A stretch of DNA of 64,000 bases from Picochlorum sp. SENEW3 (lineage: Eukaryota), in the NCBI GenBank assembly GCA_034226945.1, contig CP120458.1, forward strand, positions 930,001 to 994,000. The letters are read 5' to 3'. Made by a program: the position numbers and the translations under genes. Under the pieces are notes generated by a model. It worked only from the letters and a program-made list of their open reading frames with translations, searched no databases and had not been told where the DNA came from. Of this stretch, positions 1-64,000 are shown piece after piece; within the stretch, counting starts at the first letter, position 1, and each line of letters begins with the position of its first letter.

Positions 1-73
1 AATTCATGCCATCCATTGCAATGCTGGCAACAGAGCTTGACTTGACTATCCTTTTTGTGGGGTTTATGCGCAG

Positions 74-908
74 GTCGAAGGCCAATGGCTCCAGCGATGT
101 CGATAATAAGAGCAGTGAGGACATTGTGCATGAAAAAAATCAAAACAAGCCTGCAAAAGAAAGCGGCAAGCCTGGGAATGATGATGAGGGTTTTGTGCCC
201 AAAGTTGTGGTGTTTGGTGGCAGTGGTTTTGTTGGGAGCAAGGTTTGTCAGCAGGCAATCGATATGGGTTTGGATGTCGTCAGTGTGAGTAGATCAGGGA
301 GACCAGGGTTTTTGAGTGGTAGTGCATGGGCTGATACTGTGAACTGGGTGCGCAGTGATGGTACAAAAAGCGATGGGGTATGGAAAGAGGTGCTGCATGG
401 ATCAGCTGGCGTTGTGAGTACGATTGGAGCGTTTGGTTCGAATGAATTCATGTACAAAATGTGTGGAGAGGTTAATATGAATATTATGGAAGCTGCCAAG
501 GATGCGGGCGTGCCCCGATTCTCGTTTATTTCTGTTCATGATTACAGTTTTCCTGGTGGTTGGCAAGCACAAAACTTCCTTTTAAGGGGATATTTTCAAG
601 GCAAGAGGGATGCAGAGGCTCGATTAGCAAAGCTGTATCCAGATTCAGGTGTCGCGCTACGGCCGGGTATGATTTATGGAACACGTCATGCTGGGAATAT
701 GACAATTCCTCTTGGATTGGTAGGTGTTCCTCTTGCAGCTGCATTGAAAGTTCTTCCTTCGAAAAGCTTGGCTGGTATGCCAATCATAGGAGCTGTTTTT
801 GTGCCACCTGTTAGCGTTGATGCGGTCTCAAAAGCCGCTGTTACTGCTGTTGTGGATCCACAGGTGCCAGGAGGAATCATGGATGTTTGGGACATCCAAA
901 AATACTAG
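74..908 (+). CDS. NAD(P)-binding Rossmann-fold protein (atypical SDR/epimerase family), probably 5'-partial
   Basis: VVVFGGSGFVG dinucleotide-binding motif, GYFQGK (YxxxK), LRPGMIYG. A probable intron acceptor (tgcgcag) ends at 73, so the first exon likely lies upstream of the window. Confidence 0.8.
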
Positions 909-1129
909 ATCCAATGTGCAATGTGTGTAGGCAACGACGAGCGAGAAGCAAGATGAAGAATCCGACACTCATCCTGATTGCATTACATGTATACCATTGT
1001 TCTATTTGATGTTTTTGCATTATTAAATCTATCAATCTGAAACAACGTATAAAATATAAAAAGACAGAAATTTTAGCATGGCATTTGGTTTGTAATTGTA
1101 TATGTACCAACTGTGTCTAGGACGAGCAC

Positions 1130-4072
1130 TCAAAGTTGAAGTGCAGCATCAATGTAGCCACCCAAGATGGAAGCCAGTGTGGCAGAAGACCTCTCTTGTG
1201 TCCAAGCGTCTACGTCATTTACAAGACGCATCAATACCCTCGCACGTTTGCATGTTGAAGGACATGGAAACCCTTCTTGCAGAGCATCCAACACCTCAAG
1301 GATGCTGTCAGCCACCTCATACTGCTCATATGACCTTCCATTTGCTTCATTCATCGTTGGAAGGTGAACCAGAGCAGCAGTCTGGACAAGAGCAAGAATA
1401 GCATTGCCATTATCTTTTGTGCTTAGACAGTGAGATGGATGGTATGAGTCATATTGCCATGTGTAATTTGAAATACTCCTCAAAGCACCCGAGGGGCATA
1501 TCTCCTTGGTCCTCAATACTTTATGCAAAAGACTCCTGTATGCCATCAGGTCCTGTCGAAGCATGGGTCGCTTCAGATACTCCCAGGTAGATGGAGCAAC
1601 AAGCCATTCATTCAGCTCTGCAGTGGTGCTTAGGCAGGGAATGATTTCAGCTGCCATAGACTCCTGCACATCATCTTCAACGCATGCATCCTGTGCACTC
1701 AGCAGAGATGCTACATCAGCATCTCTATTTTCTACGTAAGAATGCTGATCAGTACTTGCCATTGACCTTGCTGATGCAACAGAGTTGACTCTGGAATGGG
1801 AAAAGCTCATGTTTGATGAGGAGTCAAAGATGGAGGAGCGATACGAATACGGGTTCGACCCTCTCCCCAATTTGAATGACAGCCCTCGAACCATGCCAGA
1901 GACTGATGATGCCCTGCTCAACACAGATGCCTTGATGCGGGAAGAGAGATGGGCTCCATGTGCTTCCTTCTTCTTCTTCTTGTCTTCTGCACGATGCCTC
2001 AGTACATCAAACTGACCATCTAGTGATGATATTAATGCCTGATATCCAGTAAGAAAATGTACCGAAAATTCTTCCTCACACGTATCGAGGAAATCATTGA
2101 TGGCTCTCACGACTTGTGGCCGTATGACCGCCACATGCACCAGGGACCTTATCAAACTGGCCTCACGCTTGATATCAACATCACCGCTGCCTTCCACGGT
2201 GAGAGATTTGTACAGAAGTCGTAATGCATACGAAAATTGATTTACCAGTGCAGCATTGGCAAATCCAGGCCACAAACAGACAGACTGCATGATAACTTCT
2301 GGGTCTCCTATGCCACTCTTCATACATGCAGCGAGCGCCTTTATCTTCAGTGATGCTATCTCAATAGCCTCGTCATCATCCATAAGCAGCTGCATCCAAC
2401 AATCACTCAACAGAATCGGTAAACCTTCGTGGCATTGCACTGCATGCTGACGGAGTATCCATCTCAGACACAGTTGCCGATGCTCTGCTGAGAATGTCTT
2501 GTCATTTGCTCTCACGAGAATTTTCTCCAACAAGCACGGACGCCGTCCCTCGAAAAACTCGGGAAGACAATCATGTGTATCCAGCACGAATTCTAAAATA
2601 GGAGTGTTTCCAGTTTGAATCAGATTGTGAACAATGGGCCACAAGTCTGATGGGCTTAGATCTGACACCCTCAGTATTATTTGCAAGCTTGGAGATATCC
2701 TTTGTACAGTCTCCCGATTCATTCGTTTCATGCAGTCCAAGCAAAATAAAAATAGTTCTTGAATCTTCTTCCTACTGTATTCTGACATGATCAAATCCAC
2801 CTCATAAAATGGAACAGTCCCTGCCCAGAAATGCTCAGGCAAGTGAAATTTGAGTTTCTCTGCAGGCTCTCGAAGTAGCACAATATCGCCCGTAAAAGCA
2901 CTTCTCGGTGTACTGGACGTAGTAACCGTATCTGAAGAAACATTTGAATCATGCTTGCCCAATGCCTTGCTTGAAGACACATTGACTGGACTATCAAACC
3001 CACTACATTTCACTGCACTGACACCAGCGTGCACAGCCATCCTTCTCTCTGCCATATCTGGAAATACATCCGCATTCGAAATCACCTCATCTGCTTGTTC
3101 ATCATCTGATGATGGCAACAATCCCTGCATATCACTGTCATCATGAAGCGATCCTTCCTGCTTCTGATACTCCATGCACAGATTGGCTAACACAGTGAGA
3201 GCTAGAGATGTCTTTGGAAATCCAACCAATGCAGTGTTTCTCTCAGATTTTATCGCATCAGCCACCAACTCGGACGCCTGATGAGACAAGAGTGTTGGGA
3301 ACTCACATTCCAACAAGCATAAACACTTGGACGCTGAAATGACAGAGGCCCCTGAATCATTCACACCCTCATAATGACGCTTTGTTTTCAAATACGCTGG
3401 AATTAATGTCACCTCCTCATTCATCATTTTATACAACCGATCGATATGGAATCTGACCAATCGAGGATCTCTCTGAGGCATATTCAATGCAACAATCATC
3501 TTGCTCAAACACAAGAGAGCACTCGAACTCAACTGGATAAATTCCCGAGCATCATCACACATATACTGCGCCGTGTAATCTCTCACAGTCTCATAAATCA
3601 TTCGAACTCTATTATTCTCAACACCTGCACACAAATCCCTCCAGTGTCTATCCAGCATGTTCAGCACCCTTCTCCTTGTCACAGCACTGCTCTTGGACAA
3701 GGCTCCATTCCTCAGCGAATTGCCCAACTGCTCCAGAAAGCAATCCCGTCTCACCACATGCCCAAGAAAATCACCAATCACGGGTGGCGCACTCGCTCTA
3801 TTCGAACTGTCCACAACTGACGCAGGAGACTGTCCCATAATATTCTGCTCCGAACTGTTCAATATCACAAGCCATTCAGAGATCCCGTGAATCGCAATAG
3901 GCTTGATTTTAGATTTTTTTTTCGGGGCATCGCTTCCTATCGACTGGGTCTCGCCCTGCTCGCCAACAGCATGCACATTGTTGTTGCATGTCTCTGGGGC
4001 GTCAAAAACAGCATATGTATTCTCATCAACTTCCACCTTCCTCCGAACACCTTCGTACGCACCGATACTCAT
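1130..4072 (-). CDS. Large alpha-helical protein, tentatively AP-5 complex subunit beta-like
   Basis: 980-aa intronless ORF. The segment LWPIVHNLI..PILEFVLD..PEFFEGR..LLEKIL..HRQLCLRWIL..IASLKIKALA resembles the plant AP5B1 core as I recall it. The family call is unverified. Confidence 0.45.
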   Translation of the reverse strand: MSIGAYEGVRRKVEVDENTYAVFDAPETCNNNVHAVGEQGETQSIGSDAPKKKSKIKPIAIHGISEWLVILNSSEQNIMGQSPASVVDSSNRASAPPVIGDFLGHVVRRDCFLEQLGNSLRNGALSKSSAVTRRRVLNMLDRHWRDLCAGVENNRVRMIYETVRDYTAQYMCDDAREFIQLSSSALLCLSKMIVALNMPQRDPRLVRFHIDRLYKMMNEEVTLIPAYLKTKRHYEGVNDSGASVISASKCLCLLECEFPTLLSHQASELVADAIKSERNTALVGFPKTSLALTVLANLCMEYQKQEGSLHDDSDMQGLLPSSDDEQADEVISNADVFPDMAERRMAVHAGVSAVKCSGFDSPVNVSSSKALGKHDSNVSSDTVTTSSTPRSAFTGDIVLLREPAEKLKFHLPEHFWAGTVPFYEVDLIMSEYSRKKIQELFLFCLDCMKRMNRETVQRISPSLQIILRVSDLSPSDLWPIVHNLIQTGNTPILEFVLDTHDCLPEFFEGRRPCLLEKILVRANDKTFSAEHRQLCLRWILRQHAVQCHEGLPILLSDCWMQLLMDDDEAIEIASLKIKALAACMKSGIGDPEVIMQSVCLWPGFANAALVNQFSYALRLLYKSLTVEGSGDVDIKREASLIRSLVHVAVIRPQVVRAINDFLDTCEEEFSVHFLTGYQALISSLDGQFDVLRHRAEDKKKKKEAHGAHLSSRIKASVLSRASSVSGMVRGLSFKLGRGSNPYSYRSSIFDSSSNMSFSHSRVNSVASARSMASTDQHSYVENRDADVASLLSAQDACVEDDVQESMAAEIIPCLSTTAELNEWLVAPSTWEYLKRPMLRQDLMAYRSLLHKVLRTKEICPSGALRSISNYTWQYDSYHPSHCLSTKDNGNAILALVQTAALVHLPTMNEANGRSYEQYEVADSILEVLDALQEGFPCPSTCKRARVLMRLVNDVDAWTQERSSATLASILGGYIDAALQL

Positions 4073-4768
4073 ACTTGGTGTCGATAGCAGATATCTGGGG
4101 ACTGTTGCTGAGAAGAAGTAATAAAAACCTCGTTTTCGTCGAGGTCTGCCCTAGACACTGTCTCGTTAAATCTGCCTGGATCGTGTGTGAAATACTCCAA
4201 TTGATACGAATAATCACTCAATGACCTTCACTCTGAGCTCGCACTGCTCCAAAACTTTGTACAAAAAGACAAACCTACAACGAATAGCAGGACTGAAATT
4301 CAAACGTGTCCGCCACACGCACACAACCCTATGGACTCCAATTCGTCAGCAACTAGGACGTAAAAACGAATTTGAGAACTTTTAATCACCCTTATCAGGA
4401 GGGTTTGCGTCGCTATGGGGGGGATGCGTGCTCCAAATTGACCGCGTGGCCGTCGATTGTGTAGTCCGATCAAAAATATATTGCATCGGACGATTGCAAT
4501 TGTTATTCTCGGAGCACCTCTGATGCAAATCATCCCATCTACCCTGAACGATATCGCGATATTCGCATTTCAAACAACATTTAAAAGCACAATTATCACC
4601 TCGATCACGCAAGTATTACGAATCAGTGCTAGAAGAGTGTCTGTGCTCGCACGGCCACATTCCAGCAGTTTGAATTCGATTCGCAACAAACTCATCTATA
4701 ATTCACTGATAGGTTTTCGCCATCCTCTCAACACAGAATTATACACGTTATCGAATAAAAGGAAAACG

Positions 4769-5770
4769 ATGCCTAAAGCACAGGGGAAGAGGGAGAGGGA
4801 CGATGATAAAGTTGAGGGTGCCAAGAAGCAAAAGGCCAAGGCTCAAAAGGCTCCAAGCGAGCCTAGTTTGCAGGATGATGGATGGATGATTATGCCAAAG
4901 GATTTTATATATAGGAAATCAGACTCTTGGGTTGGTAGGAAGAAGATTGCTGCGTTCGATCTGGATGGGACCCTTATTTTCAAAAGGCCTGGTTCCAAAG
5001 GATATCTTCCCGAGGATGAGAATGATTTCTCATTCTTTTCCGAAAAGGTTCCCAAGAAATTAAAAGAATTTCATGATGATGGATATGGTATCGTTATTTT
5101 TAGCAATCAAGGAATGATTCGAGGGGCCATGTTGGGAGATGCGTGCCAGAAGATTCGTGGAATGATTTGTCAAATGCTCAAGACGCTGAACAGCGAGGCA
5201 GGAGACGAGATTCCGATTCAGGTGGTCATTGCCACAGGGAGCGCAAAAGATACATCTGGTTATAGAAAGCCTGGAACGAAAATGTGGGAGTATTTTGTGG
5301 AGAATATGAATGATGGGGTGCAACCAGATGTGGCAGAGTCCTTCTTTGTAGGGGATGCCGCAGGGAGAGACTGGGATATTGGGGATGCTGCAGAGTCTGA
5401 TAAAAAGTTTGCAGAGGACATAGGTCTCAAATTCATGCTACCAGAAGATTTGTTTGGCGTGAAGGAAAACAAAGCCATGGGATATGCATTCCTAGAGCTC
5501 TCCAAGGTCATTGCTGACTCTGGCATTGACAATGCAGTTTTCAAAGCACGCTCAACAAAGCTGACTGGTGAGACGGTGCTGCGCTTTCCCGAGGTCATTA
5601 CAACATCAAAGGAGCTCAATGGTATCAAAGGTGTTGGGGCAAAGAGCAAGCAAAAAGTCGACGAGTATCTCAAAGATGGACGACTGTCAGAGATGGATGA
5701 ACTCAAAGGTGGGGTCAAGCATGATGTCCCGATTGGCAAAGAGGCAGAAGTTGCCATGAAGTTCTTATAA
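4769..5770 (+). CDS. DNA 3'-phosphatase (PNKP/ZDP-type HAD domain) with C-terminal Pol X-type HhH (8-kDa) domain
   Basis: KIAAFDLDGTL, IVIFSNQG, YRKPGTKMW, SFFVGDAAGR, SDKKFA motifs, followed by IKGVGAKSKQKVDEYL. ATG at 4769 chosen over the upstream non-ATG start. Confidence 0.85.
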   Translation: MPKAQGKRERDDDKVEGAKKQKAKAQKAPSEPSLQDDGWMIMPKDFIYRKSDSWVGRKKIAAFDLDGTLIFKRPGSKGYLPEDENDFSFFSEKVPKKLKEFHDDGYGIVIFSNQGMIRGAMLGDACQKIRGMICQMLKTLNSEAGDEIPIQVVIATGSAKDTSGYRKPGTKMWEYFVENMNDGVQPDVAESFFVGDAAGRDWDIGDAAESDKKFAEDIGLKFMLPEDLFGVKENKAMGYAFLELSKVIADSGIDNAVFKARSTKLTGETVLRFPEVITTSKELNGIKGVGAKSKQKVDEYLKDGRLSEMDELKGGVKHDVPIGKEAEVAMKFL

Positions 5771-5802
5771 TAGTATACAGTATCGTTCTTAAAATCGATC
5801 AA

Positions 5803-6894
5803 TCAATTCAAATAGTTCACTGCATCAACCATCCAAACATTATTCGGCTTTTGCAATGTACACACCCACACATGGGCATTCTTTGTCCCATCTGCAGCAA
5901 CAATGCCAACCACCAGGATGCTTTTGCGCGCACTCACTTGCACGCTCTTTAATATTTTCGACTCCCGATGTCGTAGAAGAGAATGATATGCTGACGTTCG
6001 AAGCATGGCTTCAAACTGCGTAATGTCATTGTCAAATATCTTTTTATTCCGCGGAGAGGCAAACATAAAAACCTCCTCTATATTCTCTTCTTTCAGCGCA
6101 TTCAATTGAGCTTCAACGACACACTCTGGACCTATCGTATTATCCAATATTGACTCATACGTATGCACGGGTTCACCTGACATGCCGTGCAAGAACCAAT
6201 TCGTCTCAACCTGAATGCCTCTATATTGTGACTTGAGTGTCTCCTCAAGTCGGAAATCAAGGCAAATAATCATCTCTTCGCCATGCTGAGATACCAAAAA
6301 ATATCTCTGCATGAACCTACCCTCACTAATCTGCAGCGTACTTATCAAATCACAGCGCATGGGAGGCGCGAACAGCAGGCCACGCCATGAATACGAGTTG
6401 ATCTGAAACTCCCCAGATGGGGCATTTGCAAGGCATGTTTGGAATACATTGATATCCTCCTCGTCCTCGTCTGTGCTGTCTGTAGTTGTATTCGTATCAC
6501 CATATCGAGATATATATGCATCAATCAAAGCATCAGGAAGGTACTGTATCAGAGCATCCTGGTCAGTGGATTGCTGTTCTGTCAACAGCCTCATAATTTC
6601 TTGCCCAACAGCCCCAGGGCTGGGTCCAGCTTCTCCTTCCTCATGCCTTGGCATACCAGGCTCTTCATGCTCTCCCTTGCACCTTACAATACTTCTAGTA
6701 CGACCAGAGTACTGATATCCAGAATCTGGAGGTGGACATCGCCACCTGCAGGACACACAGGTTGATTTCCAATTTGTCTTCGAGCGCGTCACCCATTGTC
6801 CAACTACTACTTCCGTGGACACCCCACCCCATCGACCATGAATACTCCTCATATGGGTACAGAATTGTACTGTCAAAAATGACACAGAGAGCAT
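5803..6894 (-). CDS. Uncharacterised protein with C-terminal DUF4864-like domain, probable plastid transit peptide
   Basis: PECVVEAQLNALK..VFMFASPRNK..FEAML..WMVDAV pattern; Arg/Ser/Cys-rich N-terminus. Confidence 0.6.
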   Translation of the reverse strand: MLSVSFLTVQFCTHMRSIHGRWGGVSTEVVVGQWVTRSKTNWKSTCVSCRWRCPPPDSGYQYSGRTRSIVRCKGEHEEPGMPRHEEGEAGPSPGAVGQEIMRLLTEQQSTDQDALIQYLPDALIDAYISRYGDTNTTTDSTDEDEEDINVFQTCLANAPSGEFQINSYSWRGLLFAPPMRCDLISTLQISEGRFMQRYFLVSQHGEEMIICLDFRLEETLKSQYRGIQVETNWFLHGMSGEPVHTYESILDNTIGPECVVEAQLNALKEENIEEVFMFASPRNKKIFDNDITQFEAMLRTSAYHSLLRHRESKILKSVQVSARKSILVVGIVAADGTKNAHVWVCTLQKPNNVWMVDAVNYLN

Positions 6895-7073
6895 CAGTAC
6901 CCATGAAACTTGTACCCATGGGTTGAACGGGATCTCTAAAGTTTAGAGATCCATCCATCCATCCATCTCTAGCAAAGAGAATTCGAATCAGAATGTACTT
7001 GTGCTCCATCAGATGGACTGAATCCATGGTATACCAATAGGTAATATAATTCATCTGGAAGAATTAATGCGAA

Positions 7074-8034
7074 ATGCGTTTCAACAGTCAACTGAACCCA
7101 GAGAGACACGTGACATTGAAGCGTCACATGCGTCTTAGGTCGCGTCAAGGCCGATCCATGACTCCAATCTTGAATCTGTTCACAGGTATCGTGCTATTGA
7201 TTTAATTTAATGGCCCCCTACGTATGTATGTGGGAGTCATGAGCACGAGTTGCATCTTTTTTGAACCAACGTTTGGTATGATTTTCAATTCAGGAATTGT
7301 TCAAGGGAAAGCACGAGTCAGAAGCATTGATACGAAAAACGCATCATCATCAGACGCTCTATCTCTACGCACATTTCAGATTCAGTTTCCTCAGGAATCA
7401 ACGGATATAGAGACGGTAAAGGTTGGGGCAAGTATCGCTCTGAATGGGACATGTTTGACCGTGACGAGTACCTCTGTGGATGATAGCGTCGCGACCTTCG
7501 ATGTGATCGAGGAGACGCTAAAAAGAACAAATTTGGGTAGTCTTGAGGAGAATTCGAGCGTGAATTTTGAGAGATCAGCGAGGGTGGGAGATGAGATTGG
7601 GGGGCACACAGTGTCTGGGCATGTCCAGACTACAGCCATGGTGACCAAGGTGACCACGGCGGATGATGGCACGGTCAAGATGGACTTTGAGCTACGAGAT
7701 CCATCATGGATGAAGTATATTCTCTCAAAGGGATTTGTGGCGGTGGATGGATGCAGTCTGACAGTAGGGGAGGTTGATGAGAAGGGGTTTTGTGTCTATC
7801 TCATCCCAGAGACACTGCGGTATGTTTTTCAGCTTTGCTATTTCTTCCATGATACTTTTATATAGATAGATATATATGATATATGATATATTTGCATGCA
7901 GAGTGACGGTCTTGGGTGATAGAGACGTAGGTGACCACGTGAATATAGAAGTAGAGGCTCAAACACAGGCCATTGTTGACACAGTAGAGAGAGTGGTGGC
8001 TCGGTACATGGTAGAAGATGCCGCGTCACAGTAG
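7074..8034 (+). CDS. Riboflavin synthase (alpha chain), plastid-targeted; 3 exons (introns 7186-7293, ~7820-7901)
   Basis: Spliced LFTG|IVQG N-terminal motif, SIALNGTCLT, VNFERS, GGHTVSGHV, KGFVAVDGCSLT, YLIPETLR|VTVLG..VNIEVE; stop TAG 8032-8034. Confidence 0.92.
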
Positions 8035-8285
8035 CAATCATGCGATACATACATATAGTTGTATATCCTTATACTTATGGTGCCCTAGTATTATTTGCAG
8101 TAGGACACCACCATTGCTGATGTGTAATATTTACATAACTCTCATAATAAGAGGCACTGAAAGATTTCTTTTTTAGTGTGCAAGAAAGCCCACAGAGTTC
8201 TCATTCTGACCCACGAACAAATCAACTAGGATACATGACATACACACATGCGTTGCTCTGTACATACTATCAGTGCATCCTACCC

Positions 8286-8720
8286 TTACAGCAAGAGAGC
8301 CACGATGCAGGCAAGAAGAGCAGACACGACAGACACAGCTCTGACACCAGATGCCTGAATCACTTCTGACACGCCAGTGGCGGAACCAGTTGAAGGAGTA
8401 GTTGAGGTCGTAGATGGCCCAGTTTCTCCAACTTTCCAGGAAACGCAAGGCTCGCCATTGCAGGTACACTCGGAGTTATCGATGACGAGAGATCCACTGC
8501 ACTTCCCATAGCACGTGTCCCCGGATATGGAGTTGGCATCTGGTCCACACTTCCTCGCCATCTCTTCCTGAGCTTTTGCCACTTCTTCATTGACCTGGGC
8601 TGATATCTCGCTTCCCAGGTCACTCAAATCTGTCTGATGAAGCGCTCTTTCGGCAGAGACAGACAGGGAGAGGGTGGCGACAAGTGCGCAGACGACAAAC
8701 GTTCTGTTCAGAAGAGTCAT
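8286..8720 (-). CDS. Small secreted/cell-surface Cys-containing protein with Ser/Thr linker and hydrophobic (GPI-like) C-terminus
   Basis: Signal peptide, 6-Cys region, PSTTSTTPSTGS linker, C-terminal VSVVSALLACIVALLL. Confidence 0.65.
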   Translation of the reverse strand: MTLLNRTFVVCALVATLSLSVSAERALHQTDLSDLGSEISAQVNEEVAKAQEEMARKCGPDANSISGDTCYGKCSGSLVIDNSECTCNGEPCVSWKVGETGPSTTSTTPSTGSATGVSEVIQASGVRAVSVVSALLACIVALLL

Positions 8721-9352
8721 TCTTTCAGATGAATATTTGCTTTGCTTTAATATTATTTAGCGTTTATGGAATCCCGTGTGCTTGCGATTCCGGATATGGC
8801 AGTCCGACATGTTAACATGAGATCATGGATTATGGAAATCATCCGGATGGCCCCAGCTGGGGATCCTGCAGGATCCTGGGGGTATCTAGTCCCATCATAA
8901 ACTGCTTGCCCATACAAATCAACCCATGCATTATGTGTATTAGAGGGGCTTGATAGTAAACGTATAACGCTTCTGTGGAAAACCTTGCACCACAGTACCA
9001 AGAGCTTCCAGAGTCTTTGGTTGGCAACACATCCGTCACCTTTGGTCTAGAAAGGATGTCAAAGTCAAACCACTGTTGCTGAACAAGCATGCACTGCTTC
9101 ATAAATCTTGGCATCACGCGAATGAGATACCACCATGGTGGAATTCCCATGGCCATGAGATTCCCTAGATTCCGGAATCTTTTGACCTCTATGACCTTCA
9201 AGGCATTCTTTTTGTCGCAGCCAGTCTTGTCTACCCATCTAGATACGATATGTACTAGTAATATATACAAAGTATAGATCGAGTTACCCCCTTGTACAAA
9301 TAGAATTGAAAATAGGCCGATAAGAAACCATTGTTTGAACACGCGAAAAAAC

Positions 9353-10042
9353 ATGAGTAGCAGCGATGCAGACGTTGGACCTTCAGGAGAACCCTCTACG
9401 ATGGATGATCTCCAATCCCAAGCACAAGAATTATTACAACAGAATATAGCACAGTCGAAAAAGTCATTTCTGGAGACTGTGGTGGATGCCCACAACGATG
9501 TGATTGCTGAATTTTCTAAAATCTGGAATCAACTCGTTGTGAGCGGTCCTTCTATGATCCAGGATTTTACAGAATTTATTCGTGCTATAGATTGGTCAGA
9601 GAGATGGATCCAGGCAATCCTGGCGGTGCAGGCCTGTATTCTGTTGACTCTTATCATCTTCAGAAACAACATGGTTGTCCAAAACACAATATTCGCCCTG
9701 AGCGGTACGTCTGTATTTTTTTAATTGCTACAATACCAGCCGTATCTGTTCAATAGATATTCTCTATATTACTATTCTAATGATGATGATGATGCAGTGG
9801 TGGTGATTTACAAGGCGGATGTCTTGAATGCGTGGGGAGCTCGGCATTGGGAAGACTTTGCCAGACACAACTATTTTGAAAAAAACGGAGCATTTGTATC
9901 CGCACTTATTTCTGCTCCTCTACTGTTCGGTATGCTTATAGTTCTGGTCAATCTCGCTGTACATTTCGTTCAAACGCTTGTTCTCATGAAGACAGAACAG
10001 CTGAAGAAGGCCAAGGCCAAGGGCAAGAAGAAGACACAATAA
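9353..10042 (+). CDS. TMEM18: Transmembrane protein 18 homologue; 2 exons (intron 9705-9797)
   Basis: AIDWSERWI, LNAWGARHWEDFARHNYFEKNGAFVSALISAPLL, basic C-terminal tail; in-frame GT-AG join. Confidence 0.85.
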
Positions 10043-10127
10043 TAATACATTACAATACACCATGTGTGTATACTTGATTGATTCTCATGGAAACAAGGAC
10101 TACTAGTATGATAATCATTCATGCGTG

Positions 10128-10406
10128 TTATTCTAAAATCTTTCTGATCGACGCCAGGATGCTTGCGGTCCCTGCTGCTGGCTTCTTCTTCTGCTGCGTG
10201 GACCGTGTCCAACTGATCGGATCCCTATTGTACATGGGCCAGTTCGGCACTGTTATACCAAATGATATTAAAAATCCTATTGCAAATAGCCCCATCATGA
10301 GTCCAAAACTACCGCGAATGTATCCAGTGAGAAAACTGAACGCTCCTACTATGATGAGTAATTTCTGTCCGAGTTTCTCGGATCTCTCCTGTCCTTTATA
10401 GTCCAT
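10128..10406 (-). CDS. SPCS1: Signal peptidase complex subunit 1 (SPC12)
   Basis: MDYKGQERSE start, two TM segments, VPNWPMYNRDPISW motif. Confidence 0.9.
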   Translation of the reverse strand: MDYKGQERSEKLGQKLLIIVGAFSFLTGYIRGSFGLMMGLFAIGFLISFGITVPNWPMYNRDPISWTRSTQQKKKPAAGTASILASIRKILE

Positions 10407-10438
10407 GGTCTTCTATATATTCAATTCTTTTTACAATT

Positions 10439-11813
10439 TTAAGATGCAATGGTTGCTGCGATGAAGAGAGATTTCATGGAGGAAGGATTGTCTGGGTCTG
10501 ACTCGAATGCGCACACCTCTTTGGGGATGCCCAATGCATTGGCAATGGTTGCTCTCGTATGAATACCTTGCACATCCCAGCCCAGTCCTTTCATCCAGTC
10601 TGTTGGTTCACGAGGACATCCAGACAGCCATTCCTTCATCAGTTGACTGTTGGTATGCTTGGAAATATCACGGACCACCTCTTCTGTCACATGACCTGTG
10701 ATTAGACAGGATCCAGGGGCAGACATGGATGCGAGTTCCTGTAACAAGGCGTCTACTCTGTCACGAGTAAGGTACATCAGAATACCTTCGAGAATCCATA
10801 CGGTGGCCTTGCTGGTATCAAACCCTGCTCTTGTCAGGGCTGCTTTCCATGATGGGTCGTTCAAATCTGCTGGCACACTGCTTCTTGATTCACATCGAAT
10901 TGGATACTCCACTCCCAGAGAATGATGGTCTAAGCTACCAATTTTTTGCTCAAGGATGGAATTCTTACTCTGAGATCGTCGAACTGGACTCATCACATCA
11001 ATCTCTGCGCCAGACGCATGCAACACATCTTCCTTGACATCAATCACGTCCTGCCTGTCCACATCAAACCATGCCAATGTCGCAGGGAGGTGTAGCCTCC
11101 ACGGCCTGGTACTGAGACCCGCTCCAATCTCAACAACCTGCACAGGGAAAACCTTTTTGGATGTCTTTTGACAGGAGAATGTATCGATCACATGTGTCCT
11201 TTCGGATGCTGTTGGGGTGGACCGATAGCTATCAGGCATTCCCAGGCACTCTTCCAATTGATCGTCAAACCATTTCGTTCGAATACCAATTCGACTGATC
11301 TTCCATCGCCGTCCATATCCAGGAGGAGCTTTGACTCGGCGCCTTCGCGCCTTGTTCAACGCCTTGCGACCAGCAACATGCGTTGCAAGAGGGTCGTATA
11401 CAAGTCTTGATTCCTCATCTTCTTCATCTTCCATTGCTCTGGCAGCTGCACATATTCGTCACACGAAAACTATATTAGATCTAAAGTCAACAGATGGGCA
11501 GGATCATCAATCAATCACACATTGATTCATTCGTTGATTCCCCTGGTCGTGAGAGTATGGTCACTCGTGTGACAAGACACGTTTGTAAACCATGGAACAA
11601 AAAAAACCCACCTGCAATCATCCTCGATGAATACGATACCAGGGAATGTAACCCATCATATTCATCAGTATTCATAAATACTTTGACCAGTGTTCCAGCC
11701 ACAAACGCTGCCGAACCCAGAGCTAATGCGCCAACGAGGCCAGATCGCCAACGAAAGGCATCAGTCTTCTGAATATCCTCGTCACCCTGGGTATTGTTTG
11801 ATGTCGTTTTCAT
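10439..11813 (-). CDS. SAM-dependent methyltransferase, LCM/TIGR00027-like family, N-terminal TM; 2 exons (intron 11446-11611)
   Basis: Spliced SRMIA|AARAME..VYDPLA, RTKWFDD, QVVEIGAGLSTRPWRL, WILEGILMYL. Confidence 0.85.
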
Positions 11814-12089
11814 GATAGTATATGTATCTATATATAAATTTATAATGGTTATGATTTGGATACAGACTGTACAAGGAGGTGGATCTTGTTCATCCAGAGA
11901 TCTCAAGGACACCGAGATGCCACAAAGCGCTTTGCAATTGCAAGGCTAGCCTTAAGGCGCCCTGTACAGGGTACATGGCTTCAAGTCAAAAGACAGACAT
12001 ATTCCCCTGCGCAGATCGATCTGTTCATCAAGAATGACGTCATATTCCAAAACATTCAACTTTCTCCCGTTGTACAAGAAACCACTGAC

Positions 12090-13511
12090 ATGATGGTTAT
12101 CGGGAAACGAGTGCAACAGCATAAGCGCACGTGTCAACAGCTGTGGCAAAGAAACCCTATCTGGAATATCAGCCTCGTTTCTGCACTGATGGTATATTGG
12201 ATCCTATATCCTACATATATGAAAAACAAGACTGAATTTGATCCATTAAAGCTGATCAGTGGGCTCGAGTACTCTTCTTCAGGCTCCTCGTGGACACGAG
12301 TGTTAACCTTGCCAGAGGTGGGAATGCAGGAAGGCAGCGGTGTCCGCGTGCGATACAATCATCCTTCTGATGGATCCCCTCGTGATCAGTTGTGGTTTGC
12401 TGGAGGATATCCTACTGATACAGGAAGGGTTCTTGTATTTGATGTGATCAGCCAGACGTGGGAGATTCCACCACATCAACAGTTGCCTTGGAGCCTTCAT
12501 CACTGTCTTCAGTCAATGTTTTATGACGAGAAAAATTGCAGACTCGTTCTCTTGGGTGGAATACGGTTACAAGACGGTACTCATTCACCGAATAATGCAG
12601 CATTGACTTTGAATATGTGCGGAGAAGCTGATGCGTCATGGGAACAGCATGATTTGAATGTTGGTGGAATCATCTCCTGTTCCGTACAAACCCTACTAGG
12701 AAAATACTGGTGCTACTCTGGCAGTAATGAATATGTCAGTGAGCGTTTCAAATTTTTCAGTTTTGACCCTGAATCTCTCGATGTTGAGCAGTACCAGAGT
12801 CCAAAATATGAAACCACGCATGTGTCGATTTTGGTTGATGAGGAGCATCAGCTTGTGTACATGTCAGGGGGTAGGGATGAAGGAAAAAACACAGTAGCCA
12901 AGATACTGTCGTTTGATGTTCAGAAAAAGGTATGGAACGCGGAAGAAATAGATATACCTTTTGTCGAAGTAGAAGATAGAGGCTGCATTCAACTCCCAAA
13001 TAGGAAAGCGCTGCTTCTAGGCGGTCAAAGTACTGGAGAGAGGAATGTTGTCACTGACATTATTCTTGAGTTTGACTTGAGCACCAGGACCATACGCTTG
13101 GTGGACGAGTCTCCCCTGCCACTTTTTGGAGAACAGATTGTCAACATGAAAAACGGTAGCTATTTTATTTTCTCTGGCGCATCAGGTGTTGGCCCCAAAT
13201 ACAGTAGATCTTCCTGGCTGTACAGTCCCAAGTTGAGGAACATGCAGAGACCAATGCCTGGGATACCCAAGGTAGTGGATGCAACATGTGGTTGCATTCC
13301 TGTGACATTGCAACTAAATAATCATTTAGAAAATATTGTGGATAGAGTGAGTACCAAGGCACCACTGTACATTCCTGCAGCCTGGTGCAAGGAAGGGCTT
13401 GGTCCTGGAAATCATGACGGCGCACATGCCTTGACGATCCTGTACCACAGGGATGGAAAGTTTTATAGAACGCAATGTGAGAGCTATAATTCATGCTTAT
13501 TGCGCCCATGA
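12090..13511 (+). CDS. Kelch-repeat beta-propeller protein with N-terminal TM anchor
   Basis: Repeated hydrophobic-GG motifs (WFAGG, VLLGG, YMSGG, LLLGG) with downstream F-D..W; TM segment ISLVSALMVYWILY. Start codon uncertain. Confidence 0.75.
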   Translation: MMVIGKRVQQHKRTCQQLWQRNPIWNISLVSALMVYWILYPTYMKNKTEFDPLKLISGLEYSSSGSSWTRVLTLPEVGMQEGSGVRVRYNHPSDGSPRDQLWFAGGYPTDTGRVLVFDVISQTWEIPPHQQLPWSLHHCLQSMFYDEKNCRLVLLGGIRLQDGTHSPNNAALTLNMCGEADASWEQHDLNVGGIISCSVQTLLGKYWCYSGSNEYVSERFKFFSFDPESLDVEQYQSPKYETTHVSILVDEEHQLVYMSGGRDEGKNTVAKILSFDVQKKVWNAEEIDIPFVEVEDRGCIQLPNRKALLLGGQSTGERNVVTDIILEFDLSTRTIRLVDESPLPLFGEQIVNMKNGSYFIFSGASGVGPKYSRSSWLYSPKLRNMQRPMPGIPKVVDATCGCIPVTLQLNNHLENIVDRVSTKAPLYIPAAWCKEGLGPGNHDGAHALTILYHRDGKFYRTQCESYNSCLLRP

Positions 13512-14088
13512 ATAAATTCATTGATAATAATAGGAAGAAGAGATTCTGGTCGATCCACTGTCTCTCAAATGAAACCCTAGATTGATTGTACCTGCATTCA
13601 GAATTCTGTTTCAAAACAGTTGGAGTGTACTTCCAGGAAACAAATAACACTGCCTGTACTGATTCATTTATGTCTACATTGAATGTACCAAATAGATTCG
13701 CTCATGATTTGAAATACATCATACTGCTTTATGATACCTGATATCTCATGTAGCTGGATTCAATCGGAACACCCACAACACCTGGCCAGGTCTTCATGAA
13801 GATGTGGTCTTGGCTCTAGCAGGACACATACCAGCTAGAATGCTTCATAGATAGTCGCTCTCAAACCCCTTCGACCCATCATCCGATTATTATCAATATC
13901 GTATTCTCTTGTGCGAAGGAACAGACATGATTCAAGCCTTGGTCCTTAAGGACAAGCTAGCAATGGAATTGAAAGAGCTTGTTGTTCATCATGCTTGGCA
14001 GCATGATCATGCCGCCCTATGTCCCCTGTCTGAGCCTCTGTGCCTCCTGTATTCTTTAAAAAGTAAAAAATATAGTAGTAGAATATTT

Positions 14089-15253
14089 ATGGATCGACAG
14101 CAGCAGATTTTAACCTGGGCATCGGCGTTTGTTCTCGGGATTTCTCTAGGTCGATGGCTGAGACAGTGCAGGGACAGTGCCAGGAACCAGTTTCAGAGTA
14201 TAGCTGCTCGATCTGCCCTATGGATTGCTGCTTTACGAGCAGTTGAAAGTTTAGAGAATGACGATGCCTTGTTTGTTGATGATATGGCGTCGAGTTTGGC
14301 TGGGAAAGGAGCATTTGGTCGGGCTCTGAAGATGGCACGGGTGCGTTGGGTCGGGATGATCTTTTCATATAGAAACATGGCTGATGATTATGTTGATAAT
14401 GTAGCCGGTTGAGGGACAGTCAGGGAAGAAGCGGTTGTATAAAATGACGGAGGTGGCTCTTGGGACGTGGTGGTTTGACCGGCAGATTATGACGATTATG
14501 ACGACGAATACGAAATCGTCTGCTCGGGGATGGTTGTCTGCAAGGTTGAGAAACTCTGCGTTAGGGTTGGCAGGGCCTCCTCGGCAGGTGGTAGTGATTG
14601 GGAGTGGGATGGACACGAGGCCATGGAGGATGGCCCTTCCACCAATGACAAAGTGGTTGGAGATTGATACGGATGAAGTTGTGCATGCAAAGAAGAGAGG
14701 GTTGGAGGCATGTCGAGCGGAGACAGTACCCCATTCGAACACGAGTTATTATCCATTGAGGACAGCGCAGTGGGATATTTATGCAGCAGATGTGTCGGAG
14801 GAGATTGATTGGGTGAGGGTGTTGGACTCGCATGGGTTTGAGCTTGATCAGCCGATTGTGTGGGTGTTGGAGAATGTGCTGATGTATTTGTCGCACGAAA
14901 ATGTGAAATCTTTATTGGAGACGCTGAGTGAGGTGTCCAAGGCGAAGGGGAGTGTGGTCATTGGTAATAGCACTGTGAATAGAATGGCAGCACTGCTTGC
15001 TGGGAATAATCACGAGGCCTCATGTGGGTCGTATCCGGCGGATATGGTGGAATCGTGGCTTTCATCTCTTCCACGAGATCCTGAAATTGCGTTGCATGAG
15101 GCTGGGTGGGAGATGACTGATTGCTGTACTCAGTTTGATATTGCAGAGGATGTGTGCAATGGTGCCCCAGAGGATGTGTGTAGAACGTGGCCAGGCCATG
15201 CACCTGATGGCGAGGTGGGATGCGATGTGTATTTTGTTGCAAACAAATTATAA
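14089..15253 (+). CDS. SAM-dependent methyltransferase, LCM/TIGR00027-like family (paralogue of 10439-11813); 2 exons (intron 14341-14404)
   Basis: SALWIAALRAVES..LFVDDMA, GTWWFDR, QVVVIGSGMDTRPWRM, WVLENVLMYL; in-frame GT-AG join. Confidence 0.85.
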
Positions 15254-15296
15254 CCATTTTTGATGTTGACATGAACGTTGTAATACTGGCAGTATC

Positions 15297-17630
15297 TCAA
15301 CTCCACACATCTTTGATGTACTTGGCATCCTTTGTCATGGCAGCCAAGAAGGATTCTGCTTCTTTTCGGGATGCCGCATTGTCTTTTGCGTCGTCGCCGC
15401 ATACAATGTCAACAAGAGTATTATGTACATCTCGTGCCATAGAATGGCCATCTCCGCAGATGAAAATATATGCATTCTGGTCGACGATGAGATTGTGGAG
15501 GTGGGCAGCGTGCTGGCGCATCTTGTCCTGCACATACACCTTTGTGTTTGGTGTTTTCCTTGATTCTGCGACGACAAGTTGATCCAGTGTTCCATCCGCA
15601 ACGAATGATTCCAGTTCTTTTCCATATAAATAATCCTTTGTCATGTCTCTGCAGCCAAAGAAGAGCCAGCATTCTGCCTTTTCTGCATTCTGTTGCTGCT
15701 CAAGCATGTGCTTGCGCTGCTGGAGGAATCCCCTGAATGGTGAGACGCCCGTGCCTGGACCAATCATAATCCACGGGACATTGAGGGTCGAAGGAGTCGA
15801 AAAGGATCCTCCCTTGCGCAGGAAAAGAGGAACTCTTGGTACAGATTCATCGCCATTTGGCGCAGTGGATGATAAAAACACCTCTGCAGTCTTTTCCAGC
15901 CACCATGTTGCAACACCTTTTCTCATGGTCTTTTGCGGAGTCATATATTCTACTGCCGTAAAAGCTACATCGGCGACATGAGGTGATGATGCTGGCGAAG
16001 AAGACACGGAATACATTCTTGGTGCGAGTGGTGGTAATGCATCCAACAGCACCTCAAATGGTGGCCTGCAGCTTGCATGCTGCATCAATACATCACAAAA
16101 TCCGCAGTGTGATTTAACAATTCGTTCCATATAATCTTTTCGTCCATCTCGAGAGCATAAGTGCATCAATTCCTCCTTTTCTTTCGCATCGGAGCAGTAC
16201 TCTGCGAGGACACGAAGGAGAGACTTTTTGGGAGGACTGGTCAAGTCTACTCCATGCATGAATGCGGATCTCACTGAGCATGGCCATTTGATGTGCTGAC
16301 AAGGTTTTGTCTCTGGCATGTCATTTTCAGTACGCACATGCTGTACTGAAAAGCATGCAGTGCCATCCAGACCAAGATGCTTGAGAACAGAATCCACCAA
16401 ATCAGCATCATTCTCTGGCAACACGCCCAGTGAGTCTCCTGGACTATACTCAATCCCCGAGTCTGTCAAATCAAATTGCATATGTATCACTCTTCTATCT
16501 GGATCCGATGTATCCGTTGTTAAATACATGGCACTCTTGATGGGAGCAAGGAATGGCTCTGATGCAGAGTATTCCTCACCCGTCACTCCCTTGGATTCAT
16601 TCTGTGTTGCGTCACCATCCTTCATCCAAGTCACTTGGATACTGCATGATGGTAATGGAGCATAGGTATTTTCTTTATTCGATGACGGTGGCACGCGAGC
16701 ACCTTGGGTTTCCTCAGGCTTTACTGCAGCTCTGACGGCAGGCAGCAGTCCTTCAATCCACCCATCAATAATATCTTCCAATCCGTCGACCTCATCCGCT
16801 TCTTTCGGCTCATAAAACGTCGTCGCACCAAGTTCTAAAAATTTATTCTTCAGCACTCGGGGAACATGCATGAATCTGGTGTAATTAGAATCTCCCAACC
16901 CAAGACAAGTGAACTGAATCCCACGCAACATGCCCTCTGCCTGACTCTTTTTCTTTGCATCATTGTAGAATTTCGTCGCATTATCAGGAGCCTCACCATC
17001 ACCAGTTGAGGATGCCACCCAAATAACACATGGCGTCTTCTCCTTGCTGAGATTCCCAAATCCCATCTCATTCATTGACACAACTCTCGACGTCAAACCC
17101 ATTCCTTCAATGCTTGCACTGATATTCTTTGCAACTTCTGCAGCAGTACCCGTCTGAGATCCATACAGCACCACGACTGGATGAGGTTTCGGCGACTTGT
17201 GCTTTCTTGCTGCCCGTAATTTAGCCAAAATGGCTGCCCCTCCAACCACTGGCGCACCATTTCCTGTGGTATCTGTCCCTTCTGCTGGTGCCTTTCCTGA
17301 AGTATCATTCTTGATATTCTCGGCTTGCGTGTTCTCTACACCGCCAATCATGCCTTCTTGTTCCTTGGAGTCTGTTCCCTTTTCTGCCCCAGTAGCAACC
17401 ACAAGTTCCTTCTTCTGTTCTGTGTCCTCTCTCTTCTTGGTCTCTTTTGTAGCCTTCTCAGCCATTGTTTTCATTCTCATAATAAATATCAAACCTAATA
17501 CAGGTAATCCTATCAGTAAAAATGGAATACAAATCGGCGCAGCCACCGCAAACATGACAACAAGAATGCTCCCCCTCCGCACCCAAGGGGGCAAAGGATC
17601 AGCACCAGTTGGGGTCTCCGTCTGGCTCAT
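15297..17630 (-). CDS. MTRR: Diflavin reductase, methionine synthase reductase-like (FMN + FAD + NADPH domains), N-terminal TM
   Basis: LYGSQTG, SSTGDGEAPDN, LGLGDSNY, PRMYSVSS, MIGPGTGVSPFRGF, FFGCR, ICGDG, terminal DVWS. Confidence 0.8.
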   Translation of the reverse strand: MSQTETPTGADPLPPWVRRGSILVVMFAVAAPICIPFLLIGLPVLGLIFIMRMKTMAEKATKETKKREDTEQKKELVVATGAEKGTDSKEQEGMIGGVENTQAENIKNDTSGKAPAEGTDTTGNGAPVVGGAAILAKLRAARKHKSPKPHPVVVLYGSQTGTAAEVAKNISASIEGMGLTSRVVSMNEMGFGNLSKEKTPCVIWVASSTGDGEAPDNATKFYNDAKKKSQAEGMLRGIQFTCLGLGDSNYTRFMHVPRVLKNKFLELGATTFYEPKEADEVDGLEDIIDGWIEGLLPAVRAAVKPEETQGARVPPSSNKENTYAPLPSCSIQVTWMKDGDATQNESKGVTGEEYSASEPFLAPIKSAMYLTTDTSDPDRRVIHMQFDLTDSGIEYSPGDSLGVLPENDADLVDSVLKHLGLDGTACFSVQHVRTENDMPETKPCQHIKWPCSVRSAFMHGVDLTSPPKKSLLRVLAEYCSDAKEKEELMHLCSRDGRKDYMERIVKSHCGFCDVLMQHASCRPPFEVLLDALPPLAPRMYSVSSSPASSPHVADVAFTAVEYMTPQKTMRKGVATWWLEKTAEVFLSSTAPNGDESVPRVPLFLRKGGSFSTPSTLNVPWIMIGPGTGVSPFRGFLQQRKHMLEQQQNAEKAECWLFFGCRDMTKDYLYGKELESFVADGTLDQLVVAESRKTPNTKVYVQDKMRQHAAHLHNLIVDQNAYIFICGDGHSMARDVHNTLVDIVCGDDAKDNAASRKEAESFLAAMTKDAKYIKDVWS

Positions 17631-17857
17631 TGTTCTATACTATAAGTTAAGAATTGGTAATGCACAGCAACAAGGCTTGATCTGCGCATGAACATTTGTG
17701 CATCATCATGATTTGTCAAGAAACTTTGATGTTGTTTAAAATGTGCAAAATAGGATGCAATACTTCCATCATTTACGATTCATCCGTTCTATACATATTT
17801 TTCTCTATGTTTTTTAATCATTTAATGGCACTATTGATACTGGAATGAGTCACAGAC

Positions 17858-19120
17858 ATGTTTTCGAAATTTGATCTCGACAATGCAAGCAAAAAATTGG
17901 CACAGCGGTCTGAAGAAGCGCATGCGAAAGCGCAACGCAAGTTGGAAAAGGATAGAATCATAGCAGAGCGTAAGAAGAAGCGAGAAGAGGCGATTGAGAG
18001 GGAGATTCAGGAGCGGCGTATGGCTGAGCTACTTCAACAAGAGGCAGAGGAACAGGAGAGGGAGAGGTTGCGTGAGTTGAACCAAGGCGTGGTATTCCAA
18101 GGAGATCTTCAAGCAGTTCCAGCTCCCGTCACTGTTGCGGCAGAGAAGGGTATAAAACGATCTGCGGACAAGGCATTGCTGCCCCCGTCTGTTGGCTCTA
18201 GCCTGCTGTCCCAGGATGCCTCAAAGAATGGGGCATATTTCTTCAATGTAGAGAATGGATTAGGGCGTCGTACGTGTGTTGGATTGTTGGAATTTTCATC
18301 AGCTGAAGGATTTATCGCGCTTCCACGCAAGGCCGTTCGGTGTCTATGGGGTCCAGATGCAGACGATGAGTCTGTGTCTGGTACAGTGTCAGTAACGTAT
18401 AGAAGGCTTCCAAAGGGGACGAGGGTCGTGTTTCAACCCCGTTCTGCTCGCTTTCAGGAAGCAATAGGCGATAATATTCGTGATGTATTAGAGCAATGTT
18501 TGTCGCAGCATAGTTGTTTGAGTGTTGGTGATTGGGTCACTGTGACACATGGCGATGAGGTGTTTGATGTGAGAGTGCGTGAACTAGAACCTGAGCCAAA
18601 CGTATCAATCATCGACACAGAGATGGAGGCGGAAGTCCATCCGTCTATAGAAACAGAAGAAAAGATATTGCAGGAGGAGATGGAGGCGCGGAGGAGAATG
18701 GAGGAGAGAGAAAAGAGGCGACAGGAGGAAGAAGAGAGAGAGAGCAGAATGGCACACCGTGCCCAGCAGCATGATGACATGGTGAGGCAAAAGCGAGAAA
18801 CGCTCCCCGAAGAGGGACCCGAGGATCCATCTACCGATATACATGTGTTGTTTCGATTTCCAAATGGAGAAAAACATCAGAGACGGTTCTGTCCGTCGGA
18901 CCCATTGTCTCTGCTCTTCCATGCTGTGGATGCCAAGGGTGCCAGTGGACTGTTTCCAGGAGAGTATAGGCTGGTGTCACAGTATCCTCGCCATGTATTC
19001 AAGTACCAGGATGACACAACTAGCTCACTACTGAAAGATGTAGACTGGTTCTCTCCAGGATCGAGACTCGTCTTGTTTCTGGAACCCGCATCAGCCACCC
19101 AAGACGGGGATGGGTCGTAG
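17858..19120 (+). CDS. UFD1-domain + UBX-domain protein (Cdc48/p97 cofactor)
   Basis: DKALLPPS, GLLEFSSAEG, LPKGT..FQP, VSIIDTEM (UFD1); FRFPNG..RRF..LVSQYPR (UBX). Confidence 0.85.
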   Translation: MFSKFDLDNASKKLAQRSEEAHAKAQRKLEKDRIIAERKKKREEAIEREIQERRMAELLQQEAEEQERERLRELNQGVVFQGDLQAVPAPVTVAAEKGIKRSADKALLPPSVGSSLLSQDASKNGAYFFNVENGLGRRTCVGLLEFSSAEGFIALPRKAVRCLWGPDADDESVSGTVSVTYRRLPKGTRVVFQPRSARFQEAIGDNIRDVLEQCLSQHSCLSVGDWVTVTHGDEVFDVRVRELEPEPNVSIIDTEMEAEVHPSIETEEKILQEEMEARRRMEEREKRRQEEEERESRMAHRAQQHDDMVRQKRETLPEEGPEDPSTDIHVLFRFPNGEKHQRRFCPSDPLSLLFHAVDAKGASGLFPGEYRLVSQYPRHVFKYQDDTTSSLLKDVDWFSPGSRLVLFLEPASATQDGDGS

Positions 19121-19619
19121 GCACTGGTCCTTCGGTCGGTCGGCTGGCGCCAGCGATGGGTCGCGGCTGACCAGACGAGTGCGCCCGGGTGGAACGCGGC
19201 GTGTCAGACAGCGTATATATACGCTCCTATATATATAGGAGACGCGAGGGTCGATCGAACATCCTTGCATCATTTCATGCTCTGATTTCATTGCTTTTAG
19301 TCCCATAATACATCATAATTTACATTTTAATTGGTTTATTGGACAAAAGTGGTGCTATCCTTTGGGTTTGTGAACGACCAACCACTGGTCGGTGCATTCT
19401 GTTGTACGCGTCAGAGTTTGATACGCGTCTCTTTCTGGTTAAAAGGCATTCATCTCACCAATATAAATTGAATGGTATAGCTGTATTGGCGTAGATAGAC
19501 ACAAGAATAGGTTTCTGGCATTTAGCTCCGCGTTTGGGATTGGTCGCCGTTATTTGGTTTATTTCTCTCGAGATCGTGATTATCAATTAGGAAAGAAGTG
19601 GTTTTTCTCATTATTTAAC

Positions 19620-21209
19620 ATGCACGACGTCCCAAAAAGCATGATGCGAGGTTTTGGTGGCATCTCCCGTCCAAGGGCCTTGGGGAGAGTTTCACACGCC
19701 TCTGTATCAAGGGCAATGAAGATTGGTGCGCGTGGGATGAATAGTAAGACATATCAGGATGATGAGAGTGTCTCGATTGTGGATAATAATGGAAAAAGCA
19801 TGCCACACCGTGCTGTGAAGAACAATATACTGGTTGTTGCTCCACCAAAAGGTCAGAGTGTATTGCATGGAGTGATGAAGGAGTTTCCAGACAACGTTGT
19901 GGGGACGACCACGGAAGAAAAGGACACGGAGTTTATGGGAATGCCTGGTTTGGACATGAAGGAAGTGTTGATTCTTGTGGGTATGATTACTGCAGTCTCA
20001 TTTGTGTGCTCAGTGGACAGGGCAGCCATGTCTGTGGCAATCCTGCCAATGTCTGCAGAGTTTGGATGGGATTCTTCTGTGAAAGGTGCAGTATCATCGT
20101 CTTTCTTCGCTGGATATATGATTACAAATATATTTGGGGGATACTTGGCGACTCGATTCTGTCCCAAGGCTGTCTTGGCAGCTGGCGTGATTTTATGGTC
20201 CTGCTTTACCATTGAAACTCCTTTTGCCGCGTCCTCCGATTCTCTTTCAGCCTTATTACTCGTCCGTGGAATCATGGGTATTGGAGAAGGTGTAGCATAC
20301 CCATCTATTCAGAATATTGTCAGGCATTCCGTTCCTGATTCCATGAGGAGCAGAAGTCTATCCTTCATATATAGTGGACACCAGCTGGGCACGATTGCAT
20401 CATATCTGTCTTCTCCCTCCATTATATCCATGTATGGCTGGCAGTCTGTGTTTGGAATATTTGGAAGTCTGGGATTCGTGTGGCTATTGGGATGGCTGCC
20501 ATTGACCCGTCAGGCACAGGGCAATGTTGTAGAGGTGAAGAGAGAAAGTGTCACCCCTGCTACATCCATTCCCTGGAAGAAGATTGCAACCAGCCCATCT
20601 GTATGGGCTATAGTTGCAGCGCAGGTGAGTGTGGGAATCGGTTCAGGATTGTCATTCTCCTGGCTGCCCACATACTTTTCCCAACAGTACAATGTCTCTT
20701 CGGATCAAGCGGCATACCTGTGCCTGATTCCTTTTGTTGCAACTGTTGTGGCCACAAATATGAGCGGCTGGATTGCAGACGGCCTGGTCAACAATGGCCA
20801 TATGAATTTAACTCGTACGAGAAAGCTCATGCAAGGTATTGCCAGTGTTGGTCCTGCCCTCTTCCTATTTCAACTGGCAGCAGAATCACATGCTGGCATA
20901 CAGCCCAACGTACATGATAGATTGGGTGAAGCAGTTGCGCTTGTCACAGCGTGGCTTGCCCTTGGTGGATTTTCAGCAGCTGGATATGGTTCAAACCATA
21001 CAGACTTGTCCAAATCATACAGCGGTATACTCTTTGGACTTTCCAATGGCCTCGCATCGATTGCTGGCTCAATAACTATTTATGCAACTGGCGTGATACT
21101 CAACAAGAGTGATAATGATTGGGGAATCATCTTTGATCTTGCAGCAATCATCTATATTCTTGGGGCACTCGTGTATGTCAAATTTGCCTCTTGTGAAGAA
21201 GAATTCTAG
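19620..21209 (+). CDS. MFS anion/phosphate transporter (ACS/SLC17, PHT4-like), probable plastid
   Basis: VDRAAMSVAI, SSFFAGY, RGIMGIGEGV, SWLPTYF; multiple TM segments after a transit peptide. Confidence 0.88.
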   Translation: MHDVPKSMMRGFGGISRPRALGRVSHASVSRAMKIGARGMNSKTYQDDESVSIVDNNGKSMPHRAVKNNILVVAPPKGQSVLHGVMKEFPDNVVGTTTEEKDTEFMGMPGLDMKEVLILVGMITAVSFVCSVDRAAMSVAILPMSAEFGWDSSVKGAVSSSFFAGYMITNIFGGYLATRFCPKAVLAAGVILWSCFTIETPFAASSDSLSALLLVRGIMGIGEGVAYPSIQNIVRHSVPDSMRSRSLSFIYSGHQLGTIASYLSSPSIISMYGWQSVFGIFGSLGFVWLLGWLPLTRQAQGNVVEVKRESVTPATSIPWKKIATSPSVWAIVAAQVSVGIGSGLSFSWLPTYFSQQYNVSSDQAAYLCLIPFVATVVATNMSGWIADGLVNNGHMNLTRTRKLMQGIASVGPALFLFQLAAESHAGIQPNVHDRLGEAVALVTAWLALGGFSAAGYGSNHTDLSKSYSGILFGLSNGLASIAGSITIYATGVILNKSDNDWGIIFDLAAIIYILGALVYVKFASCEEEF

Positions 21210-21348
21210 TACTGATTTTTTTCTCCCTCGTTGAAGAAACATGAGCACACAAGGAAGAAGAATGAATGCACTGTATGTATGAATGCAACCTGGTTTATTT
21301 GCTTTTTTTACCAAGCAAGAAGATGAAAAAATATACACATGTTTAATT

Positions 21349-22203
21349 TTATTGTAATTCTCCCATCAGAAAATCATTCACAGCCTTGTGGCGTGATGCC
21401 ATCTCCTTGGTGGCCGTTGAAATCATGTCAAGCATCAAGGCAGGAGGAATGCCCTGCCCACGATGCTTGGATACCCCGCACACATGCCCCTCTGGATTCG
21501 TCGACACACAAATCACGGCAGTCGCAGCTTCTTCCTCAGCTCCAGTAAGGTCTAAGGCAACAGCAGCAGTCCCTAAGAGTCCCACAGATACTGTCAACGG
21601 AACTCGGGCAACATCCAATCGTGTTGCGTGCTCGGGATCATCATCCACCTCAAAATCCTCTTCATCCCCATCCTGCTGTACTTCAACCTTTGGAATTTTT
21701 GTATCCTGAAGCGCAGCTTTGCACCCTATACTGATCGCATCAATCACAGACCCATCCAAGTCCAACACCAGAGCATCCACATACAGCACCCAGCAGGACT
21801 TGCCAGGCAATATGCATAAACTGGACAGATCTAAAGGGGATTCATCCGGCTTTGATCCAAAACCGACACAATACAGTTTCTCGATAGCTGATGCAAGCTC
21901 TGCTGATATATCATCCCCTCCTCTTCCTCGAAATGCCGCACTGGCCACTGGAGAACACTCTACCGAAAACTCGAGACAGCCCAATCCCGGCGTACTCACA
22001 TCGGGTGTTCCAATCTCAGCCTTTACGCCTACAATAACATCTGTTCCACCTATTCGAACCCTCGAAGACCCAGCAGCTTGAGCAATGACCCCACAGGTAA
22101 TTTCTGCATCTCGAGCCTCTATTTGCCGTCTGCCATCGCAACGAACATCCTTTGCTACACTCTGGATGATGAACTCCTTTTCAGCGTCACTTATAATTCT
22201 CAT
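21349..22203 (-). CDS. RRP42: Exosome complex RNase PH subunit RRP42
   Basis: VRCDGR, GSSRVRIGGTDVIVGVKAE, SVECSP, CWVLYVDALVL, LQDTKIPKV. Confidence 0.9.
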   Translation of the reverse strand: MRIISDAEKEFIIQSVAKDVRCDGRRQIEARDAEITCGVIAQAAGSSRVRIGGTDVIVGVKAEIGTPDVSTPGLGCLEFSVECSPVASAAFRGRGGDDISAELASAIEKLYCVGFGSKPDESPLDLSSLCILPGKSCWVLYVDALVLDLDGSVIDAISIGCKAALQDTKIPKVEVQQDGDEEDFEVDDDPEHATRLDVARVPLTVSVGLLGTAAVALDLTGAEEEAATAVICVSTNPEGHVCGVSKHRGQGIPPALMLDMISTATKEMASRHKAVNDFLMGELQ

Positions 22204-22392
22204 AATGTTTTATTTCTGCCACTGGCTTGGCGAACGGTTTCATCTGAATGCATGGCATCATGAGAACTGCATCTTCATGTGCCTCTCAAGTGCATCAAAT
22301 ATGGATGGATATTGTCCCCAATGGGCTGCTTTATACTTATTTTTATATTTGTTGATTTCAATTAATGGGTCTATGCATGGTAGGATGCGGTG

Positions 22393-23685
22393 ATGGTCGG
22401 ACAGACAAGGTTGCTGTGCATGTCTGACATGTCCTTGCACCAGCACATACGAAGAACGTGCCACGGTGCTTTATTAGCAACATCATGGAGACATAATATC
22501 TACCAAAATGCTATGAAGCAACGCAGAGCCGTAGCATACTCATCTGATGGGACCCAAGGTGGTTTGAACAATGACTGTCACACGTTTTCGGTATCAGAGC
22601 TGGATTTGAAGGACAATGGTCAGAAACTGCGATTGGATGCGTTTCTATCGAACAAACTTTCTCATCAAGAGACGAGTAGGGCGAGGCTGCAGTCCACCAT
22701 CAAGCAAGGCAGGGTGCTGGTGAATGGCACAGTCCTCACAAAGGCATCATATGCTGTCAGAGTTGGAGATTCCGTGGAATGTAGCGTGCTGCCGCCTCCA
22801 CCCCTTCGAGCAGATCCCGAAGATATTGATTTGGACATTGTGTATGAAGACGACGATGTGATTGTCATCAACAAGGAGGCTGATATGGTGATGCATCCAG
22901 CACCTGGTCATACAAGTGGCACCATGGTGAATGCGTTATTACACCATTGTGGCTTGGAATCTGTTGAGTTAGATGGTAATGATGCGGGATCTCTTATAGC
23001 GGATCGAGATGAAGACCAGGGAGGCGTGTCTCTGATGCCAGCCTCTTCATCTAGGTCTCAGAATGTGATTCGACCAGGAATAGTACATAGATTAGATAAG
23101 GGCACGACAGGGTTGGTTGTTGTGGCAAAGACAGATGTAGCCCATGCATCGTTGTCGGCTCAATTTAAAGACCGGACTGTCAGCAGAACGTATCTGTCAC
23201 TGACACTGGGTGTTCCTACACCATCAGAAGCTAGAATACGTACAAATATCGGCAGAGATTTCCGTGATCGGAAGAAAATGGCTGCATTTGAGTATGCATG
23301 TACACGGGGGAAGTCAGCTGCGAGCAACTATACTGTGTTGGAGACATTGGCATCAGGCACAGCAGCGCTGGTATCATGGAAGCTGGAGACGGGAAGGACC
23401 CATCAGATACGAGTCCATGCCAAACACATCCGCCATCCATTATTCGGTGATGATACATACAGCGGCTCTGTCTCTTCTGCAACGAGGGTCATTGGACAAG
23501 GTAAATCTGCTCGGATAGCCCAGGTACACAAGCTTGTACAAGTACTGAACAATCGCCCAGCATTGCATGCACAAACCCTTGGGTTTGAACACCCAACCAG
23601 ACCAAATAAAGAACGACTTGTATTCTCATGTGATCCTCCAGAAGACTTTGCACTCGTTTTACAGTCATTACGTCATGAATTGTAA
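22393..23685 (+). CDS. RluA/RluD-family RNA pseudouridine synthase with S4 domain, organelle-targeted
   Basis: RLDAFL (S4), IVYEDDDVIVINK, RPGIVHRLDKGTTG (catalytic Asp), LETGRTHQIRVH, LHAQTLGFEHP. Confidence 0.92.
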   Translation: MVGQTRLLCMSDMSLHQHIRRTCHGALLATSWRHNIYQNAMKQRRAVAYSSDGTQGGLNNDCHTFSVSELDLKDNGQKLRLDAFLSNKLSHQETSRARLQSTIKQGRVLVNGTVLTKASYAVRVGDSVECSVLPPPPLRADPEDIDLDIVYEDDDVIVINKEADMVMHPAPGHTSGTMVNALLHHCGLESVELDGNDAGSLIADRDEDQGGVSLMPASSSRSQNVIRPGIVHRLDKGTTGLVVVAKTDVAHASLSAQFKDRTVSRTYLSLTLGVPTPSEARIRTNIGRDFRDRKKMAAFEYACTRGKSAASNYTVLETLASGTAALVSWKLETGRTHQIRVHAKHIRHPLFGDDTYSGSVSSATRVIGQGKSARIAQVHKLVQVLNNRPALHAQTLGFEHPTRPNKERLVFSCDPPEDFALVLQSLRHEL

Positions 23686-23694
23686 TTTATTTGT

Positions 23695-24405
23695 TCAAGA
23701 ATCCACATCCATCCTCATGGTATCGCCTGTCGGACACACATTGCCTTGACTTTCCTCCTCCTCCATGTTACTCTTCGTAACTAACGATGACCCTCCAACA
23801 TATGGCACAATAGCCATGCAATGAGGTGCCGTGTCGTCCTCATCTCTACTCGCATTCTCTAGTCTCTCACCGATGCGTATACTTTGGGATGGATTTGGCA
23901 CCGTGATCATATCACGAGGATACCAATCGTGCCGATGATGATGATACCCTGGAGGTAAATGCACTTTGATTGTACTCACACCATCCTTCAACACATCACT
24001 GCCTGTCCCTATTCCAGACATGGATGCATCATCATTATGATTATTAATAATATTATTGTCATGGTTTGTCGTATACATGTGTGGATCCTCACAACTCTTG
24101 CCCTCATCATGTGTTGTTGTGGCAGAAGTCATGTCAGCCCCACCAGGAAATGCTGCTGCTGTCATCAACTTCTTTGCACGGTCGTCATCGTCACTATATA
24201 AGATTCCATCCCATTCATCCCTCGCCCGCCTTCTTCCTACTCGTGTCATTGTCACACCCTGCTGCCCCATCATGTCCCCCTCACCCAGCTTCTCCTTCTT
24301 CCTCCTCCTCCCCCAAAGCACATTCGTCAAACCCTGACCAACCGCACCATCACCGCTCGAGTACAGAGAATTCTCATACTCTCTATCACGTTTCTTCACC
24401 ATCAT
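23695..24405 (-). CDS. Hypothetical low-complexity protein
   Basis: Open frame of ~236 aa with basic clusters and a MAIVPY motif; no recognisable domain; 5' end uncertain. Confidence 0.5.
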   Translation of the reverse strand: MMVKKRDREYENSLYSSGDGAVGQGLTNVLWGRRRKKEKLGEGDMMGQQGVTMTRVGRRRARDEWDGILYSDDDDRAKKLMTAAAFPGGADMTSATTTHDEGKSCEDPHMYTTNHDNNIINNHNDDASMSGIGTGSDVLKDGVSTIKVHLPPGYHHHRHDWYPRDMITVPNPSQSIRIGERLENASRDEDDTAPHCMAIVPYVGGSSLVTKSNMEEEESQGNVCPTGDTMRMDVDS

Positions 24406-24914
24406 CCCTTCCTTCCTACAACTGCACTGGCTCTTGTATCTCCTTTCCTTCAAGCCATACTTGGTGCTGTACTAGTGCTCCATTGGAAATGACTCTCGTC
24501 GTTATGAATTAAGAAAAAATCCAATTGAATAATGCATTGGATGGTTGGGTGTCGGTCGTACATGCATTGGTGATGGGTTCATTCCGAAAGATCTTTCTAG
24601 AAGATCTGTAGATCTTTATATATAAATAAAGATCCGGATGATCCGGATCCGGATCCAAGGGGACGAGGAAATCACACATGAAGGTGACCTAGCAGATGGG
24701 GCCTGAGGTGACCTCTCTGCTACAGTTGCAACGCAGGAAGGGATCCCTGATGGCAATTTGAAGACCCCTAGCACTTTCCGGAAAGCATCAGTGATGGGCT
24801 GCGTTGGATTCCCAATAGGATTTTTCCAAAGTTGCTGATAGAAATCCCACAATCGACTTGATCCGCCCTTACAAATTTATTGCAATGTTATTGAACATGG
24901 TGAACTTATTGCGG

Positions 24915-26708
24915 TCAAAACAGCATAGTGGTGTACAACAGACATGGTATGATCAATACTACAGTAGTTAGGACATATGTTCCAGACTCTTGAGGAGAGC
25001 GAGGCTCAGAAGGAGGCTCAGAAGGAGGCTCAGAAGGAGGCTCAGAAGGACTGGTTGGTGACAGATTGGAGACAATATCAGTCACGTTTTGCAGAGCAGG
25101 GTTGACCAATGTGTTGAAGGTTTCCGAAGCTTGTGCTTGAGAATTGATCAGGAAACTATCTGATCCCTTGGACAACCCATCGATAACAGTGCTTGCAATT
25201 GTGGAATACAGGGCACTTGAAACATCAGGACTCATGGCGATGCCATACGGCGACTCCGTGTTTTTGAATCTCAAAGGCAATTCTGTCAAGCCCGGAATAG
25301 CATAAAAGGCGTCGTATGCAAATGCAAAGCACTCCCCATTCGCAATCGCTTCAAGAGCTCCATTTGCGTCATCTACAGTGACAATGTTAGCAGAGTATTC
25401 GTCCAGGAATGCATTCCAGGCAGAGCCCTCCTGAGAACACACATTCTTGTTGCGGATGAACTCTGGGTCATTTTGCTGACCAAACTCATCATACCCGTCT
25501 TGATCTACAAACAGCCCTAGACCTGACGAATAATAGAATGGACGAATAAAAGGTGCCTCCTCTAAGCGATCTGGAGTGAGAATGATTGCTCCAACACTGA
25601 TGTCAGCAGTACCATTTGTCACCACCGTCAATCTGTCTTGGAGAGTCGCTACTTGAATAATGTCTTGGTCACACGTAATGCTCTCAACATTGCAAATCGC
25701 CTTAAGCAGGTCGATTTCAATTCCACTCCAGGAAGAGTCATTTTCAAGGAATGTCTTTGTTCCATTCAGTGAAGCAAGAGGAGGCAGATTGTCAGCCCAT
25801 ATAGCAATGGTGACATTGAATTGGTCACCACTGGCAACTCCAGGAGGTCCATTGTTGATAGTTTGAATAGATCCATTTGATATGGCGAGTGGCGTGGTGA
25901 ATGAAGAGATTGCTTCCACTTGAGAAGCAATATTTTCGTCTGCAGGACTCAGACCTGGTGCAACAAGATTCTTTTCCTGATACTGCAGAATCAGACTGTC
26001 TGCTCCATCATTAAAGAGAGAGGTTATGCCCGCCTGAAGGCTTGATATCAAATTCACAGGCGCATCTAGAGCAACCATGGCTCCCATCGGCGTTTCAAAA
26101 AATGCTGGCAGGTTCACTCTCTCGAGGCCACTGTCATCTGCGAAGGAAAAGATTGAGTCCCCAGCCCAAGCAATGCAGGACCCATTCTTGATAAATGCAG
26201 GCGCATCTTCACGTGCTTCCATTGGTACAATATTTGCCCCGTATTGACTCTGGAGCGCTTCTGCGTATACCGAGCCTTTTAACACACAGATATTTTCCCC
26301 CTTTACGCTAGCGTAGGATGTCAATGCCTCCGTGTCATCCGTGTAGAGGAACCCATTGTATCCGTAATAATAGGGGTGAATGTATTGCCCTTCCTTTGCT
26401 CGATCTTCAGCAAAGGATATCCCTGCGATCGAAACGTCGGCACTCCCATTTTGAAGTGCTTGCAGTCTCCCAGCCAAATCATATACCTTGAAGAATGTGC
26501 AGTTGTTCAGGTACCCATCATCACACAGATGACGGATCACATCCGCTTCGAGCCCAGTCCAAGTTTCATAGGAATCTCCGGTAGCATTCATAAGAGGGTC
26601 AAAAAAATCCGAAGCGTAGATCGCAATGGTCGTCCCGTGTACTGGGTTGACTACAGCAAGCAGAGAGAGGACGCCGGCGCCGAAGAAACAGATTCGCTCG
26701 AGCACCAT
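24915..26708 (-). CDS. Secreted/surface protein with two tandem family-3 solute-binding (amino-acid PBP-like) domains
   Basis: Signal peptide; two copies of W(T/S)G(L/I)E.D..C..RL....NG.ADxSx..I....R......PYY/PFY; PPSE repeats; hydrophobic C-terminus. Confidence 0.8.
   Translation of the reverse strand: MVLERICFFGAGVLSLLAVVNPVHGTTIAIYASDFFDPLMNATGDSYETWTGLEADVIRHLCDDGYLNNCTFFKVYDLAGRLQALQNGSADVSIAGISFAEDRAKEGQYIHPYYYGYNGFLYTDDTEALTSYASVKGENICVLKGSVYAEALQSQYGANIVPMEAREDAPAFIKNGSCIAWAGDSIFSFADDSGLERVNLPAFFETPMGAMVALDAPVNLISSLQAGITSLFNDGADSLILQYQEKNLVAPGLSPADENIASQVEAISSFTTPLAISNGSIQTINNGPPGVASGDQFNVTIAIWADNLPPLASLNGTKTFLENDSSWSGIEIDLLKAICNVESITCDQDIIQVATLQDRLTVVTNGTADISVGAIILTPDRLEEAPFIRPFYYSSGLGLFVDQDGYDEFGQQNDPEFIRNKNVCSQEGSAWNAFLDEYSANIVTVDDANGALEAIANGECFAFAYDAFYAIPGLTELPLRFKNTESPYGIAMSPDVSSALYSTIASTVIDGLSKGSDSFLINSQAQASETFNTLVNPALQNVTDIVSNLSPTSPSEPPSEPPSEPPSEPRSPQESGTYVLTTVVLIIPCLLYTTMLF
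25001..25050. repeat. 12-bp tandem repeat (GAGGCTCAGAAG) x4, encoding (P-S-E-P)n on the minus strand
   Basis: Directly visible in the sequence. Confidence 0.9.
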
Positions 26709-27346
26709 ATTTCTTCTCGCAATTCTTTATTGATTTCAATAGACTACTGTGTATATACAGGCAAATTATTTTTTTTCGCGAGATGTCGTTTTCGCGAGCT
26801 GGTTGAGAAGAAATTTTCAATGAGAACTGACATGTATATAGCAGCAAAAAATTAATGACGTTGACACTTTATATCGTAGTTATTTAATTTTTCTAGTCTA
26901 ACATGCCCGGTGGTGACGCGAAGTGAAGCACAATCAAGGCAAATATACCACAGGCCGTGATAACCGTACGGTCTTATTGCTACGCGTAGGGAGCTCCCTC
27001 TCTCGAGAGAACCGGGTCCGGATCTTCGCGAAGATCCGGTCGGAGATTTATGGCCATGGATGCAGATCTGCAGATCTAGATCTGTGCTAGTAGAGCGAAG
27101 CACAGATTGACCCAACCACATCATCGCATGGGTGTTTCTGTCCTTGCTCCCATCTGGGTCCCGATCCATCAGAAAAAAAATTAAAAATTTTAGTAGACAC
27201 GTATGTTCAATCAATCTGGGTTGATCGATCAACTGATGCGTGGGATTTGAGCGAATCTAATCTCAAATAGAAATATTCAACCCTGTGTTCTACGTCACGT
27301 GTTGACTCATAGATTAGAAATAAATTCCTAGTACTATAGTTACTTG

Positions 27347-29536
27347 ATGTTGTCGTGTGGTGTGAGCACGAGAGCGGGAGTGGGGGGGCTACGGGCAGAA
27401 GGAGAGGCCACTCGTCCAGCTCTGGGTGCCTCGAGGGGATCGTCGTCGTTGGTGTTGCCACGGCATGGGCTATGCCTTGGACGGCAGCAAAGGATCACTG
27501 TGAAAGCAGGGTATCGGCAATCGAGTGTCTATGGCCAGTCTGGCTTGGTGCGCCTGGAAGTGGGGGATGGTCAGCAGCACGGGGTGAGTGTGGTGATTCC
27601 TTTAAACTATGCTCAGATGTTGGGTCTGAAGGGCAGAGATTTGTATCTGGATCCTATTATCAATACGGCGTACGATGATTTGTTTCATCAGGCATTGAAC
27701 CCAGGGTATTCTGCTATTGCCAAGCTGGGCAAGGAGAAGCTGTTGTTTGCTGCACGGGAAGCGTTGAGGAGCGTGAAAGGGAGAGTGTCTTTGGTGCACC
27801 CAGATGTGACGGTGGAGCCAGTGTTGCTTCCAGGGACTATGGCCTTGTTGAATCAGTTGGGGCATTATGAGTTGGTGGTGCAATTGGCAGAGCAAGTGAA
27901 GAATATCTCTACCAGGGATCTCAAGGCGACCAATAAAGGTACTTTGCGGGAGTACAAGCGAGATGTTGCGCTGGCAGCGGCATTGGCGAATTGCGGGCTC
28001 GCACGGGATGCTTTGGAGGGAGGATCTGTGTCATTAGGGTATGCGAGATTGGAAGAGGCTGCAACTATTATGGATACAAATGGAGGTAGGAGCCTTTCTT
28101 CGGATTTGTACTCGGATATCTCTCAAGCTCTTGTTGATTTGAGATCGGATGCGGTGGTGGATACGTTGAGAGAGCCTTTGGATTTGGGACAGGTGACGAA
28201 CAGGCAGGGTGCTATCAAGGCGTTTGTGGACATGCTGAAGAGTTCGTCAGTGACGGAAGAGTTTGTGTCTCGAGTGCTAGGGTATATGACGTCTATTGAA
28301 ATTGTTGAAGCTATGGACTGGATAAAAATGGCTTCGGATTCGAACAAGGAAGCGTGGTGGACTGCACAAGTGGCCATGAATGTTGCCATGGCACACATGG
28401 TTGCTGGCTTTGCGTACAGGCGACCATACTTGGTAGCAAAGGCAAGGCGGCTCTTTGGAGCTGCTCATAATAAGCAGGGGGATGTTTCGGTTCCTCTGGC
28501 TGTGTGTGAGATCTTGCTTGGAGAGACGAGCACGGCAATTAGTTTACTGATTGAGGATGAACGGCTTGGGGCAAAACTCAGAGGGGCGGCGCATATGGCA
28601 GGATCCGGGGCGAACTCTAAAGTCTACCCTGCAGATGTATTACCTGAGAGAGATGATGTGATGGGATATATCCGGTATAATTCGCCCTCGTCGAATGATG
28701 TCCTCCCAGGATTGTGTTTGTTTGTTCAGCTGTGGCTGAGCACTGTGGCATTCCCTCGAAGTAGAGATACAAAAGAGCGTCCTGTATCTCCATCACTAGG
28801 GGATTATTTTGAAGCACCAAGTACAGTAAAATATTTGACGAGTAAATCCAAGGGATTGAAAGAAGCCTTGATAGCCCTTTGGGGGCAGCAAGTAAAGCAG
28901 TTCAAATCATCAGTGGATGTAGCACGCCAGTACATGAACACGCTATCAACGAATCGTGCGATGCAGAAGACTGCATTTAATATTGTTGCTGTTATAACTG
29001 GGTTATATGTGGTATCTCAGATTGCTGCATTCAGGCCACGTGTATCGCCAGGTAGAGATGCTCTTGCAGAGAAGACTTCTTCTGCTGCTGCTGTCAAGAA
29101 GAAGACAAAGAAGCAGAAGAAAAAGGCAAGTGCCCTTGAGAACAAGGAAGCACCATTAACCAAGCAAGAAATCAAGAATATTGTCGAGTCATGGTTGGAT
29201 ATCAAAGCAGAGGCGATGGGCCCGAGGCATTATACAAAAGATTTGGCAGATGCACTTGCTGAGCCAATGTTGTCGGCTGTTGCATCAGAGGCAAAGGAAG
29301 CGAGCAAGAGCGGGTGGTTCTGGAACATCAAAGCGTTACGAGTGCGTATCGATAGTGTTTCCAACCAAAAAGATGGATCCATTCTTGCCGTCGCCGTTGT
29401 GGATGAGAATGCAGATTTATGGGCAACAAATGGAAAGATGGGTGATTCGTACAGGACATCATACAAGGTGGAATACACACTCGTCCAACAGGGTGCCTCC
29501 TGGAAGATATCATCCGCCTTGGTGGTTGGAAAATGA
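27347..29536 (+). CDS. Plastid division protein ARC6/PARC6(CDP1)-like
   Basis: IPLNYAQMLG J-like start, RDVALAAALA, LPGLCLFVQLWL..AFPRSRDT..SLGDYF, TM segment, C-terminal IMS/DUF4101 (VESWLDIKAEAMGP..YKVEY..WKI). Confidence 0.85.
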   Translation: MLSCGVSTRAGVGGLRAEGEATRPALGASRGSSSLVLPRHGLCLGRQQRITVKAGYRQSSVYGQSGLVRLEVGDGQQHGVSVVIPLNYAQMLGLKGRDLYLDPIINTAYDDLFHQALNPGYSAIAKLGKEKLLFAAREALRSVKGRVSLVHPDVTVEPVLLPGTMALLNQLGHYELVVQLAEQVKNISTRDLKATNKGTLREYKRDVALAAALANCGLARDALEGGSVSLGYARLEEAATIMDTNGGRSLSSDLYSDISQALVDLRSDAVVDTLREPLDLGQVTNRQGAIKAFVDMLKSSSVTEEFVSRVLGYMTSIEIVEAMDWIKMASDSNKEAWWTAQVAMNVAMAHMVAGFAYRRPYLVAKARRLFGAAHNKQGDVSVPLAVCEILLGETSTAISLLIEDERLGAKLRGAAHMAGSGANSKVYPADVLPERDDVMGYIRYNSPSSNDVLPGLCLFVQLWLSTVAFPRSRDTKERPVSPSLGDYFEAPSTVKYLTSKSKGLKEALIALWGQQVKQFKSSVDVARQYMNTLSTNRAMQKTAFNIVAVITGLYVVSQIAAFRPRVSPGRDALAEKTSSAAAVKKKTKKQKKKASALENKEAPLTKQEIKNIVESWLDIKAEAMGPRHYTKDLADALAEPMLSAVASEAKEASKSGWFWNIKALRVRIDSVSNQKDGSILAVAVVDENADLWATNGKMGDSYRTSYKVEYTLVQQGASWKISSALVVGK

Positions 29537-29700
29537 AAAGACTTTGACTGACGTTGACTTTTTTCCACCTCTTGCATCTCCTCCATGTTGAAATGTATGC
29601 ACATGAGGCATGACCCATGAACGGTGAAATGAATCAATTCTGCGAATGTAATGCTGATATAGACTTCTCTTTGGCTATTTTTGATATGAATAAACATTGA

Positions 29701-30372
29701 ATGATGTCAGATCTGCGTTTTGCGATGATTTGTGCGTCAAACGTGAACAGATCAGTAGCAGCGCATGCTCTGTTGAAAGAACACGGCTTTGATGTACGAA
29801 TTTTGGATGCTTTGCCTGCTATAATAAAACCTTGATAGACTAATTAATAGTATTAATGGGTGTTCATGGAATAGGTGGAAAGCTTTGGAGTAGGAAACTC
29901 TGTGAAACTGCCTGGGTTGACAGTTCAGCAGCCAAATAGATATGATTTTGATGCTACGACGTATGAGGAGATTTATAATGATTTAAAACAAAAGGATGAG
30001 TCGTTTTATACCTCGAATGGACTGTTAGATATGATGCAAAGGGATATGGGGGTCAAGCCCAGGCCCCAACGGTGGCAGAATAGGACTGACAAGGATGGTT
30101 TATTCGATGTTATTGTGACATTTGAGAAGCGGGTTATGGATATTGTCATAGCAGATCTTCAGTCTAAGAATGGTGTCCACCCATGTGCTGTGATCAATAT
30201 GGAAGTGAAGGATTCTGCATCGGAAGCACAAGTTGCAGCACCGCATGCGCTCAAGCTGTGCACCATGATTGCCGATGTGGGGGAGGATTGGGAAGAGGAA
30301 ATTGATTCTATTCTTTCGAAATTTTCGGATGAGACGACGCGTGAAATGTCGTATGATGTATGCTACCTGTGA
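29701..30372 (+). CDS. SSU72: RNA polymerase II CTD phosphatase SSU72; 2 exons (intron 29794-29874)
   Basis: Exon 1 MMSDLRFAMICASNVNRS (CX5R), spliced GFD|VESFG, VKLPG, YDF, FDVIVTFEKRV. Confidence 0.92.
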
Positions 30373-30377
30373 ACTAT

Positions 30378-31518
30378 TTATTTACACACATAATGATTGA
30401 TGGGGAGGTTTTTCTTGGAATGCCCTTGGGTAAGAGGACTATGTGACACGGTTTGGTATCGCTGTGGAGGGGATTGGTGTTGATAGGCGTAGACATGAGT
30501 AGGAGGGAGATGCTCAGCAGCAGCAGCAGCAGCAGCGTATGTTGGAACGCCATAATTAGGAAACCTTGCTGGAGAAGGAGAAGGAGTGCAGCAACAACAA
30601 CAAGATCTTCCTCTGCAGGCACCACAGCAGCGCGTTTTGCATAGAATAAAGAGAACAATGGCTGCTACATTGAAACAAAAATAGTAAAGCAGTCATCTGT
30701 ACATGATATTGCGTGGGAATATTGCGTACCTCCGACAACGATTGATGCCCCAATGATTGCCCATTTGAATAGTGGTAAACTGGTCCCTGATTCATCCTTG
30801 TATGTCTTGGGGGGAGGAGGTGGAGATGGATATACTGGAGGTCTCCAATTTGCGGTACTTTGAGAAGGAGCGGGGGTATCGGTCCTATTCATTTCCGTCT
30901 GAACGCCACAATATTCAAATGACTCAAAAGGTTGCTCCAAGTCTGTCATCCAGCCAGCATCACACTGACAGGTGCATGAGACGTCTCCTTCTGGATCAAT
31001 CTTGGGTGCTTTCATTCCATGCATTCCACATGAATATGTGCATGAAATCATTTTTGCGTAGTATACAGTATAGGCGCCAAACTGCATCATGTCATAGTTG
31101 TGGGCAAGTGAGCATTATGACAACAACATACATGTTCTGGTTTGAAACAGCATACCTGCTCCTGAGGGAATATTGCATCTGGATCTTTCTCAAGTTTTGA
31201 TATAATCACGTGAGCTGGCACTACATCGTCTGCAGCAAAATCAAAGACCAAGCTGGCATTGTACCCCACGTCTGCCTGCCCTACAGAGTAGTCGAGGGTG
31301 CGTATCTGAACACCGTGCTGAATACCCAACGCATTCTGCTCGAGATTCTGTCGAAGTAAACTAGTCATATCTTCAAATACATAGTGATCTAGCTCACTAA
31401 AGAAGATGGAGAGGTAGACGGACTCTCCATCCCTGTAAAGAGACCTATCGTCATCTGCTCCTGTTGCCACACCACACAAGCACCACCATGCAACAATCCA
31501 CAAACAGCTCAGGGACAT
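30378..31518 (-). CDS. Single-pass membrane protein (signal peptide, EGF-like Cys domain, Pro linker, TM, Cys-rich juxtamembrane tail); 3 exons (introns ~31082-31155, ~30665-30729)
   Basis: CTYSCGMHG..CTCQCDAGW..YC; the spliced TM is followed by KTRCCGACRGRSCCCC; in-frame joins end at TAA 30378-30380. Confidence 0.65.
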
Positions 31519-31635
31519 TGTCAATCTATCAAACACTCTTTATTACATACAATAATACGTCTGAGGAATATTTTTATACATGGAGCGTCCGTATACATGT
31601 CGTCAACGCCACACACATGACTGGTCATGATGTCA

Positions 31636-32977
31636 CTACATCTCTCGATCACACCCTGGACACGAATGCACGTGGGAATGAATGTATTCATCACAGTCCA
31701 GACAGAACACATTCATACATTGTGTACACTGTGAAATATCCGAAGTCTCATCATCTTGATTTCCAGGGCGAATCAGATTCATACAGCAGCTGAAGCAACG
31801 TTGAACAGGTGCTTCCTGAATCTCCTTGAATGGAGCCACAGGAAACAAATGGTGATACGATCGCGCTAAATGGGGCGAAGCAATCAGTGTCAGTCCACAC
31901 ACATGGCACTCTGATGGCACTTCCATGGTTCTAGCTCGACACTGGGGACAAATGAAGGACCCTGCCTTGAGGCTGCATTCAGATCCCACAAAGCATGCAG
32001 CCCCGGGAGCTGATGACGCCTGCGAGGGAAAGCCAACCCTCACGAGACTCAGTTTCTCTGTCTCATCTCCTTTCAATGACGGAGGAGGTGTTGCATGTTC
32101 CATCACCAGGTGCTCCATATGCTCCTGATCAAGCGCCACACCATAGGTCCCCTGTGACTTTTGGGCTAGCAGTTTGAAAATGTACACTTCTGCAGCCAAC
32201 CCTACAATTGACACCCGAATATGCTGCTTCACAGTCGCATCAATACTACTCATAATATCACCCGGATCGCATGTCGATAAAGACGCCAGCAGGCACAAAA
32301 TCTCCCGATGACCATAGGGGGGGATATGCCGCAACACATCTGTTGCAACATCTAATGCATTACCCAAGGATGCTGTCCCTCCAGTATCTAAATTTGCTTT
32401 CAATTTTTCTATATGCATTTCCTACACATGTCAAAATCAAATTAGCATCACTCATCTTGCCCTGAACAAGAACAACTAAATACTAGAAACGCACCGGACT
32501 CGAAGACAGTTCAGTCACCTGCACCGCAACCCCATCCCTCAGCACCACAATTCCCAACTGACTCAGAGGATTCTCATCGAAAAATGCCCTTATAAAACTC
32601 GACGCAGCTGCAAACATGGCCGCAGATCTCACCGGCCGCATATCGTTGATACTTGCTGCCTGAGACAAATCAATCACGAGCTCCAAATACCGAATCATCC
32701 CCCGTCGAATCTGTCCCACCTGCTTCTCATTCATCCTCAACCGTTGTCGCCGCACCTTTTTCTTGAACGCATCAACCTACAATAGGCATCGGTATCGTAT
32801 GAACGATCATCAGCCTCTACCCATCACCCCGTAAACATGCACAAAACGTACAGAAGAACGAAGCCTTCCATGCTCATCTTCTTCCAACTGATCCCACGAG
32901 TGCTCATCCCTGTACGCCCGATCCCCATTCGCCACGCTACCAGATGGCATATTCCTTGGATGCTGCTCTATATCCAT
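31636..32977 (-). CDS. GTF2H2: TFIIH subunit p44/SSL1, multi-exon
   Basis: SWDQLEEDEHG exon, RRGMIRYL, FFDENPLSQLG, SLGNAL, STCDPGDI, CPQC..CHVCGLTL..PHLARSYHHLFP, C-terminal FCLDCD..H..HSCPGC. Confidence 0.92.
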
Positions 32978-33263
32978 GGCAATAGAACGCGATACGCTCC
33001 CTTTTTGAATAAATTCGTGTCGTCTAGAAAAATCCCTTCCACCCTACATGCTCGGTGGTATCATCACCTTTCCTCGCATCTCTACCACTATCATAACAGT
33101 ACTATTGTTTTGTACTATTGCAAAAGACGCAATGCAGGCCAATGGCATCCAAGTCCACATGGCTTTTTTAAAATACCTTTTTACGCACCTTGATTTTTTT
33201 CATAATTCTCTCCATATCGTACCATTACACACCCATATCTAATGAAATCAAATTTATAAACGC

Positions 33264-34577
33264 ATGAGTTCCTTCATTCGAAAGAAGGGGGGTGCAGGAA
33301 CGACTGGAGGTGGGTGCCATGCATCTTTTTTCATGACTGAGAGCATGGTCGAATCCAAATTCAATGGGACAACCATCACCATGCTTTGATATCTATGCAG
33401 ATACTGTGGGTACTAGGCCTGGTCCTCATGGGATTCCAGTCGTCTCATCTGGGCATGCTGACTTGGACAAGTTGTATGGAGGAGGTATACCCTTGGGGAC
33501 TCTGAATCTGGTTTCAGAGGATGGCTGGACGTCTCATCATCGATACATACTTCAGTATTTTGTATCTGAAGGACTGGCTGTTGGCCAGGTGCGTGTTTTG
33601 TAATGTTTTACATGGTACATAATGCAGCATAAAAAGAAATCATCCTGCCACAACTTCTCTGTGTGCAGCGTGTTGCCATGGTGACATTCGGATCGTCTAC
33701 TATAGAAGAGTATATTTTAAAGAATATGACGCGGCAGGATGCCGCGAAGGAAGAAGCTGCTGAGAAAGCTGCTGAAGCAGCTCGAGAGGAAACAAAGCTA
33801 CGGATTGCATGGCAGTATGAAAAGTTTGCAAAGAAGAGTGGAAATACAATGCAGAGTGCTTCGACGCCAGCATTGGGGACTCATAAATCACCCATGATGA
33901 GAACACGGTCGCCCTGGTGCCATGATTTTGATATATCAAAGCCACCGTCAAAGGAAGAGTTGGAGAAGACATTGCAGCAACAGGGAGGAGCATGTACCTA
34001 TAGTCTTGCTGCTGGGGATCCCTTTGTGGCAAAGACGCTGTCATATATGAAGGAATTTTCTCAATCAATAAGAGCATCATCAACAGTAGGAAGAGTCGTG
34101 ATACCTTCCCTGGGAGGCATCGAATGGACGGATGCTTCTGATGCCAGGTTGCTTGGTCTTCTGATGCTGTTAAAACAGCATGCACAGCAGACACAGCTCT
34201 GCATTTTTATATCTATACCACTACAAGAGATGTCTCCATCTCTTGCAGCAAAGATGTGTCATGTCGTGGACAGTGTCCTAGATTTACAATCTGTCGAAGA
34301 TATGTCTCAAGTGGTCAAGCTGTCGCCAGACCCGCGCACTGTTGCAGGACATGTAGAGATTAGAAAATTGCCGGCATTCGGTGCACCATCAGCACCATTG
34401 CCGCAGATAACATCGTATGTGATACGTCATAAGAGACGGCGAATAACCATTCGACCTGTCGAAGTGGATCCTGATGCAGAATTTCAACAGCAAGAACAAG
34501 GACAGGGTGGTGGAACGGACATGGCCATGGCATGTGGAGGAGGCCATCCAAGAACCCGAGATACATTGGATTTCTGA
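33264..34577 (+). CDS. ELP4: Elongator complex protein 4; 3 exons (introns 33310-33400, 33589-33668)
   Basis: MSSFIRK start, [42 protein letters not shown], terminal LDF. Confidence 0.9.
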
Positions 34578-34656
34578 CTCTCTTGGGCCATTAATTCGCA
34601 TTAATTTAATTTATTATATCATCTATCCTCGTGTATACGAAGAGATTGTGTTGGAG

Positions 34657-36528
34657 ATGAAGGTACACAACGTTGCAGGTGATGCACCATCCACCACGGC
34701 AATACAGCGTCTTGCTCTTTCATATCCCACCACGGTAATACCTGTCTCAAATGCTTACAAGCCATTTTTACAAAGCTCTAGGAAGACGATGTATCCTGGA
34801 TACCAGGAGGGATGGACAAGAGCACAGAGTACTACCAGCAGAAATAGTGTGTCTACTGCTGCTCGTGCAGAGGAAAACCACCACAAAAACGCATCACAGG
34901 ATACAATGGGAGTGGATGATCAATACAAGCCTTTCCTTGATGCATGGGATCGCACATTTATCAATGCTGAGGAAGAGGTGGAGGGATATGAGTGCCAGGT
35001 TGAGGGAGAGATTCCACAAGAGATTGCGGGTACACTGTTTCGGGTTGGACCAAACAGGTTTGATATCGTCAATCATCCGTATGATGGAGATGGATTTATA
35101 GCAAGTCTTAGGATTGAAAACGGCAAGGCATATTTTAAAAGTCGGTTTGTGGAGACGTACGAGTATGCTGCCGAAAAGAATGTGGATAGAGCATTGTTTC
35201 GAGGAACATTTGCAACACAGCGAGAGAATGCCTCAAATTTCGGTGATATATATGTGAAAAACACATCAAATACAAACATTCAATATTATGATGGCAATCT
35301 ATGGACGTTTTTTGAGGCTGGGCAGCCATATCGAATAGATCCATCCACGCTAGAAACTCTTGGAATTGAAACATTTGGAGGAGCTGTCAAGACTGGTCTT
35401 CCATTTGATTTGGGGTCATCTCTGTCGAATACCATCATGGGAAAGATGGTATCCGCGGCTCAAAAGTTCAGTGGGGAAGAATATTTTGCATCTGGTGAGG
35501 GTGTGCCTGAGCATTTAATACGAGCAGGAGGGCATGCTGTGACTGCCCACCCTCGGATTGTTGACTATGGCAAGAGCTTTTGTACCTTTTCGTATCAAAT
35601 GAAGATGGGTGTCATCGATGCGAGTGAGATTACGTTTCCCCCTCTCTATACAGAGATACGATTTATGGAATTCTCCAGATCCGAGATGGTGCGAGAAAGA
35701 ACAGTGAGCATACCAGGCTTTGCCTTTCTCCACGACTTTGCGGTGACAGACAACTACTACATCATCTTTAAAAATCCAGTGACCGTGGACAATGTAGCCT
35801 ATATGTCTGGCGCTGCTCCAGCTGCTTCATGCGTCCGATGGATTGATGGAAAACCGACGATACTGTACGTCATTCCGAGGGATGCATCTGACCCTCGTCC
35901 CATTGAACAGTTGACCCTGCCAGGTCTCTTTGTCTTCCACCATGCTAATGCGTATGATACAGAGAACGGAAACGAGATCATCATAGACTCGATTCACTAT
36001 CCATCACTTCCAGCTGTAGGAAAAGAAGCGCTTCCTTCTCAATCAATAGATCCTAATGCAGCATTTCAGTCACGGTTGAAACGAGTCCAGGTCAACTTGA
36101 CATCTCACACAGCAACCATCAGCAATCTATGCGACGAGTACTTGGAGATGCCAACAATAAATAGAAATGTTGCGGGGAAGAGACATCGATATGTGTACGG
36201 ATATCAGTCTGATTTCCCAAACAGACTGATTGGCGTCACACAAGTGGACACGGAAGGAGGAGGCGTGCCAACCACATCATCCTGGTTCCCAGGCCCTGGA
36301 GAATTCCTGCTCGAGCCCCACTTCATTCCCAAAACCACCACCACTGAAGATGATACAGACGAAGGATGGGTCATAGCTCAGTACTTTGATTCAAACACGA
36401 CGCAATCTGGATTTTTCATATTTGATGCAGCCCACATTCCTCGAGGGCCCATTGCCAAGGTCTATTGCAATAGAGGTCCATTGCCGTCTGCCCTCCATGG
36501 ATGCTGGACACCCACACGTTTCCATTAA
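34657..36528 (+). CDS. Carotenoid cleavage dioxygenase (RPE65/CCD family)
   Basis: VEGEIP..GTLFRVGP, HPYDGDG, four iron-ligand His contexts (TAHP, LHDF, FHHAN, LHGCW). Confidence 0.9.
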   Translation: MKVHNVAGDAPSTTAIQRLALSYPTTVIPVSNAYKPFLQSSRKTMYPGYQEGWTRAQSTTSRNSVSTAARAEENHHKNASQDTMGVDDQYKPFLDAWDRTFINAEEEVEGYECQVEGEIPQEIAGTLFRVGPNRFDIVNHPYDGDGFIASLRIENGKAYFKSRFVETYEYAAEKNVDRALFRGTFATQRENASNFGDIYVKNTSNTNIQYYDGNLWTFFEAGQPYRIDPSTLETLGIETFGGAVKTGLPFDLGSSLSNTIMGKMVSAAQKFSGEEYFASGEGVPEHLIRAGGHAVTAHPRIVDYGKSFCTFSYQMKMGVIDASEITFPPLYTEIRFMEFSRSEMVRERTVSIPGFAFLHDFAVTDNYYIIFKNPVTVDNVAYMSGAAPAASCVRWIDGKPTILYVIPRDASDPRPIEQLTLPGLFVFHHANAYDTENGNEIIIDSIHYPSLPAVGKEALPSQSIDPNAAFQSRLKRVQVNLTSHTATISNLCDEYLEMPTINRNVAGKRHRYVYGYQSDFPNRLIGVTQVDTEGGGVPTTSSWFPGPGEFLLEPHFIPKTTTTEDDTDEGWVIAQYFDSNTTQSGFFIFDAAHIPRGPIAKVYCNRGPLPSALHGCWTPTRFH

Positions 36529-36655
36529 TTATTTTCATTATTTTATGTAAAGTGATTTCCTACTATTGTGTGGATACACATTGTATCCTGCATCGCGAGA
36601 ATCTTAAACACATTGCTGTGTTTTTTTTTCTTTTTTTTGCAACACGATCGAGTGT

Positions 36656-37395
36656 ATGTCCTGCGCAAAGCACATTGCATTTGCCTTTCATTCATATTTG
36701 AAAACATCGCCTCTCCATACATCGTCAATTGCAAGGTACGCGCATAGATAGTATTGCCATCCCACATACAGACAGGTGACACCGAGTATCCGTACTACTA
36801 CTGCTCTTGCAGCGCCATCATGAAGATTTACACAAAGACTGGGGACAAAGGCACTTCCAGTCTGTACAATGGAGAGAGAAGATCCAAAACAGACGATGTG
36901 TTCAAAGCATTAGGGGACGTGGATGAACTCAACTCGCTTCTAGGTATTGCACGAGAGCACATTGGCGAGTCCACAGTGGATACCCAGATTCAAGAGATTC
37001 AGTCTCGCCTCTTGGACGTTGGATCATGTATCGCGACACCTCCAGAATCATCGAGTGAATCAAAACGACAGAGGGTCGAATTCGAATCCGTCCATGTGGA
37101 GCGACTGGAATCATGGATTGATGAACATTCAGAGACATTGCCAGCATTGACCCAGTTCATTCTTCCATCTGGTGGATTGGCTGCATCCCATCTCCATCTC
37201 GCCCGTTCCGTTTGTCGAAGAGCTGAGAGATCCGTTATAGCATGTTACATGTCGCATGGTGACCAAGAGATTGCTCAAGCGTCATCGGACAGTCGAGTCA
37301 GGGTGTATTTGAACCGCCTGAGCGATTATTTATTTACAATTGCCAGAGTCTGTGCATTCAAAGAGAACAGACCAGAGGTCACCTATCGCAAATAA
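36656..37395 (+). CDS. MMAB: ATP:cob(I)alamin adenosyltransferase (PduO/MMAB type); 2 exons (intron ~36736-36812) adding a targeting peptide
   Basis: KIYTKTGDKG, GDVDELNS, FILPSG, HLARSVCRRAER, YLNRLSDYLF. The upstream exon from ATG 36656 joins in frame; otherwise the start is 36820. Confidence 0.9.
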
Positions 37396-37588
37396 TACTC
37401 AAGAATATTTCATATTAGTATTTAATAAAAATACATGGATGAAATAAAGCACGAGTGCCTCAAGCTGTGAACATTTTAACCAAAAATAACTCCACCTACA
37501 TTTTTCTTATAAAACAACAGCAACGGCGCATCTAGTCGCGTCTCTAAACTACCTGTATTGCTTTCATATACATATATAGATAATAATA

Positions 37589-39180
37589 ATGTCGTCATCG
37601 TATCGGCATAGGTCGAGGGAGGGAGAATGGAGCAGGGACGGGACCCCGTCGTCGTCTGGGAGGGCACAGTCTCCAGGGAGAAGGAGGACGAGGCGTCGAG
37701 GAGACCAGGATATTGGCCACGGGAATGGTGATGAGAATGAGAAAAGGTGCACTTTGAATATTCTACGGCATGGCCATCATCATCACGTGTGTTGTGTGGC
37801 AGTTGACTGACATGAGTTTCTCCATTGTGTGTTGTATTGTTCAGGAGGAGGATGGAAAGAAGCAGGGTTGGTCGTCCAGATACTATGCGTGACGATAGAA
37901 TAGTATCAGAGCCTACCCGGAGTATTCTGATTACCAACATACCAAAGAATGTGAAATTATATGAGTTGGAGGCATTGTTTTCCTCAGTTCCAGGGACAAT
38001 GGCCATGGCGCTGCTGAACAGCAAGTATGGTGGCGTGGTGGGAGAGGAGGAGGATACGGCTGTTGAAGCTGCATTTTTGTTGATGACAGGAAGGGATACA
38101 GCGACTGCTCTTATGGAGTCAGACTGGAAGCATAGCGCATATTGCAGAGATGCAAAGATGACTCTTGAGTTTGCAGAGTACAGCTTGGAATGCAGTATGA
38201 AGGCACGTGTTGTTCCAACCCGTGTCTGGATATGCGCATCATGTCGTTCTGATAATGCTCCAAAGAGGGATACATGTTTTTCTTGTGGGATGCTGCGATG
38301 TATTGGATGTGAACTTGTGGATCCATTAGTACCCACAAAGTCACTTAGGATTTCAAATATTGATGGGGATGTGCCAGAGGGAGAGCTGGAGGCGCGAATC
38401 AAATCGATTGCTGGTGTGCATAGTATACGAGTTTTGAGGGATAAAAGTACCGGAAGACCAACAGGTTTTGCATATTGCAACTGCTTTTCTGTAGATGATG
38501 CCATATTGATTCGAGAGTCTCTCCATGATTCTCCCCATGGACACCATGGGCAATTGTTGCAGGTTGAATTCTGTCCAGAGCGAAACCACACAAAGCGTTC
38601 TTCTTCTTCTTTTGGTGGTAATGGTGCTCCTGCTCCTGCTGCTACAAAGACGCCAGAGAATGTACCCTCTGTGGACTGGGAGCCGGCAGAATTTCAGCAT
38701 GATGATGTGGCGACCAATGCTGGTGGGCCTCTTTCGAGTGAGACAAGAGACTCTGGGTTTGTGTATGACGCGGTTTCTGGGTATATGAAGGAAGTATCAT
38801 CGGGTTTGTACTACGATGTACACAGTGGATATTATTTTGATCCAATCACGCAGGTGTGGGGTACCAAGGATCCCATTACGAATGCTTTTGTCCCCTATGT
38901 GGATGACAATAAAGGAGCAACAACATTAGATGTTGTTGCTAAACATGAGCAACAGAGAGTATCATCTCGCACCGAGACTGATACTCATAAAATGAACAAT
39001 AATGTAGAAGATGAAAGAGATCAGAAAGCGTCAGAAACAGCAAAGGTGAAAGGCAAGGGAGCAGTCATTGGTGCTGCACCACAGATTGTTTCGTCCCATC
39101 AGGAAACCCATAATGAGGACACGCCTAAAAAAGCCAAGGGTATTATTCACAAGGGAACCTGGGCAAAAAAACGACAATAA
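37589..39180 (+). CDS. RBM5/10/SUA-like splicing regulator (RRM, RanBP2 zinc finger, RRM, OCRE); 2 exons (intron 37747-37844)
   Basis: RS-rich exon 1, WICASC..N..RDTCFSC, RDKSTGRPTGFAY, GFVYDAVSGY..GLYYD..SGYYFD (OCRE). No G-patch seen. Confidence 0.8.
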
Positions 39181-39228
39181 ATAATAATTTCGACAGCATG
39201 TGAAAATTAAAAGAATTCCTTCTGAAAG

Positions 39229-40578
39229 TTAGTATGCGACAGACCATGCTTTTGTATCCTCCTCAGATGGTGCATTCTCCTGAATAATAGTCATCATGGG
39301 AAGAGGATCCGAGTTTGTTCTATGCATATCCCGAGACATTTCTTGTACCAAAGGTGGCATCGATTCCGTAGCCCACCCAAGATTTTTCGACACCCTACTC
39401 TTCATGCTTTCAATGGTTCGCCCAGCCACAGCCCTCCCACTGTGCTTGCATGATTCTTTCAGTGCCATGATGACATTACGCCCGACAGCAGACAGAATAT
39501 CTGGGTATTTATCCTGTCTGTTGATTTTATACTGTGCAGGAGGCGCCATCAACATCATATGGACTTTCATTTGACGCTTTTTCAAGGCCTCCTCATACCC
39601 AGGAAGATGCTTGTACGCCTCTGGCTGAACATCCATGGTATGCAGCCCTGGGCCATCCACCCCTCTGATGACGAGTTCTCGCATCTCCTGATGACTTGCA
39701 CAATAAAAACACAATAGATGAACTAAAAAATCATCTACGCCCACAGGAAGACAAAACACTGGAGGCAACCCATACTTGTACCGCATTCGTGATCTCGTAT
39801 GACACGTATATGGAGCAGCAAAATTCACACTCAAGTTTCCCAAGATGGAAAACACCTGCCCAATACCACACCCTAATACACACCCTAACAACCACGTAAG
39901 CCAGCATAACGCTTCTATCTCGCTCTTATACCCATGCGTCCCAACCCCTTTAACTGGAAGCATGTATTCCCTGCCAAGATTCCCACCATACGCAGCTCGT
40001 GCCCATCTCGTCTCTCTCAATCCAAACCAATAGCACTCTTTACATGTCCTCCCAAACACACACCCTCTCCACTTCCACGGCAACACTTTGAAAGAATCCC
40101 AACATGGAACATGCACACTGTGCTTGACAACTTTTGATTTCGGACACCACATATCACACATCCCAACCGTCCACTGACCGGGAGTAACAAATCGCGCATA
40201 CTCTGCTTCAATCTCGTCAAAAGGCACAGGTACTTTATCTCTGTAATCAGAATGCCTCAAAGGCATATGTTTCCGGTACTCATCGTCAGGTTTCCAACAA
40301 GCACAATACGATGAGTGATACACCCTCGAAGCATACCCCATCTTCCTATCTTTCTCAGACTGACAAGGTCCTGGTACGTATATTAATAGTAATACATGGA
40401 GGAAAAGGTTAAAGTATACATCCTTTTTTAATACAAAATACAACCGAGTGCTCGAGTCTCCATGGCCATCGCATGATGGCAATCTACTCAATTGCTGGAT
40501 CCCCCGGACCCGGGATCCAAAGGGCCCTTTAAAAGGAACAGACTCAGAAGTCGACAGCCTGTGGCATTGATATCTCAT
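39229..40578 (-). CDS. PLAC8-family Cys-rich protein
   Basis: WTVGMCD, R.RMRYKYGL..DDFLVHLLCFYCASHQEMREL; 5' structure uncertain. Confidence 0.75.
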   Translation of the reverse strand: MRYQCHRLSTSESVPFKGPFGSRVRGIQQLSRLPSCDGHGDSSTRLYFVLKKDVYFNLFLHVLLLIYVPGPCQSEKDRKMGYASRVYHSSYCACWKPDDEYRKHMPLRHSDYRDKVPVPFDEIEAEYARFVTPGQWTVGMCDMWCPKSKVVKHSVHVPCWDSFKVLPWKWRGCVFGRTCKECYWFGLRETRWARAAYGGNLGREYMLPVKGVGTHGYKSEIEALCWLTWLLGCVLGCGIGQVFSILGNLSVNFAAPYTCHTRSRMRYKYGLPPVFCLPVGVDDFLVHLLCFYCASHQEMRELVIRGVDGPGLHTMDVQPEAYKHLPGYEEALKKRQMKVHMMLMAPPAQYKINRQDKYPDILSAVGRNVIMALKESCKHSGRAVAGRTIESMKSRVSKNLGWATESMPPLVQEMSRDMHRTNSDPLPMMTIIQENAPSEEDTKAWSVAY

Positions 40579-40801
40579 GACGTGAAGAGGATTATTACTA
40601 CCTACTAGTAAGATGGACTGATTCAGAATCCAAGTAATTTTTAATTGCTGGGGCAATCCATTCAATGATTGACGTTGCGGACAAATAGAAAAATACCTGG
40701 CACTGAAAATACTGAAAAGAACCTCTGTCACGAGAGAGAAGTGACTTTGCTTTTGCTTGTCCAATTGGAGTCGTTACAACTCAAACCTCAACACTATCAG
40801 C

Positions 40802-41388
40802 ATGCAGAGTCTTTTTTGGAATTATATTGCTATAGTAGCAGGGCTCACATTGCTTCACCAAAAGGGTGCGAGAGCCCAGGTGCCAGGTGCTGTGCAGATT
40901 GACCCTCAGAATGATGTTGTAGACAATCTCTTGGATGCTCTAGGTATTGATGCTGGTGGCGACCAGGGGCCTTTGGTCGATCGATGGTATTTTTGGTTGA
41001 TTATTGCCGTCGTTATTTTGCTCTTCATCGTCGCCATGTACTTTACCATTCGTGGGTTTATGAGACATGCAAGAAACCGGAAAGAGGTATGCTTGTGTGG
41101 TATTATTATTATTATTACCACTGTGCACTGACCATGATATGAGGCTCATGTGTGTAGAATCAAATCACTTCTATGTTTAAGCAGCCCAAATTTGTACATT
41201 ATTTTGATACGGAGACGGAAGAGTACATCAAAGAGGTGGGGAGAAGGACAGGAAGGCCTCCAGAGCGCATTGCGCAGAAGGCTGCAGTTGTCAAGGATAT
41301 TTCAGTTACACCAGACCCCACGACGGTCATCGTCGATGTTAAAGATAGAGATGCTTCAGAAACAAATAGTAGTAAATCACATGCTTGA
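40802..41388 (+). CDS. Small single-pass membrane protein; 2 exons (intron ~41088-41157)
   Basis: Signal peptide, TM WYFWLIIAVVILLFIVAMYF, in-frame KE|NQITSMFKQPK join. Confidence 0.6.
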
Positions 41389-42508
41389 CACGATTGGTCG
41401 ATGCTGATTGTTGTCCTCTGGACACGGGTCTGGAATGTATGTTAACACTCGTTTGTATCGTGGGATTGCTCGAAGGAGGTAAATTGTTGCAATCACCAAC
41501 CCCACCAGAAAGCCAGCGACCACGTCGCTGACATTGTGCTGATAATCAATTATTCTCGTGCACCCGACGCCCCTGTAATCACCAAGTAGTACTCAGAAAA
41601 CAAAGGTACATCACAGCAAACATGGAAATACCATACCATGGATACCCCAGCAGACAGCAGGTCCATATCTTGGCAACCACGTTGCCCAAGTCTGACAGAA
41701 ATTCTTGCCGGGGTCCTCGACTACGTGGTGCCCACTCAACACGCATATTCCAGCACCAAATCATGTATCCTGCAGCATACATACCAAGTGTCATGGAGAA
41801 GGATGCGTGCCCCGAGGGGAACGACTGCCGACCATCCTGAATGGTGTCCTGGCTATACTCATCACTACACGGATACCATCCTACAGTATTGTTCCCGTAC
41901 TCGAGAACGACGGTTCCCGGATTTTGTGGTAAACACCGTGCCAAAAAATCTGGCCGATACCTCCCAACAGCCACCTTTGTGGCCTCTGTAATCAGCATGC
42001 ATAGCCCCACAGCTTGCGCTAGATCCAATAAAAAGTACACATTCACAGCAAGAGCGTCTGTCAGAGAGTGATGCTGCGATTTACTGTAGTAGAATTCTCC
42101 AACTATCAATGTTGCAATCCCCATGAGCAATGGGACGAAAATGGCAGCCCATGCAGGAACGGTAGGGCCAAACCCCCTCTTTGCCGCCGGTGGATACGAA
42201 ATGGTCGCGTCATAGAGATAAAAAGGATTATCACGAGGATCGACAGTCCAATGAATAATACCAGTTGCAACATAAAAGAATACCAGCAACAAGAGTCCTG
42301 CATGATCCTGTCGACGAATGATTTTCTTCCATTGAATACTCTTGAATGTCCACCGATCCTCTCTGATCACAGAAAATGTTCTTCTGGTCATGCCTTTGCA
42401 AGGTTTGCACTCATCATCCACGTATTCATGTGATGACTGGTGTTCCTCTTGAGTAACTGCTCGTTCGACATCCCTCGACGACGCCATATGTTTTCCTTCG
42501 TCAGCCAT
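41377..42508 (-). CDS. PAP2-family lipid phosphate phosphatase; 2 exons (intron ~41573-41636)
   Basis: KVAVGRYRPDF, SFPSGH, and spliced W|GVGCTRIIDYQHNVSDV giving all three PAP2 motifs. Confidence 0.9.
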
Positions 42509-42983
42509 GCTTGATATTAGAAGTGATAAAAGCCGTATAAACAAATAGTTTGATAATTCTTATCGATATCTTATTGGCAGATTCAGCGTAATGTTGGTAG
42601 TAAAAGATCGCCGCTGCAACGTTTCGGCAATGACAAGTCCCTCAAAACCGAATCCTTCTCCGCACGATCAAGCAACAATATGTATCATATACAAGTAAAT
42701 TACATTCCTTTTGATATATATAGTCCTCTGCAAAGGCCAACGGTTCTCTTGCCACAAGAATGAGTGGAATCATCGATCGATGCATCCGATATATCGGATA
42801 ACGCGGCTCAACCGTCATCGGATTCACTAGAGAACAGACACTGCAGCAGATATTCTAGACATAACTGATACGTATTTATTGTAAACTTAATAAAAAAGCC
42901 TGTGAATTCATCTTCGGCGTAGAAGACACTTCGTGAATCCTCCAATATTCTGGTAGATCCTCTGCGTTCGTTATTCCACAACA

Positions 42984-44456
42984 ATGTCTGTCGCAAGGGC
43001 AAGGGTTCTTCCAACAGATTTTAAACCAGAGCCTGGGACTGAGCTCTATGAAGGGGTGTATCTGGGGAAGCTTCTTGGGGCGGGATCGCAGGCAAAGGTG
43101 TACACGCTCGTCGACAAGGACGGAAACCCTTTGAACAAAGTTTTGAAGATTGGTCATACTGATATCGGTCATACAATGATTTTGAACAAATTTGCTGCGT
43201 CTATGATGGATTTGCAGCACGAGTGGGAGCTCGGAGTGCACATCATGGCTGTTTTGAGGGATGAGAATGGATATCTTCCAGGATACACGAGTACTTTTGA
43301 TTCATGCGTGTCCAAGCAGAGCAATGGTAAGGTTGTCTTCAGAGGGATGATTCTGGAGCAGATCAATGGGTATCCTGTGAGGAAGAGGCTGCAGGACCCA
43401 TCATTCCACAACATCAAGTATGTGAGGGAGATGTTGTTCCAGCTTTTGACTGCCCTGGATCGTGGACAGAGGTTACTGGGATTCACGCATGCTGATATGG
43501 GCTTGGGTAATATCATGGAACATTATCCAGAGGTGTATCCGGAAGGAACGGTGACCTCTGTGAGTGATATTCCAGGCTTTGAAGCCAGTGGCAGTGGCAG
43601 CTTGCTTCCAAAGGGACCAAAGATGGAATTCAAGATTATTGACTATGGCTTGGTTGAATTGAATGACAAGCTGGCATATACTGCTGGTGGAACGACGCCA
43701 GCCCAGACGTTGGCCAAGTTGGAGGAAGGATTTGGCCACCAGGGCGTTGGAGAGGGCGTTGACCTGTCATTTGGGCCTGAAGGAAGCGAGTGTGAAAAAT
43801 GCGATGAATGGAAATTCCACAAGCCAGAACATAAGAAAAGCGGTATTGAAGACGATTACTATGTACTGAAACCAAAACATATGTCTTTGGGGAAGAAGGC
43901 TCACAAAAAGCTGCACAAGGACAACACCCAGGACAAGGTCACGCTGAATGGTGCCAAGGGTCCAGTTGAGAAAATGTACAGGCGATTTTGGGCACGCAAG
44001 GGTGATGTGTTCCATTTACTGTTGGCATTAGGAACCATTTTGAATGAAAGGGTGTGGCCAAAGGAGGATGAGCGTGAGGTCAGGATGTTTGCCCATTTGG
44101 TCTTCCATGTGACTGGAGTCAAGGTGACTGCATATTTTGCCTCTCCCGATGAGAAGATCAGTGTTTTGGGTCGTCGTGACAAGACTGCTGAATTCAAACC
44201 ATTACCGTCATACTCTGAAGTATCTGATGATGAAGAGGAAGAGGAGGAGGAGTTCTCAGGCAAGCCACTCTATGGCAAGAGGAAGGGACCATTTGGATGC
44301 TTCCAAAGGGGCCACATGTTCTACAGAGCCCACGCCCATCCTTTCAATTCTGGTCTTTTGGCAGGCGAAGCCTTGGTCTCTCCATTCTTTGGAAGAACAG
44401 CCCCACAGCCTGCCCCACAGGCTGACACCAATGATATTCTGGCATACAAAAAGTAA
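42984..44456 (+). CDS. Atypical protein kinase-like protein
   Basis: LGAGSQAKV G-loop, KVLK, HADMGLGN catalytic loop, KIIDYG. Confidence 0.8.
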   Translation: MSVARARVLPTDFKPEPGTELYEGVYLGKLLGAGSQAKVYTLVDKDGNPLNKVLKIGHTDIGHTMILNKFAASMMDLQHEWELGVHIMAVLRDENGYLPGYTSTFDSCVSKQSNGKVVFRGMILEQINGYPVRKRLQDPSFHNIKYVREMLFQLLTALDRGQRLLGFTHADMGLGNIMEHYPEVYPEGTVTSVSDIPGFEASGSGSLLPKGPKMEFKIIDYGLVELNDKLAYTAGGTTPAQTLAKLEEGFGHQGVGEGVDLSFGPEGSECEKCDEWKFHKPEHKKSGIEDDYYVLKPKHMSLGKKAHKKLHKDNTQDKVTLNGAKGPVEKMYRRFWARKGDVFHLLLALGTILNERVWPKEDEREVRMFAHLVFHVTGVKVTAYFASPDEKISVLGRRDKTAEFKPLPSYSEVSDDEEEEEEEFSGKPLYGKRKGPFGCFQRGHMFYRAHAHPFNSGLLAGEALVSPFFGRTAPQPAPQADTNDILAYKK

Positions 44457-44746
44457 AGCAAACACAACTAAAAACCTCGTGTTGATCGTCAATACATTGC
44501 ATCCTGTCTGTCTGGTCTCTTTTTTTTTCTCTATTGTAATAATCAGCATCACTACTGAGGACCATATATCACCCAAAGGTTCCATGGAGCAAAAGAAAAA
44601 GGACCATCTACTTGTTGTTCCAGAAGCAACTGTTGGAAATAGCGTCATTGATAACGATGTTGCCTTCAGATTCGTCAAACTTGTTTGAACAGCGAATTCG
44701 TATGTCAAGTGTTGTCTTATACTTCTGATTAAATTTATGTCACACA

Positions 44747-46554
44747 ATGAGCACGGATGTGACAGAGGAAACGCTGTCCAATGGACACCACCATTCGTCT
44801 ACTCCAGAAGTAGGCGACATGGATATTCACACCCAGGCATGTGCTCGAGTCATGCCTCAGCAATTTAAACCTGCACCTGGAGTAGAGGTATGTTTATTGT
44901 GACACCTAGCTTTCAAGAAATAGCAAGCTGAAAGGGAGTGCGGGGAGAATTCTTCCCGTCCAAGTCGTGTCGTTGCATGCGATTGAGTCCCTCGGATACG
45001 TCATTCCTTATATTCCGTAATATATCGCAGGTTTTTGATGGAGTCTGTTTGGGTAAAATGCTTGGGGCTGGAGTTCAAGCAAAGGTTTTCGACTTGGTGT
45101 TCAAGGACGGGAGCCAGACTGGAAAAGTGTTGAAAATCGGGCATCAGGACTTCTCGCATTCTCTTCTCCTGAATAAAATGGCAACTTCAATGATGAGTCT
45201 TCAGAAAGAATGGGAGATTGGTATGCAGTTGAAGGCTGCCCTTGAGGACAAGGATGGCAACCTGCCTGGGTTCACAAGAACATGCGATTGCATGGCAATT
45301 ATGAAGGATGCCAAGTCAAAGTCTGTAACCTTCCGGGGAATGATGATGGAGAAGATACAAGGATGGTCTGTAGCATCGAGAGTGACGGATCCAACGTTCC
45401 ATAATATCCATTACATCAGAGAGATGTTGTATCAAGTGTTTTCTGCCTTGGACAGGGCTCAGCGGTATCTTGGATTCAATCACGCCGACTTGGGACTGAA
45501 CAATGTGATGGAGCATTATCCGAGGATATTGCCATCTCTTGTGGAAAAGCAAAAGCAGGAGAATTTGCGGGTGATTTCATCGACCAACTTAGCCGGTATG
45601 GATTCGGTTTCTTCGCCAAAAGAGCCAGGGAAGGAGCTAACATGGACTCGAACAGAGTCAGGTATGGGCTGTGCGGTTCCACCTCCTGTACCAGGATACT
45701 CGTGCGCTTTTGACGGTAGCAAACTTCCTCTTGGACCCCATATAGAGTTTAAAATTATCGATTATGGGGTTGGAGAGTTTAATGAAACCCTGGCACAAGC
45801 TGCTGGGGGATACACGGCTGATGAGACCTTGCGCAAGATTCATCATGTATTTTCTCAGCGAGGTATTCCAGTGGGACCCAATGCAAATGAAGAGTTGCTC
45901 AACTTGGTACAAGAAGAAGAGCCTGGTATCAACCCAAGAGAAAAGAAGAAGAAGAAGAAGAGGGGTGCTTGGATGTTGAGAAAGGATCAAGATAACAGAT
46001 TTGTTGTCATGGAAGGAGACTCGATGAAAAAGAATGCCAAAGAAAAGGAAAAATCTCACAGACAAACAACATCAGTCTCAAAAGGCCCCATTGAGAAGAT
46101 GTACAGGAGATTTTGGGAACGAAAGGGTGACGTATTCCACATTCTCTTGTCCCTTGCAGTCACCTTGGATGACAGAGTCTGGCCAAAGGAGGATGAAAAG
46201 GACGTTCAACTCTTCATTTCTCTCATCCATCATGTCACCGGGGTGAAAATGAAGGCATACTTTGTCTCTCCAACAGATCCAAAGCGAATCAAGGTCATGG
46301 GGCGACGCTGGAAGGAGTCTGAAGAGTCTGCTGCCGAGGAGGGCTACAGACCATACCTCTATGGCACTCGTGTGCGCTTTTTCAACAAAATGAGAAAATT
46401 CAGAATGGTCCTTTCCGCCCATTTTGCACCTTTCAACTCTGGATTACTCGCCGGAGAAGCACTTGTGTCGCCATTTTTCGGAACTGGAGGAGCAAAGCAT
46501 GCCACATTACCAGTCTGTGTGGAGAGTGCTTTTCCGTTCCGTGAAGTGGCCTAG
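44747..46554 (+). CDS. Atypical protein kinase-like protein, tandem paralogue; 2 exons (intron 44888-45030)
   Basis: Exon 1 ARVMPQQFKPAPGVE| matches ARVLPTDFKPEPGTE of the neighbour; LGAGVQAKV, HADLGLNN, KIIDYG. Confidence 0.82.
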
Positions 46555-46877
46555 AGAGAAGAACTGGCCACTTGTGCATCAACTCAACAACAACAATATC
46601 ACATTTGAATAGAGAGAAGAACTCGTACTATGTAGCATGACGCGTGTCGTCATCAGATCGTCATCGTTTTTACTGTAGCTGTAACTCAACTCAACCTGTG
46701 TTTATGTATGATGATTCATAGGCAAGAGAGAGTCTCGTCGTCTCTGACACGCGCCTGCCACGTGTCACAGCCGCTGTTCAAAGACGCCACAAGAGAGGAC
46801 GGGGGATTATACGATTCCAGTATCAAAAGATCATACCAAATGAATATCAGATACCAGTTTAACAAAATCATAAATGC

Positions 46878-47462
46878 ATGATGATTGATACAAACGATAC
46901 GCAACGATTGAAGAGAGTTTCGGAAAGTTGCGAGAGGTCAAGTCCATTGTTGCCCGTCAGCTCTGTCAACCATTTAAGCCTGGTTGTGTCCGACTGTGAC
47001 CGTTCTTTGAAATTTTATAAAACATTGTTGGGATTCCAAGAGATTACGAGACCAAAATCTTTCGATTTTGATGGATATTGGTTGGAAAAAGAAAACCTAG
47101 CATTGCACCTCGTGCAGGCACAACGTCGGCAGCCAAGGCCAAACCGAAGAGCAATACATACCAAATCTAATCACATAAGTCTTATATGTGATACTTCCAT
47201 GGGCGACGTGGAGAAAATACTGGATTCTGTGGGAATTTTGTACAAGAAGGAAACCTGGACGGAACCCACCGGGGAAGTGCTGGAACAAGTGTTTTTTCAC
47301 GATCCTGACGGATTTCTCATCGAGGTGTGCAATTGCGACTCTTTCATGCATCTAAATAGATGCTGCACAGCACGTCAGGCTGACCGCGATGCAGGTCGAG
47401 GTCAAGAAGACACGAATCATGATGATTCCACAAGCACTGACACCACCCTCCATACCCCCTGA
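46878..47462 (+). CDS. VOC/glyoxalase-family protein
   Basis: VNHLSLVVSD..SLKFY..LLGF, NHISL, QVFFHDPDGFLIEVCNC. Confidence 0.88.
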   Translation: MMIDTNDTQRLKRVSESCERSSPLLPVSSVNHLSLVVSDCDRSLKFYKTLLGFQEITRPKSFDFDGYWLEKENLALHLVQAQRRQPRPNRRAIHTKSNHISLICDTSMGDVEKILDSVGILYKKETWTEPTGEVLEQVFFHDPDGFLIEVCNCDSFMHLNRCCTARQADRDAGRGQEDTNHDDSTSTDTTLHTP

Positions 47463-47689
47463 GGGAATGAAGCAGCAGCTCTTTTTCACTATTTTTCCCA
47501 TGCATGTATCAGTACAAGAACAGATCCTTAAAAAATGACAACAAAGATAAATATCTACAGTATATACAGGTTCACTCAGCTTTTTTTTTAATCGTCAGCG
47601 ACAACTACCACTTTTTTCTTTTACATATTGCAGTACTTGATCATGCATACTCCATTATGTAATACCATCACCCACGTTTCTCTATATTT

Positions 47690-48319
47690 TTATGCCGGCG
47701 TCGGCTCTAATGTTTCAATCATATACGTCATAAAAGCGCCCTTTCTCGGACCAACCTGTTTCTTCTTCAAATGAAACCGAACACACTTTACAGACGACCC
47801 ATCCCCCCCAATCACCCGAGCATCCACAGTCCACGTCCCATCTTCACCAGCCTCTTCCCCGAGAATCTCAAATGACGACGAATTCAACATTTCTGGAAAC
47901 TGATTCCCAAACTGACCCATAAAGTGATCCTGATGGTACAAATCCTTTGGGTACCCAAAATACATGCTTGGATCCAAACCCCCAATATCATACCCGAATT
48001 CGTAGGCCAACTGTATCCCATGATTTGCCCAAGGCTCATTACAATCCTTCAAAGCCTCCAACTGCACCCTGACCGTCTCCTGGGCAGAAAAACTGGCATT
48101 GGGCAACACCATGGGCTGATCTGTATTCTGAGGATTATACACCTTTTTCGGCTCTGATCGACAGATACGACGACGAGCATCCAGTTTGTTTTCTTCTCTG
48201 TGATACCTCCTCGTATGCATTGCAGTATACCGGACACAAGGACCCCTAGGTGACCACAAGAGCCACTTGGCAGCAGGAAAAGAAGAAGAAGAAGAAGAAG
48301 ACACCACGTGGTGCACCAT
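47690..48319 (-). CDS. Uncharacterised plastid-type protein, DUF4864-like
   Basis: Ser-rich transit peptide; ETVRVQLEALKD..HGIQLAYEF..YFGYPKDLYHQDHF. Confidence 0.65.
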   Translation of the reverse strand: MVHHVVSSSSSSSFPAAKWLLWSPRGPCVRYTAMHTRRYHREENKLDARRRICRSEPKKVYNPQNTDQPMVLPNASFSAQETVRVQLEALKDCNEPWANHGIQLAYEFGYDIGGLDPSMYFGYPKDLYHQDHFMGQFGNQFPEMLNSSSFEILGEEAGEDGTWTVDARVIGGDGSSVKCVRFHLKKKQVGPRKGAFMTYMIETLEPTPA

Positions 48320-48609
48320 GATGATGATGATGATACTATCGATGAAGAAGCAGTAGTACAATATAAAATAATAAATATATACTGCTCAATGAATAGCACA
48401 CATGACGGTACCAATTGTATGGAAAGAGAGAAACACCCAGTTGTCTTTTGTACAAAACATGTTTTAAAAGTCTTGTATTACGAAACTTTCGTTCGAAAAC
48501 CCATCGTGGACTGAATACCTCATGATCTCAACGCGATGCATCTTTACTTTATTACTATTAATGGAATATATATATATTCTTATATAAGAGCATATCTTCG
48601 GTAACCCAC

Positions 48610-48656
48610 TGTGTGTGTGTGTGTGTGTGCGTCTCTTTCATCAATCAATCAATCAA
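48610..48656. repeat. (TG)n microsatellite followed by (TCAA)n
   Basis: Directly visible just upstream of the GPX start. Confidence 0.85.
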
Positions 48657-48684
48657 TTAAACACTATTACTCGTAATAATAATC

Positions 48685-49209
48685 ATGGGAGGATACTTTA
48701 GTTCACCGAAAACTGACGTGACATCCTTCCACCAGCTTTCAGCCCTGGATATTGACAAAAACAAGGTCGACTTTTCAACCCTCAAGGGAAAGGTTGTCCT
48801 TGCCACAAACGTTGCATCCAAGTGAGGATTGACAGCAGTAAACTACAAAGAGTTTGCTGCGTTATTGGAGAAATATGGCGATAAGGGGCTTGTGATTATG
48901 GCATTTCCATGCAATCAATTCGCTATGCAAGAGCCAGGGACCAATGCACAGATTAAAGAGTTTGCCAAGTCCAAGGGTTTCACAGGCATGCTCATGGACA
49001 AGGTAAAGGTCAATGGTGCTCATGCGTCCCCTGTCTTTCAATTCTTAAAGGTTGCGTCGGGAGATGAAAGCTTGGTTGCTTGGAACTTTGCCAAGTGGCT
49101 TGTCAAAAAGGATGGCAGTGTCCACGGACGCTATGGCCCCAGGACCAACCCTATGAGTCTGGAGGACGAGATCAAGACCTTGTTGGATGAGGAAGCCTCC
49201 TCATTGTAA
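48685..49209 (+). CDS. GPX: Selenoprotein glutathione peroxidase (Sec at TGA 48823-48825)
   Basis: From ATG 48685: MGGYFSSPK..SFHQLSALDIDKNKVDFSTLKGKVVLATNVASK[TGA]GLT..AFPCNQFAMQEPG..WNFAKWLV. The TGA sits at the NVASxU/C catalytic site. Confidence 0.93.
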
Positions 49210-49233
49210 CACTGGGCAAGAGAGAGATGTATC

Positions 49234-49376
49234 GCAGAATACCTCATCGTGCATGGTGAAAACCAATCATGGGATATGACGGCCCACCTTGACGAGTGCC
49301 TGACAATGACACATCCATGATGTTGGCTTCTTCTTCACCGTGTACATATTCTTGTACATATGAGTAGGTATTCTGC
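49234..49376 (+). promoter_or_regulatory. 3'-UTR stem-loop containing a candidate SECIS core (ATGAC 49276 / TGAC 49301)
   Basis: Nested helices gcagaatacct/aggtattctgc, gtgcatggtgaa/ttcaccgtgtac and tcatgg/ccatga enclose UGAC..UGAC. The apex is short and has no AA. Confidence 0.55.
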
Positions 49377-49781
49377 ATCATCGATTGTCAATCGATGATG
49401 ACTCTATGATGTTACATCATTCACATGTTCATAACCATCATGTAACACAGACTCATCTCCATGTATGTCTATATAAAAAGAGAAAGAGAGCAATGCTGGG
49501 TCTTGATGATGATGATACGAGAGCAATGCATGCCCATGATGGGGCTGTGATGCAAGGGCATGTTGTCAAAACATACATTGTAATTAATACGCATGCACCC
49601 GCGGTAATTCTATAGTATATAATTATTTGGAACCACAAGGTATGCTAGTATGTCTGTAAGAGGAATACAGTGAGGAAAGACGGTGATCTGCGATCACATT
49701 CTGTCTAGCCCCGATCATTCAATAACTGCGGTGCATTGCCTCTTAACTATATTACTATGTGTATGCAGTATTTATATAACA

Positions 49782-52445
49782 ATGATTGGTGGGAAATCTC
49801 TCTCTGGGTCGACCCATCGCTCGATCCCTAATGTCAGAAATGCCCCATTCGCCATGCGAGGTCAAAAACGGATTGGGTTTCCTATTGCTCAGGCATTTCC
49901 AAACATATTGGGAAAAAGTAGGAGCAGCAACGGGAGTGTATCTCCTGATGTGGTGAAGGAAGAGGTGGCCAGGGAAATGCAGTATAGGTTGTCTACCAAC
50001 AGTAGCAGTGATGAGGCCACGTATGCTGCTGTGGCGTGGAGTGTGCATAATCGTTTGGTGGATTCTTTCAACAAGACGCACGAGTTTTGGAAGAGCAAGG
50101 ATCCAAAGTTTGTGTATTATCTGAGTGCCGAGTTTTTGATGGGGCGTACCATGACGAATGCCATCAATAATTTGGGTGTGGAGGGTGAGTATGCGGAGGC
50201 TATCCGTGAGATTGGAAGTACCATGGAGGCGGTGGCTGATACTGAGGTGGATGCTGCTCTTGGAAATGGTGGGTTGGGCCGTCTGGCAGCGTGCTTTTTG
50301 GATTCCATGGCATCTCTGGATCTTCCAGGGTGGGGGTATGGAATTCGTTACAAGTATGGTATGTTCAAGCAGGGTGTGGCCGAGGATGGAAAGCAGATTG
50401 AACTCCCGGATAAATGGATTCCAGAGACGGGGAATCCTTGGGAGATTCGCAGGCCTCAGATTCGGTTCCCAGTTGGGTTTTATGGGTCTGTGGGAGCAGG
50501 GGGTGAGTGGACACCGGCAGAGACTGTGCATGCTGTGGCGTGTGATTTCCCTATTCCAGGATATCATACAAGTACGACATCGAATTTGAGGCTGTGGGAT
50601 GCTGAACCTGTTGAGGAGTTTGACTTGGAAGCATTCAATGCGGGAGAGTATGAAAAGGCTGTGGCTTCTAGAAGAAAGGCTGATGAAATTGTGGCTGTCT
50701 TGTATCCAAATGATGCGACAGAGGAAGGAAAGGAATTGCGTTTGAAGCAGCAGTACTTTTTCGTGGCTGCGTCGTTGCAGGATACGTTGGCAAGGTTTTT
50801 GGAAGAGCATGGTGATTTGGAAAAGCTTCCTGAAAAGGCCATCTTCCAGTTGAATGATACTCATCCAACTATTGCTGTGCCAGAATTGATGCGATTGTTG
50901 ATTGATGTTCATGGAATGGAGTTCAGCAAGGCATGGGATGTGACGAAGAAATGCCTTGCGTATACCAATCATACTGTGATGCCAGAGGCATTGGAGAAGT
51001 GGCCAGTTGCAGTCTTGTCAAAGCTGTTGCCTCGCCATATGCAGTTGATTGAGCAGATTAATGAGACGTGGTTGGAATCAATCAAGGCTCATGTTGAGAA
51101 AAAGGTTACTGATGCTGCTCCAAAGGCCGAGGATCCAGATGATGTGCCAACAGAGGATTCAGAGGTGGAGGGTGCTGTTGATCCTCTCGAGGCAGCCTTG
51201 GCAGAGTACAGCATTGTCCAGGAGAACCCATGGAACAAGGGTGAGATGCTCGTGAATATGGCGTACTTGGCAGTTGTTGGATCATGTGCTGTGAATGGAG
51301 TGGCAGCAATTCATTCTGAAATTATCAAGGAGGATATTTTCCCTCAGTTTGTGGAAATCTTCCAAGAAAAGTTCCAGAACAAGACCAACGGAGTGACCTT
51401 GAGACGGTGGCTTGCCTACTGCAATCCAGAGTTGGCTGCATTGGTGACAGAAGCTTTGGGAACAGATGCGTGGGTGAAGGATGCCACCTTGTTGTCCAAG
51501 CTCAAGCCAATGGCGGAGGATGCAGAGTTTAGGAAAAAGTGGAGGGCCATCAAGATGCAAAGGAAGGAAAAGTTGGCTGCACATATCAAAGAGGTGACTG
51601 GTTATGATGTACCAGTGAATGCCATGTTTGATGTGCAGGTCAAGCGTATTCACGAATATAAACGTCAGTTGATGAACACCGTGTCTCTCATTCACAGATA
51701 CCAAAAGATCAAGGCTGCTTCTCCAGAAGAGAGGGCCAAGATGGTTCCACGCGTGGCCATCCTTGGTGGAAAAGCTGCGTCAGCGTATTACATGGCTAAG
51801 AAAATTGTGGCGCTTGTCAATGCAGTCTCAAAAACGGTGAACAATGACCCTGAGGTTGGAGATCTTTTGAAAGTCATCTTCTTGCCAAACTACAATGTGA
51901 CAGAAGCCGAGGTGATCATCCCAGCAGCAGAGCTGTCCCAGCACATCAGTACTGCTGGAACTGAGGCATCAGGAACATCCAACATGAAATTCGCATTGAA
52001 TGGTTCCCTAATCATCGGTACAATGGATGGTGCAAACATTGAGATTGCTGATAACACTGGAGTTGAGAATCTCTTCACCTTTGGTGTGGATGCAGCAGAT
52101 GTCCCTCGCCTGAGAGAAGAGAGGAAAGATTTCAAGGATTACGACCCAAGATGGGTTGCTGCTTTCGACGCTGTCAGAAAAGGAGAGTTTGGCGATGCTG
52201 ATTATTTCGAAGACCTCGTGGACTCTGTCAATGATATGACGAAAGGAAATGATTGGTTCCTGGTGGCAAACGATTTTGCCACATACATGGACGCCCAAGA
52301 TGAGGCAGATGCATTGTATGCAGATGAGGAAGAATGGACCAAGAAATCCATCCTCTATACAGCCTCCAATGGCTTCTTCTCCAGTGACCGTACGATTCAG
52401 CAGTATGCTGATGAGATCTGGAATGTCAAGCCATGTGCTCCATGA
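49782..52445 (+). CDS. Alpha-glucan (starch) phosphorylase, plastid-targeted
   Basis: YYLSAEFLMGR, ALGNGGLGRLAACF, LNDTHP, KTNGVT, KRIHEYKRQ, EASGTSNMKF (PLP Lys), FSSDRTI. Confidence 0.97.
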   Translation: MIGGKSLSGSTHRSIPNVRNAPFAMRGQKRIGFPIAQAFPNILGKSRSSNGSVSPDVVKEEVAREMQYRLSTNSSSDEATYAAVAWSVHNRLVDSFNKTHEFWKSKDPKFVYYLSAEFLMGRTMTNAINNLGVEGEYAEAIREIGSTMEAVADTEVDAALGNGGLGRLAACFLDSMASLDLPGWGYGIRYKYGMFKQGVAEDGKQIELPDKWIPETGNPWEIRRPQIRFPVGFYGSVGAGGEWTPAETVHAVACDFPIPGYHTSTTSNLRLWDAEPVEEFDLEAFNAGEYEKAVASRRKADEIVAVLYPNDATEEGKELRLKQQYFFVAASLQDTLARFLEEHGDLEKLPEKAIFQLNDTHPTIAVPELMRLLIDVHGMEFSKAWDVTKKCLAYTNHTVMPEALEKWPVAVLSKLLPRHMQLIEQINETWLESIKAHVEKKVTDAAPKAEDPDDVPTEDSEVEGAVDPLEAALAEYSIVQENPWNKGEMLVNMAYLAVVGSCAVNGVAAIHSEIIKEDIFPQFVEIFQEKFQNKTNGVTLRRWLAYCNPELAALVTEALGTDAWVKDATLLSKLKPMAEDAEFRKKWRAIKMQRKEKLAAHIKEVTGYDVPVNAMFDVQVKRIHEYKRQLMNTVSLIHRYQKIKAASPEERAKMVPRVAILGGKAASAYYMAKKIVALVNAVSKTVNNDPEVGDLLKVIFLPNYNVTEAEVIIPAAELSQHISTAGTEASGTSNMKFALNGSLIIGTMDGANIEIADNTGVENLFTFGVDAADVPRLREERKDFKDYDPRWVAAFDAVRKGEFGDADYFEDLVDSVNDMTKGNDWFLVANDFATYMDAQDEADALYADEEEWTKKSILYTASNGFFSSDRTIQQYADEIWNVKPCAP

Positions 52446-52527
52446 GCAAAATGAGAGAGATTATTGTGTAGCGTGGGCAAAACGCATGTAACCATGGTAT
52501 TTTTTTGTCAACTAGCTATACTGTACA

Positions 52528-53436
52528 TCAGAGCCCCAGTGTTTTCAAGTATGATACATCGAGTGTCCATCCAGAGTCCCTCCGAATTTCCGAAAACTCA
52601 AACTGCCTCGACATGATCTCTGCTGCTTCCTCTGTGGTCAAATCATTCAAATCTTCCAGAACTTGGACAAAGTCACGTTCCGTCAATGTTGTCCCTACGT
52701 CCAAATACTGAATCAATGAAATTAATGTATCTTGCACTGCGAATCCAACCAGCCTGACTACCTTGTCGCCCTCAAGAATCCGCCAGCGAGCCTCGACTGA
52801 TGATGTGGATGCACCTGTGATGCTGCATCTATAGTTCATTCGTTGTGCCATCCCATCCCTGTATGTCTCCCAGGCCTCACCCTTCAGCGTATGCACGAGA
52901 TTCTTGCAATCAGATATCAAATCTCCTGGAATCGCCAAAGGTATCACGGGCGGTAAATGGGGCTGCGTATCCAACAGGCAGCCCCAGTTGCCATTACCTG
53001 TACTGACCTGGCCAACACTCTTGATCCTGCCAAAGCAGATTTGATGAATAAATGCACCAGTCTGCTGTTTCGGAATATACCCCAGTTTCTCATCATTCAA
53101 AAGCTTCACAGCAACAGCATTGGGATCGTATCGATTCTCTGGCTCCTTTTCCAAGACGACAGCCGTGTTTGGTCTCAAATTCTGCAACAATGCTTGCCTG
53201 TCGTCAAAGGTCACACCGGCAACTCGGAACGTCTCCATGGGGAGATTCAACCGCAACCCCTCTCGAGCATATATGATATCTGGAAGAATTTCTGATAGAA
53301 TAGACCCGCCTTTCGGTGTGGAATGCATCGCTGCTCGCTCAAACTTTCTTGACCCAAATTGTTTCGTTGGCGTTTGAATAAACGCTTTGGAGGAGAATTT
53401 TCCTGTTGGTAGGGTTCTACATACCCTGAAAATCAT
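52528..53436 (-). CDS. HIRAN-domain protein (standalone from ATG 53436, or terminal exon of the upstream helicase)
   Basis: FRVAGVTF..LEKEPENRYDPNAVAV..KLGYIPK is the HIRAN signature. Confidence 0.8.
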   Translation of the reverse strand: MIFRVCRTLPTGKFSSKAFIQTPTKQFGSRKFERAAMHSTPKGGSILSEILPDIIYAREGLRLNLPMETFRVAGVTFDDRQALLQNLRPNTAVVLEKEPENRYDPNAVAVKLLNDEKLGYIPKQQTGAFIHQICFGRIKSVGQVSTGNGNWGCLLDTQPHLPPVIPLAIPGDLISDCKNLVHTLKGEAWETYRDGMAQRMNYRCSITGASTSSVEARWRILEGDKVVRLVGFAVQDTLISLIQYLDVGTTLTERDFVQVLEDLNDLTTEEAAEIMSRQFEFSEIRRDSGWTLDVSYLKTLGL

Positions 53437-53508
53437 ATTAAAAATACGTATTGGTGTAAACAAGGCATAATCATGGGAAGACAAGTCAGATCTTTGGATT
53501 GGTCTCAC

Positions 53509-56500
53509 TCACTGAGGAGCCCTCAGAACGGCATGGAGGAGACTGTCGATTTCATGCTGACGTAGAGTCTCAGAAGATACATTTCCAGCGAGGGTAGTTG
53601 CTGCTTCTTCGTCTCCTTGGCCAAGGAGATTGTCTTCTTCTTCCCCAGCAGAGGAGGAGTGGGTATCATTCATGGAATGATCCTGCTGTTCTTCAGAGAA
53701 CAAGTCCTGTCGCTTCTTCTGCAAATGGAGGACTTGTTCTTCTATCGTCCCACCTACGATGAGCCGAACGATATGAACATCTCTTTGCTGACCGATTCTG
53801 TGAACTCTTGAGATGGCTTGCTGCTCTATGGCCGGATCGATTGATGGTTCCAAGAGAAAGACGTGATTTGCTCTCACAAGGGTCAAGCCTGCATCCATTG
53901 GAATTTTACATCACTGTGAGATACATGCCGTACGAATCACATAGTGTTTTTTCTTTTGGTATCATACCTTGGGCTCCAGCTTTCTGTGCAATCAGGAAAA
54001 CTTTGATATCTTCATTCTCCCGGAATGATTGAATGGCATGTCCAGCATCCTGCAGTGCAATATTTCAAACCAGATCAGATGTTGATACCAATGGCTCTGC
54101 TTTACCAACTCGACAATTACCTTTGATCTCCCATACAAATGCACGTGAGGGATTTCGTGGGCTTTTAAAGCCAATGAGACGACTTTCAACGCATCTGTGA
54201 ACTGACTGAACACAAGGCTCTTCTCATGAGGGGCTGATATTTTCAAGGCAAGTAATCTCCGCACTAGAGCTGATATTTTTATACTCCAATCTGAATTCGT
54301 CGATACAGTTGATATGATAGGGTCCTCTGCTCCTGTGGGATCTAGATCATTATCGGGTGACCCATGGCGATTTCTAGTGTGAGCAGCAACTCGCAGTACG
54401 TGCCTATGAGAGCATTTGGCCCTGCATATGGGGCATACTGCAGATTTGGTTCCACGAAAAAGATGGTCGCTACATTCGCGGCAGAATGCATGGCCACATG
54501 AAGACCATAAACATAAATCACCATCCACATCAGCCATGCAAACTGGGCATTCAACACCAGGAGATTTGGTCTCCACTTTTGCTGGTCCAAATGAGTCTTC
54601 CTGGACGATGGTCTCCTTTTTCATGCCGCCCGACTCATCTTTTTTTATAGTAACGGAAGAATTTCCATCCACTTCATTCAACCTGTTTGCCATGAATGCT
54701 TTCTTGTGCTGCAAATCTTGAGCTGCTTCTTTGTACTCTTCAACCTTCTTGAGCAGTTTATCAATCTGCTTTAGATTCTTGATGGGATACTCGGTTGCAG
54801 CCTTTTCCACATCAACCTCAATGTCATTCAAAATGGATTTCTTTAGACGAACGGTTGCAGATGACGTGTGCCTATCCCGTAAAAGTCGAAGAAATTCCAA
54901 AATCTTGCTGGTCACCTTGAACCTGGCCTCTACTGCATCCATGTGACACTTCTTCAGGAAATGCTCGTTCTCGGCAGAGATGGTCTTTGAGAGCACTTTG
55001 CATCGTTGTTGAAGTTCATGCAAAATTTTTGTGGCGCATTGATTGATGAGATACTTGATCGGTGTCTCATGTGCTGCTTCAAGTTTCTTGTCAATGTAAT
55101 ACCCAAGCCCAAGCTCTCCATTGAAGAAAGCATATCCTTTCACTCTCCCGATCCAGGAGTCTACAGGCAAGAATTCTGCGTGAGAGGAAGCACCTTCTAA
55201 AATTGCTGGATCGTCTGCGTCTCTTGGCTTTGAAAACCCGAGGGATTCTTCCAGCAGGATGTTGTCAATGGTGATGTCTGTTCCGACCTGCTCTGCAGTT
55301 GCTGCTACTTTTGCCTCTCTTGGTACAGGCAACACCTGACTAAATTGATTCAGAATAGTATCACGCTTAAATACGGTGAGCAAGTTGGCCATGCGTGCCA
55401 GCGTGTAGCGGAAGTCTCTCATAGGAACTGCTGATGCATTCTCAGTGGCCCAATCGATGCTCTCCAATATATATAGCTTTGACTGCAAAGTTCTAATGGC
55501 TTCCTCTATTTTTGCGCGCGAGATGAAACTTTCCAACGGGACAAGATCTGAGCGGACAACCTTCTCGGTCTCCGATAGGTGGGATATGACGACTGTCCCG
55601 AGCGCCTTTTCGGTGGTGCTTTGTTGGTGATTCAATTCCTCAAGCTCTTGCAAGCGCAGATGATTCAGATTCGTTTCAAAAGTTTGCCACCAGGTCCGCA
55701 CGTCCGAAATAGCACTCCATGTATCAAAAATTCTAATATTTGGATATTGGGCGATCTGCAGCACCTCGTGTTTTAGCTTTAGTTCCTGCTCCAGCAACTT
55801 TGCTTCATGAGTCATTGCATGCTCATGTTCACTCCTTGCATTACCTATATAGTCAGATGCTCGCTTCTCCCGCTCCTCTTCATACTTTTGGATTTCTGGG
55901 TGATTTTCATCTGTTTTTCGCAGCATTCGAAGCATCTGCTCTGCTGTGTTGATCTGAATGCGTCTCCAGGCTGACCATGAGCTTGCTGCCAAGGCATCTG
56001 GATCTGGAAGCTTTGCCGCATCCTCTGCGGACAAATCTACAGCTCGAATGCCTTTTTCGCTAACATTTTGAGACTTAATCAGCATCTGCTGTGCTTCATG
56101 CAAAATCTCTCCTGGACTTGAGGACGCAAAATATTTTTCTGGGGATGGCACATTTTCTCCGGGGCTATTCGGCACGTCTGTTTCACCTCTAGAAGGTTTT
56201 CTCTTCTTTTTCAGCTTGTCCAGCAAACGCATAGCCGTTGTATTTAGGTGAGCACATAGCAGTCTCTCCATCTCCTGTAAGTCGCCTTGCTCTTTGTCTA
56301 CTAGCCTCTGAAGGACCTCAGCCATTGAAGTAGTTCCTCCAGACCCTAGTTGGAGATCTCCTGCCATTTCTTGTCGCCAAAATTTTGTCAACTGAGGGTG
56401 AATACATGCCAGTCGAAGCTGATGAAGCGATGATTTCTCCTCTTCTTGGAGCTTATGAACTCTTTTCTCGAACGCTTTCTTGGTTGCTGCGGTGTCATGC

Positions 56501-58497
56501 TCCATGACAACTTGCAATGATTCAACAGCAACTTCAAGAGAAGTATGTGCCTGGCGAGCCTTCTCAACAAGTTGAGAATACAATTCTGACTCCCCTGGCT
56601 GCAACTTTAAAGGAACAAAATGCAAAGAACGTGGTGGAAGACTGAATTCGGTGCGGACAGTCATCTTGTCTGTCCTCCACATAACTGGAAGCAGGAGTTT
56701 GACCAATCGGGCCCAGCTGCTCTGCCTGGCATGCTGTGTACTGCTAGGGCTCTTTAGACCAGATACGACCATCTTCCTCCATACTGTATCAAATCGCATG
56801 TCCACCATACCCAGAAACGATAACAAGGCCTTCAGGTCTGACAATTCATTTGAAGACTGCATGGGTGTCCCTGTGACACACCACCTGTTGTGTGCCAAGA
56901 TTTTATCAGTCATCTGTGAAACCTGACTGAATGATCCAATCATTTGAGCTTCATCTGCCACCATACGAAAAAAATCAATCTTCAGTAAAGCACAATCTGG
57001 TACCAGATATCGCTTTGCGTTCCGGAGTGGCCTATCATTCTTTGACGAGTCATAATGAATTTCACTCTTCAAGACATCAAATGACGTCAATACCACGTCA
57101 GCAACTGCGATTCTTCTAGCCTCCTTCAGAACAACTTCACTAGGATCTTCACAAGGCTGAGGTTGTCCCGCTGCTCTTGCCGCATACATTTGGGCTTCTC
57201 GCACCATGGCTTCTGTTAGTGCCCCATATTTTTTCCTGGATAAGCCAGCCAAAAAATGATCCACAGACTTTTGCATTCCTTCTTGACTGACTGCCAAATC
57301 AGTTTCTTCTCTTTTTCTCTTCTCTTCTCGATCCAACTCACGCCGAATACCATCATACACTTCGACTTTCAACGATCCTCCAGCATGGTTTTGCAGCTCG
57401 CTTGCCCATTGCTGTAACAATGCTGGGGGACAAACCACCAGAGTCCCACCGGACAATTTTCCATGCTCCTTTTTCGTTTTCCTATGGATGGACTCTGCTT
57501 GTTTTGATGCGAGGACGAGGGCAATAATTTCCACAGTCTTGCCCAGCCCCATTTCATCACACAACAACCCCCCAGCTGGAGCAAACTGCACATCACACTC
57601 TGATTCTGACACAAACCGCCCAGAGAAATACTCGAAATAAAGAATAGAATCTTTCATGACAACTGGAACAAATCTAATCGAGGGAGCACACTCCGCCCGA
57701 ACGCTGGATCCATCCACAAAATCATCATCAGTCTGCCCAGACTCTCTATGCAACATCCAAGCTAGTGCGCGCTTCTGATACTTATAGAGACTACATTTCA
57801 ATCCAGCAGGGTCCTGATACTCTTTCTGCCAATCTGAGGGCTTGATAACATTGAATATATTATCTCGAAGATTTGATCCAGCCTGCTCCTTTGTAAGGAA
57901 AAAATTGTTCAGCTTGCTCAATCGACCAAAACTTCTATGCAAGCCCTCTGGATACTCATAGTGCGGAAAACTATCAATTGTTTGAACCAGCTTTTGAATA
58001 TGCTGAACTTCTTTTTGCGCAACACATCTCGATGAATCAATCAATTCCTGTGTAAATGCAATATCGATTCGAAAGTGTGGGATGTCCCTGTTCTGCACAT
58101 GATGAACACCAGACATGTCGCCTTGCGCAGGAATGAAGCCCATCTCATGCAACACAATCTCAACAAAGATCAAATTCCTTCGAATCAACCATTTCAAGCT
58201 GGCCAACAAGGGAGCATCTCGGACCAAAATATTTGAATGCCCATCCTGCACAACAGGCAAACATTGCTTGGCCTCTCCTCCACCTCCCTGTCGAACGCAC
58301 ATAGCATCCCGATGCTCAACGGATATCCACTTCTTGTCAATCTGATCAGCACGAACATTGAACACAATCTGCTCAGACCCCTCTCCATCCCCATCAGATC
58401 GTGTACTAGTAGTAGTAGTCCTTTCCTCTGCTGCTGAAGAGGGAAGGAGTTGAACGAGCGTCTTGTACGCATCTCTATTCTCCCTGCAACAGGCCAA
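53509..58497 (-). CDS. SNF2-family helicase with RING finger (SHPRH/RAD5/RAD16-like E3 ligase), multi-exon; 5' end unresolved
   Basis: LYKYQ, GGLLCDEMGLGKT, TLVVCP..QW..E, DEAQ, WCVTGTP, CIHP, RING CPVC..CGHAFC..C..CPICR, KSLVFSQF, spliced GLTLVRANHV..QAISRVHRIGQ. Confidence 0.9.
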
Positions 58498-58889
58498 GAT
58501 CCATCAACTCATGCAAAAACGTAGACATATACCCATGAATAAACGTACAGTGAATCCAAAGGAAAGTATCCCACCTTTCCCGGCACTTGTTGGTCGTTTG
58601 TCATGCTTCTTTCACATGTCCAAGCCAAAGGCGTTCTTCCCAACTCTACCCATCATCACAGCCCATGAAGACTGGTAGTACATTATTCCTAATGTAAATT
58701 CTTTTCTGGATTCTGATGCATACTTGAATTCAAATGGAAATAGCACTGCATTTTAATTCACTACGAATGCTCTTTTAAGTAGAAGGGCTTTCCCAGGATG
58801 GATGGATTCCGATGCATCCATCAAAATGGCAGAATATTGGATTTGGTGCCCACTGCAGTGTCATTATTAATATCTATTGATGCAATTTA

Positions 58890-59756
58890 ATGGCATCTGA
58901 ACTGGTAATATGCCGCTCAGTTCGGCGGCATTTGCAAACCTTGGGGTACCATGCAGTTCCAACTCAGAAGGAGAGCGAATGCCGAGTTGAAGACATCCAT
59001 CGGCACGTATTTGATAGACTTAATGATACAAGATGGATACAAGAGGTAGTAGTATGGTTGGAAGATACAAAGATTCGGCATTATGACATTGACGACAGGA
59101 GGGGGCTCAAGTCGACAGATGCCACGGTGTGGCAGGAGGCTGTCGGCAAGTATGTGAAGGAATTGAATTGCCCAGTACCAGAGGATTCATCCTCTGATAC
59201 TCAGCCTCGTGCATTGTCAGTGCATGCATTTGTATGGTTGTTGGGGTATGCTGTTGGAGTGGCATACGAAGATGGTGAAGACTATGATGATGTGTTGACC
59301 AAGCACGTGATGCACGCTGGTATTCAGCCAGAGTCGTATGAGCCTAAAACCATATTAGATGATATTGATACGGATGAGGCCCGCGAGGCGTTGAGATCTG
59401 TGTGTAGTATTCTTGGTGTGAAGACATCTGGTGAGATTACTGTGGAGGGTCTGAGTAGGTGTCTGTACAGAGTAGAGCACGAGATTGTTCCCGTTCTTCG
59501 TCGAAAAGGTGACATGAGTTTTTCATTAGATGACGATCAGAAGATACGCCAGGTGATCCCTCTTGGGTTTCAAACAGGAGATGAGCAGGTTGATTTGGCT
59601 GCACGGGTGTTACGAATACTTCATATTAAAGAATTGAGGCGGCTGCAGAACGCTATAGATGACGCGATAGTCGCCCATCAGGAGGTGACGGCAAATCCAA
59701 GGACAGAAACTGGGCGAGGCAATACCAAGAAGAAGAAGAACAAAATGGCCTCATGA
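58890..59756 (+). CDS. RTRAF: RTRAF/C14orf166 (RLL-motif, tRNA ligase complex) homologue
   Basis: VVWLEDTKIRHY..DR..L, PLGF.TGD..AARVLRILHIKELRRLQ..Q..TANPRT. Confidence 0.85.
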   Translation: MASELVICRSVRRHLQTLGYHAVPTQKESECRVEDIHRHVFDRLNDTRWIQEVVVWLEDTKIRHYDIDDRRGLKSTDATVWQEAVGKYVKELNCPVPEDSSSDTQPRALSVHAFVWLLGYAVGVAYEDGEDYDDVLTKHVMHAGIQPESYEPKTILDDIDTDEAREALRSVCSILGVKTSGEITVEGLSRCLYRVEHEIVPVLRRKGDMSFSLDDDQKIRQVIPLGFQTGDEQVDLAARVLRILHIKELRRLQNAIDDAIVAHQEVTANPRTETGRGNTKKKKNKMAS

Positions 59757-59763
59757 TGATGAG

Positions 59764-61407
59764 TTACCATTCGCCTTCCTCGGCATCTTCACTCAGCTCT
59801 TCTTCTTCCTCATGGGTGTCTGGGTCGTAGGTTTCAAGATACTCCAAGAAATCTTCTTTTCTCATGGTATCTGTTCCCCAAAAGTCTTCTAATGCCTCCT
59901 CTGAGTATCCTGCTAACTGGCTTTTTAAAATCTCTGGATCTAGTGCGCGAGTTTTGGTGACGATATCTGAATTCCATATTTTCAGGCCATCAAAGTTAAA
60001 CTCTGTCGACCATCCATCTACGAAATAAAAGTATTCCCATCCTCTTTGTCGTCTCATACCACTCCCTTTGAGTATTTTTAGCTCAAAATCCTCGACGCTC
60101 TTGGTCGCATAGTGATGGATGACTAATCTATCATGAACGGGGAAATCACTCGCTGTTGCTCCTTCGATGGGACTCGTGTCTGTTCTGACTGCAGGATTTG
60201 AACAATTGTATCCAAATGAGTGAGGAGAGTCTGCTGTTCCAACTGTACAGCGAGTATTCACGATTGATTTGACAAACAAATGATGGGTATGCTTGAGAGG
60301 TAGGCATCGTATGTAACTCCGTAGAACACTCCTCAGAGGCTTTGTATCATGCCCAGAGGAACCAAAGAGTATCCAGTGAACCGCTAAAGCGCTGTACTTT
60401 TCAAATTCTGGCAAAAATGCTGGAAGACTCTGAATCGGATGGGTATTCCTAAATATTAAAAATTCGTCCACATCCATAAAGACAAGCCAATGGTGATCAG
60501 GACCATGATCCCTCAAGCATTTTTCATATGCGTAGAGTTGAGGCGATAGTCCATCAACATGACCTTTTTGATCCAGTCGTTCATACACAACACGCCCATC
60601 TACTATATACTGCTTGAGAAACTCATCAAGGGGTGGAATACTCTGATGATCATATAAGTAAATGGGATGTATATCTAGAGAGAGGTGGTGATTCACCCAT
60701 TCCACAATGTAATCATGTTCATCACGAACTACTAAACATGCTGCCACGTAGCTTTCTCCGTCGTTGTATGCGACAGACTCGGGCACAAGATACAGTGAGC
60801 TTGTGAGGTCCATCGGCGGTGACTGCTTTCTCAAATGCTCCTGGCGCTTCTGCTGTCTCCATTCTGCAAATGTTGGCTTCTCTGGCATGGGAGTCCCCTC
60901 GAAAGATGGCAGCGCATGGGCCTTTGTATTCGAACTTGGTACGTCATCAGTGCCCTTGCCATGTCCTCCACGTGTTGCAGAGAATCCCTTTCTCTCAGGT
61001 GCCCTATCAAATGCATGCTCAGCGTCGTTTCCACGAGTCTCCCCGTCCGTGTCATCATCGTAATGGTCTATAATGGCATCAATATTGACATCTCGCGATA
61101 CCTCTTCATCGTAATCAGATTGAGCAAATGGAAACCCGCGCTGCCTTGTCGACTCGTCGCCCCCTGCTTCCTCCTCTTCAAACAACCCTTCAAAGTCAGA
61201 TCCCCGCAGCCACGTATTCTCAGATATATAATCCATAGAAGTATCATCGTCTCGCTCGCCCTTCACGCGTCGATCGGAGCGACGAACGTCATCATTGTCA
61301 AACTGAAAAAGGTCCCTCACAGGTCTCCTTGACAGCGCCCCAGTCGCTCTGCCCACCGGAAGCACCACAGGAACCAGAAGAGATAAAAAAAATAGTATGC
61401 TATACAT
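59764..61407 (-). CDS. Glycosyltransferase family 92/GT-A-like type II membrane protein
   Basis: N-terminal signal/anchor; ACLVVRDE..EWVNHH..YLYD, QLYAYEKC, WLVFMDVDEF (DxD), W..FGSSG, KSIV, HHYATKS. Confidence 0.85.
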   Translation of the reverse strand: MYSILFFLSLLVPVVLPVGRATGALSRRPVRDLFQFDNDDVRRSDRRVKGERDDDTSMDYISENTWLRGSDFEGLFEEEEAGGDESTRQRGFPFAQSDYDEEVSRDVNIDAIIDHYDDDTDGETRGNDAEHAFDRAPERKGFSATRGGHGKGTDDVPSSNTKAHALPSFEGTPMPEKPTFAEWRQQKRQEHLRKQSPPMDLTSSLYLVPESVAYNDGESYVAACLVVRDEHDYIVEWVNHHLSLDIHPIYLYDHQSIPPLDEFLKQYIVDGRVVYERLDQKGHVDGLSPQLYAYEKCLRDHGPDHHWLVFMDVDEFLIFRNTHPIQSLPAFLPEFEKYSALAVHWILFGSSGHDTKPLRSVLRSYIRCLPLKHTHHLFVKSIVNTRCTVGTADSPHSFGYNCSNPAVRTDTSPIEGATASDFPVHDRLVIHHYATKSVEDFELKILKGSGMRRQRGWEYFYFVDGWSTEFNFDGLKIWNSDIVTKTRALDPEILKSQLAGYSEEALEDFWGTDTMRKEDFLEYLETYDPDTHEEEEELSEDAEEGEW

Positions 61408-61803
61408 GCAGAACTTCCATCTAGACTCCCTTTACATGCACAAGACGAGTGATAGCCACGCGAGTCGTTGGGCACACGACGGTATCACAGTTTTTCCCAT
61501 TACATGACGTATATTCATGATACGCCGATTTATACACAATACTTGCTTATTAAAGATGAGATCTTGGCATTCAGAATATACTGGAAGACTCGTCTTTCGA
61601 CGATCAAGACTCGTAAGACGATTACAGAAGAGTCCCGGATCTCTCACAAGATCTCGAGATCTCAAGATGTAGATCTCTGAGAGCCAGGGAGAGATCTACC
61701 TGTAGATGGATATCTTCCTAGGAGCGATCGGATCAAATTGATCGCATTATTTCATTTCAATGTGTCGTATTATTTAACTGGATGATGCATCGGAAGATTT
61801 AGG

Positions 61804-62783
61804 ATGGCTATTTCTGACAAACAGGCTGTTGAGCGGCGAACCATGATGGTTGCACGGGAGCTGATGCTGCCTGGAGGCATGTTTTCCTTATTTGGGACTC
61901 TATTAATGATATTTGAATACATAATAATGATTTGAAGCACCCGTATTGTAGGTGGAGGCAGGGAACCAGTCCTTGTGAATTTGAATGATCCGAAAACAGG
62001 TGGGTTCTCTGGGTCCTTGAGACGGGTTTTGATCCGTCAAATCATGAGCATTGCTGTATTGTAGGAGAGAAGCGACAGTTTATGGTCACTGGGACTCATA
62101 TACAGGAATGTAATGTGGTGAAGAAGAAATTTAGCTCTTGGTTTGTTGATGACTCTATTATTCAGGATGGTTCCCTGTACATCTGGACACCGATTCATAT
62201 AGTATTCCTTGTTCTGCCAGCACTAGAGAAAGCAAGAGAACAGGGGACATTTTGTGGTATAGATCATATTGTAGAGTGCCTCGATTGTGGCAGTGATGCA
62301 TTTGCTGTGATGGACATTGTTCGTGCACAGCAGCAAAAGTTGCAGAATGTGTGCGAGTTCAAAGAAAATGGCGGTGAATTGTATTACAAACTCAATGACG
62401 ATAAAATGAAGGCATGGCTTCAGGGGAGGGTTGTGCGGCTGGAAAATGATTTGAAGAAGAAGGATGATGCATTTGGGAGTCTGTCTGATGCAGCATTGCA
62501 TCTGTATAGTGTTGGCATGGTGTCTGAATATCTCTCTGATGTTTGGAGTGAGGCATTGTATGAACTCTATAACCTCGAGAAGCCTGCTGCAGTGCCTGAA
62601 TCCAATGTTGTAGATGATGTGATTGTGCAGAAGGAAGTTAAAAAGCCACGAGTTGATCCAAAGCAGCTTCAAAAGGCTCGAGCATTGGAGGCAAAGAAAG
62701 AGGCCAAGGCAAAAAAGCTCGCCAAGGAGTCTGCTGGTATGAAAAAAATGAGTGCCTTTTTTAGTGTTAAGAAAAAGAAGTAA
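61804..62783 (+). CDS. RNASEH2B: Ribonuclease H2 subunit B; 3 exons (introns 61877-61951 GC-AG, 62000-62064)
   Basis: Spliced LNDPKT|GEKRQF, SWFVDD..DGSLY..TPIH, YKLNDDK..WL, C-terminal PIP box MKKMSAFF. Confidence 0.85.
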
Positions 62784-62942
62784 AATGTAGATCATGTAGC
62801 TATAATTCTAGGACAGAACTGATGTTGACCAAAATCAGGTGAAAACAAAAAAAATTGCCTGAAGAGTGAACACTGCTGCCATCATATCATCGTCCACCGT
62901 ATTGTATCGTCTCAATACTTTTCATCTGGATATGCATCTGCG

Positions 62943-64000
62943 CTACGGTCTATTTGCTCCCTGAGGCCTGTTCCCTTCTTGGGGTCTGTTCCCTGCTCCT
63001 GCAGGTGAATTGACGGGATCGGATGCGCCACCTGGTTCCATGTCATACGAGGGAGCGGAATCCTCATTCGAGGTATACGAGTATGGACAATTCTCCACTG
63101 TACTCATCTGTACAGGAAAGTCATCCCATTCCAAATTGAGGCTTGAAAAGTCATATTGTAATTAATACATTAATATTGAAAAATGCAATATACTACCATC
63201 TAATTCACACAAATTCATGCGTAGGTTTACTACTTCAACATTCAAATTCACCTAGGCCTGTTTCACTGCCTTCCTTGCTTAATGCAGTTTCTGTCTTAAG
63301 GACTGACGACCTCACCCGCTCTACACTCATGATTCTCGTCTTGGCACTCACACCACTAGTAGGCAGTGCATTATGCCGTGTACCCGGTGGCATAAATGGC
63401 TCCAAAGACGACCATATCCATTTGAAGAAGCCTTTGAAGGTGAGTCTGCGAATTTCCCAGTCCTCCAGGGGTCTCACAAAATCTACAGAACGCTTCCCTT
63501 CAAAGAAATCTAAAGGCTCTGGTGTACCATGAGAGGTTCGAGCAGGAATATTCTGAGGCTCTGACAATGTCCTAAATTCCCATTCTGCGGTGACGGTGAA
63601 TAAGATGAAATTTCTAAAATAATTGGACACGGCTGGCCCACAGTTACATGCCAAGTCATTCAAGGCATAAATGCTCCATTCAAATACTACACAGTCCGCA
63701 TCAGCGACCACTTCAAAGGAACCTTTGTTTTCAAAACCTGTAAATAAAGGATTATATGCTTGGATGAGATAATCATGTAGTAGACACCACACATGGACAC
63801 AACGCACCGATATACACGCCAAAAACGTTGAGCAGGCCTATATCAAACGCCATCCCACTATAAAAGTTTGCTGTGCTCAAAACACCGTCTTTTTCATTTC
63901 TAATACAATGAGCTTTTCCTTCAATAAGAAGAACAAAGGTGTCGGTGGCTTGCTGTCTGTCGACAATTTTCTCCCCAGCTTTGACTTTTCGAAACTTTCC
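62943..64000 (-). CDS. cNMP-binding/Popeye-like domain protein, 5'-partial, multi-exon (intron ~63740-63807; 3' splicing uncertain)
   Basis: GKFRKVKAGEKIV..FVLLIEGKA..FYSGMAFD..VYI|GFENKGSFEVVADADCVVFEWS resembles the Popeye/CNB fold. Confidence 0.5.

Follow-up and report, generated by a model that had tools for sequence, protein, structure and literature searches.

Organization of the helicase–HIRAN locus

The window, which is the whole 64-kb stretch of DNA that was analyzed, presents on its minus strand what appear to be two nuclear genes lying head to tail in a compact trebouxiophyte green-algal genome (Picochlorum-like). The upstream gene is predicted to encode an SHPRH-like SNF2-RING helicase/E3 ligase of the Rad5/16-like group and to end at a TGA at positions 53511–53509. 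The downstream gene, read from an ATG at 53436, would encode a 302-residue protein composed of a presequence, a HIRAN domain, and a well-folded C-terminal domain. In RAD5 and HLTF, the HIRAN domain lies N-terminal to the SNF2-RING region of the same polypeptide, and SHPRH is without HIRAN.

The main helicase exon (54121–58503), delimited here as part of a stop-to-stop ORF whose span does not fix the 5′ end of the gene, contains the SNF2 N-lobe, a long insertion, and the RING finger, as assigned by Pfam and by comparison with orthologues. It is followed by a 71-nt intron (54050–54120, GTAATT...TGCAG), a short exon with the start of the Helicase_C lobe (53968–54049), a 79-nt intron (53889–53967, GTATGA...TGCAG), and a last exon (53509–53888) that holds the end of Helicase_C, an acidic tail, and a conserved C-terminal motif before the TGA; this last exon is supported by Pfam and by 10 orthologues. 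Both introns can be placed with the help of intron-less orthologues, which are continuous across ..GRSK/D.. at the first site (P0155–P0161) and read ..AGAQG/LTLVRANH.. at the second (P0158–P0161). The position of the 79-nt intron is common to P0155–P0157, whose ORFs run into the intron. After splicing, the helicase coding sequence, including the short exon that the orthologues also support, translates without an internal stop.

The RING finger sits between the two SNF2 lobes: SNF2-rel_dom spans residues 242–704 (7.4e-49), zf-RING_2 spans residues 1318–1361 (8.9e-07), and Helicase_C is encoded by the last exons, with its end matched by Pfam. No HIRAN domain is detected by Pfam in the 1503-residue helicase ORF, N terminus included. 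Orthologues share 88–49% identity with the helicase, and among solved structures Rad5 (6l8n, 1e-22) is the closest in sequence. Named relatives include a Picochlorum protein (51% identity) annotated “snf2 histone linker phd ring” and proteins of Parachlorella; P0160, P0169, P0171, and P0172 all carry either this name or the name SHPRH. We refer to the helicase as SHPRH-like, rather than as a member of SHPRH, because no H15 (linker-histone) or PHD match was obtained with Pfam at E ≤ 0.01; these two domains may have diverged past detection.

The predicted HIRAN protein and its relatives

The coding sequence of the stand-alone HIRAN protein (52528–53436, with the ATG at 53436–53434 and the TGA at 52530–52528) is supported by homology and by an AlphaFold2 model with a pLDDT of 88.4. 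The HIRAN domain covers residues 80–145 by Pfam (53002–53199), and the fold extends over residues ~66–158. PF08797 is matched at E 1.3e-10 to 1.5e-10 (41.2 bits, cut-off 24.7) and is found in all 39 aligned family members. A sequence profile searched against the PDB retrieved lp_0118 (3k2y, 1.5e-10) and the HLTF HIRAN domain (3.2e-08), and Foldseek returned the same two folds from the model (3k2y, 2.1e-05; HLTF HIRAN 4xzg, 1.9e-04), with a probability of 1.00 for 3k2y and for the HLTF HIRAN structures 4xzg, 4xzf, and 4s0n. Three residues, N101, D104, and A107, are invariant across the 39 sequences and align with the NPYDKNA stretch of HLTF, which we take to form the pocket for the 3′ end. Retaining this N..D..A motif, the HIRAN domain of the algal protein would be expected to bind DNA 3′ ends.

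The C-terminal domain (residues 163–302; 52531–52950) is modeled with a pLDDT of 95.8 and has no Pfam family. In a Foldseek search with the full-length model, HIRAN matches dominate; with the C-terminal domain alone, no PDB fold is matched at E ≤ 0.001, and T4 endonuclease VII appears at rank 29 (E 1.5). In the ESM Atlas, the first-ranked cluster for this domain carries the label “HNH endonuclease family protein” (at a score of 0.95, with 189 of 256 features), PF01844 (HNH) matches one of the 39 family members (E 0.29), and a CxxC...H...CxxCH pattern is present in the distant relatives P0036, P0037, P0045, and P0103. The HNH catalytic histidine and the zinc-binding CxxC pairs are absent from the window protein, in which the corresponding columns read CSIT.., ..EARW.., and ..ISLIQ... 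As a lead only, the C-terminal domain may be a degenerate, catalytically dead HNH-like module that has lost its cysteines and histidine.

Sequence comparison places the downstream gene in a conserved family of algal proteins in which HIRAN stands alone, a family for which our literature search found no description. Its members have presequence-like N termini and a C-terminal domain that folds with confidence but matches neither a Pfam family nor a PDB fold. The 15 closest relatives (E ≤ 1e-30, among 1.84 billion representatives) are all stand-alone proteins of 198–453 residues, and all four near-length relatives are of 296–318 residues, with 46–78% identity. There are 86 HIRAN matches at E ≤ 1e-10. 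Among the 150 matches listed, only three exceed 600 residues, and their alignment is limited to the HIRAN core; no HIRAN–helicase fusion was found among these 150 or among proteins of 530–2000 residues.

N terminus and start codon of the HIRAN protein

The N-terminal ~40 residues of the HIRAN protein (53317–53436) form a putative organelle-targeting peptide, as judged from composition and predicted disorder. The first 30 residues include six Lys/Arg and no Asp/Glu, and the AlphaFold2 pLDDT is <50 over most of residues 1–39 (1–4, 6–8, 11–19, and 27–39), reaching at least 96 from about residue 51. A starting methionine with at least 40 residues ahead of the HIRAN core is found in 32 of the 39 family members, and 25 of the 32 members with full N termini carry at most one acidic residue in the first 30. 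The segment has many basic and hydroxylated residues and is acid-poor, unstructured, variable in sequence, and present across orthologues, which are the properties of a presequence. It is probably an organelle-targeting presequence and would direct the HIRAN protein to the mitochondrion or the plastid.

P0001, P0002, and P0004 have a start region of the form M-[IVL]-x-x-R, with which the methionine at 53436 lines up; P0002 starts exactly there. The ATG at 53436, the first of the two considered here, has an A at −3. In P0001, the closest relative (78% identity), the called ORF runs 18 codons upstream of the conserved methionine, and its first three residues resemble those encoded just after the TGA of the window; because of this extension, the open same-frame arrangement may be common to the two species.

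A second in-frame ATG is located at 53328. If two separate genes are present and HIRAN translation begins at this codon, the protein would be without a targeting peptide and would reside in the cytosol or nucleus, perhaps acting in trans with the neighboring helicase. The methionine in question, at residue 37, is common to P0001, and its use would increase the gap between the genes to 180 nt; furthermore, P0006, P0015, and P0045 have short N termini, and in P0008 the presequence is replaced by an FHA domain, a domain typically found in nuclear DNA-damage proteins. However, P0002–P0004 have no methionine at this position, and the alignment of the first methionine and its M-[IVL]-x-x-R region, the A at −3, and the long, basic, acid-poor N termini of 32 of the 39 relatives all argue for the upstream start. 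We therefore regard initiation at 53328 as unlikely.

The stop codon and the splice-like signals

The last helicase exon ends in CCT CAG TGA on the minus strand (TGA at 53511–53509), and beyond this codon the helicase frame next meets a stop at the TGA of the HIRAN ORF itself (52530–52528). A donor-like GTGAGT begins at 53512 and an acceptor-like TTTTCAG finishes at 53426; removal of the 87 nt so delimited (53426–53512) joins ..APQ to VCRT.. in frame and gives 423 residues with no internal stop. The original prediction, which proposed this segment as a cryptic intron, is thus accurate as to the position of the stop, the open frame, the two splice-like signals, and the in-frame join, all of which were found in the sequence. 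Its description of 87 nt as a typical intron size is also borne out, because the two helicase introns supported by intron-less orthologues are of 71 and 79 nt; the G+C content of the segment is 0.36, compared with 0.37–0.41 in these verified introns. The arithmetic of the proposed intron is confirmed, and homology lends it no support. Its excision would remove the helicase stop together with the HIRAN start codon, which falls within the segment, and the first 3.7 HIRAN codons.

Thirty-four in-frame GT..AG pairs separated by 40–400 nt would remove the helicase stop without introducing a new one, and the GTGAGT...TTTTCAG pair is the best looking of these, with a pyrimidine-rich acceptor and a typical intron length. 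The hexamer GTGAGT occurs 18 times on the two strands of the window, compared with ~31 expected from base composition, and is therefore not enriched; neither of the verified helicase donors (GTAATT and GTATGA) is GTGAGT. Only three GTGAGT..YYYYCAG pairs exist across the whole window, and the other two sit within long ORFs. The chance of a common frame is 1 in 3, and by a hand estimate 24 stop-free codons at 36% G+C would arise with a chance of roughly 0.18. In an excerpt of PMC7896298, about one-third of known green-algal polycistronic pairs share a frame by chance. Taken together, the splice signals and the shared frame exceed chance only mildly.

Two further candidates at the locus were considered and rejected. 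Readthrough of the TGA has the open frame as its only support and is opposed by the same orthologue evidence as splicing. A GTATGT at 53424, just past the proposed acceptor, was tried by hand as the donor of an intron within the HIRAN gene; with the sole near acceptor, at 53331, the intron would be 94 nt long and the frame would be lost. Elsewhere in the window, an ORF-joining scan for the local splice consensus, which ran through very many combinations, yielded two more plausible, putative introns, one with the donor GTATGC at 31155 and the other with GTATGT at 34415.

C-terminal ends of the helicase orthologues

The ends of 17 of the 38 helicase relatives were inspected, and in 10 of the 17 the ORF continues across Helicase_C as far as a stop. 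All 10 stop at, or 9–16 residues past, a conserved C-terminal motif, E-[IL]-x-x-L-[FLI]-x-x-[VL]-L-x. The motif is the exact end of the protein in four of them (P0159, the Picochlorum gene model P0160, and P0169 and P0170 from Parachlorella) and is followed by 9–16 residues in the other six; the window helicase finishes three residues past it. PF08797 is absent from all 10 end-complete orthologues and from all 38 helicase relatives. Most relatives, of either gene, are ORF calls on unannotated contigs, where a fusion made by splicing would not show. On this comparison, the TGA at 53511–53509 is most likely a real boundary between two genes. Because of this, the splice-like signals around it are probably due to chance; in combination with the shared frame they are most likely a coincidence, and we judge the GTGAGT...TTTTCAG stretch to match by chance or to be no more than a minor alternative event.

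These results bear directly on the permuted RAD5-like protein of the original prediction, in which splicing would place a HIRAN domain at the C terminus of the helicase. Alternative or intron-retention-controlled splicing of 53512–53426 could in principle yield such an SHPRH-like helicase alongside the two separate proteins. RAD5 and HLTF show that HIRAN and SNF2-RING are workable in one chain, the 87-nt segment resembles the verified introns in size and G+C content, the spacing of the genes is exceptionally tight, and the open frame is perhaps common to the species encoding P0001. Linkage is perhaps conserved as well: P0157 (helicase) and P0004 (HIRAN) are each reported from a 10742-nt contig, which hints that the two genes remain linked at 61% and 46% identity, respectively. 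Against the fusion stand the lack of HIRAN in 38 of 38 helicase relatives, the stops of all 10 end-complete orthologues at or just past the motif, and the HIRAN relatives, which stand alone, with no fused form among the 150 representatives listed or in the search of longer proteins. In addition, the conserved HIRAN start codon would be lost and ~36 presequence residues would be left as a linker, the verified donors differ from the unenriched GTGAGT, and two equally good signal pairs sit inside long ORFs. We consider this fusion very unlikely, and no fused form was encountered among the helicase or HIRAN relatives examined. If a permuted RAD5 did exist, it would be a noteworthy example of domains shuffled by way of intron retention.

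A regulated intron would combine both outcomes, with the spliced transcript specifying a permuted analogue of RAD5/HLTF and the retained form a plain helicase, accompanied by an organelle-targeted HIRAN protein made from an internal promoter. Nuclear fork remodeling and organelle DNA maintenance would in that case share a single HIRAN module, an arrangement to which we assign a very low probability. The locus is very probably occupied by two separate, closely packed nuclear genes, an SHPRH-like helicase followed by a stand-alone HIRAN protein, with coincidental splice signals between them.

Spacing and transcription of the two genes

The spacer from the helicase stop to the HIRAN ATG is 72 nt long, with 36% G+C (53437–53508). 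The window is gene dense, and convergent ORF ends lie 7–82 nt apart; the 10 other same-strand ORF pairs, however, are separated by 291–1084 nt. With a gap so far below these values, the arrangement is unusual, and expression of the two genes may be coupled to some extent. Given so short a spacer, the promoter and 5′ UTR of the HIRAN gene would have to overlap the 3′ coding end or the 3′ UTR of the helicase gene, so that the two genes would have overlapping transcription units. A 13-codon upstream ORF in another frame (53433–53474), whose TGA overlaps the HIRAN ATG (ATGA), is relevant only if the HIRAN mRNA begins upstream of 53474.

The original prediction had offered, as its second possibility, a closely spaced bicistronic pair with an organelle-targeting N terminus on the HIRAN protein. 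The separate genes, the 72-nt spacing, and the presequence-like N terminus are retained here, but the term bicistronic is not. Translation of the HIRAN protein from the helicase transcript might be suggested by the spacing, which is below the inter-ORF medians of 212–260 nt given for green-algal polycistronic pairs in the excerpted text of PMC7896298, and by the bicistronic loci that PMC11291117, as excerpted, describes in the trebouxiophyte Auxenochlorella. TGTAA is absent within 600 nt downstream of both the helicase stop and the HIRAN stop, which is at best a weak pointer in the same direction because only 15 of the 34 ORFs in the window have TGTAA within 200 nt of their stop. In the loci covered by the excerpts of PMC7896298 and PMC11291117, however, the first ORF is short (medians of 291–600 nt), few ATGs lie upstream of ORF 2, and the second protein is made by leaky scanning; the first ORF here is ~4.8 kb, and 123 ATGs occur in the 4,917 nt ahead of the HIRAN start, which makes translation from a bicistronic mRNA unlikely. 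By an argument presented in the excerpt of PMC11291117, reinitiation after so long an ORF is not expected either. We consider a single bicistronic mRNA highly improbable.

Comparison with known systems

Viewed as two genes, the locus is most likely largely ordinary, the evidence favoring an ordinary gene boundary. The stand-alone HIRAN protein is a candidate for a factor acting on DNA ends or replication forks in organelles, and the 72-nt head-to-tail gap after a 4.8-kb ORF offers a test case for the packing of promoter and terminator in compact picoalgal genomes.

The upstream protein resembles SHPRH in that its SNF2 N-lobe and Helicase_C are split by a long RING-bearing insertion and in that HIRAN is absent; its relatives include proteins named “E3 ubiquitin-protein ligase SHPRH,” and matches to animal SHPRH reach ~1e-36. 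In contrast to SHPRH, it shows neither PHD nor linker-histone domains by Pfam, the families PF21325 and PF21324 of the animal SHPRH matches are absent from it, and ~600 residues of its inter-lobe insertion lie outside assigned domains. With RAD5 and HLTF, the locus shares the same three domain types; Rad5 (6l8n) provides the nearest helicase structure, and the HIRAN domain of HLTF matches the downstream protein in both sequence and fold. Unlike RAD5 and HLTF, the window has its HIRAN domain in a different gene, downstream of the helicase, that is equipped with its own start codon and presequence.

Among PDB entries, the HIRAN core is best matched by lp_0118 of Lactobacillus plantarum (3k2y), which is likewise not fused to a helicase, but lp_0118 consists of ~100 residues of HIRAN only, whereas the algal protein adds a presequence-like N terminus and a 140-residue C-terminal domain. 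Finally, the locus is similar to the polycistronic loci of Chlamydomonas, Chromochloris, and Auxenochlorella in having two same-strand ORFs very close together, and differs from those loci, as far as the excerpted sources describe them, in that their first ORF is short and ATG-poor, whereas that of the window extends over ~4.8 kb and places 123 ATGs upstream of the second.

Identity and C-terminal End of the Helicase

Two separate genes occupy the locus: an SHPRH-like helicase, which runs to its ancestral stop, and a stand-alone HIRAN protein that begins 72 nt further on. Upstream of the junction, Pfam matches SNF2-rel_dom (7.4e-49), along with several RING models and the terminal part of Helicase_C. 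Residues 200–1460 of the helicase ORF, used as a query, matched 38 relatives; names are attached to a Picochlorum gene model ('snf2 histone linker phd ring', 51% identity), a Parachlorella kessleri protein, a JGI 'E3 ubiquitin-protein ligase SHPRH', and animal SHPRH (~1e-36). The solved structure closest by sequence is Rad5 (6l8n, 1e-22). By these named relatives and the Rad5 match, the window comes from a trebouxiophyte green alga close to Picochlorum, and the helicase belongs to the Rad5/16-like group as an SHPRH-like protein. Two minus-strand introns, 54120..54050 (71 nt, GTAATT...TGCAG) and 53967..53889 (79 nt, GTATGA...TGCAG), are verified by intron-less orthologues that read across them, and the spliced coding sequence has no internal stops.

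The last helicase exon ends with the codons CCT CAG TGA on the minus strand, the TGA lying at 53511–53509. C-termini were compared in 17 relatives, 7 of which are ORF calls truncated at an intron or before it, hence uninformative on the end. The other 10 continue through Helicase_C to a stop, and the conserved C-terminal motif, E-[IL]-x-x-L-[FLI]-x-x-[VL]-L-x, is the exact end in four of them (P0159, P0160, which is the Picochlorum model, P0169, and P0170 from Parachlorella); the remaining six stop 9–16 residues past it. Because the window helicase carries this motif and stops 3 residues beyond it, the TGA at 53509 is, by this comparison, the ancestral end of the helicase.

At the other end of the gene (region 58484–58610, minus strand), an in-frame TGA at 58506–58504 sits just before the long helicase ORF, whose first in-frame ATG is at 58302; an in-frame ATG is also found at 58536. 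The residues after this TGA, ..LACCREN.., are similar to ..SACCRGN.. in the N-terminal region of the helicase relative P0155. The helicase 5′ end may hold a small intron or reflect an annotation problem.

The HIRAN Gene and Its Relatives

Past its TGA, the helicase frame meets no stop until the TGA at 52530–52528, which yields a 326-codon stop-to-stop ORF with a HIRAN domain (Pfam PF08797, 1.5e-10). Relatives were sought with the 302-aa protein that starts at ATG 53436. A word-indexed search gave four, of 296–318 aa and 46–78% identity, and an exhaustive search of 1.84 billion representatives gave 678 matches at E ≤ 1e-3, 86 at ≤ 1e-10, and 15 at ≤ 1e-30. The best 15, of 198–453 aa each, align over the HIRAN and C-terminal domains; only 3 of the 150 matches listed (of the 678) exceed 600 aa, and in these the HIRAN core alone is aligned. 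No fused form was found in 2802 candidates among proteins of 530–2000 aa, which the search tool itself rates as weak evidence. The first methionine of the window protein aligns to the M-[IVL]-x-x-R start region of the relatives P0001, P0002, and P0004, and P0002 starts at exactly this position. The HIRAN protein is a stand-alone protein with its own gene. The permuted RAD5-like fusion of the original prediction is not borne out, as the 10 helicase orthologues that continue through Helicase_C end at or just past their shared C-terminal motif and the 15 closest HIRAN relatives are stand-alone proteins.

Elsewhere among the matches, P0043 (6683 aa) contains 16 matched HIRAN stretches and P0026 (638 aa) contains four HIRAN repeats (Pfam 4.1e-41); such giant tandem-HIRAN proteins seem unusual. 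A search of the literature at the level of listings found no description of the algal stand-alone family. The locus is ordinary except for its very tight spacing and this uncharacterised algal HIRAN family.

The Candidate Intron at the Junction

The proposed intron is bounded by GTGAGT from 53512 and TTTTCAG up to 53426 and encloses 87 nt. Its excision by script joins ..APQ to VCRT.. in frame, giving 423 residues with zero internal stops, so the coordinates and arithmetic originally proposed are right, as is the remark that the length is typical, the verified introns measuring 71 and 79 nt. This intron would take in the HIRAN start codon together with the three and two-thirds codons that follow it. 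There are 34 in-frame GT..AG pairs of 40–400 nt that abolish the helicase stop without creating a new one, and among these the proposed pair looks the best. With 18 copies on the two strands of the window, versus ~31 expected from base composition, GTGAGT is not the preferred donor here; GTAATT and GTATGA are the two verified helicase donors. GTGAGT..YYYYCAG pairs at 45–160 nt number just three in the window, and the other two fall within long ORFs, one of them the glycogen/starch phosphorylase-like ORF. A shared frame has a chance of 1 in 3, and 24 stop-free codons at 36% G+C have, by hand estimate, a chance of ~0.18; the two features are not rare. The intron signal is real but by itself not compelling, and a chance match most likely accounts for the cryptic intron.

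A minor spliced isoform that removes 53512..53426 and joins helicase to HIRAN would be favored by the good donor and acceptor, the fitting length, and the exceptional gap between the genes. The called ORF of P0001 starts 18 codons 5′ of the conserved methionine and its first three residues are similar to those following the window's TGA, so the open same-frame layout may be common to the two species (78%/88% identity), and the 18 nt by which they seem to differ in length is divisible by three. P0157, on the helicase side, and P0004 are each listed with a single contig of 10742 nt, which hints at conserved helicase–HIRAN linkage, and most relatives are ORF calls from raw contigs, where a spliced fusion could never show. 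Nevertheless, PF08797 is listed among the domains of none of the 38 helicase relatives, and we consider such an isoform very improbable.

Domain Architecture of the HIRAN Protein

The HIRAN core of the stand-alone protein matches lp_0118 (3k2y; profile 1.5e-10, fold 2.1e-05 with probability 1.00) and the HIRAN domain of HLTF (profile 3.2e-08, fold 1.9e-04 with probability 1.00). The residues invariant in the 39-sequence family alignment, N101, D104, and A107, align to the NPYDKNA stretch of HLTF, which lines the 3′-end pocket in the HLTF structure.

Residues 163–302, modelled alone with a pLDDT of 95.8, have no PDB fold match at E ≤ 0.001 and no Pfam family. The top ESM Atlas cluster for this C-terminal domain is 'HNH endonuclease family protein' (0.95, 189 of 256 features), and the distant members P0036, P0037, P0045, P0066, P0103, and P0134 carry CxxC...H...CxxCH within it. 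PF01844 matches one of the 39 members (E 0.29), and T4 endonuclease VII appears as a fold match only at rank 29. A degenerate HNH-like domain is the lead that these matches provide. Neither the window protein nor its close relatives keep the Cys and His residues, so the window protein would be inactive as a nuclease. The pattern suggests one HIRAN family with an active-nuclease branch and an inactivated branch.

In the family alignment, 32 members begin with M and have 40 or more residues ahead of the HIRAN core (median 82.5). At most one acidic residue occurs within the first 30 positions in 25 of these 32, with a median K+R of 5; the window protein has six K/R and no D/E there. Many green-algal members have Arg/Ala/Ser-rich starts, typical of transit peptides. 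The AlphaFold2 model made with the 39-sequence alignment (mean pLDDT 88.4) falls below 50 over most of residues 1–39 and reaches ≥96 from about residue 51 on. Composition and disorder thus support the targeting peptide of the original prediction, and the HIRAN protein is probably directed to an organelle, either mitochondrion or plastid. P0008 (453 aa), of the same HIRAN and C-terminal domain family, has an N-terminal FHA domain (8.8e-12) instead of a presequence, so not all members need be organellar; this domain suggests that in at least one lineage the protein has a phospho-dependent role in DNA damage.

Gene Spacing and Transcription Units

Gaps were surveyed with ORF-based boundaries, from stop-to-stop ORFs and first ATGs. 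Because the stop-to-ATG gaps of 10 other same-strand pairs resembling separate genes are 291–1084 nt (143 nt in one ambiguous pair), the 72-nt helicase–HIRAN gap is unusually tight even for a compact genome. Convergent ORF ends in the window are 7–82 nt apart. The ends of 58881–59756 (+) and 59764–61431 (–) are 7 nt apart and those of 22384–23685 (+) and 23695–24471 (–) 9 nt, which shows extreme compaction and probably overlapping transcript 3′ ends. A 923-codon ORF at 49674–52445 (+), by eye similar to a glycogen/starch phosphorylase, comes to within 82 nt of the HIRAN stop (52528, –), which forces the two 3′ UTRs either to overlap or to be very short. TGTAA, the chlorophyte poly(A) signal, occurs within 200 nt past the stop of 15 of 34 long ORFs (background 0.66 per kb per strand), which fits its use by about half of the window genes.

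Since 72 nt leaves no room for a separate 3′ UTR, promoter, and 5′ UTR in a row, the simplest arrangement would be overlapping helicase and HIRAN transcription units. Within the spacer, a 13-codon ORF in another frame (53433–53474, –) ends in a TGA that overlaps the HIRAN ATG (ATGA), an arrangement familiar from termination–reinitiation coupling; it would be relevant only to a HIRAN mRNA with its 5′ end upstream of 53474.

The alternative in the original prediction was a bicistronic pair. Bicistronic loci of Chlamydomonas, Chromochloris, and Auxenochlorella have first ORFs with medians of 291–600 nt and are depleted of ATGs upstream of the second ORF, the mechanism being leaky scanning (PMC7896298, PMC11291117); roughly a third of polycistronic pairs are in a common frame, the proportion that chance would give (PMC7896298). 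In contrast to the ATG-depleted algal loci, 123 ATGs lie within the 4,917 nt preceding the HIRAN start, so that the bicistronic description is not supported and translation of HIRAN from a helicase mRNA is unlikely.
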